64,000 bases of DNA. It comes from Octopus vulgaris (lineage: Eukaryota). Each line of letters begins with the position of its first letter. Position 1 is the first letter of the stretch. Where the stretch lies: positions 178,002,001 through 178,066,000 of the forward strand of contig OX597814.1 in the NCBI GenBank assembly GCA_951406725.2, read 5' to 3'. The position numbers and the translations under genes were made by a program. Shown here piece by piece: positions 1 to 64,000 of this stretch. The notes below the pieces were generated by a model that searched no databases, had not been told where the DNA came from, and saw only the letters and a program-made list of their open reading frames with translations.

Positions 1-2171
1 AACATTAATTTATTTACACTTTTCTTGGCATAAACTTTTCGAACTGAATAATGCGAAGTATCATATTCTATTGTTTTGAAATTTGCTTATCAATATTTTT
101 CAATATAATTGATATTATATTAAATTAACTGATTAAACAGAAAACAGACTTGAACATAGTTCAACAAGGTTATGTACAGGACATTATATGACATTTCATT
201 GCTTTATACATTTACTTCTAAACGTGAATGATTCAAATCAACAAAGTAATTCCAATGACACAGATATCTGGTAATTTTGTAAATAGAGAATTTGTTCATT
301 TTGATCTGAAAGCATACTACTGTGGGAAATAACTAAAAAACATTCAAAAAGTTGGATTCAGATTGTCTGAATGTAATTACTAGTATAAGCTATGTGGAAG
401 TAAAAAGAAACTCTCCCTAAGTTTATCAAATAGTATACTACCTAAATCAAGGTGATAGCTTTATAGCCCATTGTACACTCTTTAATTCCTATAACAAATG
501 TTAATAATTGATTCTACATAATCAGTAATTCCCTCCACTGGCTTATATATGTTTTATGTTGATGAAGATGAAATATGTTATTTACATTTTGTAAGGCTCG
601 TTAGAATATACATATCAAATTTGTCATCCCCACTATAAAAATACTGCAGGTTTAGTCAGTAGAAATGTTTTTACTATAGTTCTAATTCTAATTTGAACTG
701 TCGCTTATTTGATTGTCTCTGATTTAAAATGTCTGAAGAGATATAACCACCGGTAGAACAATTTCCTATTTGAAATGTCTTAAAATTTCTATAACATTTT
801 AGAAAGCAAGGTTGAAGTGGGAGTTAAGAAATAATATTACGAACACTTCGAGATATTTTGAATAAGAAATGATTATATAGGTAAATATGAGATATGTATG
901 TTATCCGTTTGATTTCCCCAAACCAATGAGAACTGAATTCATATTGGAAAGGCACTATAAGTTATACAAGTAGTGAATACATTAAACGAATATATTCCAA
1001 GCATTAAAAATAAGATTAATATTTTCACTGAAACTTTTAGGCATCAGGAAAATAATTTATAAAACTTTTAGAGTTATACGAAGCGCGAAATGAAGTGAGC
1101 AAATAGATTTCGAATCTAATTTAGAATCACTTAGTTACACTTTTGTGTGTAGTATCCAAAAATAACATATATGATATATGATATATTATTACAACTCGAA
1201 ATATACCATACTTCCATTTTTGTTTTGGGTTTCTACGTTTAAAAGTGATACGTATCATACAAATAAGCGAAAAATAATTCGATAAAAGTAAACGATACGA
1301 AATGATAAATACTGATGTTTTGCTGCAACATACTTGCTATAAGTATACTAAAATAACTATAGGTTCTATAATCGATTGTATATCGAATTACAATTTTAAA
1401 ACATTAATATAGCACAAAGGAAACGCAGAGACATGCATTATAAAGGAAAGCATATATACGAACGTAAACGCGCGATTAATGACCCGAATCTTATCTTGAT
1501 TGCTCACAAATTCAATTTTGTAAGAAGTCTAGATTAGCTTTAAGGATACTTACAAAAACAACATTATATAGATATCTTTTTACGTATATATATGTATGTA
1601 TGCAATTATGTGTGTTTGTGTGTGCATGTGTGTTGGTATATATACCTTTATGTATGTTTGCTCGCATGTGTTTGTCCAAGAGAATAAAAGCTACTGTAAA
1701 AGACTAAGAAAAACCTGAAAGAGAGAACGAAGCATAGGAGTTTTAGATTTTTGTCTACAGAATTCTTAGCAAAACCTAGAAGCAAAACAAGTAGCATAAG
1801 GTATGATAACTAACAGGGCAATACAAAATGGGGACATTAACGAATATTTAATTGATAAATTTAAAACAGAACGAATGAATAGAGAAATTATACAACAATG
1901 CTTCTTGCGAAGTAATAAATGATGTCGAAACATTGGGGCAAAAGATGATGAACCAATTTTCTTCCAAATAAAATGTGAACCCAAGTAGCAAATAACATTT
2001 TGCGGAGGATATTCTTGTCTTCACGTAGACATACATATATGATTGCATTCTCATATATATGTGCGTGTCTCTGTGTATGTATATACATATATATTCAGAC
2101 AAACATATACATGTCCGTACATATGCATGTGTTTCTGTTTACTGTTTGATTACATACATACACATATGCAT

Positions 2172-2238
<67 letters not shown>

Positions 2239-3095
2239 CATATACGTATACATATATATACATACGCTTGCTGCACATTTAGAAGTTTTGACGTGAGGAA
2301 ACAATTACATTGTTCTCTCCCCCTCTCTCTCTATCTCTCTCTGTACACACACACAGAGGCACATATATATATTTATATAAAGTCATAGAAACACACAACT
2401 AGATTCTCGAACGAAACATAAATTCGCTCTAAAATTGCATCTCGTCAGCCGAGGCACATCTAATTAGCGTAATACAGCTCATAAAATTCAGCTATTTTTA
2501 CATTATTTTCACGTGATTTGCTTTATCGTTCACGGTTTCCTTTCGTCGAAAGTAAGTGGGAGATGGGAATTGTGTATTGATATGAGATCACCGATAAAAA
2601 AGAACAAAACCCACTAGGTGTAATACAACAGAAAATGCTGTTATATACTGGGATATCTAAATCAGAATCATGACGCGTAATGGAAGCATATAGTAGGTAT
2701 TATTAAAGCGCTATATTTATCTGCTCTAGTTAGCAAACAATTCTCCTTCCCCTAATTGCATGTTAAAACCAGAATTGCACTGTAAAACTATACTTGACAA
2801 CTGAGTCCTAGATCCTTTAGCACAGGAGAAACAGGGTGGTCATAGGTAAAATGGTTTGATCACAACGGTGCTCAGCGAGAGCTGATCTGGGTTAAACTTC
2901 AGAAACTGATCCATATACTGAAAATATATGATTAGTAATATGTATGTATATATGTGTGGATATCTGTATACGTCATTTGGTGATTTCATTGTAGATTAGC
3001 TAATCAGAAGTGAAAATTACTTAGCACCTCGAAACTTATCTCCCAAACTCTCTCTCTCTCTCTCTCTCTCTCTATGTATCTTTATATATATATAC

Positions 3096-3154
<59 letters not shown>

Positions 3155-3791
3155 GTATGTTTTTATGTGTAATATGTATACACGTAAGATATATATAAAT
3201 GCGTGGAAGTGAATGTGTGGGAGTCTATATATATAATATATGTCAATAAGAAGGAAGAAATCAGCCAATCGGACACACGGCAACTACAGATTATACTTCT
3301 AAACATTCTCTTACTTGTATTGTGTACTTGCATTTTCGTTTGTATTACTAAACGTGTACATTTATATATCAATATGAGATGTGCACGTACATATATATTT
3401 TATCTTGGAACTTCCCGGTATTTCTCTGAAAAGTAAGATCGTCTCTACTCTGATGACAGAGGTTCGTGTTATCCTAGGCTGATTGCATCCATTTCTACTG
3501 CATATTGTGATGAACTATACCTACTAACATTATCATAGATCACCGGGCCCCACTGACAGTAGTTGTACTTATAACATCTTTCTACAAGCCATCTACTTTC
3601 CTCTGTCCCTTGTAAACTGTGTATGTTGGATTTGTTCATAGAAATGCCCATATATTTATGCTAAATATTCATTGTCTGAAAGTCTACATCTGTTGCTTTC
3701 TCTCGTTTTGCATGTATACATATATGCATATGTTGTATTTCATACCCAAACTATTATATTTAATATATCTAATTTGTATATCCGCATAATT

Positions 3792-3875
<84 letters not shown>

Positions 3876-4559
3876 GTATATACATACATACACACACAGA
3901 CATGCACACATACAGACACACGCACGCATATACACATACATACAGACAGACATATGTTTGCGTATTATGCATGCATACATAAATTCGCACACACATAACA
4001 CGTCTTTTTACGTATCATTACTGCATATATTTGAATTTAAATTACAGTAATTATTATCTAATATTCTTCCACTATTATACACAAATAAATATCATAAAAA
4101 TATAACTATGATGTCTGGAATACATGTAGATTCTCTTGAATGTTTCTGGTTTCTAGGTTACACAAAGCACAAAGAAAAGTAGCGTGCCATTATTGAGGCG
4201 TTCATGAACATTTTCCATCGTACATTTATTTATACACAGTTATTATGAATTTACATTTCTGACTACAATTTAGTTAGATTATAATTTTTGCCAAATGTAT
4301 CATTAACTGAGCTTCGAAAATTGATTTTTGTAGAGAAAAAAGAGAGGGTACTAAAAGAAGACAAAATGGGACGAAATAAAGAGAAAATAAATCCTGCAAA
4401 TCCCGTTTTCTTTTTGCAACCAAACACACTTCTACCAACATTGTGCAAAAGATCCTTGAATTTTAAATGCTAATTTGCCCTTCATGGTAAAAATAAAAGA
4501 AAAGTATCTGTAAGTTTATACATAGGCGCAGAAGTGGCTGTATGGTTAGTAGAATAAAA

Positions 4560-6520
4560 CGAATATTAAACAAAGTAATATTGAAGGAACAACAGTAGTT
4601 GTATGCATGCAAACCAAACAATTCCCAACAAGAACGCCCCTGGACCTGATGGGGTCGAGCGCTTTTGATTGATGAAGTCGACGTCATTACATGAACAAAT
4701 CTAGCTCAAATGAATGACATGTTAAACAACTAGGCAGAGATACCCATATGAATAACAGAGGGCGGGACCGTGCTAAAGACTACGCAGTAGATAATTAAAG
4801 ACATATCCTGCTTGCCACTAACGTGAAACTTTATGACTGGAATAATATCTAGGATCAAGTATACGATTCGTGAGGTGAATGAACTTCTACCAGAGGAAGA
4901 GAAAGGGTGTAAAAAGAAGCGCGACATTACAAAATATTAACTGCTGATTGGTAAAACAATTCTTGTGGATTGTAAAAGCAAACAAGAATTTACAAATGGC
5001 ATGGATGAAATATAGTAAAGACTGCGACATGTCTTTCGCAGCTGGATATTTGAGTACCTGAAATTTAATCAAGTACCAGAAAATGTATTTAGGTTTTCCG
5101 AAAGATAGACTTATAAATGTACATCAGGCTAGCTGGAAAACAGAGTTAAATTCTTGCACGGTTGGCATGTGAGGTATATTTCAGGGAAACAGCTTATCGC
5201 CACTCTTATTTGTCATCTGCATGATTCTCTCTGATCCAAGTCCTAATAAATGAGGTGTGGACTAGATGGTATGACGATTAGCCATTTGTTATTCATGGAT
5301 GATTTAAAGCGATTTGGCAAAGATGAGGACGAAATTGACAGTTTAGTACCTACTATGAAATTATTTGATAGAATATTGGGATGGGATTTGGGATTTAAAA
5401 GTGTGGCATTATAACCCTGAAACATGGAAAACTAACAAACAGTAAAGGGATTGAGGTTGCGAATGGTCAGATACTAAAGGAGTGGGAGAGGAAGGATACA
5501 AATATTTGGGAGTTTTTGAGTTTGAAAAGATGAAGGAAAAAGAAATTAGGGAGATGTTCAATATAGAAAATCTCAAGCGGTTGAGACATGCAATGTCGTC
5601 TAAATTGAATGAAAGGGATACGATCAAGTCACCGAATACATGGGCTGTGTCCCTCATGCGCTACTGGGTAGGATATATTAAATGGAAGAAAGACGAATTA
5701 GAATGTATTGAGAGGAAATCTAAGAAATTGATGACAATGCATAAAGAACTCCAGCCAAAGAATTATGTTGCCAGACTTTATGTTAGAAGAACGAAAGGAG
5801 GTAAAGGACAAATAAGTTGTGAAAATTTTGATGAAAGTGAAGAAAACGTCCTAGCTTGGTATCCTTAAAATGCAAAAGGTAGCATAATGTCAAATGTAAG
5901 AGTCTGCAATATAGTGAAATCTGTTGATGTAGTAACACCGAATGAATGAAAAAGTGAAAAAAAAACTTGAAAAATAAATGTAAGGACAAAATTATGAACA
6001 AGAGATAAAGTAGGCATTGATTGGTCGAAGAGTTTGTTGTGGTTTAGAAATGTCGATCTGAAAGGATATACTGGGACTCCGGTTTGCAGCTCCCAGGAGC
6101 AAATTATTCAAATTGTGTGAACAGAAATCAGAAGACGTGTTAGAGAACAGCAAGTTTAATCTTTTGTTGGACTTTACCATTCAGTGTTGTAGAATGATTG
6201 AGGCAAGAAAGCCAGACAATATAATCTTTAACAAAAGAGACACAAATGATCAATATCTCTATCTAAGGAGATTATAGGTTGAAAGATAAAGCGCACGTAA
6301 AGATGTAGAAGTATACGTCACAGAAAGAAGAGGTGGGGAATTATGGGACATGAAAAAGTTTGAATGATTCCAGTTGTTATCGAAGAATTGGGATACACAT
6401 AGAATAGTTTCGAGGACAGTGTTAATAAAATCGGAATTGATGCAAGGTTACAGGTCATGCAGAAGACAGCACTTCTACGTAGAGTAAGTATTTTAAGGAA
6501 AATTTTGTCTACGCAAGGCA
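4560..6520 (+). mobile_element. Decayed non-LTR retrotransposon, R4/Dong-like (RT plus C-terminal restriction-like endonuclease), with stops, frameshifts and an internal deletion
   Basis: Motifs read by hand in the expected order: IPNKNAPGPDGV (4621), GIFQGNSLSPLLFV (5173), ISHLLFMDDLK (~5278-5310), EGYKYLGV / NTWAVSLMRY / RLYVRRTKGGKG (ORF 5482..5868), FTIQCCRMIEARKPD (~6173-6217), MQKTALLRRVSILRKIL (6457). Confidence 0.9.
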
Positions 6521-8172
6521 GAGATAAGAAAGCATTAAAGGACTTTGTCAACTTGTCGAATGTTTTTCTGCTTTACTTTTTTTTTCTAATTAGATTTTCC
6601 CCTTTTTTTTTCTTTTTTTCCATTTCATCGGCAGTATTATGCTTACAGCCAACATAGTGTACACAATATTATTTGTATTACAAAACTGAAAAAAGCTGTG
6701 TTCAAGACGTGAGAGAAAGGAGCAAGTGTTAGAATATCACATATGTCTTTCGAATGAAAATCATTATATCATTACGATCTTCAGCATCGTTCTTTCTGTT
6801 GACATCTTTACAGTAGCCTATACTGTATTAAATACGTGTCGAATCATAATAGCACGATTTAAAAAGGAGAAAAATGACTTCCCTCTTATATTACTATATT
6901 TCTCCGTTTATTCTATATATCAACAGCCTCAAAGTTACATAAAAGACATGCAGTCATGTGTATATATATATGTATTATTTACGTACATACTGTGTGCATA
7001 TATGAGATGTATGTGTGCGAATACAAAAGTTAACGCGTATGTATCCCATACAATTCACGAGAAACAATATTATGGATTGCATACCCATGTGCGAATATAG
7101 GTATATATAGGTATGCGTGTGTATATCTTGCAGATGAACAAACTGAGCATTCCTAAATTTGTATGGAGAAAATGACATCCTTCCTTTTACGAATCTCGAA
7201 TCCTTCCTTACTGCAGCAGCAGAATCTTTTTATGTTTGAGTGAATTTCGGTATGTCAAAATATCGATTCTTCCATTTCAATAGCATTTCATTTCTCTCGC
7301 CCGTTCTTCTACCATATATCTCTATTCTATAATCTTTGTTTTCAAGTCTTTTTTGATCATTCCTCTTGCAATGATAATATTGCAGTGGCTTGTGCTAGGA
7401 ATTGCATTTCTTTGCATTCTTATCTTAGTTCAGTTGACTCAAGAAACCCCATCATCCGTTTTTACACATTTTACATTGCATTATCTTTCAAATACTTTGT
7501 ATACTTTGTCATGATGTATTCTATCTTTCGCTTGGACTGTTATAACCTCAAGCCGATTCTTTTCTCTTTGTGATTCTGTTTCTTAACAATGATGAGCAAT
7601 TCAGCCATTGGATCAATAAAATTGAACTTATTTCTGTGCGAGAGTTGTTTACAAAAGCCGCTGATTTCTTCATTAGCTTTGCAAAATTTAGAATGTGCAA
7701 TTGAAAACAGGGAAATCTCGGTAGAATATTTGTCAAAATATATGCATTCATTTTGCAAGAGTATTTTTTACTTTTTTTCTTCTTTTGCTCATCTTTAAAC
7801 AAACATGTTGGGATCGCAGCATTTGATGATGAATAATATTATTTCGAAAATCGGTGCTAATTGAAAGAAGACATAAAAAAAACAAAACAAAATATTAAGT
7901 GTAAGCATTTCTAATACTATTTTGAGCATACTTTATTGATTAATCCTTTCCTTTATTTATAGAAAACAATTAAATATAGAGATTTAAGAAAAAACAAACA
8001 TATTGCAACCAAAATGTCTGTGAGAGCCGGAAGCTAAACGAATCTCCGAATCCATAGAATATAAATGAGTCTTTCATAAACTGTGCCAAAGAGTCGTGAT
8101 GACATTGGTGAAGTTCAACATATGCGCAGAAGTAAAAACATATGGACATATGTAGATGCGTGTGAGAATGTG

Positions 8173-8291
<119 letters not shown>

Positions 8292-8325
8292 GCCATGATA
8301 GACAGGTAGCCACTATACACATTTT

Positions 8326-8476
8326 TTTCTCTCCTTGTTTCTTTCTGTGTTCCTTTCTATGGACGAGTGTAGGCTCGAAACGTAAAAGATATTTTCAATT
8401 CCTGAGCGTTATACTAATACACCTATTTGTTTTTTACACAAGCTGTTTTCATCTTTTTCTTTTCGTAAACTCTCCC

Positions 8477-8478
<2 letters not shown>
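8326..8478 (+). repeat. Short interspersed repeat (PLE terminal-repeat-like) between microsatellites
   Basis: GCTCGAAACGTAAAAG...GAGCGT...CTAATACAC...TTG block has a diverged reverse-complement copy at ~55835-56000; flanked by (GA)n and (TA)n. Confidence 0.55.
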
Positions 8479-8532
<54 letters not shown>

Positions 8533-8852
8533 TATTAGAGAGTTATCCACTATGCGGATAACTCTAGTGCTAAAAATAGCTCCGAAGCAACCACAGAAAT
8601 ATATATATATATATATATACATATACAAGCATACTTAGAAATACACACATGTATATATGTCACTTGTATTTCACCTGTTGTGGTATATTTCTATCATTGT
8701 CAAACGTTATATAAACGCATCAAAACACATTTACGATTCACTTTGCTGCTCTGGTAGAGAAAGCAGTACATTACCATATCTACATATATTCTGACTATCT
8801 ACCGTGAAAGTAATATATCCGATATATCCGTAGAGGTAAATGCATACATACA

Positions 8853-9553
8853 TACATGTCAACATGATGTTTAGCCTCTCTTGGACTAGTGAATGCTACA
8901 TCACAATTCGACGTTGATGCATTTACAATCCCAAAACAGGAAATTGGTATGAAATATCGAACACGCAAAAGACACAGTGAAGTCTGGTGTATCTAAAATG
9001 TATCCGGAAATGTAGATTATGGGAAAGGCAATGTCATTAGCAGCTGCACGAGAATTTCAGAAATGTACTACCTCCTCATGCGACACGACGTTGATGCAAA
9101 AAGAAATATACAATGCTGTTCGGGAAAAAAGAGTTTTGAAATATATATAGGGGATGCCTTGTGATGGAAAATATACACAAACATGAACGCTAGGATCACT
9201 AGTGGAACATTCCCGTTAACATTCTGTCAAATATAAACATAACAGGCCGATATATTGTTTGGTACAGATGAGGAAATGTATGCACCGTCATACCGATCCG
9301 TTGTTCTGCTGCTGTGAATATATCTTCGAGAAGGAAAGGATAATAGGATAACTACATACAACTGATTCGAAATCTCCAGCTTCTATATTCAGTTTAATAA
9401 ATTCAAATTTATACCAATAATAATCAGTGCAGTTGGTTTTGTGAGTAAGTGCCTATTTGACAATCTGGACATGTCAGGATTTCCAGAACAAGAGATCAAC
9501 CAACTGACGCGCTCATTGTAAATAAAATCTGTAAGTGGAATAGTAGAAATATA
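8853..9553 (+). mobile_element. 3' fragment of a second REL-endonuclease non-LTR retrotransposon (R4/Dong/NeSL-like), decayed
   Basis: Translates piecewise to SLSWTSECYITSQF, KQEIGMKY, KCRL..VISSCTRISEMYYLLMRHD (CCHC knuckle plus RHD), WNIPV, KHNRP(DI), QLIRNLQLLY, KFIPIIISAVG, KSVSGIVEI. Confidence 0.8.
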
Positions 9554-9555
9554 CT

Positions 9556-9935
9556 CTCTTTAACTTGTTTCAGTCATTTGAGTGCGACCATGCTGGATCA
9601 CCGCCTTTAGTCGAGCATATCGACCCCAGGACTTACTCTTTGTAAGCCTAGTATTTATTCTATCGGTCACTTTTGCCGAACCGCGAAATTACGGGGACAT
9701 AAACACACCAGCATCGGTTGCCAAGCGATGTTTGGGGGCCAAACACAGACACAAACACATACACACACACATACACATATACATATATATTTCCGTCTAC
9801 CAAATCCACTCACATTTTCTTGGTCGGCCCGAGGCTATAGTAGAAGACACTTGCCCAAGGTGCCACGCAGTGGTACTGAACCCGGAACACGTGGTTGGTA
9901 AGCAAGATACTTACCACACAGCCACTCCTACGCCT
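9556..9935 (-). mobile_element. tRNA-derived SINE (octopus OR-like family)
   Basis: Minus strand begins GGAGTGGCTGTGTGGTAAG (A-box-like), then CCGGGTTCAGTACC (B-box-like) and GGCACCTTGGGCAAGTG; homologous copies at 36776-37056 and 19958-20040. Confidence 0.85.
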
Positions 9936-10504
9936 ATATATGCAAAAATTATCGCAACTTTAAAATGTGACAATGTTTTTGTCTTCTACATTCCCACGAT
10001 AGAACTTCGTATCTGTTTTAGAAATTAGCTCCTTCCTCAAAGGAAGAATTCGAATAATTCAAAATAGAAGATACCACACACGTCCTTAGATATATACATT
10101 CACACTGACATACACATACTTTTATTGATTATGGAATTTGATTTTTGTCTAGATGAGCCTTTTTGTATTTATTTTATTTATATATCACTGTAAAAGTTAT
10201 TACACTAGATCACTTACCCTACTGTTTTATTGTGACCTATCACTAATAGATTCTCACAATAAAGTCGCTTCGGTTAGCCTATGGAATATTTATCTATGTG
10301 ATTACTACAGGACATCATTTCCGGGAATTAATTTAAAATTCTATTTCTAATGTTGATTCCGTCGATTCAAGTACTCTCCCAAATTTATTGCATAGCAAAC
10401 TGTGTAGATATGTTGTTGATAGTTAGGTAGCTTCCGTAAAAGGCCATTCACAATGCTCTCTCTCGAGTTTTCTCTCTCTGTCTCTTCCTCTCTCTCTATG
10501 TATG

Positions 10505-10569
<65 letters not shown>

Positions 10570-11044
10570 TTAGCTTTAATTTATTTACAAATGTCTCTTC
10601 TGGGTGTATTTATTTCATTCTATATATATACACAAATGCACACAACGAACATAAATAAGCAATTATAAACACGCACACACACGCGCACACACAAGCGCAC
10701 ACATATACACACACGTATATGTATGTATATTTGCGTTGTTCTTGGTATTATATTATCTTTCTACTGTTTGATTATTCATTAGATTATTATTTTGATCAAA
10801 CGCCAGATTTCATTTTATCAGTGCAATGATAGAGATAAGGTCGCTACCTCCTTAACTGAGATAATATCAACTGCCTTACTTTGAACTAGGATAAATTTCA
10901 GAAGGCAATAAAACTGAAGATTATCTGAATGGGCAACTATATGAAAAGTGCTTCGTGATATACTGAATACTTTAAATTGCCTTCAGAAACAAAAAATAAA
11001 ACTTTTCCTCACGTACTTCAAAATATAATTAAAAAAATAAATAA

Positions 11045-11097
<53 letters not shown>

Positions 11098-13011
11098 AAA
11101 CGAATTCCGAAAGAATTGTTTGTATAGCTGATAGTACAGGAAACATGCCCTCAGCCATGCAAACACCTCGTTTGTCTATTTTTTAAATCTCTTATGAAGG
11201 AGAATTTGCAGCAATTTTAAAATTTATAGTCCTTACGGATATTCAACTTATGCGACATTTCACGATCTCGTCTTTCAAGAAGTTTTAATTATAATATTTA
11301 AAATTAATGCGAAAATAATATTTTAAATTCATTGTTTTATTTTGTAACTTCTACAGCATGGAAATTAGTTGTGAATTTGAAATATTTTTGCGGAAAAATG
11401 TTCATTATAAAATAATTAATAGGCTATATATCAAGTGATATTGCCTTTTGTTTCCTAAACCACAAATTTAAATACCTTCTCTTAGGAGAATTTCCTACGA
11501 TATTATCTTAGTTGGTTATATGAATGACTGAGTGAGGTTGAAAGAAACGGGAAAGAAAATAGAAAACAGAAACGGACGTAGCTATATACTGTAAAAGAGA
11601 TTGGCTGAAAGAAATAAATGATTGAAAACAGTATGATTGGTACATTTTGGGGTGTGTTAGTGTAATAGTTGTTTTAGAATCTTAATTACAAATGATTGTA
11701 ACTCTCGTTAAGTACTAGACTCCTCGTATATCTACTAAACTTATACATTGATGGTAGAAATTATTGACCTGATGGGTCATATTCATCCAAGAAATGCTTC
11801 ACAAATAAAAGGGAAAATTGTAAACTAACTTGCAAAATTTATAAAAAGAAAGATTGGTTTTTCGTACTCGTTGGTATTAGTGATAGTTTCCCAATTTCTT
11901 GCTTTATTATCATAGAAAAGAAGTTACCATATAGAGTAATTGATTGGAAGCTGAGGAAATGTTCTTTTTCTACATTTTATGAGAAATACTTATTATTTAT
12001 TGTTGGCGTTACCAAATAATATTGGTTTATATTCCGAAAATATGCCAAACTCTGTATTTGTAAGAGTAGGAAAATCGTTAAGGATGATATTCGTGCTACA
12101 AATACATATGAGATATTGTGCTAATTTAGCTAATCAACACTCTTATAAACAACAAACTAAGTAAGTAGGTATCATATAATATTTTTTATCAACAGAGCAA
12201 CAATAGCCTTGTTTAAGTTTTAAATTTCTTTATGGTACCTAATTTGTTTCCAAAATTACATCATGCATTTAAAGTACATCTTGTTTGATATACTCTTCAG
12301 TATCTCAAGTCAATAATATACAAAACTACTATTCAACTACTGCCGTAGTTGAATAATATTCGTAAGGCCACTGCACATTTCAGAGCTTGTTGCTAATTCA
12401 GTTCTTAAGCAAATCGAAACTGTTAACATGTTGCAGTGGTTAGTCCCTAGCTACGTTTTGGCATAAAACAAAATCGAGATTTGATCCAGTACAAAAAGTT
12501 TACATCCAAATTTGTAACAACGTTATGGGAGAATAAGTAACGCCACCAATCAAGTTTAGACCTGAATAACATTTTTATTTTAAAAGCAAAATATATTTAT
12601 CTTAGCTTCAGTGATAGAAGAAATCATGAAGAATCTCATAGTTTTGTTCACATGCAACAAATGCTTGTATCAAAAATATCATGAAATTAGATACAAGTAA
12701 TGCAAAGATTTGGATTTAAGTATAATAATATTTTTTTAATTTTAAAAACAAACTATATTTTATTCAAGCTTAGATGATAGAGCTGAATGCGAGGAATTTC
12801 ATGCTATCAATCTCATGCAATGAAGTTTTAAATGAAAAACGTTATGAGTGTTTCTTTCTCAAATTTTATGAATATAGTAGTTCTATAAGGGGACATTTAA
12901 TATATGTCACCGGCGTCATTGAGGTAAGGAAAACATTATCAACAGCACTGCTAATTGACACATTTGACATATTATCAACTAGCATAATAACATAGCCTGG
13001 AAAAAACGTGG

Positions 13012-13201
13012 ATTACATGGAAAAATGCGAGCAAGAGAAATAATATTCTTAAGATTATAAACCTGGAAAGTAAAAATGTCCTTATTCTGTACTTAACCAG
13101 ATGTAATTAGTTGTCCTGAACTTTTCCAAGTGTAACTTGTAATTTTGCAGGTTTGTAATCTTAAGAATATTATTTCTCTTGCTCACAGTTTTCCATGTAA
13201 T
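13012..13201. repeat. Inverted repeat with 54-bp arms and an 82-bp spacer (MITE-like)
   Basis: 13012-13065 matches the reverse complement of 13148-13201 with 3 mismatches. Confidence 0.8.
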
Positions 13202-13893
13202 AATATACAGAATATAATAGGAAATTTTTCATTGACTGTAATTTTCAGCTTTATGAAAAAGTAATAAGGGGTTGCTGAATAATTTAATCAACACATATTG
13301 GATCAAGTGAAACAAGTATTATGATGTTATATATTACAGAATTGTCAGTGGAAAATTTACTTTAATTTGTATATCTCTACCCTTTATAGGTACCAAAAAA
13401 TATCCCCCCTTATGAAACATACTTTCTAGGAAGTTAATTAATTTATGCGCTACTAACATGTGTAACCTCTCTGAAATACATCAGTAAACTCGCATCAATC
13501 TTCGTCTGGAAGCAGAGATCCTTTAAAATGAAAATGATTGATTAATGTATCGGAATGCAGCTCAAAGTTATTCTTTATGGATTTGGTTGCAAGTGCCATT
13601 GAGTGATTGAAAAGAGTTTCCTGTTTAAATGCTTTCACATGCACTTCGAAAGTCCTTGTCGGAACATAGTGGAGAAAAAATGAGTTTTTTTTAGATTTTC
13701 TAGTGAAAGCACAACTTAAGTTTCATGTTCAAAAGAAAGAAAAAATAATTTATAACATGTGAAAGAATACAGATTTAAACTTTTTGCCTAATGACATTAT
13801 CCTCCCACATCGTGAGTTCGTCTTAACAGATAGATTGTCTAGTTACTTAGTACAATTATCACATAGTTTCGTTCGATAAAAATGTTCAACAAT

Positions 13894-13924
<31 letters not shown>

Positions 13925-14518
13925 TACAATTTATATTCTGTTCCATACAAAGCATCATAAATCATTTATGTCTGAATTTGAATTATATTTTTAGTAAGTT
14001 CTTTTTCACAATCGTGTGTAAACACACAGAAAGTTTGAATTAACTTTATTTTTAAGAATTAATCTTATTAAAGAGATAAAGTCGCGTACACATTTATTTA
14101 ATGTAAAGAACTATAGAATTTCTAATCACGCATTATCGCGTTAATATTGGAACTTCATATTTTTGTTTCTCCTCTTACCTTTCCTTTTCTTATACTTCAA
14201 GTATTTCGATAAAGATTACATTGTTGCTCTTTTATTGAGTGTTCGTGATAAGAGCTTATCACACCTTTGAGATGAAGATTCCGGAAACATAAAGAATTTA
14301 CTGGAAACGCTAATCTAAGAAAAGTAAATTCAATTTTACAGTAGTAGAGATGTCTGATTTACAAATGAAATTTTTAGTTTGAGAATTTCCATTTTTCACT
14401 TTGTCTATTGAAAGATAATACAAAAAAACTTAAATATAAACTTATTAGAGAAACATAATATATACGCCCATTCTTTCTTTCCATTTTTTCTCTCTCTCTC
14501 TCTGTATACACACATACA

Positions 14519-15380
14519 TACAGGTGTACGAGTTCAATTTTATGATTTTTGATGTCTGTTTTTTTTTCCTCGGCAACACTTTTGATGTATTGGTGAACAT
14601 TCAATGCGCTGGATATCTTAAAGAGCAAAGGTGTAGTTTAGTAAAAGTTAGCTGACATGGTGGGGGAGTGGAATCTGAGTGAATATTGGAAAAGAGTTAC
14701 GTGTGTCATGAAAATTCGTGCCGGCTATCAAATTGACTGCTCTTCCCTTCTCCATAAACATTGCAAAAGCTGTAGGACAGTTGCAACGGAGATTACAAAG
14801 TTGAGGCCGCAGAAGGGGACGGTGAAGGTGTTCTGACACCATCTGCGCGCGGAAATTCATCCAGCAACTCATAAACAGAGCCTTAAGCTCAATTCAGACG
14901 GCTTTGTGAAGCAGCTGAAACCTTGGCCTAGAGGGGTTTGCCGCTGGAAGGCCAGATATGTGTCAACAAGATTCAGCTCCTTGCAACCCCTTCGGAAAGG
15001 ATCAGAATGTGTTGTCTTAGAATTTCTACGACTTCACCAGCCCCAATTTTTAACGACCTAATTCCCTGGATTATAATCCCAAGGGATACAATGTATTGGG
15101 CGCGATTCTGAAAGACACCGACAACGCGCCTGCACCACCAAGGCTGAGCTAGAGGTCAAGGTCAAAGAGGTGCTTGAATGTCTTCTGAAGGGCACTCTGA
15201 GGAACGCATGCGCCATTTCTGGACACGATTTCAAGCCGTGCTGGAAGATAGAGGCGGCTAGTGTGGACGAACTGTTATCTCCTAGCCATAATTTAGCTCA
15301 TAATTTTGATTTTTTGGAAGGAATATTGTATTTTCTTTTCCTTTTATGGAAACTGTCAAATTTAGCCTGTATACTCAGTA
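14519..15380 (+). mobile_element. Internally deleted, decayed Tc1/mariner-superfamily transposon, maT (DD37D)-like
   Basis: QQDSAPC at 14964, then F*RPNSLDYNP (WPPNSPD.NP-like), TTKAELEVKVKEV, LRNACA, RFQAVLEDRGG; loose inverted termini TACAGGTGTAC.../...GTATACTCAGTA with TA at both ends. Confidence 0.7.
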
Positions 15381-15599
15381 CGTAAATATATGCGTGAATA
15401 TATATGCATATATGTGTGCCTGTGAGTGTGTGGATGTTTGGGCATATGTGTATGAGCGTTTTTATGTGAGTTTGTATGCACACGTAGTTGAAAGAAAATA
15501 AAAAATATATTGTACACTTTTACAAATATCTCTGGGATTTGAAAATCCTGTTGTTGACAATACAGTGATTGTCAGGCTCAGCTGGCGGTAGATTCGATC

Positions 15600-15870
15600 T
15601 AGGGACTTTTCCTCTCCCAGGATTTGTTCCTGGCATCCTCAAAGCTGGAGATAGCTTAGTAGTATGAGCTTCTCCACTTCAGTGCTACCAACGCCCATAT
15701 CTTCAGATTTATCTTCAATATTTTCAAACTGGTCTTTAGATAGTCCTTATACGGAGCAGGGGGCGACTTTGATACCTGACGCCAGATCGAAGATCTCCAT
15801 AAAACAGGATGCTCCCGAGGTAGCAGCATTTGACAAAGCATCCAGATAGGAACTGTTTAGCGTTTACAAT
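15600..15870 (-). mobile_element. RTE-clade LINE C-terminal fragment
   Basis: Joining the two ORF-track frames gives ILFYGDLRSGVRYQSRPLLR + YKDYLKTSLKILKIN..W, matching the RTE LYGEL..G.R..G.P..RYKD.LK.SLK tail. Confidence 0.7.
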
Positions 15871-15948
15871 AGGAAAGTGATTTTGTGTGTTCAGGTGCTG
15901 GATAAACATGCACAAACATGTGCACAAATCAGCCAATACCTCTGAATA

Positions 15949-15983
<35 letters not shown>

Positions 15984-16022
15984 TATGTATATATGCGTAT
16001 ATATGTATATCTATATCTATCT

Positions 16023-16121
<99 letters not shown>

Positions 16122-16201
16122 GATATACATATACATACTTACATATATACCGGAGTAAACAAATATTTGCGAAACAAGGTGGGAAAAATAGTACTCGAAT
16201 A

Positions 16202-16251
<50 letters not shown>

Positions 16252-16722
16252 GCATATATACCCATATGAATAGGCGAATGCATATATGGAACTGTGGGTG
16301 TGTTATATTCATAAATACATGCATGTATCTATTTAGGTTCGTAAGTAACATTTGGGAAACAAACAAAGGAATGTGGCATTGATGATGAATAGGATTGAGT
16401 TGCCAGGTGAAGAGGAAATCACAGACTATTATACAAAATACCGATCAACAAACAAACATACACACTTATATACGTGCGCATGTATGATATAATCTTGTAT
16501 AGGTGTGTACTCACGTTACTCTAGGTATGGTATATTAGTTGCAATAAGTTGAGTAAAGTAGCTTATATTTTGAAGGACGTCGTTCACTCCGCATGTGTGC
16601 GTTTGCTGAATCCAGAATTGTTTTCGGCATACATAGGTACATACATACATACGTACATACATATTCATGCATATATATATACATACATATACATAAATAT
16701 AGATACATACACATACATATAC

Positions 16723-16769
<47 letters not shown>

Positions 16770-16890
16770 CATATATATATACATATATACATCTATATAT
16801 ACATATGTAAACACATATAGTTAGATGCGGTAAATATATATATACCTATCTTCCTATCTCTCTTTTTCAGTATCTCCTTTACTCTCCCCC

Positions 16891-16930
<40 letters not shown>

Positions 16931-17339
16931 GTTTTTGTATGCGTGTATGTGTTTTTGCATGTGCATTTTTGTGTGTGTGTACATATATATAAATGTGTGT
17001 GCGTGTGTGTGTGTGTGTGCACAGATATGTATTTACATGTGTATAACTGTTTATATATAGTCATTCATATACAAGTGCGTATGTAAACTATGTTTGTTTT
17101 TATGTTTGTGGGTGACGGAAACAAATATTAGAAAAAGTTTGGAAATTATAAACTAGAGTTTTTAAATAAATGTGCCTGCAAAGAAAACACAGTTCAAACT
17201 TTTACAATTTGACGTGTTTTGTGTTTCAAATATATTTTCTTTTTATAATTCTGAACAGCAATCTATCTGTTGTAAGTTTCTATAATTTTACTCTTTATTC
17301 ATCTTCCCTGTTTGTGTACACACACAAACACACCTATGT

Positions 17340-17383
<44 letters not shown>

Positions 17384-17699
17384 GTACATATATATATATA
17401 ATTGTATGAGTATATATATATATCTTTATCTATTTATATATACATGTACATATGTATTCAGATATATAAACAGAAAAAAATCGTACAAAAACTATTCACT
17501 TAATCATCGAAACACCCACACTTAGAAGATTTTTTGCAGTTACCTTCAAAATACTCTCTTTATATATAGTTGTGCATATACATATAATGCAATTTTTTAT
17601 GTATGTAAATGTATATGCATGTCTGCGTGTGTCTTTATATATCGGAAAACAACTCATTAATCTGATATCAAGAATATATCAACATCATAAATGGTAACA

Positions 17700-17935
17700 T
17701 TATTATTTTTGCTTCTGCCTGAACAATTTCTCCTTGACACACCACTACATTTATATGGAAGTATAATTCTGATCGTTTTTCTCCCTCCACATATAGATTC
17801 TCAAATATTATCTCCGATATTTCTCTCATCATTCAAAAATAATCTATCGACACCGACACACGTGCATAGCAGAAACGCATATATAAACTCGCAAGTCTTA
17901 CAAATGACTGCCCCAAGTCAATATATGCAATATTA
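17700..17935 (-). mobile_element. Highly decayed LINE RT fragment (RTE-like)
   Basis: Minus strand IAYIDLGQSFVRL (cf. AFIDLEKAFDRV) followed by FHINVVVCQG (cf. F.I..GV.QG). Confidence 0.45.
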
Positions 17936-18191
17936 TAAAAATCATTCTTTTATAGTTATATTTCTTGTGACTTTCACAGCAATTGAACAATAAAAAAAAC
18001 AGAAAATGCATTCCCGGTTCTAAAATGAACTTTTTTTTTTATATTGTTTTGATAAATACAAAGCAAAAGATAACATACAACGAAATTACACATCTAAATG
18101 CTTTTAAATCTGCATATTTCTGTATATTCGAATTAATTTTTAAATCAAAATGTTTCACTGAAATAATGAATTGAAAAATACATTATGTTCG

Positions 18192-18248
<57 letters not shown>

Positions 18249-18546
18249 TATAGATGTGGATATATGCATATATGTGCGTGTAGACACCCGATCAGATACA
18301 AACAAATACTGATGCAGATTTATCTAAACAACTTACTTAGAAATGTATGTTAAAATATTACGACCGTTATAATTTGATTCTGATAATCTTTGTATTCTAT
18401 CTCCATGTTAATGGGGTCGGAGTAAAAAAGGTAATCGATTTGGTGTACTTTTCTTCATATAGAGGGGGGTTGAAATCAATGTTATATTTATGCATGTAAT
18501 CGTATATATATATATACAAAAGTAGAGATAGATAAACTGACTGATT

Positions 18547-18586
<40 letters not shown>

Positions 18587-19009
18587 AAGATATTGCTGAC
18601 GGATTATTTTTAGAAACAGAAATGATTTCTTAGAGACACAATTTAGAGGCAGTCTCTCTTCTACACGCAGTCTCTCTCGCACACGCACACTCTTATCTCT
18701 CTCTGTATTTCTCTGTCTGTCTCTGTATATCTGTCTCTTTCTCTATCTCTCTTTCTCGCTTATTGGAAGCTGAAGATTCTTGTATCACATTTTCGGGCTT
18801 CCCATAATGGAGACAGGCTGTTTGCAGAACCATTTTTGGGGAAGACACACATGTCTTTATGCTCGAAGTGAAAATTCTTGAGAGCTTGTGAAGATCCTAT
18901 ATGAAAGCATTTGTCAACTCGCAAACAAATTATATATACATACATATATACACACACATGTGTAATTATATATATCTATATATATATGTATGTATGTATG
19001 TATATATAT

Positions 19010-19246
19010 AATAAAAATAAGTGACAAGTATATCTTCGATAATTTGGTACGATCGTTTCATGCTACTTCATTTTATTAAACATTGTAACTATTACATCAG
19101 TTTTTAAATGTTGAGCAATTTTCAGTCATTTATAGAAGTCTTCCATCCAACGGACAATACATATACTTATTTCCATCTCAGTTACCAACACTATAGAGAG
19201 TTTCAAATTTGATATCTGGGTCCTCGTTCTTAAAGTATTTTTTCGA

Positions 19247-19300
<54 letters not shown>

Positions 19301-19389
19301 CGTCACTGCTTGGAATCGAACTCGGAATCTTGGGGTTAGTAGCCCGTGCTCTTAACCCCAAAATTATGAGTTCGATTCCAGGCTGTGAT

Positions 19390-19431
<42 letters not shown>

Positions 19432-19957
19432 TACATAAAAATATCTTAAGAATGAGACCCAGGTTCGAAATTCCCCCAAGACACCTGATGAAGGCTGGAG
19501 GGTATATCAGCCGAAACGTTGTGTTAACAACAAACAAGATGCGGACAAATATCCGTCAAATGTAAATAATGTAAATAATGTACATAATTCATCTCTTAAA
19601 TATAGAACGGTATCAATAATGACTACTTTCGAGAAAAATCGGCTGCAGCAATGGGAACACGAGCTGCACCTTCTTTTGTGAACCTGATAATAGGCTATCT
19701 GGAAATGAAACTTTACCAGAAAACACTCGAGAAATATGGAATCTCCTTTTTAACCTACATTCAAAACAACTGGAAAAGATATCTCGATGACTGCTTCATC
19801 CCCAATAATGAAATTGTAGAAAAACTTAATGAATTCAAAACACTTCTAAATGGAATAAAGGAAAACCTACAATTTACGATAGAGTATAACCAGTAGCAAC
19901 TAATGTTTTTAGATATCCTTTTTACGAAAATCGGGAACAAAGTGGAAACAGATATCA
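19010..19957 (+). mobile_element. Penelope-like element remnant: inverted terminal-repeat region followed by RT fragment
   Basis: ORF 19651..19896 MGTRAAPSFVNLIIGYLE...WKRYLDDCFI...LQFTIE, continuing *QLMFLDIL..VETDI, is PLE RT; upstream hammerhead motif and fold-back; truncated by a SINE fragment at 19958. Confidence 0.85.
19480..19525 (+). ncRNA. Minimal type I hammerhead ribozyme motif
   Basis: GACAC-CTGATGA-A-GGCTG(gagggtatat)CAGCC-GAAA-CGTT-GTGTT: stem I GACAC/GTGTT, stem II GGCTG/CAGCC, palindromic stem III ACGT. Confidence 0.75.
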
Positions 19958-20359
19958 GTGTGTTTACGTCCCCGTTACCAAGCTGTTTGGCAAAAGAGAC
20001 CGATAAAATAAGTACTAGGCTTCCAAAGAATAAGTCCTGTATGTTAAATATTGAAGGCTGATTCAATCTATCAGGAGATAATCTGACCATTTCTGTCTTA
20101 AAAATGACTAATTAGATGATTATGCAAAAATGCAATGTGTGGAAGAGAATAGTTAAATTCAAAGGTGTGTGATTATATACGGTATTCCGTATTCTTCTAA
20201 ACAGAATCGTAGATAAGATGAAATATTTTTTGAGAATCTTCAGATAATAATGAAGTCATTAAGTATTGGAGATAGCCGAATTATATTATTCTAACGCAGC
20301 ATAAATAAAACAACTTCTTCATCTATATTTGATTAAAAACAAATATAGAAACAGGAGCA

Positions 20360-21477
20360 GAAGCATAGTAGTTTCTTTGTACGAAGAAATAAATCATGTT
20401 ATCAAATAAAGATACTGCATAAGTGTTAATGCACAGGAATATACGTTCTTTTCAGGCAAAGCACTAAAAGTAAATAAAAAGGAAATGGGGAAAAAAAGTG
20501 CAAGCTTGCAATATGTGATGTGTAAGACTATATAATCTGAAATAATTATTGAGTATGTAAATATATAATTGGTTGAATTTCTGTTGATTAAAAACAAATA
20601 TAGAAACTAAATACAGTAAAAAATCACACTTTATCATTATTGATTAATTGCCGTTCAGGAATTTGTATTGGTAAGCAGTTTAATAACTAAATGAAGAAAA
20701 GTAATCCTTTAGAATATAAAACAACCTTATCTGTTATTTACAAATGAGTATGACCTACAAGCTTATGCTAAGTTTTCCAATTTGCCTTGGGTGCCTAAAT
20801 AGTCTAAATATACAGATACCTTTTCGGTTCTCCCACTCTTGGTATAATGGAATCCTTGAAGTGTGCCAAAAGGCAGAAATGAGAGCTGCCTCAGTAGACT
20901 GCTGGTACTCGCTAGAGCAATGCAAAATAAATTGTCTTGCCGAAAGACACACGTATTCACTCCAGTTACCATTCCTCACTTCCACAGCATTACGATAATA
21001 TGGGCAACACCCTGACCACTAGGTTATATTTCTTACCTCTTTGTTTGTCTTTTGTGTTTTCATTAGAAACTTGTTGAGAAAATAAATGGATGCAATAATG
21101 AAGAGCTAGAAAAGGTTAAAATTTGAAATAGACGTAGAAATACAGTAGTTTCAGTGTGCGAAGAAATAAGTCATGTTATCATGTTAGCAAATAAATATAT
21201 TGCATAAACGTTAATGCACAGGAATATACATTCTTTTCAAGCAAAGCATTTAAAGTAAATAAAAAGGTAATGGGGATAAAAAAGTGCAAGCTTGCAATAT
21301 GTGATGTATAAGAGTGTATAACCTGAAATAATTATTGAGTATGTATAATATAATTGGTTGAATTTCTGTTGATTAAAAACAAATATAGAAACTAAATACA
21401 GTAAAATATCAAACATTATCATCATTGATTAATTGTCGTACAGGAATCTGTATTGGTAAGCAGTTTAATAACTAAAT
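20360..21477 (+). repeat. Direct duplication of ~335 bp (20360-20692 and ~21140-21477)
   Basis: Long collinear match, e.g. GTGCAAGCTTGCAATATGTGATG and GTATTGGTAAGCAGTTTAATAACTAAAT in both copies. Confidence 0.9.
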
Positions 21478-22348
21478 TAATACATTATTTAGACGAATCT
21501 TCAATTGTGTCTACATTTGAACACTTAAAAGAATACAATAAATTGTTAATCAGAAACACATTAAAATTTCCGGGTTAAGTAAATAGTATTTTATAGTTTG
21601 AACGATATACTATTATAAAATAGGAATGCTGCAATCACAAAACCCTAATGGTTGTTAGTGAAATCATTATGTTATTATTAATATTATTATTATTATCAAT
21701 ATTATTATTATGAATGACGGATAATAGGAAAATATTTTAGAACTATATGAAAATTATTGGGGATATAAAGTATGAAAACAAAATATATATGCAGCGATAT
21801 ACCAGACGAAAGTGTGTTAAATAAATGATTAACTATCTAGAAATATAATAGGTCCTAAATAATATTTTAATGCTTTAACTGTCATGTGGCTGCAAGATGA
21901 GACTAACTATAAATGTCGTCCATGTAATTGAAGGTTGACGAGCACAACATATGATTTTTAATGCAAAGCTAACAAGGCTTTTTTCACTTTTAGCCAAAAA
22001 TTATACAAAAAATAAAAATGTTGTTGACTTTGTGTCTAAATACGTGTAGGCAGTGATATGCCGTATCTACTTTACTATTTTTTAAAATTTCGTTGCTAAA
22101 AATTATTTTGAGCGAATTTGCTGTTGAATCTATTTGTAAAATTGAAATTGAGTTATTGTTGACTTTCATTCAATAAACAATTATTTTCACCCCAAATATT
22201 TTTTATGTGGGTGACTGTTGAAGCTGACAATCATAATTGAATGAATTTAGTTGTGTAATTAGCATTTTAATTGCAATAGACAAATGTACACTCATGGTCA
22301 CGCAATATTGTGAATAGTTGAATATCAAAATTTAACATTATTAGATAT

Positions 22349-22944
22349 ATATTTCTTTATTGCCTACAAAGGGCAAAACATAGAGGGGACAAAAAAGGGA
22401 TTAAGTCGATTACATCGACCCCAGTTTAGAACTGGTAGTTATTTAATCGACCCCGAAAAAATAAAAGGCAAAGTCCATCTCGACGAAATCTGAACTCAGA
22501 ACGTAGCCGCACACGAAATACCTATTTCTATTTCTTCACTACCCACAAGGGGCTAAACACAGAGAGGACAAACAAGGACAGACAAACGGATTAAGTCGAT
22601 TATATCGAGCCCAATGCGAAACTGGTACTTATTTAATCGACCCTGAAAGGATGAAAAGCAAAGTCGACCTCGGCGGAATTTGAACTCAGAGCGTAGCCTC
22701 AGACGAAATACCTATTTCTTTACTACCCACAATTGGGCTAAACACAGAGAGGACAAACAAGGACAGACAAACGGATTAAGTCGATTATATCGACCCCAGT
22801 GCGTGACTGGTACTTAATTTATCGACCCCGAAAGGATGAAAGGCAAAGTCGACCTCGATGGAATTTGAACTCAGAACGTAATGGCCGATGAAATACGGCT
22901 ACGCATTTCGCCCGGCGTGCTAACATTTCTGCCAGCTCACCGCC
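22349..22944 (-). mobile_element. tRNA-derived SINE (octopus OK-like family) with one head and three tandem ~190-bp bodies, 17-bp TSD
   Basis: Head GGCGGTGAGCTGGCAGAA at the right end; GAGTTCAAATTCC..GAGGTCGACTTTGCCTTTCATCC body three times; TTAACATTATTA(G/A)ATAT at 22332-22348 and 22945-22961. Confidence 0.9.
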
Positions 22945-22971
22945 TTAACATTATTAAATATTTCTTGTTAA

Positions 22972-23140
22972 AAGCGACGACCTGGCAGGATCGTCAGCGT
23001 GCCGGACAAACGGCTTACCAGTATTTCAGCCGTTTTAACGGTATACGTTCAAATTCCGCCTAAGTTGACTTTGTATTTTATTCTTTCTTATTCGAAAAAT
23101 TTATTTACCAGTCGGCCATTGGAATCGATGTAATTGACTA
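22972..23140 (+). mobile_element. Older, diverged OK-like SINE, head-to-head with the previous copy
   Basis: CTGGCAGGATCGTCAGCGTGCCGGACAAA...GTTCAAATTCCGCCTAAGTTGACTTTG. Confidence 0.75.
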
Positions 23141-24737
23141 TCCAATCTCTCTGAAAATTTCAATATTATTCCTTTAAGGAATTCGAGGTATTTTGGCTTG
23201 GGAATTACTGGCAAAGAAAAGAAAATAATGTTGTTAACAGTTCTAAATTCAACAGCAACTGTGCCACTCTATGCCGTATGAGGAATCATACGATTTTATT
23301 TCACTTGTGCTCTCATAAATGCATCATCTGGGTGCTACTTTATAATTTGTAGTTGACTTATGTGAAGATACGTATATATTCTAAAGGTACATATTGAAGT
23401 AAATCATTCGCGTGTAGGCAAATTTTGAATACATACTGATTATATGTGAAAATGTGTGAAGTTGTTTCACATGTTTTCTAAGGTTAATATTAAGAGGTGA
23501 CTAGGTAAAACAACATCTTGTTGATTATTTTCAGAAATACCTCTGAATAAATTGAACCAGTTTCGACAAGGGAACTTCTGTTATTCCTAAATGTTAAGTC
23601 TGATTTGGTTATGGTTTAAAAGGTTAGTGTTTTTACCTAAATCTGTTTCGCTTCTTTTGTTATCAGTAGATTGATCCTGTTTTCTTAGGGTATAAACGAC
23701 ACATTTTTTAGTACAGATTAATGATTGAATTAAATATAAAACAGTGATAGCTGTATGAGCTTTTCTCAATGAAAAGGAATTGATCAAAACTGTTATTTTT
23801 TTTTTTAAGTATTTGTCCCAACTCAGTTTCGAAGGGGCTCGATATCCCTTCTTGATTCGATACTTTATAATCAGGACGAAAAAAAAGTCTTCGAACGAAT
23901 GCAACAAAAAGTGTCAGAATGATATTTTACCGTTTTCAAACGTAATCTATTTTTGTTGTCTTTTTTATATTCTATAGTTTAACTATTTGGAAAACGCGTT
24001 CGATTCAGAAAATCTACTAGTCTGAAATCAGTTAAAATATTTCTATAATTTCATATAAACTTTCGAAATCGCTACCGAAGTTGACACACCATAATGACTA
24101 CAAGTTTTAAAACATTCCATACACACACACGTATGTGCGTTCGATTACACACAACACGCACACACACACACACACACAAACACACCTACACTCATAGAAT
24201 AATATATGTAAGTAACAGGAAAAATTCTGATCGTACATCTTAATTCATCGAAAACCCAGGCAAATATTCACAAAAGAGTTGAATAAAACATTTCACATAA
24301 ATTAAATTATTCAGAGCTACGAGTATGTCTACATGAGAAAAGTGGAGCTGAATTGAAGAATCCGGAACACAACATACAAAATAGAGATGCATAAATTACC
24401 TTTCACATTATACATTGTTGCCAATATCAATTTGATGAATGGAATCAAATGATTTGATAAGACTTGACAATTGTTTGTACATTTATTCAAATGCTATGAC
24501 AGTGAGTAATGGATCATTAAATGGTTTTTATCTCAAAAGTGATTAAAAAATGCCTACACTTCTCTTGTTTTGCGTGGTATCGGTCTGTATGGCTGGCTGG
24601 CTGTTTATCTCTCTCTCTCTCTCGCTACCTATGTACCCATCTGTCTATCTGTTTCTCTCTCTCTCTCTCTCAAAATATTACTTATTGCTTCCTATGTGTC
24701 TCTCTCTGTGTTTATGTGTATATATGTATATTTCTGT

Positions 24738-25040
24738 GGAAGCGCAATGGCACAGTGGTTAGTGCAGCGGACTCGCGGTCGTAGGATCGCGGTTTCGATT
24801 CCCAGGCCGGGCGTTGTGAGTGTTTATTGAGCGAAAACACCTAAAAGCTCCACGAGGCTCCGCCAGGGTGTGGTGGTGATCCCTGCCGTACTCTTTCGCC
24901 ACAACTTTCTCTCACTCATTCTTCAGTTGGCCTGCTCGCTTAGCCAGCGAGATGGCGTCATTTTAAGGCTAAAATAATGCGAAGCGCATTGTGACCGGCT
25001 ATATGTAGCAACATCTGATAGCCTGGTCGGTCACGGTGAT
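24738..25040 (+). mobile_element. Full-length tRNA-derived SINE (third family)
   Basis: A-box TGGCACAGTGG, B-box GGTTTCGATTCCC, tRNA-unrelated body, tail GATAGCCTGGTCGGTCACGGTGAT shared with 57638-57760. Confidence 0.85.
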
Positions 25041-25252
25041 CCCGCTGCTGTATACGTCTATGTAAAATTATGTGTCTGTCCGTCTATCTGACTGACAGAA
25101 TGCATGTCTTCATATATGAACGCATATAGGAATGCATGTTAGGATGTGCGTCCATCGATGTAAGCATATAAATATATTCTATATACTTAATTATTCAATC
25201 TGTTTCTCTCGTTCTGCCCCCTTTATATACACGTGCGCTCACAAATATATTA

Positions 25253-25375
25253 ACGTTGACCCCAGTAATTCATTGGTAGTTAATTTATCGATCCAGAAAG
25301 AATGGAAGGCAAAGTCGATCTCAGCAGAATTTGAACTCCCGGCGTACTAACGATTGTATCAAACTCACCGCCTTA
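25253..25375 (-). mobile_element. Internally deleted OK-like SINE
   Basis: GAAGGCAAAGTCGATCTCAGCAGAATTTGAACTC and CTCACCGCC match the family on the minus strand. Confidence 0.7.
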
Positions 25376-25385
25376 TAGCAATAGC

Positions 25386-25456
<71 letters not shown>

Positions 25457-25965
25457 GGCACACACCAGAAAAGGTCACATAAAACGAGAAAGCAACCATA
25501 CTCTGGGATATGCCAATACACACAGATAGAGAAATTAAGGTCAACAGACCAGATAGAGTTGTCAGAGATCATGAAGAAGAAATAAAGTTTTCTAATTGAT
25601 GTATCAATACTAGCGGATGACAACGTGTCTCTAAAAGAAATGGAGAAACATTCAAAATAGAAAGACCTGGAAATAGAGGTAACCAGAATGTGGAATCTAA
25701 AAACAGAAACAATTCCTATCATAATAGGTGCGTTAGGCATGATAAAAAAAATATTCAGACAAATACATAACAAAAACACCAGGACTTACAAACACATATA
25801 ACATACAGAAAACTGTACTACTAGGCACTGCACACATCCTACGCAGAACAATTTCCATACAATAAACATCAGAGCATCACAACAAATCACAGCACATACC
25901 CAAGGCACACAGAGCTGCGCTCGGTAGTGAAGTGTAAGCACGCTATAAAAAAATATACTACTGAA
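25457..25965 (+). mobile_element. 5'-truncated Dong/R4-like LINE (REL endonuclease end and 3'UTR) inserted in (TAA)n
   Basis: TILWDMPIHTDREIKVNRPD, FLIDVS, KDLEIEVTRMWNLKTETIPIIIGALG, IQKTVLLGTAHILRRTISIQ* (stop 25863-25865); (TAA)n on both sides. Confidence 0.9.
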
Positions 25966-26250
25966 TATTAATAATAACAATAATTATAATAATAAATGCC
26001 CAGATGCAGTGCGAGGCAGAGGCTCTCATGGCTTCTGATCTAAACTAATTGGAAGTGTTATCATGTATATGTTTTGTCTTGATATCTTGATATAAGATTA
26101 CCATATCGCGCACATATGACTGAGATGCATGAGCCTGGTGTACTTTTGTCAGTCTGATAGTTATGATGAGCACATTGGGCTTCGTATACCCAAGTGTCAC
26201 TTCGAGAGTATTGCATTGCTCTCTTACTCAATAATAATAGTAATAATAGA

Positions 26251-26317
<67 letters not shown>

Positions 26318-27131
26318 AGGGTATGTGTATGTATGACTGCGCGCGCATCTTTAAAGAAGTGAGGATCAAGCGCTGGAACTCGTTGACATTTTAACAATAA
26401 TATGTGTACGATCGGATTATTGAACAGTTTTCTCCGCTTTTAAGAGCTTGGATGTTGCTTGAATATGCCATTTCTAATTCAAGCAAATTGAAGGACCACA
26501 ATTTGTTGCCCTTTTTGTATGAATTAAACATTGGTTTAATGAATTTGCTCTATAACATAAATGATGTTGTACGTGTAAACATTACTATGAATTATGCAGC
26601 CAAATGTCACCTATTTTGACTTATTTCATTTTCTAGAAACAGCAAACTCGATTTATAAATATATTCAGATACACACTTAATTATGCATAATCAGGTTTCT
26701 TTTCTTACATAATTTTCGAGCTGTTGATTTATGATTTACACAGTTTACCGTAAATGCAAATACAGATTATTCAGATAAATATTAAAGATTTCTGCCACCT
26801 ACACCATAAATCATTCACTGGTGTAGCTGTCGGTAACAACAGCTACTAATATGGTCATGCTCTTCGCAGCTGCCTTGCTATATAACACCTCATTCTAGAG
26901 TCACATTTCCGTTGCATCTCCTTCTCACGCTGTAACTTAAGTATCAAGTAAATATTAAGTAAATATTTTTTTTTATTATTTATTCTCAGATCTGTATCAT
27001 TCGGGAAAAATTACCATGATCCCGATTCACTTTTGCGATAAAAGGAAAACAAAAAGCTCCAACTGGGTATCAATTACATGTATCTTACAGATCTGGTTGT
27101 TAAAACATATTATGGTATCTACACACCATCC

Positions 27132-27313
27132 TATTTCGTCTGCCGCTACGTTCTGAGTTCAAATTCCGTCGAGGTCGACTTTGCTTTTCATCCTTTCGGG
27201 GTCGATTAAATAAGTACCAATTACGCACTGGGATCGATATAATCGACTTAATCCGTTTGTCTGTCCTTGTTTGTCCTCTCTGTGTTTAGCCACTTGTGGG
27301 TAGTAAAGAAACA
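27132..27313 (+). mobile_element. Headless OK-like SINE body with an 18-bp TSD
   Basis: Single ~182-bp body; GGTATCTACAC(A/T)CCATCC at 27114-27131 and 27314-27331. Confidence 0.85.
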
Positions 27314-28746
27314 GGTATCTACACTCCATCCGAATGTTGGTAATTTTTTAAACAAAACATTGCTTACAACTCCATTCAGGCAACCAGGCACATAGTTAAT
27401 TTTTATCGATTCTTGTATATGAAAGGTATGGCGTCGCCTTAAATATAAAAGGGAAACGAAGCTTCAAATTTATTTGAATTCAGTATCTATGAAAATGAAA
27501 TTAAATATCAGATGCATATAGTCATAGGTTTCACTATTTTCGGTTTGACTATTTTGACCTAGGGAACCAGTGAAAATGGGGGCGATCCAATACCTCATTA
27601 GAGGAATTACTAAGCGTAGCATTTTGAATCAAGCTATATAATAATATGATAAAATTCAAAGAAATAATCAATTAATTTCCTACTTTATTCAAAATCTAAT
27701 TAAAACCTTTAATTTTAATTAATGTATCAACGTTATGGAATTTAATGCACCTTCTTAAACGCTGATAATTTTTTTATACTTTTATATTTATTTATTAACA
27801 AATTGTTCGTTCCATAAATTCCAAATACAAGTGTTCGTGATTTCACGTCCTGATGGTTATATGTCTCTCTCCCTCCTTCTGCCTCTCTATTTCATATCCA
27901 CTGCATAGAATATGATAAGACGCACATTGGACTTGTATTACTATGTAGCCTTTATCGAAGATGGCCGTATCGCACAACGGCAAATAGCGTGCTATTGAAT
28001 GCACAAGGTAATAAGGGAATAATTTATTTCTCTCAGCAACATTCGGAAAGACCAGAGGCCATCACTAGATGTGCACAAAAAACAATTCAGCAAGATTTTA
28101 CAAATGTCTGTTCTTGAAAATGAAGCGCCTTCATATCATTCACACCTAAGCGAACCGGAGGACATTGGAACAATAGCAATTCTAGCATCACTTAAAACAA
28201 ATAAATAAATAAAACCATTAATTATTTTATAATGCGGTGCTTTAGAATAACTTAGCAAACCATTCTCCGGAAAATTTGCTCATCCATGGCCTTGCAATAT
28301 TTTTCTGATACACATTCAAGCTATATTAACATAGTTTGCTGGCATCCCTCCATGTAATTCTACTATTCGTACGGCAAATGATAAGGGAGTGAGAATCATT
28401 CATATTGAAATTAAAATTAAAATGTTTAGGTAGGTAGATTCTTGTAGAAAATGATATCACACATACATGCAAATATTCTACACATCTGCATTCGAATAAC
28501 CACCTTTGACGTACACATACATCGTAAAACACAGACGAAAAGGACACATTGAAATAATGGCAGATGAATATTTCAATAGATTGGTATTGTTACACACACA
28601 TTTATATACATATGTTTTTATCTATATATGTATATACGTATATAGATATACAACTATATATGTATATGCATATGAATATTTATGGGTATATATATACATA
28701 TATATATGTGTGTATGTGAATATATGTATGTATATAAGTATAAATA

Positions 28747-29304
28747 TATGATCCAGGGTTCGAGGTGTGGGAAGAAATTTGGCTAGTTAGATTCAAGCAA
28801 TCCGTAGTAAATATAAAAAAACAACTTTCAGGGACAATAGTGGTTTATTGAGACGAAAGGTTGTGGACAAAAAGTTTCGTATCTGACTGAATCTCTCGTG
28901 TGTTGACATGTACCTGCTTGCGACAATGTAAAGGCTCATTTAATCAAGATAACCTTGGCCTGAAGAGTAGCCCCAAGCATACACTTCGCTCGGATAGTTA
29001 CCACTTCTGAAGTTTTGCTCGCTATAAAACATATGTAAAATTCCTAGTTTATAAGGAATAAAATAGAAGATTGAAGGCTTAAATAGAAGAATAGAGTTGC
29101 GAACATTATTCTCCTGTTTACATTCTTTTAACTTTACCCTCTATACCTTCTGCCTTGGTTTTGATTTTTCTTCTAATACAATATATACCTGCTATAAGGG
29201 AACCCTAATACGGATCCCTAGATCTAGCCTTAGCTAGGATCTTGGAACCAAAACGGTCGACCAACTATAGCACTTATTCAGTGTACTTGTTCGTTTAGAT
29301 CACA
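28747..29304. mobile_element. Possible solo LTR
   Basis: Non-repetitive island between TA-rich tracts with short inverted termini TATGATC/GATCACA and a minus-strand AATAAA near 28845; no TSD seen. Confidence 0.25.
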
Positions 29305-29891
29305 AGTGAACTAAATCCCTCATATTCTGTATGTATATATATAAATATATATGTTTATGTGTGTGAGTATGTGTGTGTGTATGTGCGTGTGTCTGTTTGT
29401 GTGTGTATGTATGAATGTTTGTATGTATGTATACGTATATATCATATGTTTATGTAGGTATATTCGATACAGAAATATACAATTCCCTGCAGGTAAAAGA
29501 TTTTATGTACCGGGAAATCTTCTTCATATACTTTTGGAAAAAGGTCTATCATAAAATAGACATTGTTTGCTTCAGATGTCATAAAAAAGTCAAAATTTCT
29601 ATCCTACGAAAGCGAAAAACAAATAATTGACAATGAAAAACAAAACATAAGGGTTTTTAACCCAGTCGGCTAGAACAAGATATTTTTTTGTTTCCTCTTT
29701 CTGAATACGTATATGGTTAGATATTCACTTGCTGGATTATGGCGTTGTGTATTTATATTTCTCTTTTCGCTTCAATAAAATACATCACTCACTCTGTACA
29801 TCATAGGATACGTTGGATAGCTTCAAAATCACTTTTCATACCGTGTAACATACATAAAACATAGAGAAAGAAGACAGACGCATAATGGCAT

Positions 29892-30015
<124 letters not shown>

Positions 30016-30200
30016 CTGTGTGTATGTGTACGTGTAAGTCTGTGTTTATATCTATCCTACATATTTCTTATCTATATTTTAATTTGTATGACAGTTATTG
30101 ATACAGACATGCATGGATGCATACATATATCTACATAAACACACACACACAAACAAACACATATCTATAGATATACATACATACATACAACAAATTATAG

Positions 30201-30415
30201 ACACATACCAGACACATACACACACGTTCACACACACATACCAGACACATGCATACACGTTCACACACACATGCCAGACATATACATACACGTTCACACA
30301 CACATACCAGACACATACATACACGTTCACACACACACACACACATACCAGACACATGCATACGTGTTCACACACACACATACCAGACACATACACACAC
30401 GTTCAGACACGCAGA
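30201..30415. repeat. 33-bp minisatellite built on a CA-rich background
   Basis: CCAGAC recurs at 30208, 30241, 30274, 30307, 30348 and 30383; unit ATACCAGACACATACACACACGTTCACACACAC. Confidence 0.9.
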
Positions 30416-30417
30416 TA

Positions 30418-30488
<71 letters not shown>

Positions 30489-31110
30489 ATCAATGATCTC
30501 GTTCCACAATTTTTTCTGGTTTCAGTTTTCATATTTAACTTAATTTTCAGGCGCTAAAAGTGATCTCTTGCTTGTACTTTTTTTCATTGGAGAACAATCG
30601 TATAACAATATATTCTGATTTAGCGTATAATACTAAAGATGGAAACAGGGCACTGTGCTTCTTTCATATTAACACAGCTAGAGATGGTTTATTTTCCCTT
30701 GATAACATTGAAATGTTGCAACATATTGAACTATGTATGAACAAATACATGAAGAATACTATAATAATTCAAATATCTGAATATAGCACGAAATGAGAAT
30801 AAATAGAAAAAAGATCTTGAGAAGCATGTAGGTGTTCTGAAAATAATATATTCAGTTTTGGTTGCGTAAAACTAGAAACAAATGGTATAAGTGTTATATA
30901 GTGAAAATAGATTATTTATTAAAAAGAATACATAAGTTCTGTAGAAGTACATTCATGTCTTGTAGTGTAAACAACCAATACATTAGTATTTCCCTATCAT
31001 AGTGACGCCATTTGCTAAAGGTCTCTGAACCTGCATCTATATCATTTGCTGAAGTGTTAACGTTCTGCAATATGAATAGCTTTTCGACTCTTTGTGTGTA
31101 TGTATGAATG

Positions 31111-31197
<87 letters not shown>

Positions 31198-31538
31198 GAA
31201 ATATGTTACGAAAAGAAAATATAAAATGCACGTGGAAATGTAAGGGTAAAATATGAAAAAATCAACGAAAATGCATATTGCAAATAGAAAAAGGGTATTT
31301 ATGACAGGTAGTGACAAATATATACATTTAGATTGACTGAGGTTGTAATACGTGTCATAAAGGTCATTATTATGAGATGATTATAAAGTGATAATAAAGT
31401 AAGAGAACAAAACGAACCAATGGTTGGCGTGATATATATATAGGGGAGGAAAATTAAAGAAATTTCCTATCAGGTGTCTTGTTAGGGTCACTGCTTTTGT
31501 GTTTAAACGTACACTAATATATATATATATATACAGAG

Positions 31539-31581
<43 letters not shown>

Positions 31582-31639
31582 TAGTACATACATACATATA
31601 TATATACTTATATGTATGCGATACATACATACTTTCATT

Positions 31640-32757
31640 TATATATGGAGAAAAGGTAATTAAAATTCATCAGAATATCAGATCTATCGGACTTCCAAAG
31701 AGGTCGAATTGTCTGTGTTCCTATGGCAGGCGCTTGTGTAACCAAAGCAGCCGAAATGTTTGGTGTATCAAGAAGTACTGTCTCGAAAGTTATGACAGCC
31801 TTCGAGAAAGAGGGGAAAACCTCCTCGTCGAAACAAGACTCCGGAAGAAAACCCAAAATTTCAGATAGGGACCATCGGACTCTTATGTGAATTTTTAGAA
31901 AGGATGACAAAAGTACAGCTCCCGAAATTTCTGCTGAGCTTAATGACCACTTCGAGAACTCAGTTTTCACAAAAACTGTTCACCGGGAGCTGCACAAAGC
32001 CGAATTGAATGGGAGGGCTGCAATCAGAAAACCACTACTTTTAAAAACAAATATTGCAAAGCGTTTTGAGTTCAGTAAAAACCAGATTTGGTCCCTAGAG
32101 CAGTGGAAGAATGTTCTTTTCTCGGATGAGTCATCCTTTACCTTATTTCCCACCACCGGCCGAATATACGTGTGGAGACAGCCAAAGGATGCATTTGACC
32201 CAGCCTGCCTTCTTCCAACTGTTAAACATGGAGGAGAATCTGTGATAATCGTGGGGGTACTGTATCTTGGAAATCCGCCGTTCCAATGGTTTTCCTTCAT
32301 GGCAGAAGTAATAATCAAAACTATTTAAGCATTTTATCTGATTAAATTCATCCTAAGGTTACGGAACAATTTCCGGAGGGAAACGCAATCTTTCAGGATG
32401 ATGATGTACCAATTCAAACAGCTAAATTTGTTACTGAATGACACGAGGAGTATTCTAGTGAAGTTGGACATCTTATCTGGCCACCACAGCTCCCAGATCT
32501 CAATATTATTGAACATTTATGGTGCATTTTAGAAAAACAAGTAAGGAGTCTATCTTCCTCTTTCATCACTACAAGAACTGGAGACAGTTTTAGCTGAAGA
32601 AAGGACAAAATTTCCTTTGAAGACAATCCAAACTTTGTACGAGTTCATACCTCGTAGATTTCAATCTGCAATTACTGCCAAATGCGGTCCTACCCTATAT
32701 GAAAAGAAATTTGTTTCAAATTTTAAGGTGTTTCCATTATTTTGTCCAACTCCTGTA
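31640..32757 (+). mobile_element. Tc1-like transposon remnant: near-complete transposase pseudogene with DD36E spacing and right TIR
   Basis: SDLSDFQRGRIV...GVSRSTVSKV (HTH), SGRKPK, WKNVLFSDES, TVKHGG, FQDDDVP...WPPQLPDLNIIEHLW; start codon mutated to ATA (31675), stops and frameshift; ends TTATTTTGTCCAACTCCTG-TA. Confidence 0.92.
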
Positions 32758-32787
32758 CATATATGTGTATATATACGTGTATGTATA

Positions 32788-32837
<50 letters not shown>

Positions 32838-32984
32838 TAAGAGAGTGGTCACTATATTGCTCACTCTAGCACCAGTTAATCCAAAAGGTTTCAACCACGA
32901 AAATACATGCTTACCATGAAAGTCAGTACGATTGTTAGCTCACACGGACAGGGCAAATAAAAAATAACAAAAATACAGATTATT

Positions 32985-33062
32985 TTGGGACAATTGTTTC
33001 GCTATTAATGAATTAAATGTAATTTTACTTACAAAAAAATCCATTTGTAGCTCGTCAGCCAA
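32985..33062 (-). ncRNA. Type I hammerhead ribozyme motif (array copy 1)
   Basis: Reverse complement reads TTGG-CTGACGA-GCTA...TAGC-GAAA-CAATTG-TC-CCAA. Confidence 0.85.
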
Positions 33063-33519
33063 GACTATCTGGATGAAATCCACTCAATCACACGCCAGAT
33101 TTTACCATAACGATAAATACGCGTGTGGTTCAATTGATTACATCCGACGTTATAATTCAAATGCCCCAACCAACAGCGCGCCAAACTCTCACGGAAAACA
33201 AATACAGCATTTAGAAATAAATGCAGCATAATTATAATTAATTAATAAGGGTGAGAGAATTAGATACTAATTTAATAGTATATTTATTCAACACCAAGTG
33301 GCCTAGTGCTTCGAGAAACCTGGATTATTATAATATTTTATAACATATTATAATATTTTTACAAAATAAATATAAGAGAGTGGTCACTATATTGCTCACT
33401 CTAGCACCAGTTAATCCAAAAGGTTTCAACCACGAAAATACATGCTTACCATGAAAGTCAGTACGATTGTTAGCTCACACGGACAGGGCAAATAAAAAAT
33501 AACAAAAATACAGATTATT

Positions 33520-33598
33520 TTGGGACAATTGTTTCGCTATTAATGAATTAAATGTAATTTTACTTACAAAAAAAATCCATTTGTAGCTCGTCAGCCAA
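33520..33598 (-). ncRNA. Type I hammerhead ribozyme motif (array copy 2)
   Basis: Same motif as copy 1. Confidence 0.85.
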
Positions 33599-33952
33599 GA
33601 CTATCTGGATGAAATCCACTCAATCACACGCCAGATTTTACCATAACGATAAATACGCGTGTGGTTCAATTGATTACATCCGACGTTATAATTCAAATGC
33701 CCCAACCAACAGCGCGCCAAACTCTCACGGAAAACAAATACAGCATTTAAAAATAAATGCAGCATAATTATAATTAATTAATAAGGGTGAGAGAATTAGA
33801 TACTAATTTAATAGTATATTTATTCAACACCAAGTGGCCTAGTGCTTCGAGAAACCTGGATTATTATAATATTTTATAACATATTATAATATTTTTACAA
33901 AATAAATATAAGAGAGTGGTCACTATATTGCTCACTCTAGCACCAGATAGTC

Positions 33953-34032
33953 TTGGCTGACGAGCTACAAATGGATTTTTTTTTGTAAGTAAAATTACAT
34001 TTAATTCATTAATAGCGAAACAATTGTCCCAA
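33953..34032 (+). ncRNA. Type I hammerhead ribozyme motif (array copy 3), predicted cleavage after C34028
   Basis: TTGG 33953, CTGACGA 33957-33963, GCTA/TAGC stem II, GAAA 34017-34020, palindromic ACAATTGT, GTC triplet, CCAA. Confidence 0.85.
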
Positions 34033-34489
34033 AATAATCTGTATTTTTGTTATTTTTTATTTGCCCTGTCCGTGTGAGCTAACAATCGTACTGACTTTCA
34101 TGGTAAGCATGTATTTTCGTGGTTGAAACCTTTTGGATTAACTGGTGCTAGAGTGAGCAATATAGTGACCACTCTCTTATATTTATTTTGTAAAAATATT
34201 ATAATATGTTATAAAATATTATAATAATCCAGGTTTCTCGAAGCACTAGGCCACTTGGTGTTGAATAAATATACTATTAAATTAATATCTAATTCTCTCA
34301 CCCTTATTAATTAATTATAATTATGCTGCATTTATTTCTAAATGCAGTATTTGTTTTCCGTGAGAGTTTGGCGCGCTGTTGGTTGGGGCATTTGAATTAT
34401 AACGTCGGATGTAATCAATTGAACCACACGCGTATTTATCGTTATGGTAAAATCTGGCGTGTGATTGAGTGGATTTCATCCAGATAGTC

Positions 34490-34567
34490 TTGGCTGACGA
34501 GCTACAAATGGATTTTTTTGTAAGTAAAATTACATTTAATTCATTAATAGCGAAACAATTGTCCCAA
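34490..34567 (+). ncRNA. Type I hammerhead ribozyme motif (array copy 4), predicted cleavage after C34563
   Basis: CTGACGA 34494-34500, GAAA 34552-34555, same stems as copy 3. Confidence 0.85.
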
Positions 34568-35327
34568 AATAATCTGTATTTTTGTTATTTTTTATTTGCC
34601 CTGTCCGTGTGAGCTAACAATCGTACTGACTTTCATGGTAAGCATGTATTTTCGTGGTTGAAACCTTTTGGATTAACTGGTGCTAGAGTGAGCAATATAG
34701 TGACCACTCTCTTATATTTATTTTGTAAAAATATTATAATATGTTATAAAATATTATAATAATCCAGGTTTCTCGAAGCACTAGGCCACTTGGTGTTGAA
34801 TAAATATACTATTAAATTAGTATCTAATTCTCTCACCCTTATTAATTAATTATATATATATATATATATATATATTGTACATATATATATTATACATATA
34901 TATATAGGTATGTATGTAAGTATGTATGTATCTATCGCATTTTTTGTTGTATTTGAATATTCAGTGACCTATGTTCCTATAATTTCTTGAAGTGAAATAT
35001 CACCGTATTTGGAGGACAGATTTTCGTTGTACTCAATATATAACGCTGGCAGAATGAAGCGAACAGATTATGAATTAACTTGCTCAGTAAACAGACAGAA
35101 TGTTTATAACCCCCCCCCCCCCGCCCACCCAAAAATGGAGAACCCCCAAATGCATCTTACCTTAAGTGAATATATTAGAATATGTTTTTCGTATTACTTT
35201 CAAGGGTCAAAATGGGATTATGTTGGTTGTATATTCACATATTTATGTGAATTATGTCTTATCAAAAGCATGCTTCTACGTCTCTTTCTTCCTCACTATA
35301 TACACACACACACGTATATGTGTGTAT

Positions 35328-35395
<68 letters not shown>

Positions 35396-35571
35396 GAAAG
35401 AGAGAGAGAGAGAGACAGAAAGAGTGAGAGAGAGCTTTTACGAATGAAACATAAATTATAAAACGTAGTTTAGATATCGTATAGAAGAAAATTAGACGGG
35501 ACCAGTAGACGCCCATTGATCATTGATATACTTCATATACATAGGAAAAATTACAAAAATAAAATGAAATA

Positions 35572-35577
35572 ATACTG

Positions 35578-35642
<65 letters not shown>
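35572..35642. repeat. (TAA)n microsatellite
   Basis: Read directly. Confidence 0.97.
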
Positions 35643-36132
35643 TTTCTTACAAATGACACATATACATGTAAAGTTTCAGTACACTGGCACGCTCAGAGAA
35701 ATATTGCTAACGAAAATTGCGAAGCGAACAGTGATATACATGCAGTCTGAATGCGAACAAAACAAAAATAGAAAACAATGGAAAACACACGGAAAATGTT
35801 ATTATATCGTGATTAAAGCACATCACTTCCATGGACGGTATTAGAAGGTTTCCGACGGAATGTAATATTAGCATTAAACAAAGGGTGTTATATGACAGAA
35901 GTTGTATATTATATTGATGCTGGTATATCCATGCCTACATACATGTACTCATATGCGGACATATATGTATATATCTAGAATTCATTCTATCTATTCATAT
36001 GTAAATGCAAAGACATATATGTATATGTAAGTGTGTGAGTGTGTGTGCGTGTCTTCGAGCGTGTGTGTGGGTTTGTGTGTGTTGGAGGTCCATGCGTCAA
36101 TTTGTGTGCATTTATGTACCTATGTAGGCAGG

Positions 36133-36531
36133 TATTTCTTTATTGCCCACAAGGGGCTAAACATAGTGGGGACAAACAAGGACAGATAAACAGATTAAGC
36201 TGATTACAACGACCCCAGTGCGTAACTGGTTCTTAATTTATCGACCTCGAAAGGATGAAAGGCAAAGTCGACCTCGGCAGAATTTGAACTCAGAACGTAA
36301 CGGCAAACGGAATACCTATTTCTTTACTATCCACAAGGGGCTAAACACAGAGAGGACAAACAAGGACAGACAAACGGATTAAGTCGATTGCAACGACCCC
36401 AGTGGGTAACTGGTACTTAATTTTAAAGGCAAAGTCGATCTCGGCGGAATTTGAACTCAGAACGTAGCGGCAAACGAAATACCGCTAAGCATTTGGCCCG
36501 GCCTGCTAACGTTTCTGCCAGCTCACCGCCT
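36133..36531 (-). mobile_element. OK-like SINE with a head and two tandem bodies
   Basis: Head CTGCCAGCTCACCGCC at the right; body repeated with the junction GAATACCTATTTC near 36310. Confidence 0.9.
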
Positions 36532-36775
36532 ACATAGATAGGTAGGTAGGTTAGTTAGATGTGGCCTGTTATGTAGTGCGGGTAGAGAAAATATTTCTAA
36601 ATATTTTGAAACGATCTTCGTATATTACTAGCCAAACGAAGACAGCAGTAAAGAGTTTCTCGACTTAATAGATATAGCAACAAATTCTACCTTAAAACTT
36701 ATTCTAATGCTTTTCTGAAATATAACATATTCTTACTTGAAACCATGAGATTTTGTGCCTATCATATTTTTTCAT

Positions 36776-37056
36776 TCTTTTACTTGTTTTATCATTTGAC
36801 TGCAGCGATGCTGGAGCAACACCTTTAGTCGAACAAATCGATCCCAGGGCATATTTTTGTAAGCCTAGTACTTATACTAGCCTTACGTTTGCCGAACCGC
36901 TAGTTTACGGGGAGGTAATCACACCAACATTGGTCTAGTGATGGTAGGGGAAGGAACACAGCTACAAAAACATAAACCGAAGCTATCGCAGAAAACAGTT
37001 GCCCAAGTTGCCACGCAGTGGGACTGAATCCAGAAACAAGTTGTTTGGAAGCAAGA
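36776..37056 (-). mobile_element. Diverged OR-like SINE
   Basis: Homologous to 9556-9935 (TTTGCCGAACCGC, TTGCCCAAG.TGCCACGCAGTGG.ACTGAA). Confidence 0.8.
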
Positions 37057-37062
37057 TCAAAA

Positions 37063-37258
37063 TAATCCTATCTTCTATAGACACAAGGCGTGAAATTTAG
37101 TAGGAAGGGACTAGTCGATTACATCAATCCCAGTGCTAGACTGGTCCTTATTTTTATTGGCTCCGAAAGGATGAAAGGCAAAGTCGACCCCGGCAGTATT
37201 TAAACTTCTAACGTAAAGACGGCGAAATGCCGCTAAGCAACTCTGTCATCTCGCCGAC
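37063..37258 (-). mobile_element. OK-related SINE subfamily with an alternative 3' tail
   Basis: GAAAGGATGAAAGGCAAAGTCGACCCCGGC core; tail related to 47175-47392 and 54111-54296. Confidence 0.8.
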
Positions 37259-38112
37259 TTTGGAGACATCAGTATAATACGCACCGATTTCTATTATTGT
37301 TAAGTCCAGGTAACTTTTTATGGGACAGATATATGTTTGATGGATGTCTAAAAGTGATAATTATGACTTGTCTCCAGTTATAGTTTGTCTTCATCTTAAA
37401 GGTATGTATTCCTCTCTCTTCTAACTTTACCTCTCTCTCTCTCTCATGTAATGGTACTCCCACATTCTATGTCGATGCAAACATCAAATATCCTTAGACA
37501 ATCATATAAAGGAGTTTCTAGAAACTGGATATTGCAAATATGATGCTTCACAAAGAGCCTTAACATTGCACACCGTAAGTAATTTACTTCAGCTGATAAC
37601 TAAATCCTCATTGTGGTGATATCAATTATAAAGAAGTTTGACATTTTGTTCTTTGTAAATAAACAGAGGATTACAAAAATGAAGCAATATTTAGTTGTTT
37701 GTTCTTTTGGTTTTGCATACTACCAAGAACATTGGGATAATTTTCAGAGAGAAGATAATGTTTCCCATGAATATTTTTTACAACGTGATGCTTACTAAAC
37801 ATTGTTTCTGATAAAAGTAAAGTTACTTGCCTCTCGCTGCTACTGCAGCTTTACGATAGAAGCGAAATTAGCTGTTAAGAAAATGCAGTGCATATACGGT
37901 GTACCTTAGTTTGAAGATTTTGTGAATTTAATCACGGAGTCATGTTCCTCAATCTGAATTATCTTGATATGTCAGCACAAATGTAGGAGTGACTTATATA
38001 TTCTCCTGGCAAGCAGGTTGATGAAAACAGCATACATTGAAAACTTGCTGTTGGAAGTCATTCATCTTGGACATACAGGGTAATGAATGACAGCAATTCC
38101 AGTGTCAAAATA

Positions 38113-38899
38113 TACGAAGCGCGTTCAAAAAGTACCCAACTTTATTGCTTTCCGTTCAAGCTAATGCCGTTTGGATAAAATCCTTTGAATGGGTGGTGAC
38201 GCCCCCTTTTTCTGCATTTCTGAAAATTTTCGTGCCGGTAGGCTGTGTCAGTTCTCGGCTGTCACGCCGAAAATATAGACATGTAGTGCGCGCTCGTCGG
38301 ATTTTAACCGAATGAATCGAGCAGAGATATTCTGTCACGTTTTGCTGGTGATACTCAAGTTCGACGATCTAAAAGATTAAACAGACCTTTGACGATGATG
38401 TCAAAGGCAAAACTCAGTTCAAGGAGTGGTACAACCATTCCAAACATGTCCACATCTCAGTGGAGCATGAGGTGCTCTTAGACAAGTCATCCACAAGCCG
38501 AAACAAACATGGCGAATAGTCATGGAAGACGGTCACGTAACAATCCAGGAATTTGCCCACGAAGTTGGAATAAACGCAGGATTAGATAATTCTATTTAAA
38601 TGGAGCTTTTGTTAATGCGGAGAGTTTCGGCGAAATTCGTAACCAAGGACTGGCAGAGCAGCAGAAGCAACTCCGCATGAAAATCAAACTACGACCCAGG
38701 CTTCATGAAGACCATCGTAACTGGTGATGAGTCATGAGTTTATTGTCTCTGTTTCATGCGTTCTGTCATAATGCGTGAAATCGTAACAGGCGGAAACTGG
38801 CGTGGCCTATGGCGAGAAAATTTGATGTGTGCACAGGAAAAGTGGCATTACCTCCCTTCCAAACGACCATGCACAGATACGTTTTGACCGCACCTCGTA
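38113..38899 (+). mobile_element. Mariner-family remnant: N-terminal half of the transposase bounded by TIRs and TA
   Basis: TACGAAGCGCGTTCAAAAAGTA / TACGTTTTGACCGCACCTCGTA termini; IEQRYS, KEWYNHFK, MRRVSAKFV, FMKTIVTGDES*VY. Confidence 0.85.
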
Positions 38900-39353
38900 T
38901 TTGATACTTTAAACTAAAATAGGTGATGGTATTATTGAATAAGTTTAAAGATAAAATAACATGCACAGGATTGACAAGATCGTTCTTATGAACTTGAAGA
39001 ATGAAAAGAAAAAAGCGAAATCGTAATGACCTCCAACTTTTGCCTGAGGAAATGAGCACTCGTATAAATATCCCGCTTAAAATCCATGGATTTTTGCATA
39101 TCATATTTGCAATATCCTTTGGATGGGGAATGCAACAACTAAAGCATGGAGTTTGTGAAAATGTACGTCGCGATGCTATGAAAGATTTATGAATTTCCAT
39201 CCAAGAGTTCTTGCAATTACTGTAGCCGCACCAGACCAACAACATTTCAATAAAAATACTCAGGAAAATGGGAACAATAAGCGGTAGCCGCAGTAAATAG
39301 CAGAAGAGCTTTTATGAACGCACTCCAAAACTTTTCACATATATGAACTTAAA

Positions 39354-39413
<60 letters not shown>

Positions 39414-40211
39414 ATGTGTGTGTATGTGTGTGTATGTGTGTGTATGTGTGTGTATGTGTGTGTGCATGGGTGTTTGTGTGTGTGCACGTGTGTGTGCGCA
39501 CACGTGCGTACGTGACAGCGTGTGAGCGTGCGTATAAATGTGTATATTTAATTGAATTCTACGAATAGATGTTTTAGACTGTACATGTGTACTTGATTTA
39601 ATCAATGTCCGTTCGTTATATTCAATTAAAACATTTTTATAAGTAAAGTTATAAGTAAATTTAATGCGCATATCGATGTGTGTGTGTGCATATGTGTTGT
39701 TTACAGATTGCTTAGATATTTCATTTAAATTTTTATTTAATTATGTTAACTTAACTGTCTCCTCCCGCCCTCTCCCTCTCTCTCTCTATATATATATAAT
39801 ATCTATATATGTGTGTGTGTTTCTGTATATTTGTGTGCATGTATATTAAAGAAATGTATTAAAAAAATTGACGTAAAAAAATATATAGACAAAATTAAAC
39901 AGTGATCAGCAAAGCCATTTAATACACTTCAAAATAAATTGCCATAAACTTCTAATCATTTTAGACAATATAAATAAGCATCTTTGTCAGCAGAAAGAAG
40001 AAACCTTATGTTTCAATTTATCATATTATGTTCCGTGCTATACAGTCTCCCTCCTTCCCTCACACCTCGCAAGATGTCTGAATTGCTGTTTACATCGACA
40101 TTTTTCTCACCCTTTCATTGTCTGCCTCTTTGCCCGTCTGTTTTTGTCTCTGTCTCTCTATCCCTCTCCCGATCATACATGAACAAATATATGCATGCAT
40201 GCATGCATATA

Positions 40212-40255
40212 TACATACATACATACATACATACATACATACATACATACATACA

Positions 40256-40285
<30 letters not shown>
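40212..40285. repeat. (TACA)n microsatellite
   Basis: Read directly. Confidence 0.95.
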
Positions 40286-40289
<4 letters not shown>

Positions 40290-40445
40290 CATATATGCGT
40301 ATGTACGAGTGTGTAATATATATATAAAGTTCAAATTATAATGAACGTAAACAAACAAAACGAAGTTTGCTTTAGTAGCTTTGAGATGTCAGAAAGTTAA
40401 AGAACTGATTTTTTAAATTCTCAAACGCAGAATGATGCCAATGTA

Positions 40446-40479
<34 letters not shown>

Positions 40480-42319
40480 TATGTATATGTATGTATGGAG
40501 GCAAGCGTCGATGAATGACTGGATGGCTAAATGAACTGATGGATAGTCAGATGGATGTATACTTGAAATTTTGCAACTGATAAGAATTTATGCTGTGTTT
40601 CCCCTTATTTGGCCTGCAAAACCTCCAGCTTTCTTCATCACCGTTTGTGCAACCCTTCATTCTTTAAATATTAACATCTTGCCGAATATTTTTCCTAGTT
40701 AGTGTATGAATTATGAAACTGCAGCTTTCATTCAATAGAAATACAAATTTTGTAATAATTTCTTCCAGGCGATTTGATACATATATCTGACCTCTCCAAT
40801 CATAAGATTATATTGTTAAAAGTGTATTTTGGCTAACGTAACCAAATCAGCAATAGTCCACGCCGAAGTGAATTTTTCCAATCATATTAATGCGAAATGG
40901 AATGTTGACTTACACAACCGAATTTCTATTTTGTTACCTCAACCTACAACATCATAATCAGTTTCGTTTTAATGTGGTTTGTATTTTCGCTTCAGCTTTT
41001 ACCAATATGTTTTAAGGCTTCATTTGGTTTCCGTATATTTATCTTCGTTTTGAATTTATTTTCTTTTTCACTCTGTTCCAGGTTGTTCTGGCTACAGCAT
41101 CTCATGCAACAGTATTCGAAGGACATCTTTTCACCAGTGGAAATAATGTGCTTAACATGAATATTTGAATATACAGATATTTGTTCGTATGTATGTATGT
41201 GCGATGATTTGTTTCTATCTAAAATGTGCGAACATGCCTCACGATATTGCACATCGTAACTAAGTTTACAGAAATATTTATAACAATCGTAAAACAAAAT
41301 CGAATACAAAATATATTAAACTATATAGCATTCTCAGATAATCTTCGTCCAACAAATCTTACTTTGGCGGTATGTTACATGCTAAATCATTTGTCTGAAA
41401 GCTGCTAATAAAACATACGATACCACACTATATAAGAGAACGCCCAAGTGTATATAGTTTACGAGAAGTCTGCTGCTTTTTATCTCAAGGGAAATACCAA
41501 CTCGTTAACCATTTCGTCTTATTTACATTTTATAATCATTATAAATTCTGATTATAGATACAAAACTGAACTTGGCCCGTCTCAAATTCTCTAGTTGTTT
41601 TCTTATTCTCATAGATGCTCAACAAACTTCAGACCCAAACAACAGTTCATAACACCCTCCCTCTCTCTCATCTGTTTAAATATTTATTTGTACTTTTGTC
41701 TGTTCGCATCTATATACCTAACTATGTATGTATCTATCTGACTGCCTGTCTATCTATCTATCAATCTATCTACATAGCTAGCTAGATAGTTGTATCTGTC
41801 TCTATTATCTATCTGTCTATTTATCTATTTAACTATCTATCTATCTATCTATCAATCTACCTACCTACCTACCTGCCTACCTACCTGCCTACCTACCTGC
41901 CTACCTACCTACCTACCTCTCTATCTATCTATCTATCTATCTATATAAATAACTTGTCCGTCAGTCTGTCTTACTGTTTACATGCCCTATCTAACCAATT
42001 ATTCATATTAATTTATTTAAACATCTACTACCTACCTGCCTACCAGCATACATACATAGCTGTTTTCCCTGAGTCTATCTGACTTTCTTTCTGGCTTTGT
42101 ATTTCTCTCTATCTCTATGTAGTCTGTTAATCTATTTATCAATCTAGCTCCTTGTCCTCTAACGTGTAGGTCTCTCATGGAGGGTCTCTCACTCCTTTTT
42201 TCTTCCCCTCTCCCTCTTCATCCATTCGCTCATCCATCCGTCCAACTGTTTGTCCGTCTGTACGTCCGTTCATCTGTCCAACCACCCACCCAACCACCCA
42301 TCTATCCATCCATCCATCC

Positions 42320-42350
<31 letters not shown>

Positions 42351-42637
42351 AAGAATGCGATCGTTGTCCAACTTACATCAAGAAATGCCTTCTCAGAGAA
42401 GAATCTATGACAGGTCTCCAAAACCAATACTTTGAGCTTCTTCATAACCTCAAGTAGTGCATTTCAATATGCAACACTTCATAATCTCTAACTTTAGATA
42501 TACTTTTTTATGATCTTAGACCTAATTTAAAGCTAATTGTAACATATCAGTTATTAAGCTGTATAAACATCTACCTCAGTTAACATCTGCTATCTCTTGC
42601 TTTGAATACACACACACACACATGGGCATGCGCAAGC

Positions 42638-42687
<50 letters not shown>

Positions 42688-42688
<1 letters not shown>

Positions 42689-43042
42689 AATAGATGAGTG
42701 TATTTTTTACCTTGTTAACAATTAACACGGAAAAAATAAATAAATAGTTACCAGGGCAGCAAAAATCTCACAAGTAAAGGTGTTGTAACTCCTTGTTTAT
42801 AAAGGTAGAAACTTCGTGTTTACGTTGAATATTTTTAATAATATGAATAAAAAAATCGCTATACAAATCCATCATTTTTTGCTAAAATGTCTTATTGACG
42901 GGTTTCGTTTTTTTCACTTTCCCGAGGAGAAGATTGCATTGTTTATACCATTTATTCTTTTGAATAGTATCAGTAGAATTTTCGAAGCATGTGTCGAAAG
43001 TAAAAAATATTTGATTACACCTGCGTTAACTCCATTTTTTTA

Positions 43043-43047
<5 letters not shown>
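42688..43047. mobile_element. PLE terminal-repeat fragment with an internal inversion and a decayed hammerhead (42916-43001, +)
   Basis: 42690-42850 matches 48196-48355 directly; 42856-43045 matches 48360-48548 in reverse complement; flanked by (TA)n. Confidence 0.85.
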
Positions 43048-43077
<30 letters not shown>

Positions 43078-43078
43078 G

Positions 43079-43441
43079 TGTAGCGATATCGCTGTTGCTC
43101 TTGTGGACGTCATCGTTTGCCGTAGTGTTGGCGCTGCTGCCGCCGATGTTGATGTGGGTGCCGTCGTTAGTAATACTCGGCGTGGTTATCATCCTCGACA
43201 GTAGTGTTAGTGTTGGGAGTCCTTGGCGTCAGTGCTGGTGTTTCGCCCAGATGAACTCGTCAGAGGGAGATAACCGGTCATCGCCGACCCAGATTGTTTG
43301 TTTTTGGTTAATTTACTAAACTAACTCACCATAACGGATTCCTGCCTCCCAGAATTGAAAAGTTATGTCTTCGGCTTTACAGTTTGACGAGCCGTCCATA
43401 GGGCTAGGCTCTTTACGGATGCGAAGCCATTGGTCACTATA
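43079..43441 (-). mobile_element. GC-rich solo-LTR-like insertion containing a hammerhead core
   Basis: Termini TGTAGCGA / TCACTATA are imperfect inverted repeats; minus strand has CTGACGA-GTTCA-TC-TGGGC-GAAA; no TSD seen. Confidence 0.45.
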
Positions 43442-43529
43442 TGACCGGACATAGACATAACTGCATATAGATACATTACTGCTTGATGCTTTAGCGTGTT
43501 TCTTTTTCGGATATATGATACATTGACGG

Positions 43530-43581
<52 letters not shown>

Positions 43582-43661
43582 TATATACATATATACATGG
43601 ATGTATACATGCATATGTGTGCATACACGCATATGTATATGTATATATATATTTATATGTA

Positions 43662-43714
<53 letters not shown>

Positions 43715-45420
43715 TATATATTAACGGGCGAAGCAAAGATGTGCCTGTGAAGCTCTTTGTAAGTGGTAGCACTGTCATTAAGCATTGTATGCTGTAATCT
43801 GTAAAATAGCAAATACATCCGTATATTCCATGTTTGTGGTTTCTTTATTTATGTGCAAGTAAATCTCATTCATATAATATCACTCCATTTAGGTTTATTT
43901 CCTTTTTGCATGCATTGCATTGTTTCGTACTCATAAATAACTGAAGTAAGTCGAGAATCTACAAATTATCCAGTGTATATCTGCGCTGTCGCTTAGCTGC
44001 AGAATAATGTTTATATTGAACATATATAGAATAACCAAAATTAGTAATACATCTTCAAGTTCCCCGAACGAGCTGCGTCGCCACACATTGCATCAGCATC
44101 CTCTATATGTCCTCAATTTGATGTCTCTACAATGTTGAGTCGTTCCTGTTTTCTATTAGGGCGGTAAGTCTCCAAAATGTAACTATAACGTGCCTTAAAG
44201 GTTAATAGGCTGCAATTTCTAATATGCCCTCCCTTATGTCATACGTGCAGTTGTTTCTGAAATATGTACAGAACAACAGAATATATAATACTGATCAATC
44301 TTAACCCTTGCTAATTCCAAACCTAATTTCGGTCACGAACTTTGCTTTGCGTTCATCAGTAGGGATAAAAAACTATAAAAAATAAAACCTTATAATATAA
44401 TGAAATTAATCAGCTCAAAGTATCAAGGTATATTCGAGGCACAAATGAAACAAATACTAATATTGTTCATGAAACTATCTACAGAAGTTACCCTACATTT
44501 AGGATGATCATACTTCCTGAAAAATGAGGGGATATTTATCATTACGATTTGATATTTTTGCTCATATTATTGTTTTTGTTATATATTTCATTAGTCATTT
44601 CTAAATAACTTTGTATCATATATCACAATCTTCTTAGCATCCATTAATTCTTCTAAATTATTGCCCTTATTGAACACACCAATGATCAATATTATTTCTT
44701 GGTGTACAAATTTTAGGGGAAGATATAGCTTTGTTGTTAACAAATCTAATTCAGAATCATGTAATTACAGGCTAAGACACATTTCAAGGCACCGTAGACA
44801 AATGTCTTCAACTCTAGCATAGAGTTTGCCAATATATTTTGAACAGAATCCTATGGTCACATTTGGTCGCCAAAATTAGATCCGACCTTAGGTCACAAGA
44901 AGGAATTACGAATATTTCGTACTTAAATTTCTGAATTGCGTTTAAAGTCAATTACGAAAACTGACCGAATTTCAGTTCTCTCCCAAATACTTCAGAATAC
45001 CGAGGTGTTCATAAAAAGAGCACTAACATACCAATACAGAAACAGCCACTATATGTATAATGGGGCTAAGAGACGAAATAAATATATATGAACTAGTAAA
45101 AAAAGTAGAGTAAAGCGTTATTAGTAGCAAAATAATGTATTTATCGATCTGTTTATCCAAATACGTTTTACGAAATATATTCATTTCCAGCAACTCTTCT
45201 GGCAACGGTAACATTGTGAGTGTAACCTCATAAACAAAACAAAATTCTGCAGAGAAATTTTCTATAATAGTTCATTATTGGTTGTTCTCAACATTATCTA
45301 TGTGTATATGTATTTGTATGTATGTAGACATACACATACATATATGTGTATGCAAAACTATATACTTACATATAAATACACGCATAAATATGTGTATATA
45401 TCTAAGTAAGTATATATATA

Positions 45421-45480
<60 letters not shown>

Positions 45481-45511
45481 CGCATATATATGTGTACATA
45501 TGCATGTATAT

Positions 45512-45552
<41 letters not shown>

Positions 45553-46113
45553 TATATATATACATATGTATATACATATACATATGTGTGTGTGTGTATA
45601 GAGAGAGAGAGAGAGAGAGAGAGTAAGTGAGAAAACGAGAGATAGATTGAGATACACATATAACTCTGTGTACGTATTTTTACATAAGCTTGTATACACA
45701 AAATATATTCCGATATCAATGAATGACTACCTATGAAAAACTGGGGCCCACCTAAATGTATTAAAACTTCCCCTTGCGTCTAGTAATAACGTTGTTCCTT
45801 TTCATCTCTTCTTCTTCTTCTTCACCTTTTTCTTAATATTCTTTTTGTTATCCTCCTCCTCCTCATTATCATATATCATCTTTATTGTTTATCATTTATC
45901 ATATGTAGAATACTTTCGTCTGTAAACAAAAGTTAGATACATCTCTCAAAACGTCTAAGGAGAGACACTGTACTTCCTACCGTATTTCTGATTTCGGTAT
46001 CACAGTGCGGCACCTTGGACAAGCTTTTACAATTGTTGCTACAGGTTGAGCAATATCTGCAGGTAGAGGAAATGTTTGTACTTTCTCTCTTTCTCACACA
46101 CACACACACACAC

Positions 46114-46152
<39 letters not shown>

Positions 46153-47069
46153 AACATATCTCTCTGCATATATACATGCATGCATGCAGGGGTAGCAACA
46201 TTTTTCCCCCCACAAGAGTTGCGGACCTCAGCTCGACTATCAAACTAATTTATGAGCGCACAACAACTGATAAGGCCACTTGGTAAGGAATCACCGTGCT
46301 TATTTTCTCTTAATAATGCTCTTTGTTCTTGATCTTGTTTCAACCATGGCTGCCTCTGAGTAGGTATTTGTCTTGTTGCTTACTTTATAGATAGAGATAC
46401 ACATAAAAACCTATGTGTGTACATATATTTACGTATGTTTGTCTAAATAAACTATATTTCGATATCAACGGGGAAAATGTGCGCAGAGGATGATGTTCTA
46501 GCAAATCTCTTCCCACATTTTCCCCATCCACATCTTTTCCATATGGGGCTCTAACAAAATCCCATAGGTAGAGATGCCAATCTAATTACTTCTCTCCTAA
46601 AATTAGTCATAACTTGGCGATCAGTCGACTTACAACACTGTTCTTCGTCTTGAGTATACTTAGTAGAGTGTGTTTTACCAAGAGATTGGTTGTTTTTAAC
46701 ACATTCACAAGTGGGCTTTGCATAGACTGGCTGTATGCAAATCAGTTCATTACTGGAGACCGGATCTCTTGTGGGAAAAAAATCGCGCATAGATAGGCTA
46801 GTGCGTATTTTTATCTTAAATAGTAAGCTACCAATTAAACACCGACTGTTACGTTTCACTAATAGCTCAACCTTAATCTCACACTTCTCCTCTTTCTTAC
46901 ACCTGCTCTCTTCTCTCCTAATAAACGTACCTTACTCCCACTCCTCAATATTTAAACTCCTCTCTTTTTGCTTTTTCTTCTCATTCTTGAGCATTTCCCT
47001 AATAAACATTCATTTCTTTTTATTCTGTAAAAGTTTATATGCACGGGTGCGATAACATATTTATTTACC

Positions 47070-47392
47070 AAATTAAGTACCAGTTGCGCACAGGGATCGA
47101 TCTAATCGACTGGCTCCTTCCCCAAAAATTTTGAGCCTTGCGCCTAGATTACAAATGAATATATTTATTTACCAATGCGCCGAGTTGGCAGAGTCGTTAG
47201 CACGCCGGGCGAAATGCTTTGCCGCGGTTCGTCTGTCTTTATGTTATGAGATCAAATTCCGCCGAGGTTGACTTTGCCTTAGTTTCCTTTTGGGGTTGAT
47301 AAATTAAGTACCAGTTGCATACTGGAGTCAAACTAATCGACTGGCCCCCTTCCCAGAAAATGTCGGGCCTTGTGCCTAGAGTAGAAAAGAAT
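47070..47392 (+). mobile_element. Two OK-related SINEs (truncated 47070-47160, full-length 47175-47392) at one target site
   Basis: ATATTTATTTACC at 47057, 47161 and 47393; head TGGCAGAGTCGTTAGCACGCCGGGCGAAATGC. Confidence 0.88.
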
Positions 47393-47895
47393 ATATTTAT
47401 TTACCGTTGACATAGTAATGTGACTCCAGTTTAATATTCACAACGCCCTTCGCCTATAGTCAGGATTAATTTAACCTAAATTCCCCCTTCTTTTCCAGCT
47501 TTCTCTCTTTCTTTATTGCTAAGAATTTTAGACCATTGCCCACTCCCAATTTTTTGACGTCTTCCTTCTTTTCTCTTAACGACCATTTTATTTCTTCATA
47601 CATTTGTTTTTCACTTAACTTTTTTCTTTACTCCATTCTTGGGGCATCACCACTCATTTTAAATTAATTTTCCGGCGAGTTAACTTTGGATTCCTTAACG
47701 ACAATGTAACCGTTATATAACTAAGGTATCTTCAGCCTGATGGGCAGCTAGCGGAGGACATCTCGTTGAGTATTTAACACTTCCGAAAAATCTGCTAGGT
47801 AAGAAACGTATATAGTCTGGCTGCTCCATTCAATCAATTTGGATATATATATATATTGGAAGGTTTGGAGATGATGTACAGGTATTATATATTAT

Positions 47896-48165
47896 AAGAA
47901 ATGAGGTAATCAGAAGATCGGATGGTTTATATTTACAGATATTTATTTATATATTACATTTTTTACATATATATCATATTTAGATCATTAGCGCTTTCTC
48001 CCATTCTAGTGGGGTTTTCAAATCAAAATAATTATTTTGATTTGAAAACCCCACTAGAATGGGAGAAAGCGCTAATGATCTAAATATGATATATATGTAA
48101 AAAATGTAATATATAAATAAATATCTGTAAATATAAACCATCCGATCTTCTGATTACCTCATTTC

Positions 48166-48167
<2 letters not shown>
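47896..48167. repeat. Perfect 272-bp palindrome (136-bp arms, no spacer)
   Basis: Centre CAAAATAA|TTATTTTG at 48031/48032; arms match out to AAGAAATGAGG / CCTCATTTCTT. Confidence 0.95.
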
Positions 48168-48195
<28 letters not shown>

Positions 48196-48197
<2 letters not shown>

Positions 48198-49030
48198 GAT
48201 GAGTGTATTTTTCCCTTGTTAACAATTAACACGGAAAATATAAATAAATAATTACCAGGATAGCAAAAACAAAAACACAAGTAAAGAGGTGGTAACTCCT
48301 TGTTTTTAAAGGTAGAAACTTCGGGTTTACATGGAATTTTTTGTATAATATATAAATAAATAAATGAAGTTTAACGCAGGTCTAAATCAAATACTTTTAC
48401 TTTCGACACATGGTTCGAAATTTTCACTGATATTATTCAAAACAATAAATGTTATAAACAATACAATCTTCTCTTCAGGGAAGTGAAAAAACGAAACTCG
48501 TCAAAAAGACATTTTAACAGAGAATGATGGATATGTATAATGATTTGCTGAACGCTATTAATATTATTTGAAAAAAACGTCATATGATATAACGTCAGAA
48601 GTAGCCTATAGAGAGAGGAGGGATATTTATAGTGAATGTTAAATATAACAGAAAATAATGTTTAAATTATATATGATGATAGAGATTACTTATATGAACT
48701 ACAGGTATGTTTTTGCCAATGTTTACATCGGTATGCACGCTCTATAAGCGTGTTTACTAGGGCATTTTTAGAAAAAAATAATGAAAAATAGTTCGGAATT
48801 ACAGAGAAGACAGAATTCCTTGCATTTGTCATAAGGTATTCAGATTGAGAGAATCAACCATTCTAAATTAAAATTGTTCATTGTGGTCTTTTAGATCCCA
48901 AATTCATTTACTGAGTCCAGTACTGTTACGTTTATTCATATCCCTAAATGTTGAGTAATGGATAGAAATTATTTTAGATAACTCTAACGACGTGCTTCCT
49001 ATGTAAAATCGTACTTTATTACGAGTATTG
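48196..49030 (-). mobile_element. Penelope-like element 3' end: GIY-YIG endonuclease fragment plus terminal repeat with decayed hammerhead (48399-48484)
   Basis: Minus strand RFYIGSTS...HYSTF...STGLSK*IWDLKD, LEWLIL, PYDKCKEFCLLCNSE, LVNTLIERAYRCKH; downstream CTGAAGA-GAAGATT...AAATTTC-GAAC-CATGTG-TC-GAAAGT. Confidence 0.85.
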
Positions 49031-49036
49031 ATCATA

Positions 49037-49385
49037 CATCATCATTTAACGTCCATTGTCCAGGCTGGCATGGATTGGACGGTTTGACCAGGGCCAGCAA
49101 GATGGAAGGCTGCACCAGACTCCAGTCTGATTTCGCATGGTTTCTACAGCTGGATGTCCTTCCTAATGCTAACCCGTCCGAAAATGTAATGGGTACTTTT
49201 TCCTGCTACCGGCATGGGTGCCATTTGCCTGACTACGATTTCACTTGTCTTAATGGGTGTTCTTTTTCAGTATGGCATAATACCAATTGTTCTAAGTCAT
49301 TCGCCATTGCTTCCGTGAGGTCCAACACTTGAAAGGTGCTTTTGACGTACCACCGGAATCAGCCACTTTGCCTCCTTGAGGCCCA
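49037..49385 (-). mobile_element. SINE with V-domain-like core and (ATG)n-type tail
   Basis: CATCATCATTTAACGTCC...GCTGGCATGG.TTGGACGG tail and GGATGTCCTTCCTAATGCTAACC core (cf. GGATGCCCTTCCT..CGCCAACC). Confidence 0.7.
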
Positions 49386-50540
49386 ATTTGTTTATACGTC
49401 ACTGTTTATCTTCACACCTTTTGATTTTGTCGGTATTATTTTATTTTAATTTATGTCCCAGATTATATGACTTCGAGAAATTCACAACCATAAAATAAGA
49501 GAGAAACTGAAGCAAGTCTTTGTATTGATATGATCGTCTAATAATCTTCAAAGTGGTACTCAATACCGAACGCAGCCCAATAACTGAAACCAGTACAAGT
49601 TACCAAGCATCTAACAAATGTAGTGTGAGAAGGTCCTAAGAATATTTAAATGTCCTTATATTGTCATCTCCTAAACGTGCCTATGTCTATAGGTTTAGGT
49701 AATTTGTCAGTGACTTTATATATATGACTGAATCGGTATAATAGTACAAATTATAAATCATCAGAAGGAAAGTTTTCCTCTCTTCCATTATATATTTAGC
49801 AGCTAATTTGTCTGGGGTTTTTTTAGTCTTCAGTTCTTTTTAACGCAACAGTATAGTCACTTGGTGCAGCTATGTCAATAATTACAGCATTATTGTTATT
49901 TTTATCACGGAAAATGATGTTATGGTTACTATGTTTTATGTAGATGTTTATGTATACTGCTAAAGTTACACAGCATTTTCACATTGTCATTTCTGAAACG
50001 CAGATGTCAGCGCACAGGAATACGTATGTGCTTTTACTCAAGGGAGTTGATATTGAGTAATTAGACATATACACAGTACATCTTTCTTGACAGTTCATAT
50101 TGTTAAGTGTTGATGAGATGCGTGCAGCATTCTCTTTGGGGATTGTAAAACCTAGTTTGCTTTATTGTATGACTTGGTTTGCTGTTTCTAATGTTATTTT
50201 AGTGTGTCGTCTGTTCTCTGAAGTATATGCAATGTTATTTACGTTATATGTTTAGATGGTGATGCTTTGTGATTGGTAGTGTCGTACAGTGATCGGGATC
50301 AATATTTCAGCGTGGACTATATTACAATACTGAGGATCTTTTAATATTGCGTAGTCATTATGAACGAGTTATTTTACAGGGTGTTATCGCACAAGACATA
50401 GTGTGTATTTGGTTAAAATTTTGCTTCGCAACGACTTAGCTTTAGGTCCCATTCTTCTGGATGTTTTCTATATTAACTGCATCCCGAGCAATGCTTTGCG
50501 AATAAATGGATTTGTAGGCGGAGATTGTGTAGAAGTCCGT

Positions 50541-50591
<51 letters not shown>

Positions 50592-50789
50592 CATAGAAGA
50601 GAATCAGATATCCTCCGTATAGAATACGCTTTCTAGTGCTCAAGATGTTTAAATTTGAGCGGGTAGAAAAGTAAATTGAAGGATAAGCGAGTTAGGCAGG
50701 TCAATATATTAAATACATGTAATACAAAAAAATGTATTTATCCTTACATTTAAGTACATATATATATAAATATGTATGATTATCACCAT

Positions 50790-51078
50790 TATTATTATTA
50801 TTATAATTATTGTTATAACTATTAGCTGCTACATTAGTTAACATGTCTTCAGGTTTTGTGTCTTCAGATCCCTTCATATTTCAAGATCCTTTCTTAGAAT
50901 TCTTCTTGCAGAATATTGGGTTGCACTTTGCTGTAGGTCGATAACACGAGTCTCGATTCCAATATTCTTCAGGCTTTTAGATAACAGATTGGGTGTTATG
51001 CCAAATACACCAATTACCATAGGAATTATTGTCCTAGATTTCTACAATATCTTCATCTTTCTGGCTAGGTCTTTGGTA
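50790..51078 (-). mobile_element. Extreme 3' end of a Dong/R4-like LINE with (TAA)n-like tail
   Basis: Minus strand KDLARKMKIL*KSRTIIPMVIGVFG...IGIETRVIDLQQSATQYSARRILRK, then a short UTR and (TAA)n. Confidence 0.75.
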
Positions 51079-52659
51079 TGATTATTATCATAACTGAAAT
51101 CTTATATTTATTTCCTACTTTCACTGCACAATCTCTGTAAACTCAATTTAAATGCACTTGTAATGCTTTTTATTTGCTTTAGATATATTTGAGTGATAAA
51201 ATGGTGTATGGAAATATATTGCACAACCGTACATCAGCGGGTTGAATTCCTTGTGGTTGTCAGCAACGTTGTTGCGAAGAGATATTGTTGCTAATATTAT
51301 AAATGCCGTGTTTGGTAAGAATCAGTTGGGAAGTTGGTGTAAATGTTGGTTATAATGAATCAGGAATAATTTCTTCTTTTGATTTTACTGAATGGACGAA
51401 AATATCGTTTGATGGTCGTCAGACAAGCAGTTAAAAAGCCGAGAAATGATTGCGCTAAGTTAAAACCAATGATGAGCTTCCGTTACGTCTTTCATGTGGT
51501 CATTCAAAAACACTTTCATGTTTTCGCTCCTGAGATAAGCAACATAATGAATTTAAAATGAATTTGAATGCGTCGATTATTAACGTACAGCCTTTACTCT
51601 GATATGTTTATTCTTTTATAGTTTTGCTTTTGATATGGTTTAATTTTTAGCTTCTGATCACAACACTGCCATTAACTCAACCACATTTGACACCATTAAA
51701 ATTACCAGCACTTACAAAATACACCAGTAACTCTAACAACAACGATACTCGGATACCACTGTCAATATTCGGCTTTTGCTAACTCCACCACCATCACCCC
51801 AACGCCAAGACTGCCACTAATAACAACCGTTATACTATAACCTTTGATAACTTTTACATTATGCTTCATAACTAAGTTATTTAAATGTTTTGTTTTCATG
51901 TAAACACAATGATTAAGATGATTAAGACTAATTATCTAATACGAGGGAAAAAACACGTCGTGTTGTTTGTTCATTTATTTGCTTAATTTCCACTCTGATA
52001 ACAGACATACTTGCCTGTGGTGAAGTATTAAACTGAATGTATCCACATTACGTAAAATGACATAAGAAATTACAGTTGCTGTTGGGCTGGTGCCTGCAAA
52101 TACACCATGGCTCGTATTATATGAATGTGTGAACTATATCTCGATGGTTAGTATTGTTTTTATGAGTCAGACGTGCCACAACAATGAAAAATGTCATTTT
52201 AAATCTCTTCAAGGGTGGTGAGATTCATGCAACTTTATGTCTGGTGATGTAAAAATATTTTTGGATTCAGAAATTAGTAGATCTGGTGAGATAGATACTA
52301 GAATTAGATAACTAATTCAGGTAATGTCTTTTGATGTGAAATACAGCGACAGTGAAGCGGGAGGTAACGAGTAGATTGAATTGGTTTCAATGGAATGGTT
52401 AGATCAGACAAAAATGTTATAAAATAAGCAAGAATGGTTTGGACTGAAGTGGTGATTAAATATTTTGTCAAGAAATGGAATAAGCATTTTTGGTATAAAG
52501 CACAAATTGATTTTGTGCGTAATAATAATAACGTTTCAGTTTGAAATTAGTATTAAAGACAACTCAGACCATGATTATTAATTAACCACCAGAAGAAAGA
52601 TTAGTCTTTATGATGCATATATTTGTAGCAAGTGCGACTGCTTATCCACTCATAGCTCA

Positions 52660-53335
52660 TAGCTCGAGAATGTTTCCATGGTGTCTGTAGTAAATGTAAC
52701 CTTTGGAGTTAAATAAGATTAGGTTATCATCTCGCAAATAAAGGATGTGTTCGGGGTTTAGTTCATAGAGATAATGGATGTAGAACTCGAGGGTGCATTC
52801 GTGTGAAGCCTATTTATGGAGAGATAGAGAGTAATGGACGTAGATATCACTTGCATATGAGTATGTGTTGCTGGTAGTGGTGGCAAGCTTTTCCTTGATA
52901 TGAAGATGAAAGCATTGCAGAGAGATATTGCGTAATCATAGTGAACAACAGAGTTGATACGGTGTGGATCAAATAAAACGCTGTCAGCATAATACGTGCG
53001 GTTAAAATGGAATCTCTTTATATGAAACATGAAAGAAGGATGAGTTCTATTGACAGGAAATTTAGCTGAGAGGTTTTCATGGCAGATATTGTAAGAGCGA
53101 CAAACTGAAGGGGAAAGAAACTTCAGGAGTATCACAAAGGCCAGTGAGTCTTCAATACATCCTGTTCTATGAAAGGCGTATTTTTAGTGGGAGAAAGAGT
53201 CAAATCTATCAAAGAGATTGTTCACAACTGTTTCTTCTTTATCTTTAACATCCTGGAAATGAGATTTGTAGGGAAGTGGTTTGCAGGATCCCAGAAGTTG
53301 TATTCCTGTAGTGTGTCAACCAGACTTAATCAAAT
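52660..53335 (-). mobile_element. Very decayed, rearranged CR1/Jockey-like LINE fragments
   Basis: Scattered motifs FD*VW, KYAFHR, FMFHIK...YYADS and a PPL...H-type C-terminal segment. Confidence 0.4.
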
Positions 53336-54110
53336 ATGAGACCACTACGACAGTTTGCTAAAAGGTAATCTGTATTTTATGCAAATTCACTGCTTAAAAT
53401 AGGGACATTCCACTGACTTTAATTAAAAACCCGCATTTTACAGGTCTTAAGGTCACAAGACCAAAAACAGGTTATAATTAAATACAAAATATCAGTCACA
53501 CGCACTCCGCTATCTGTAAATATGTATATAAATAAGGATAGGATAGATATTTAAATACCGATCTTATCAGATGGCCAGCATGGTGATAAAAACCTTTCAA
53601 AGGTAATAATTATTTAAAATTATTTAAAATTATAATTTAGGGTATCTAAGAGATACCACCACATTGGAAATAGCAGTGAAATCTTGACATTTAATGTGGT
53701 TTTAGAGTCAAGTTTTGTCTACAGCTTAACACGATGACTACTAGATAATACTAAGAGTCAATGGTCCTTAATGAAGTAACTATTAGGCTTAGTGATATTT
53801 TATAAGTAAACATTCCACATAGCAGTTTGATATTAGCCTCAAATAAGTCACAACTTCAGAAGTTGAACTATTTGACTAACAAAATCACAAAGACAAAAAT
53901 TATTTCTTTCTCTTTTTATTGCATGCTCTGATCGATGAAAACTGGACATTAGGAGTATCATTAAGAACAAATATGTTGAAATGACTTTAATCAGAAGCAG
54001 TAATTTTCGATGAGATGGAAGGATTATATTCCGTGGATTTTAAAATCACGAACTATTGTAGTTAGGTTGAGATAAGAATTTTTCTTGTTTTGCCAACAAA
54101 GATTGAATAG

Positions 54111-54296
54111 TAATCCTTTCTACTTTTGGTACAAGGACCGAAATTTTGTCCGGTGAAAGTAAGTCGATTACATTGACTCCTGTGCTGAGCTGGTACTTAT
54201 TTCATTGACCAAAAAAGGCAAAGTCTGCCTCTGCAGAAATCTACTTCTGCGAAATACCGCTAAGCATTTTCGCCAGCAAGCTAACGATTCTGCCTA
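54111..54296 (-). mobile_element. Diverged OK-related SINE
   Basis: AGTCGATTACATTGAC, CTGGTACTTATTT, AAGGCAAAGTC, GAAATACCGCTAAGCATTT. Confidence 0.7.
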
Positions 54297-54762
54297 AAAA
54301 CTTGAAAGGCAGAACAAAAACAAATTAACACTGCATAATATTTAAGAGATGTTTAACCTGACTCCATAATTTTTCCATTTAAACAAGATATAAAACGTGA
54401 CTGGAAACTGGTGTACATATTTCTCTCTCTTTCTCTCGTTCCGTATAGCTATGACTACCATTGTGTATGTGTGTGTGTGTAGATATGAGGAACGATAATA
54501 TGTTTAACAGAGTGATGTTGTATAGCTAGTGCTTGGTATATTTATATATGTATATATAAATGTATACACATACACACGCACACACACATACACGCACACA
54601 CACACACACATATATATATATGCATGTATGTATATATGTGTGTGTGTATCTATATCTGTTCTACAAAACAACGTAACTAAACCAAAAGCGATGATCAGGC
54701 GATTTTTGTGTCTACTTGTGTGGTTGTGTGCGTGTGTGTTTGGTTGCGTGTGTGTATTTCTG

Positions 54763-56158
54763 TGTGCTAAAAGAAAGAAAAATATTTATAGATTTTGATA
54801 TAAGCAACTGGAAGATTCCTATTGTGTTAAATTATTATTTACTGGAAAATAGTCACGACAAAAACCTCAAATTTTTGCGGGAATATTATCGTTGCAGGGA
54901 AAAAGTGACATATTTCAATTAAAGAATACAGATAATGATGTTTATTTAAAGAAAATAAATAATCATGTGTATATGTATGTGCATGTCTGCGCGCGTGTGT
55001 GCGAGCGAATTTATGTACTTTTGTGCATTGAAAGAAATAACAATATATAAAGATTTACATATAAGTCATTTGAAGTCTCCTATTGTGTTAAATTATTATA
55101 TCAACATTCTCTTAATTACTTAGAAACGTTGCAAAAATTTTCGCACGAACTTAGGCCTACATAGTAATATATACGTAGAAGAAGCAGAAAGAAATTTACT
55201 GGAAAATATCATGACAAAAACCTCACCACTTTTGCAGAGATATTATAACTGCAGTGAAAAAAAAAAGACATATTTCAATTAAAGAAAATAAATAATGGTG
55301 TAATTAAACAAATAATACTTTTGCAGTTTATTAGCTTTAACAGCATCACAAGTTTCCAGAAACAATAGAAATGTATAGTCGCACTGCATGTGCATGAAAA
55401 GACATCATGTCTTAGCTGAAATCATTAAAACAGGAAAGAAGCAAATGGGGTTTTTTTTGGTCGGATATATGTTGAAAATCCCTGTGACTTTTCTCTTCAT
55501 TCATGTATATATATTCTTTATGTCATAAGAATTTAGAATCTTCTTATGTAGATGAATCTACAAGGAGCTTAAGCTCTACTAACGAGATATGTCTCTCAAA
55601 GTTTCGGCCTCTATTAACGAAACGTTTCTCAATGTTTCTAAATTATAATGAAAACACCAAGCAAATCTTGCTGGTAAGGATAAAGTTTTTAAATGTCAGT
55701 CGAGAGATTTCTTTCGTCAAGTCGCACGAGAAGGTTTCGGTCTGTTCTATATTAATGAATTTTTAATACAATATTTACAGGTTATCTATAGCTTTACAAC
55801 CGTTAAGAACAAATTAAATCTGTCTGGCATAGAAAAACAAAAGTCGAAGACAAATGAAGACCAAGACAAATGTATGAACAACAAACAAGTGTATTAGCTT
55901 GACGCTCGGGAAAAAATAAGTATTTTACGTTTCGAATAACTCTTTTACATTCTTCAACAGAAAGGAACAAGAGGGAATAAACAAAGAGAATATGAAAAAA
56001 AAAAAAACGTGTAGAGTTCAGCGGTCAAGCATGGCGGAACAAATAACATATTTCAATTAAAGAAAATAAATAATGATGTAAGTAAACAAATAATACATTT
56101 GCAGGTTATTTGCTTAAACTGCATGACAAGTTTCCAGAAACAATAGAAATATATAGTA
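54763..56158 (+). repeat. Overlapping diverged local duplications (54763-54940 with 55022-55300; 55268-55379 with 56046-56158)
   Basis: CCTATTGTGTTAAATTATTAT twice; ACATATTTCAATTAAAGAA three times; ACAAGTTTCCAGAAACAATAGAAAT twice. Confidence 0.8.
55835..56000 (-). repeat. Reverse copy of the 8326-8478 repeat family
   Basis: Reverse complement TCGAAACGTAAAA...CCCGAGCGTCAAGCTAATACACTTGTTTGTTG. Confidence 0.6.
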
Positions 56159-56174
56159 TAATATAGAATAGAAA

Positions 56175-56220
<46 letters not shown>

Positions 56221-56221
56221 C

Positions 56222-56256
<35 letters not shown>

Positions 56257-56289
56257 CAGAGAGTTGTTTATTTGCAAAAAAAAAGAAGA

Positions 56290-56590
56290 TAACATGTGAC
56301 TTCATTGACCGAGGTTACCGTGGTCTTTTCCGTAGGCTTTTCTTTCCACGGGTAAACCTCACCTGTCCTCCCCTTTACACTTCATATTGACATTTCTGTG
56401 ATAACGATCCTTATTGCTCAATTTTTTTCCTTTCCTTTTTTTCCCTCCCCCCCTTTTTTGTCCTCTTTCTTTCCCTTTACAATCCCTTTTGATCGAAAAC
56501 CAAACCTCCTTTTTTTACCCCCAAAAGAAAAGCTCTACCTTGTAATTTGTCCTGTCTGTGTGCAGCCCTGTGTGGCTAATAAAGAAACAT
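56290..56590 (+). mobile_element. Probable LINE 3'UTR (L1/Tx1-like) inserted in (TATC)n
   Basis: Pyrimidine-rich tract ending GCCCTGTGTGGCTAATAAAGAAA with AATAAA; (TATC)n on both sides; clade assignment is tentative. Confidence 0.5.
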
Positions 56591-56894
56591 ATATATCTAA
56601 CTAACTATCTATCTATCTATCTATCTATTTATTTATGTCATATTCAGTTATAGGAAAACAAGTCAAGAACCCAATAGCACAACAGTCTCCCCGCAAACCG
56701 CCATCTTCCACAGCTAGATAAGGTATTGAATTAATAAGCCATGCTCATTCTCGTTTGATTCTGGTGGCCTGAGGACTCACATGAGGGGACTCCAAGTGAA
56801 GTGAATGAGACTGAATGACATTCATACGTCATCTTCGACGTCGCATATATATATATATATTTATATATATGTATACATCTATGTATATATCTAT

Positions 56895-56965
<71 letters not shown>

Positions 56966-57157
56966 AGTAGTTGAATGAATTATCTTAGTATGAATAATTC
57001 GGTTAACCGATACCTGGGTAGCAAATTCACGCCAGAAAAACACGGTTGAAGCTACATGCCAAGGGCAGAGATCACGTGCTTTCGTGTGGAAATTTGTGTG
57101 TTTTTTTTAATACAAATAAATGAATTTTGTTAAATCGTCGTTCAACTCCATTCTTTC

Positions 57158-57220
<63 letters not shown>

Positions 57221-57637
57221 CATATATATAATTGATAACAAAGAGGAGAGTGGAAATTTATTCACATTCAAAATTTATTTATTAAACACTTTTCTACAGC
57301 ATATAAAAGAAATGACCTACCTATGTTTTGACTGCAGCGAGTGCACTTGCACTGTATGCAATTATAAATCCTAGTCGTTGCAATTTCACCAAGAATCCAT
57401 CAATAAAAACGTTTTCAACGGGATGTCTACGGAATATTTGCAGTTCTGAATAACAACACGGAAATACCCAACGAGTGAAGCTTACCAGTAACGGTACCTA
57501 TTTTAATTTGAGTACTATGGAATTCAACCGTTGTGGGTAGCTGGCACCTATACCAATTTATGAGACAATATGGTATTCGCCAGGATAATTTATCTCTCTC
57601 TCTCACATTCTCACTATATATATATATATATATATAT

Positions 57638-57757
57638 ATCACCGTAATCACCGTGACCGACCAGGCTATCAGATGTTGCTACACATCGCTGATCACAATG
57701 CGTTTCGCATTGTTTCAGCCTTCAAATAACGCCATCCCGCTGGCTAAGCGAGCAGGT

Positions 57758-57760
<3 letters not shown>
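57638..57760 (-). mobile_element. 5'-truncated copy of the 24738-25040 SINE inside (TA)n
   Basis: Reverse complement matches ~24928-25040. Confidence 0.85.
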
Positions 57761-57827
<67 letters not shown>

Positions 57828-57829
<2 letters not shown>

Positions 57830-59455
57830 GGAAAATAAAAGTTGAAAATGCACAGAGAATAGTTAAAATATTTTTATTATTATATTTAAAGATTTAACCG
57901 TATTCACAATTTACATTGATTTTCAAGAACTTGAAATAGTAAGACGTGGCATATGACACACCTGTCTTGTTTCTGACTAGTGTTTCAAGCTTGCCCTATT
58001 TTTGTAGGGAATTCAGGGCTTTAATTAGTATATGCTTTGGTAGAAAATAGTCACATCACTGGTATTACAAATTTTCTTTAGGTTCCCCGCTACCTCCGTG
58101 TGTCAGGATCAAATGACAATGTTGAGCGTCGTAAGTTAAATCAGACACGGTTGACTGAACATATCTAGTGGCTGTACCAGTCAATCTTGTGAATGCTTTC
58201 TGCCAAGTGTTTGTACAGAATGAACACGTGATTGACTTTAGAACCTTCGTTACGTTTCCCACTACGTCCATGCGTTAGTGTCACATGACAATAAATTTTG
58301 AGCCTAAAATGAAGGCCGACATGGTTGAGTGGACATATTTAGTTACAATCGAGGCAAACCAAATTTAATCTTTCTGATGGGAGAGTGGACAGTAGTTGAA
58401 CATATGTAGTCGAGTGACTAACGTTTAGGTTGTTAGTTGTTTAGGTTCCTCATGTTAAGTGGCAGAATATGTTTCTGTATGAATAGTTATTTGTGTATGT
58501 ACTCTGTTTGTTAAATCTTGGTTTTTACTTTTGTATGAAAGTGTTTTCTTTGTTTTTCCTTGCTACATCTGTGGTATTCACTGATCATAGGTAGAGTGGG
58601 AAGACCTGAAATTTGGGGGACTTAGTTTTTGCACGTATGTCTATTTGTCCACTCAGTGCAATCTATCTTTTGCTGGGGTCTCCTATATTTTGTCGATGAA
58701 TGGGCAGTCTGATTCATAAAGGAAGCCTTGTTTGACCCATGTAATCTTCATTACATCCTTGACATTTCATAGCATATATTAAATCCTTTGTAGAATATGT
58801 AAAATGATTTTTTACGGTAAAAAGCTGCCCTGATTTTGAATTTTTATGTTGTATCTTCAATAAGGTTGTTGCAATTGGGCGGCCACTGTTTTTGACTGTT
58901 AGTGTAGAAATTGTCGAAGGCAATTTAATATTTGTGAGAAATGTTTTGAGGGATTTTGATTTTCTTTTACTTTTGATTATTTTGTGTGTTTCGAATGCTT
59001 GCTTCATTCTTGGATCTTGTCTTATTAGTGGGATGTTCTAGTGGGTAATATTATAAACCTCTGCATTTCCTGGGTTGTGAGTTGTAATAAAGGGTAGAAT
59101 AAGACTGACACGGTTGACTGAACATGTCTAGTGGCAGTACCAAACAATACTCTGAATGTTTTCATGGGAATTTCTCGCATAAAATTCCAGAGAGAATTGA
59201 TATAAGTTTCATCACTAACACAAGGAAGTAGCAAGGATTCTACAAAGATTTCCAAGGCCAGTCATGTCACTATCCTGTACCAATCAAATCCTATTCAAAA
59301 TACATACTAATTTAAGCTTCAGCTTTTTGAAAATCAGTCTAATCTATGAAACCGGTTAAATTTTTAAATATAATAATGAAAAATATTTTTACTATTCTCA
59401 GTGCAGTTCCAACTTCTATTTTTCCTGTATTTCTACCCATGTGGAATAAAATAAC
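57828..59455 (-). mobile_element. Penelope-like element remnant: GIY-YIG endonuclease fragment between inverted terminal repeats, in (TA)n
   Basis: ORF 58714..59007 ends HFTYSTKDLIYAMKCQGCNEDYMGQT, continuing IRLPIHRQNI; 57828-57935 is the reverse complement of ~59320-59430; direct repeat 58144-58200 / 59106-59163. Confidence 0.85.
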
Positions 59456-59457
59456 TG

Positions 59458-59503
<46 letters not shown>

Positions 59504-59558
59504 CAGATAAGCAAAGCACATACTATAGAGATACATGCACATATATATTACGTATATG

Positions 59559-59602
<44 letters not shown>

Positions 59603-61102
59603 TATACATATACGTAATTTATATGTGCATGTATATGTATAGTATGTCTTTGCCTGTCTGATAATCTATGTGTGTATGAGTGTGTTTGTGTGTGTCAAAT
59701 CACGCTAGTAGTTTTTTAGTGCTTGTATGAAATACCCACGTAACGACAGACGGCCTTGTATATTCTATTCTTTAGTTTACTTGTAACAATAGATATCTGT
59801 TAAATTACAAGTATACATTAAATAATTTTGAAATACTTTATTAAACTACAAATTAAAACAAGAATCTTTACATCTGATAATCTTTTATATCTCCTCGCAT
59901 CCTTTTATGCACGAAACTTTCCTATAAAATAAACGAAATTAAAAGTGAAATAATGTTTAATTGAATATCGATGTGAAATGGGAAAAGATGCTAGATTATT
60001 TAAAGCTGCGTCCTTCTTGTGTATACTAAGAAAAATTTTAAACTATACAGGGACGGTTAAAAAGCTGAAAAATCACAATTGTACAGTAAAAGAAAATCAA
60101 TATTGTTTGAATGACGAATATTATACTATAATTTCGTCATATGTTGGTGATAACTTTAGACCTATTCCGGTTTTAATCTCACCGCATCATTGTAGCACAC
60201 CGTTCACCTTACTTGCCAAGTTGTATAAAATTATGTATTTCATTCAAGGTTTCTATGCATCCATTCGCCGACCTCATACAATGTATCAAATATATAGTAA
60301 TTCTTATTTTATCGAATGTAAGCTGCATTTTGCTTTATATTTAGACCTGCCATCATTTTCGTTAAAATTTAACATTGATTCTATTTATATATTCACATTG
60401 GCATATGTGATTTGAAGTATATAGGCAATGTTTATTGTCATTAACATATGCGGCCACAACGAAGAAATATGGAAACTGACCAAATATAAATATACAAAAA
60501 GACATTAATGTATGATTTTTTATGAATGTGCTTTAACACGTTATTAGACTTCTATAAATGAACATTGATTATCATTAAGTGTGGCTAACTTTTGCCTGCC
60601 CGCACAGAAACAAGCTCCTTACCACGAATATCAGTTTCCTTTTGTCCTACTTGATATCTTGCAAATATCGATCTTCGGATTGTCGCTCTGGAAGATATTC
60701 CAGTTATGTCTGCTTATTGTTGTGCTTGTATTATTCATGTATGTTAAGTGTATACAAGGCCGTGTATGCAGGCGTCTGCAAGTGCTTTTGCAAGTACGTG
60801 TATGTATGTATTTGTGGATATGTGTTTGTGTTGGCACGCATTTAAAAGGAAAACAGTCGGGATGGGAAACAACGTTATCCACACAAAATGGAGTAGTGGG
60901 AAGAGGAAGAGTAAAACAGCATCACAAAGTCCATCTGCTTCGTATTTTCTTCATAGCTTCCTTTTATCAGTTAAGATATGTTTGTAGCTGACAGTGTACA
61001 AGCTCTTATAAATACACATATGCTTACATTTACACAAATGAATACATAGGCATACACACAGAGAGGAATACAAATGTGAGTATGTGTGCATGTGAGTATT
61101 TA

Positions 61103-61157
<55 letters not shown>

Positions 61158-61232
61158 ATTTATTTATATATACATATGTGTGTGTGTGAATGTGTGCGTA
61201 TGTGTATGTCTGCATGTGTGAGTGTATATATA

Positions 61233-61271
<39 letters not shown>

Positions 61272-62547
61272 AGACATAAGTACACACATTATTGCATGTA
61301 TATACACAATGGGAATTCACATAGACTGTGTAACTACGAACAAGTAAATGTGAACCAATACAATAAATATATGCGTATTTGAGTTACAGACTGTGTGTCT
61401 GTTTTAGCGTGTGCTTATTTGTATTTGACTGTGTATGTTCATGTTCACACGCAGGCTGGTTTCGCTTGCACGCAAGAGACTTGTTCATTATACACATATA
61501 GTCAATCGGAAGGAATATTTACTTATTTTTAATTCATCTGCCAGTAAAGTCACAAATGCAAATAATAGCTGAGTTCCATGACAAAATTTGTCGAGAATAT
61601 TGTGTAATCTCAATAAGCGATAGATGAAGAATGACAGAAACATTCTATCGTGTGGGCTGCATCAAATGTCAAGGTGAAGCAGGATATCATTCAAGGTTGA
61701 CCTGGCATACATACAAATATCAGAATTGATTGAAGTACGCGTATCGAATCGACAATTCACATTGTCAATAGTAATTACTTGCGAAAATCAGATTCGTTGA
61801 AACAGCAATAAATATTCTAATTAATTATGAAAAATTTATTAAATTTAGATACTAGTCATTTTTACTCATTCAGAGAATAAGGGTCTCAAGAGCAATCTTT
61901 GAAATGTTACTGACAATAAAATTTATTATCGCATTTCAATTGTAATCGTCTCTGTCTAATTACAATTGCATGGCATAAATTAGTTGACTATGTTAAGGCT
62001 AAGTCAAGATCTATTTTGTTACTTTCAGTGGAGTCATTCTTTGAAATTTCTTTTATTACGCAGTACCGAATATTCACTTTCGTATAATAGTAAAGGTCAT
62101 GCTGAATGCGTAATACAAACAAGGTTTGAAGACAGTGAATGTGTCCCAGTAACGTAGGGTAAAATTCAATATAGAACTCCGGAAAAAAATTCAATGTACA
62201 ATTTAATTGTTTTCAGATGTGACTTTCTTTTTTCCCTCTACCAATGTCACGAGTACAAGAAAATTATTACAAACGATTTAAATGGTCATATCCAAAATTT
62301 GTGGATTTCTCCAAATATTTTATGCATTCTACATTTGCTGGTAGAATACTTGAACTGTAGCCGAGTGGTCAAACTGAATTAAGTACCTCCTGGAAAAACC
62401 ACATTAGACATTTAGTCACTCACAGAAACTGTTATATTTATTTTTCGGATATTATTTCAGCTGTCAATATTTTATGTTTTACTTCAACAACTCAGCATTT
62501 CTCAATAATTATTCTCAGATACTTGATGGTAATCTATCTATCTATCT

Positions 62548-62582
<35 letters not shown>

Positions 62583-62586
62583 CCTA

Positions 62587-62682
<96 letters not shown>

Positions 62683-63375
62683 CATACATACATACATGCA
62701 TTAATATATATACACACACACATATACACACATATATATATATATTTACATATATACATGCATATACACATATATATAGTAGCTAAAAATGTACTAGCCG
62801 GATTTGACATGCACCAAAATCATTTCATACCCACATAGACAATGTCAAAGGCAAAGCACATATTATCCAAACACCACCACCATATATATATCAGCTTACG
62901 CACACTCTGATAGATTTCCAAATTCCAAACTCTGCGATGCTTATTAATGGTTTCTTTGTTTAGTCACCAAAATCCTCCAGTGATAGAGAAGTTAAACACT
63001 ACATTGCACTTATTAAATCTATACTACACTTTATTACGGATAGAACGGTGTTGCATTTTTCTGTCGCTTTACAATGTGATACTATGAAATATGAAATCAA
63101 TTAACATGCATGATTACCGCATTGCAAATTTTGGGAACTAGGTAATCTGTCCGATACGTGCATAAGCTGATTAAATTGTATTATCCTCCATTCTTTTAGG
63201 TTTTTCCCTTATACTATGTAACCGTAGACTAAATTTATTCGGTGTTTGAACTTTAAGTTTACAAATTGGGTAGGTGGTGAAATGTAAGTACGTGGCTTTT
63301 ACTGGGCAATTTAATTCCCCAAGTTTGATTCTTATAGAGTGATTTGCCTGGATTTGTAATGCCACTTTTCCTTTA

Positions 63376-63377
<2 letters not shown>

Positions 63378-63452
<75 letters not shown>
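63378..63452. repeat. (CA)n(TA)n microsatellite, one of dozens of TA/CA/GA tracts in the window
   Basis: Read directly. Confidence 0.97.
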
Positions 63453-64000
63453 TATCCTTTAACATCACAAGCTGAAATTCCTTTAGATTTCCTAGATTAA
63501 TTTTTGAAAGTCAAGCATAGATATGTTCGTAATTAAATGACACAGAATCACGGGATTGGAATTATAGTTAATTATGCAAATTATTTTATTACAAATCCTA
63601 CTTTAAATAACATTAACTATTGTATATTCATAAACAATTTCGGATAGGAAAATGACAAAGACACTTTTAACTAGTTAGAGCATTTCCATTATTCATAACA
63701 CACATAGATTTGAATTTTAAAATATATTGCTTCAAAATAAGGTTTCATATGAGGGTGGTATGGACACGATAGAGAGATATGAGAAATGAAACTTGAATCT
63801 AATGCTGTAGTAATAATTTTTAAACCAGTATGGATTGAGCTGAGGTCAACTATGTGCAATGCTTTAGAAAGATTTAGTCGATTATATCGAAGTTAGTGCT
63901 TTTTCCTGTTGTGATTTTTTCCTCTTCGTAAAGGATAAAAGAAAAAATCAAACACTGTCCTAAACCAAATTAACACGTAAGAAGCGAAATACAAACAGAT

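Follow-up and report, generated by a model that had tools for sequence, protein, structure and literature searches.

A dispersed 535-nt hammerhead repeat with two fixed 3′ ends in Octopus vulgaris, a likely PLE-mobilised retrozyme

The window, a 64,000-nt stretch of Octopus vulgaris contig OX597814.1, contains an array of a 535-nt unit at 32829–34854, with (TA)n tracts on both sides (Table 1). Two tandem arms lie back to back within this TA microsatellite, giving an arrangement that is both tandem and head-to-head; both outer ends are 3′ ends, and the 5′ ends of the arms meet mid-array. Predicted cut sites are spaced 535 nt apart on the plus and minus arms alike. The unit has a GC content of 32%, its copies are told apart by three substitution sites, and the T runs read 7, 8, 9 and 7 from left to right across the array. 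The longest open frame, measured on the unit tripled end to end, is 73 aa. A prior sequence-only reading had described an ORF-less, tandem-plus-inverted array of this unit within (TA)n, carrying four complete hammerhead motifs and copies that differ by three substitutions and the T run; all of this was confirmed, the motifs by a scan of both strands of the window.

Directly left of the array lies a decayed transposase remnant (~31600–32757; frames 31891–32328 and 32545–32919), which we take to belong to a Tc1/mariner-like family, and the left (TA)n begins at its end. Elsewhere in the window are decayed PLE fragments at 19615–20001, 48704–49038 and 58504–59100, two resembling the 781-aa family described below and one Hydra-like, and a SINE-like repeat of ~185 bp, both dispersed and tandem (22387–22880 and 36133–37232).

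Table 1. Coordinates of the array in the window and of related loci
Feature	Position	Strand	Comment
Left (TA)n target microsatellite	32759–32828		
Minus arm, ~2.1 units	32829–33946	−	from near monomer position 114 (5′) to site A, ~160 (3′)
Hammerhead motif 1, extended stem I included	32975–33072	−	predicted cut after 32989
Hammerhead motif 2	33511–33608	−	predicted cut after 33524
Head-to-head (5′–5′) junction	33943–33946		4-nt microhomology CCAG common to both arms; minus arm starts at 33946, plus arm at 33943
Plus arm, ~1.7 units	33943–34854	+	from monomer position 452 (5′) to site B, ~291 (3′)
Hammerhead motif 3	33943–34042	+	predicted cut after 34028
Cut-to-cut monomer, 535 nt	34029–34563	+	predicted highly self-paired
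Hammerhead motif 4	34480–34577	+	predicted cut after 34563
Right (TA)n target microsatellite	34855–34906		
Hammerhead pattern matches	33957–34028, 34494–34563	+	
Hammerhead pattern matches	33594–33524, 33058–32989	−	
Hydra-like autonomous PLE, young (L262)	G000:C17:64141500–64149000		
Other hammerhead repeat loci	L049:6550–7150, L050:~6000, L059:90–560, L084:200–700, L089:1900–2400, L121:1800–3200, L156:~2600		

We searched for type I hammerheads with a pattern comprising CTGAnGA, a 4-bp stem II, GAAA, stem III, NUH and a 4-bp stem I. It matched exactly four times on the two strands of the window, always within the array, and all four motifs carry the CUGAnGA, GAAA and NUH core together with stems I–III; they are intact as a statement on sequence. 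They are not of the minimal form that had been ascribed to them: only stem III is minimal (2 bp, an 8-nt palindrome), while stem I has a closing helix in addition to its 7 positions, and a hairpin of ~45 nt extends stem II. The proposed check against the Rfam hammerhead model came back negative: at E ≤ 5 Rfam gave 31 matches, each to a miRNA or snoRNA model and none overlapping a hammerhead motif. This miss is likely due to the long stem II insertion. The motif is not a chance occurrence, since the pattern has 2,166 matches genome-wide and none in the reversed control.

The fold of the ribozyme appears to have been maintained. Covariation was scored in 14 chosen representatives, which are related sequences from a few subfamilies and therefore record few independent events. 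Four of the 11 stem I pairs are altered on both sides between subfamilies, stem I is paired in 98.1% of cells compared with 29–39% in slid controls, and the covariation score was reached in none of 500 shuffles. The free core position of the hammerhead varies and the remainder is nearly invariant across copies. These compensatory changes in stem I indicate that selection has probably acted on the ribozyme fold. Older subfamilies (L335:1920–2492, L148 and L126) have more compensatory changes, which in L335 extend to stem II and to the first stem I pair. One unit with many small deletions (L119:7037–7476, 79% identity) lies inside an otherwise 97% array, and its hammerhead core is gone.

Folded as a circle, the majority monomer is predicted to reach −146 kcal/mol (z = −7.4 relative to 40 dinucleotide shuffles). 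Stems I and II form in the predicted minimum-energy circular fold and the core is mispaired, which counts against the explanation preferred below. The long stems are kept in the seven monomers compared, with a covariation term that is not favourable (+0.59).

The window array is one locus of a young, dispersed, many-copy family with hundreds of insertions. A unit search of the 2.8-Gb genome found 931 candidates; scoring 40 of them yielded 237 matches, among which full units are 98–100% identical, with one exception at 95%. The earlier view of a young, non-autonomous element is supported. Older subfamilies of the repeat are ~72–83% identical.

We read 99 loci, each with 6.5–15 kb of context, in three sets: 19 from the top matches, 40 combining 31 picked successively along contig C1 with 9 top matches, and 40 chosen by an end pattern. 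The arm-end analysis covered 95 young-subfamily loci, excluding L112, L124 and L126 (old), L223 (complex) and one separate fragment in L193. With the base after the predicted cut numbered as monomer position 1, 74 of the 144 arms end at a site B (~291) and 69 at a site A (~160–164, a few arms extending to ~195); the end of the remaining arm was not assigned by the parser. The two sites lie ~130 nt apart on the monomer, at ~34190 (A) and ~34319 (B) in the window, both within the domain closed by the monomer's long stem in the predicted fold. The motifs immediately before them are almost invariant between subfamilies. In the older subfamilies represented by L335, L148 and L126 a ~25-nt AT-rich insert is missing, so that the tail is ~100 nt there.

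Simple two-armed loci invariably have one A end and one B end (52/52). In the first two sets, 35 of the 56 young loci are two-armed and all 35 follow this rule (34 scored by script, L101 by eye), for which the chance under independent end choice is about 3 × 10⁻¹¹; the third set contributes 17 of 17 simple two-armed loci, alongside 22 single-armed loci and the complex L223. Traces of the other site, a few bases long, are present at the 5′ junction of several single-armed loci (e.g., L192, L197 and L202). Genome-wide, exact site-B ends number 776 and exact site-A ends on the forward strand 361, and A and B ends stand roughly one to one; the reverse-strand site-A count of 1,077, inflated by overlapping matches, was not used. 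The arrays stop at two fixed sites and not at arbitrary points within the unit, and the sequence-only reading, which had the array starting and stopping mid-unit, overlooked the most informative feature of the locus, namely a pair of fixed ends of which each arm takes one. Two loci depart from this rule and count against the best explanation, namely L223, where extra arms are present and one ends at position 398, and the old-subfamily locus L124, whose plus arm ends at neither site.

The insertions have the features of PLE-type integration, with incomplete tandems, a 5′ copy in inverted orientation, a tail confined to one end and a microsatellite as target. A target-site duplication is unreadable within (TA)n. 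We rejected L1-style twin priming, in which an arm halts at the other's primer, as site-B arms show no clustering immediately past site A.

Differences within and between loci bear on the template. Within loci we counted 153 substitutions in 113,332 bases (0.135%), compared with a mean of 1.6% among 41 locus consensuses, 6% of pairs being identical. In L038, L049, L120 and L138 a variant is present in all covering units of both arms and absent from the other sampled loci. Both arms of a locus are one haplotype, a result that a homogeneous linear multimer would also give. Arms longer than one unit make up 85 of 143, the longest being 6.8 kb (~13 turns); arrays reach ~13 units, and the hammerhead is complete in consecutive units on both arms in the window. 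The 5′ ends are distributed round the monomer and none of the 143 starts at the cut site. These lengths and start positions exclude a linear cut monomer as the template.

Two mild enrichments of 5′ ends are not required by a pure circle and count against the best explanation: 14 of 143 lie no more than 15 nt from the cut, where 8 are expected (P = 0.03), and 11 of 143 fall at positions 67–77 (scan P = 0.04). An early impression that the cut site is a preferred 5′ end (10 of 87 arms at positions 1–15) was weakened: three of the ten arms starting there cross the cut site by 3–11 nt, and the unbiased C1 subset has no excess near the cut (5/40 within 50 nt, P = 0.32). An edited template was likewise rejected, the locus-private fixed variants not being A>G-rich (1/6). 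We consider the template to be circular RNA with some confidence, preferring a circle to an uncut multimer because the ribozyme is conserved. The earlier proposal of copying from a circular or multimeric RNA by a PLE RT is partly supported: the insertion scar is of PLE type, and the choice that it had left between the two templates leans indirectly towards the circle.

Li et al. (2026, 10.64898/2026.07.22.740005) delimit non-LTR retrozymes as tandem repeats in which two or more successive units each contain a complete hammerhead. The repeat has this arrangement, and is also without coding capacity, dispersed, multicopy, low in GC and self-paired. It is likely a new member of the animal non-LTR retrozymes, likely mobilised by a PLE, with cleavage and a circle predicted. 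As in the retrozymes described in PMC7229834 and 10.64898/2026.07.22.740005, the units are non-coding and tandem with one type I hammerhead each, GC is below 50%, the predicted circle is self-paired, and autonomous PLEs coexist with the repeat. Unlike them, it is larger than the tested circles of 170–400 nt, has a long stem II hairpin, and has yielded no homology to a pLTR. The monomer had been thought unusually large, whereas consensus lengths of non-LTR retrozyme families span 51–972 bp (10.64898/2026.07.22.740005). Nor is the system new in kind, retrozymes having already been described as non-autonomous PLE derivatives. Of 57 Xenopus retrozyme families, 24 could be matched to known elements, in nearly all cases PLEs; not every retrozyme is homologous to a PLE pLTR. 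In vitro cleavage is reported for only one of nine Xenopus retrozyme dimers (10.64898/2026.07.22.740005), a point against the explanation preferred below.

We found neither this repeat family, nor a strict one-of-each rule in retrozyme arrays, nor tails of 130–150 nt in a literature search that had most subscription papers and Repbase outside it. Head-to-head arms with two fixed ends, as in the repeat, are likewise not described for retrozymes in the portions of the sources searched.

The closest structural parallels are with PLEs. According to Craig et al. (2021, PMC8557442), endonuclease PLEs and the Hydra clade share with the repeat partial tandems, an inverted 5′-truncated copy, a tail at one end, (TA)n targets and a hammerhead in the terminal repeat; unlike them the repeat has no ORF, and its tail is ~130 nt compared with the published 30–40 nt, the local Hydra-like family having ~150 nt. 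Non-autonomous Chlamys elements such as MRC1 are, in the same text, also multicopy head-to-tail insertions made by PLEs; unlike the repeat, they have 3′ sequence in common with their partners, and canonical hammerheads are missing from most Chlamys elements (PMC8557442). The purified Anolis Poseidon PLE cuts and extends both strands, and its RT has two internal start sites whose spacing equals the genomic tail (Frangieh et al. 2024, PMC11167929). The repeat resembles it in its two internal RT starts, AT-rich target and extension of both strands. In the Anolis element the start site has no apparent strand difference and the ribozyme is dispensable, in vitro insertion proceeding from unprocessed RNA with a dead ribozyme (PMC11167929), which also counts against the preferred explanation; the two ends of the repeat, by contrast, always differ within an insertion.

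The repeat lacks an ORF for RT and GIY-YIG and is not an autonomous PLE. None of the 99 loci has a copy joined to a PLE ORF, which supports the initial reading, and no ORF adjoins the unit in the 1.5-kb flanks of 20 older-subfamily loci. With six proteins representing five PLE groups as tblastn queries, fragments turned up at distances of 81 bp to several kb from the arrays; in those inspected, microsatellite lies between. Several autonomous PLE groups in the genome target (TA)n. Tails of ~30 nt are found in a 781-aa RT–GIY-YIG family, which has an ORF upstream, and in two families related to it (L095 and L096); in the high-copy 781-aa family (L081–L094) the preceding, overlapping ORF is of ~479 aa and has no convincing Pfam match, and the hammerhead core appears degenerate. 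A very young Neptune-like PLE (L161–L191; copies 99% identical, open frames to ~1,200 aa) has a variant minimal hammerhead core and a single 3′ end site in the loci read.

A fifth group is a Hydra-like PLE (L262:2045–5900, L271 and L303), which also occurs as 3.6-kb tandems. Its 899-aa open frame has a long low-complexity insert and the motifs RW(L), DKT, CxxC and CxH; the Hydra clade is described with RWK and DKT, and with CxxC and CxH close to the C-terminus, and by these motifs the group is a candidate Hydra member. In its pLTR hammerhead, stem II is ~50 nt long and stem III is an 8-nt palindrome; the PLE targets TA and has a tail of ~150 nt. All 14 scoreable loci with two TA-ended arms have one short and one long end. 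The Hydra-like PLE has the same design as the repeat in ribozyme, TA target, one-of-each ends and long tail. Identification of a partner by shared sequence failed, as the 781-aa, L095, L096, Neptune-like and Hydra-like groups all target (TA)n and none is similar to the unit. Comparison of the unit with the pLTRs of the five PLE groups sampled gave no significant match: 77 of 300 shuffles scored as high against the Hydra-like pLTR, with BLAST giving the same outcome, and 161 of 200 against the young Neptune-like pLTR. Each PLE protein search scored 150 of 6,136–17,469 candidates, and the true partner may therefore be unsampled. That a PLE moves the retrozyme is, in our judgement, very probable; a Hydra-type PLE is, on balance, the favoured partner.

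We consider it probable that the repeat is a protein-free retrozyme put into (TA)n by a PLE that primes both ends on a 535-nt circle. The arrays would be transcribed and cut by their hammerheads, probably as dimers via the palindromic stem III, and the monomer would be ligated into a circle. A PLE RT–endonuclease dimer would then cut both (TA)n strands, one DNA end priming site A and the other site B, and each RT would travel round the circle over a distance that varies and can reach 6.8 kb (~13 turns). Joining of the two cDNA ends by microhomology would produce head-to-head arms, or a single arm where the other is very short or lost. More tentatively, this may take the form of double rolling-circle RT, with each subunit of a Hydra-type PLE dimer at its own start site on one ribozyme-made circle.

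The same element and PLE footprint could instead arise from a linear, uncut multimeric read-through transcript, the ribozyme acting elsewhere or rarely. The indifference of Anolis PLE insertion in vitro to ribozyme mutants (PMC11167929) is consistent with such a template, as are source arrays of 10–14 near-identical units and the tandem 3.6-kb repeats of the autonomous Hydra-like PLEs. Compensatory changes have nevertheless kept the ribozyme fold in an element with no other task, and both arms can be long together (5+13 and 9+5 pieces), so that a copy begun at site B must pass through site A. Nor do the arms of the loci read contain a parent inversion junction or flank, L223 perhaps excepted, and we regard the linear template as rather unlikely.

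It is improbable that the units are pLTR tandems or 5′-truncated ends of an autonomous PLE whose ORF-bearing copies went unsampled. Room for such copies is left by the 99 loci with long flanks, read out of at least 776, and by protein searches that scored 150 of 6,136–17,469 candidates each. Against this, units follow one another head to tail as many as ~13 times, an adjoining ORF is absent from the 99 loci and from the 20 older-subfamily loci, and none of the 12 loose ends listed (25 more lie beyond these) has an ORF-like continuation. Still less credible is insertion of monomers by retrotransposition followed by growth and homogenisation of the arrays as DNA through unequal crossover or gene conversion, as proposed by Li et al. 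(10.64898/2026.07.22.740005). This would account for homogeneity within loci, but leaves unexplained the private variants common to inverted arms, the near-uniform spread of 5′ ends, the arrays without internal differences (C9a: 0 in 6,836 bases) and the many two-armed loci with less than one unit per arm. Long reads may be chimeric where inverted repeats adjoin a long (TA)n, yet an assembly artefact of one unit, a worry raised at the outset, has negligible probability when dozens of loci repeat the architecture with junctions that differ, contigs of three of four runs contain the tandem joint and the units in the window are not identical to one another.

The origin of tandem and inverted PLE insertions and the role of the PLE hammerhead are described as open in PMC8557442 and PMC11167929. 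If double rolling-circle RT is correct, the one-of-each rule would explain tandem, inverted and one-end-tail PLE structures generally, and the PLE hammerhead would gain a role. The link between retrozymes and PLEs has until now consisted of co-occurrence and pLTR similarity. With the class already known, the value of this family is as a test bed for tandem and inverted PLE insertion and for template form: it offers hundreds of young insertions with a sharp rule and an easily made 535-nt template, and a candidate partner with intact ORFs sits in the same genome, so that circle versus linear template and the identity of the partner are directly testable.

None of the sequencing runs that contain the unit is on record as RNA, and 14 are guessed to be RNA. 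Contigs of three guessed-RNA runs cover the whole unit and have clustered A>G and T>C changes, which make up 5/15, 23/30 and 15/21 of the changed places, compared with 2/10 in a DNA-like run of another organism label. Such clusters resemble A-to-I editing on both strands and are a weak hint of transcription and editing. Dense A>G or T>C changes, resembling A-to-I hyperediting of the two strands of the repeat, occur in low-depth contigs over 34300–34830 of the window in runs X1, X5 and X13.

The genome contains at least six further hammerhead-bearing repeat families (loci in Table 1). Most have a long stem II and a palindromic stem III, many lie in (TA)n, and some are tandem or head-to-head.
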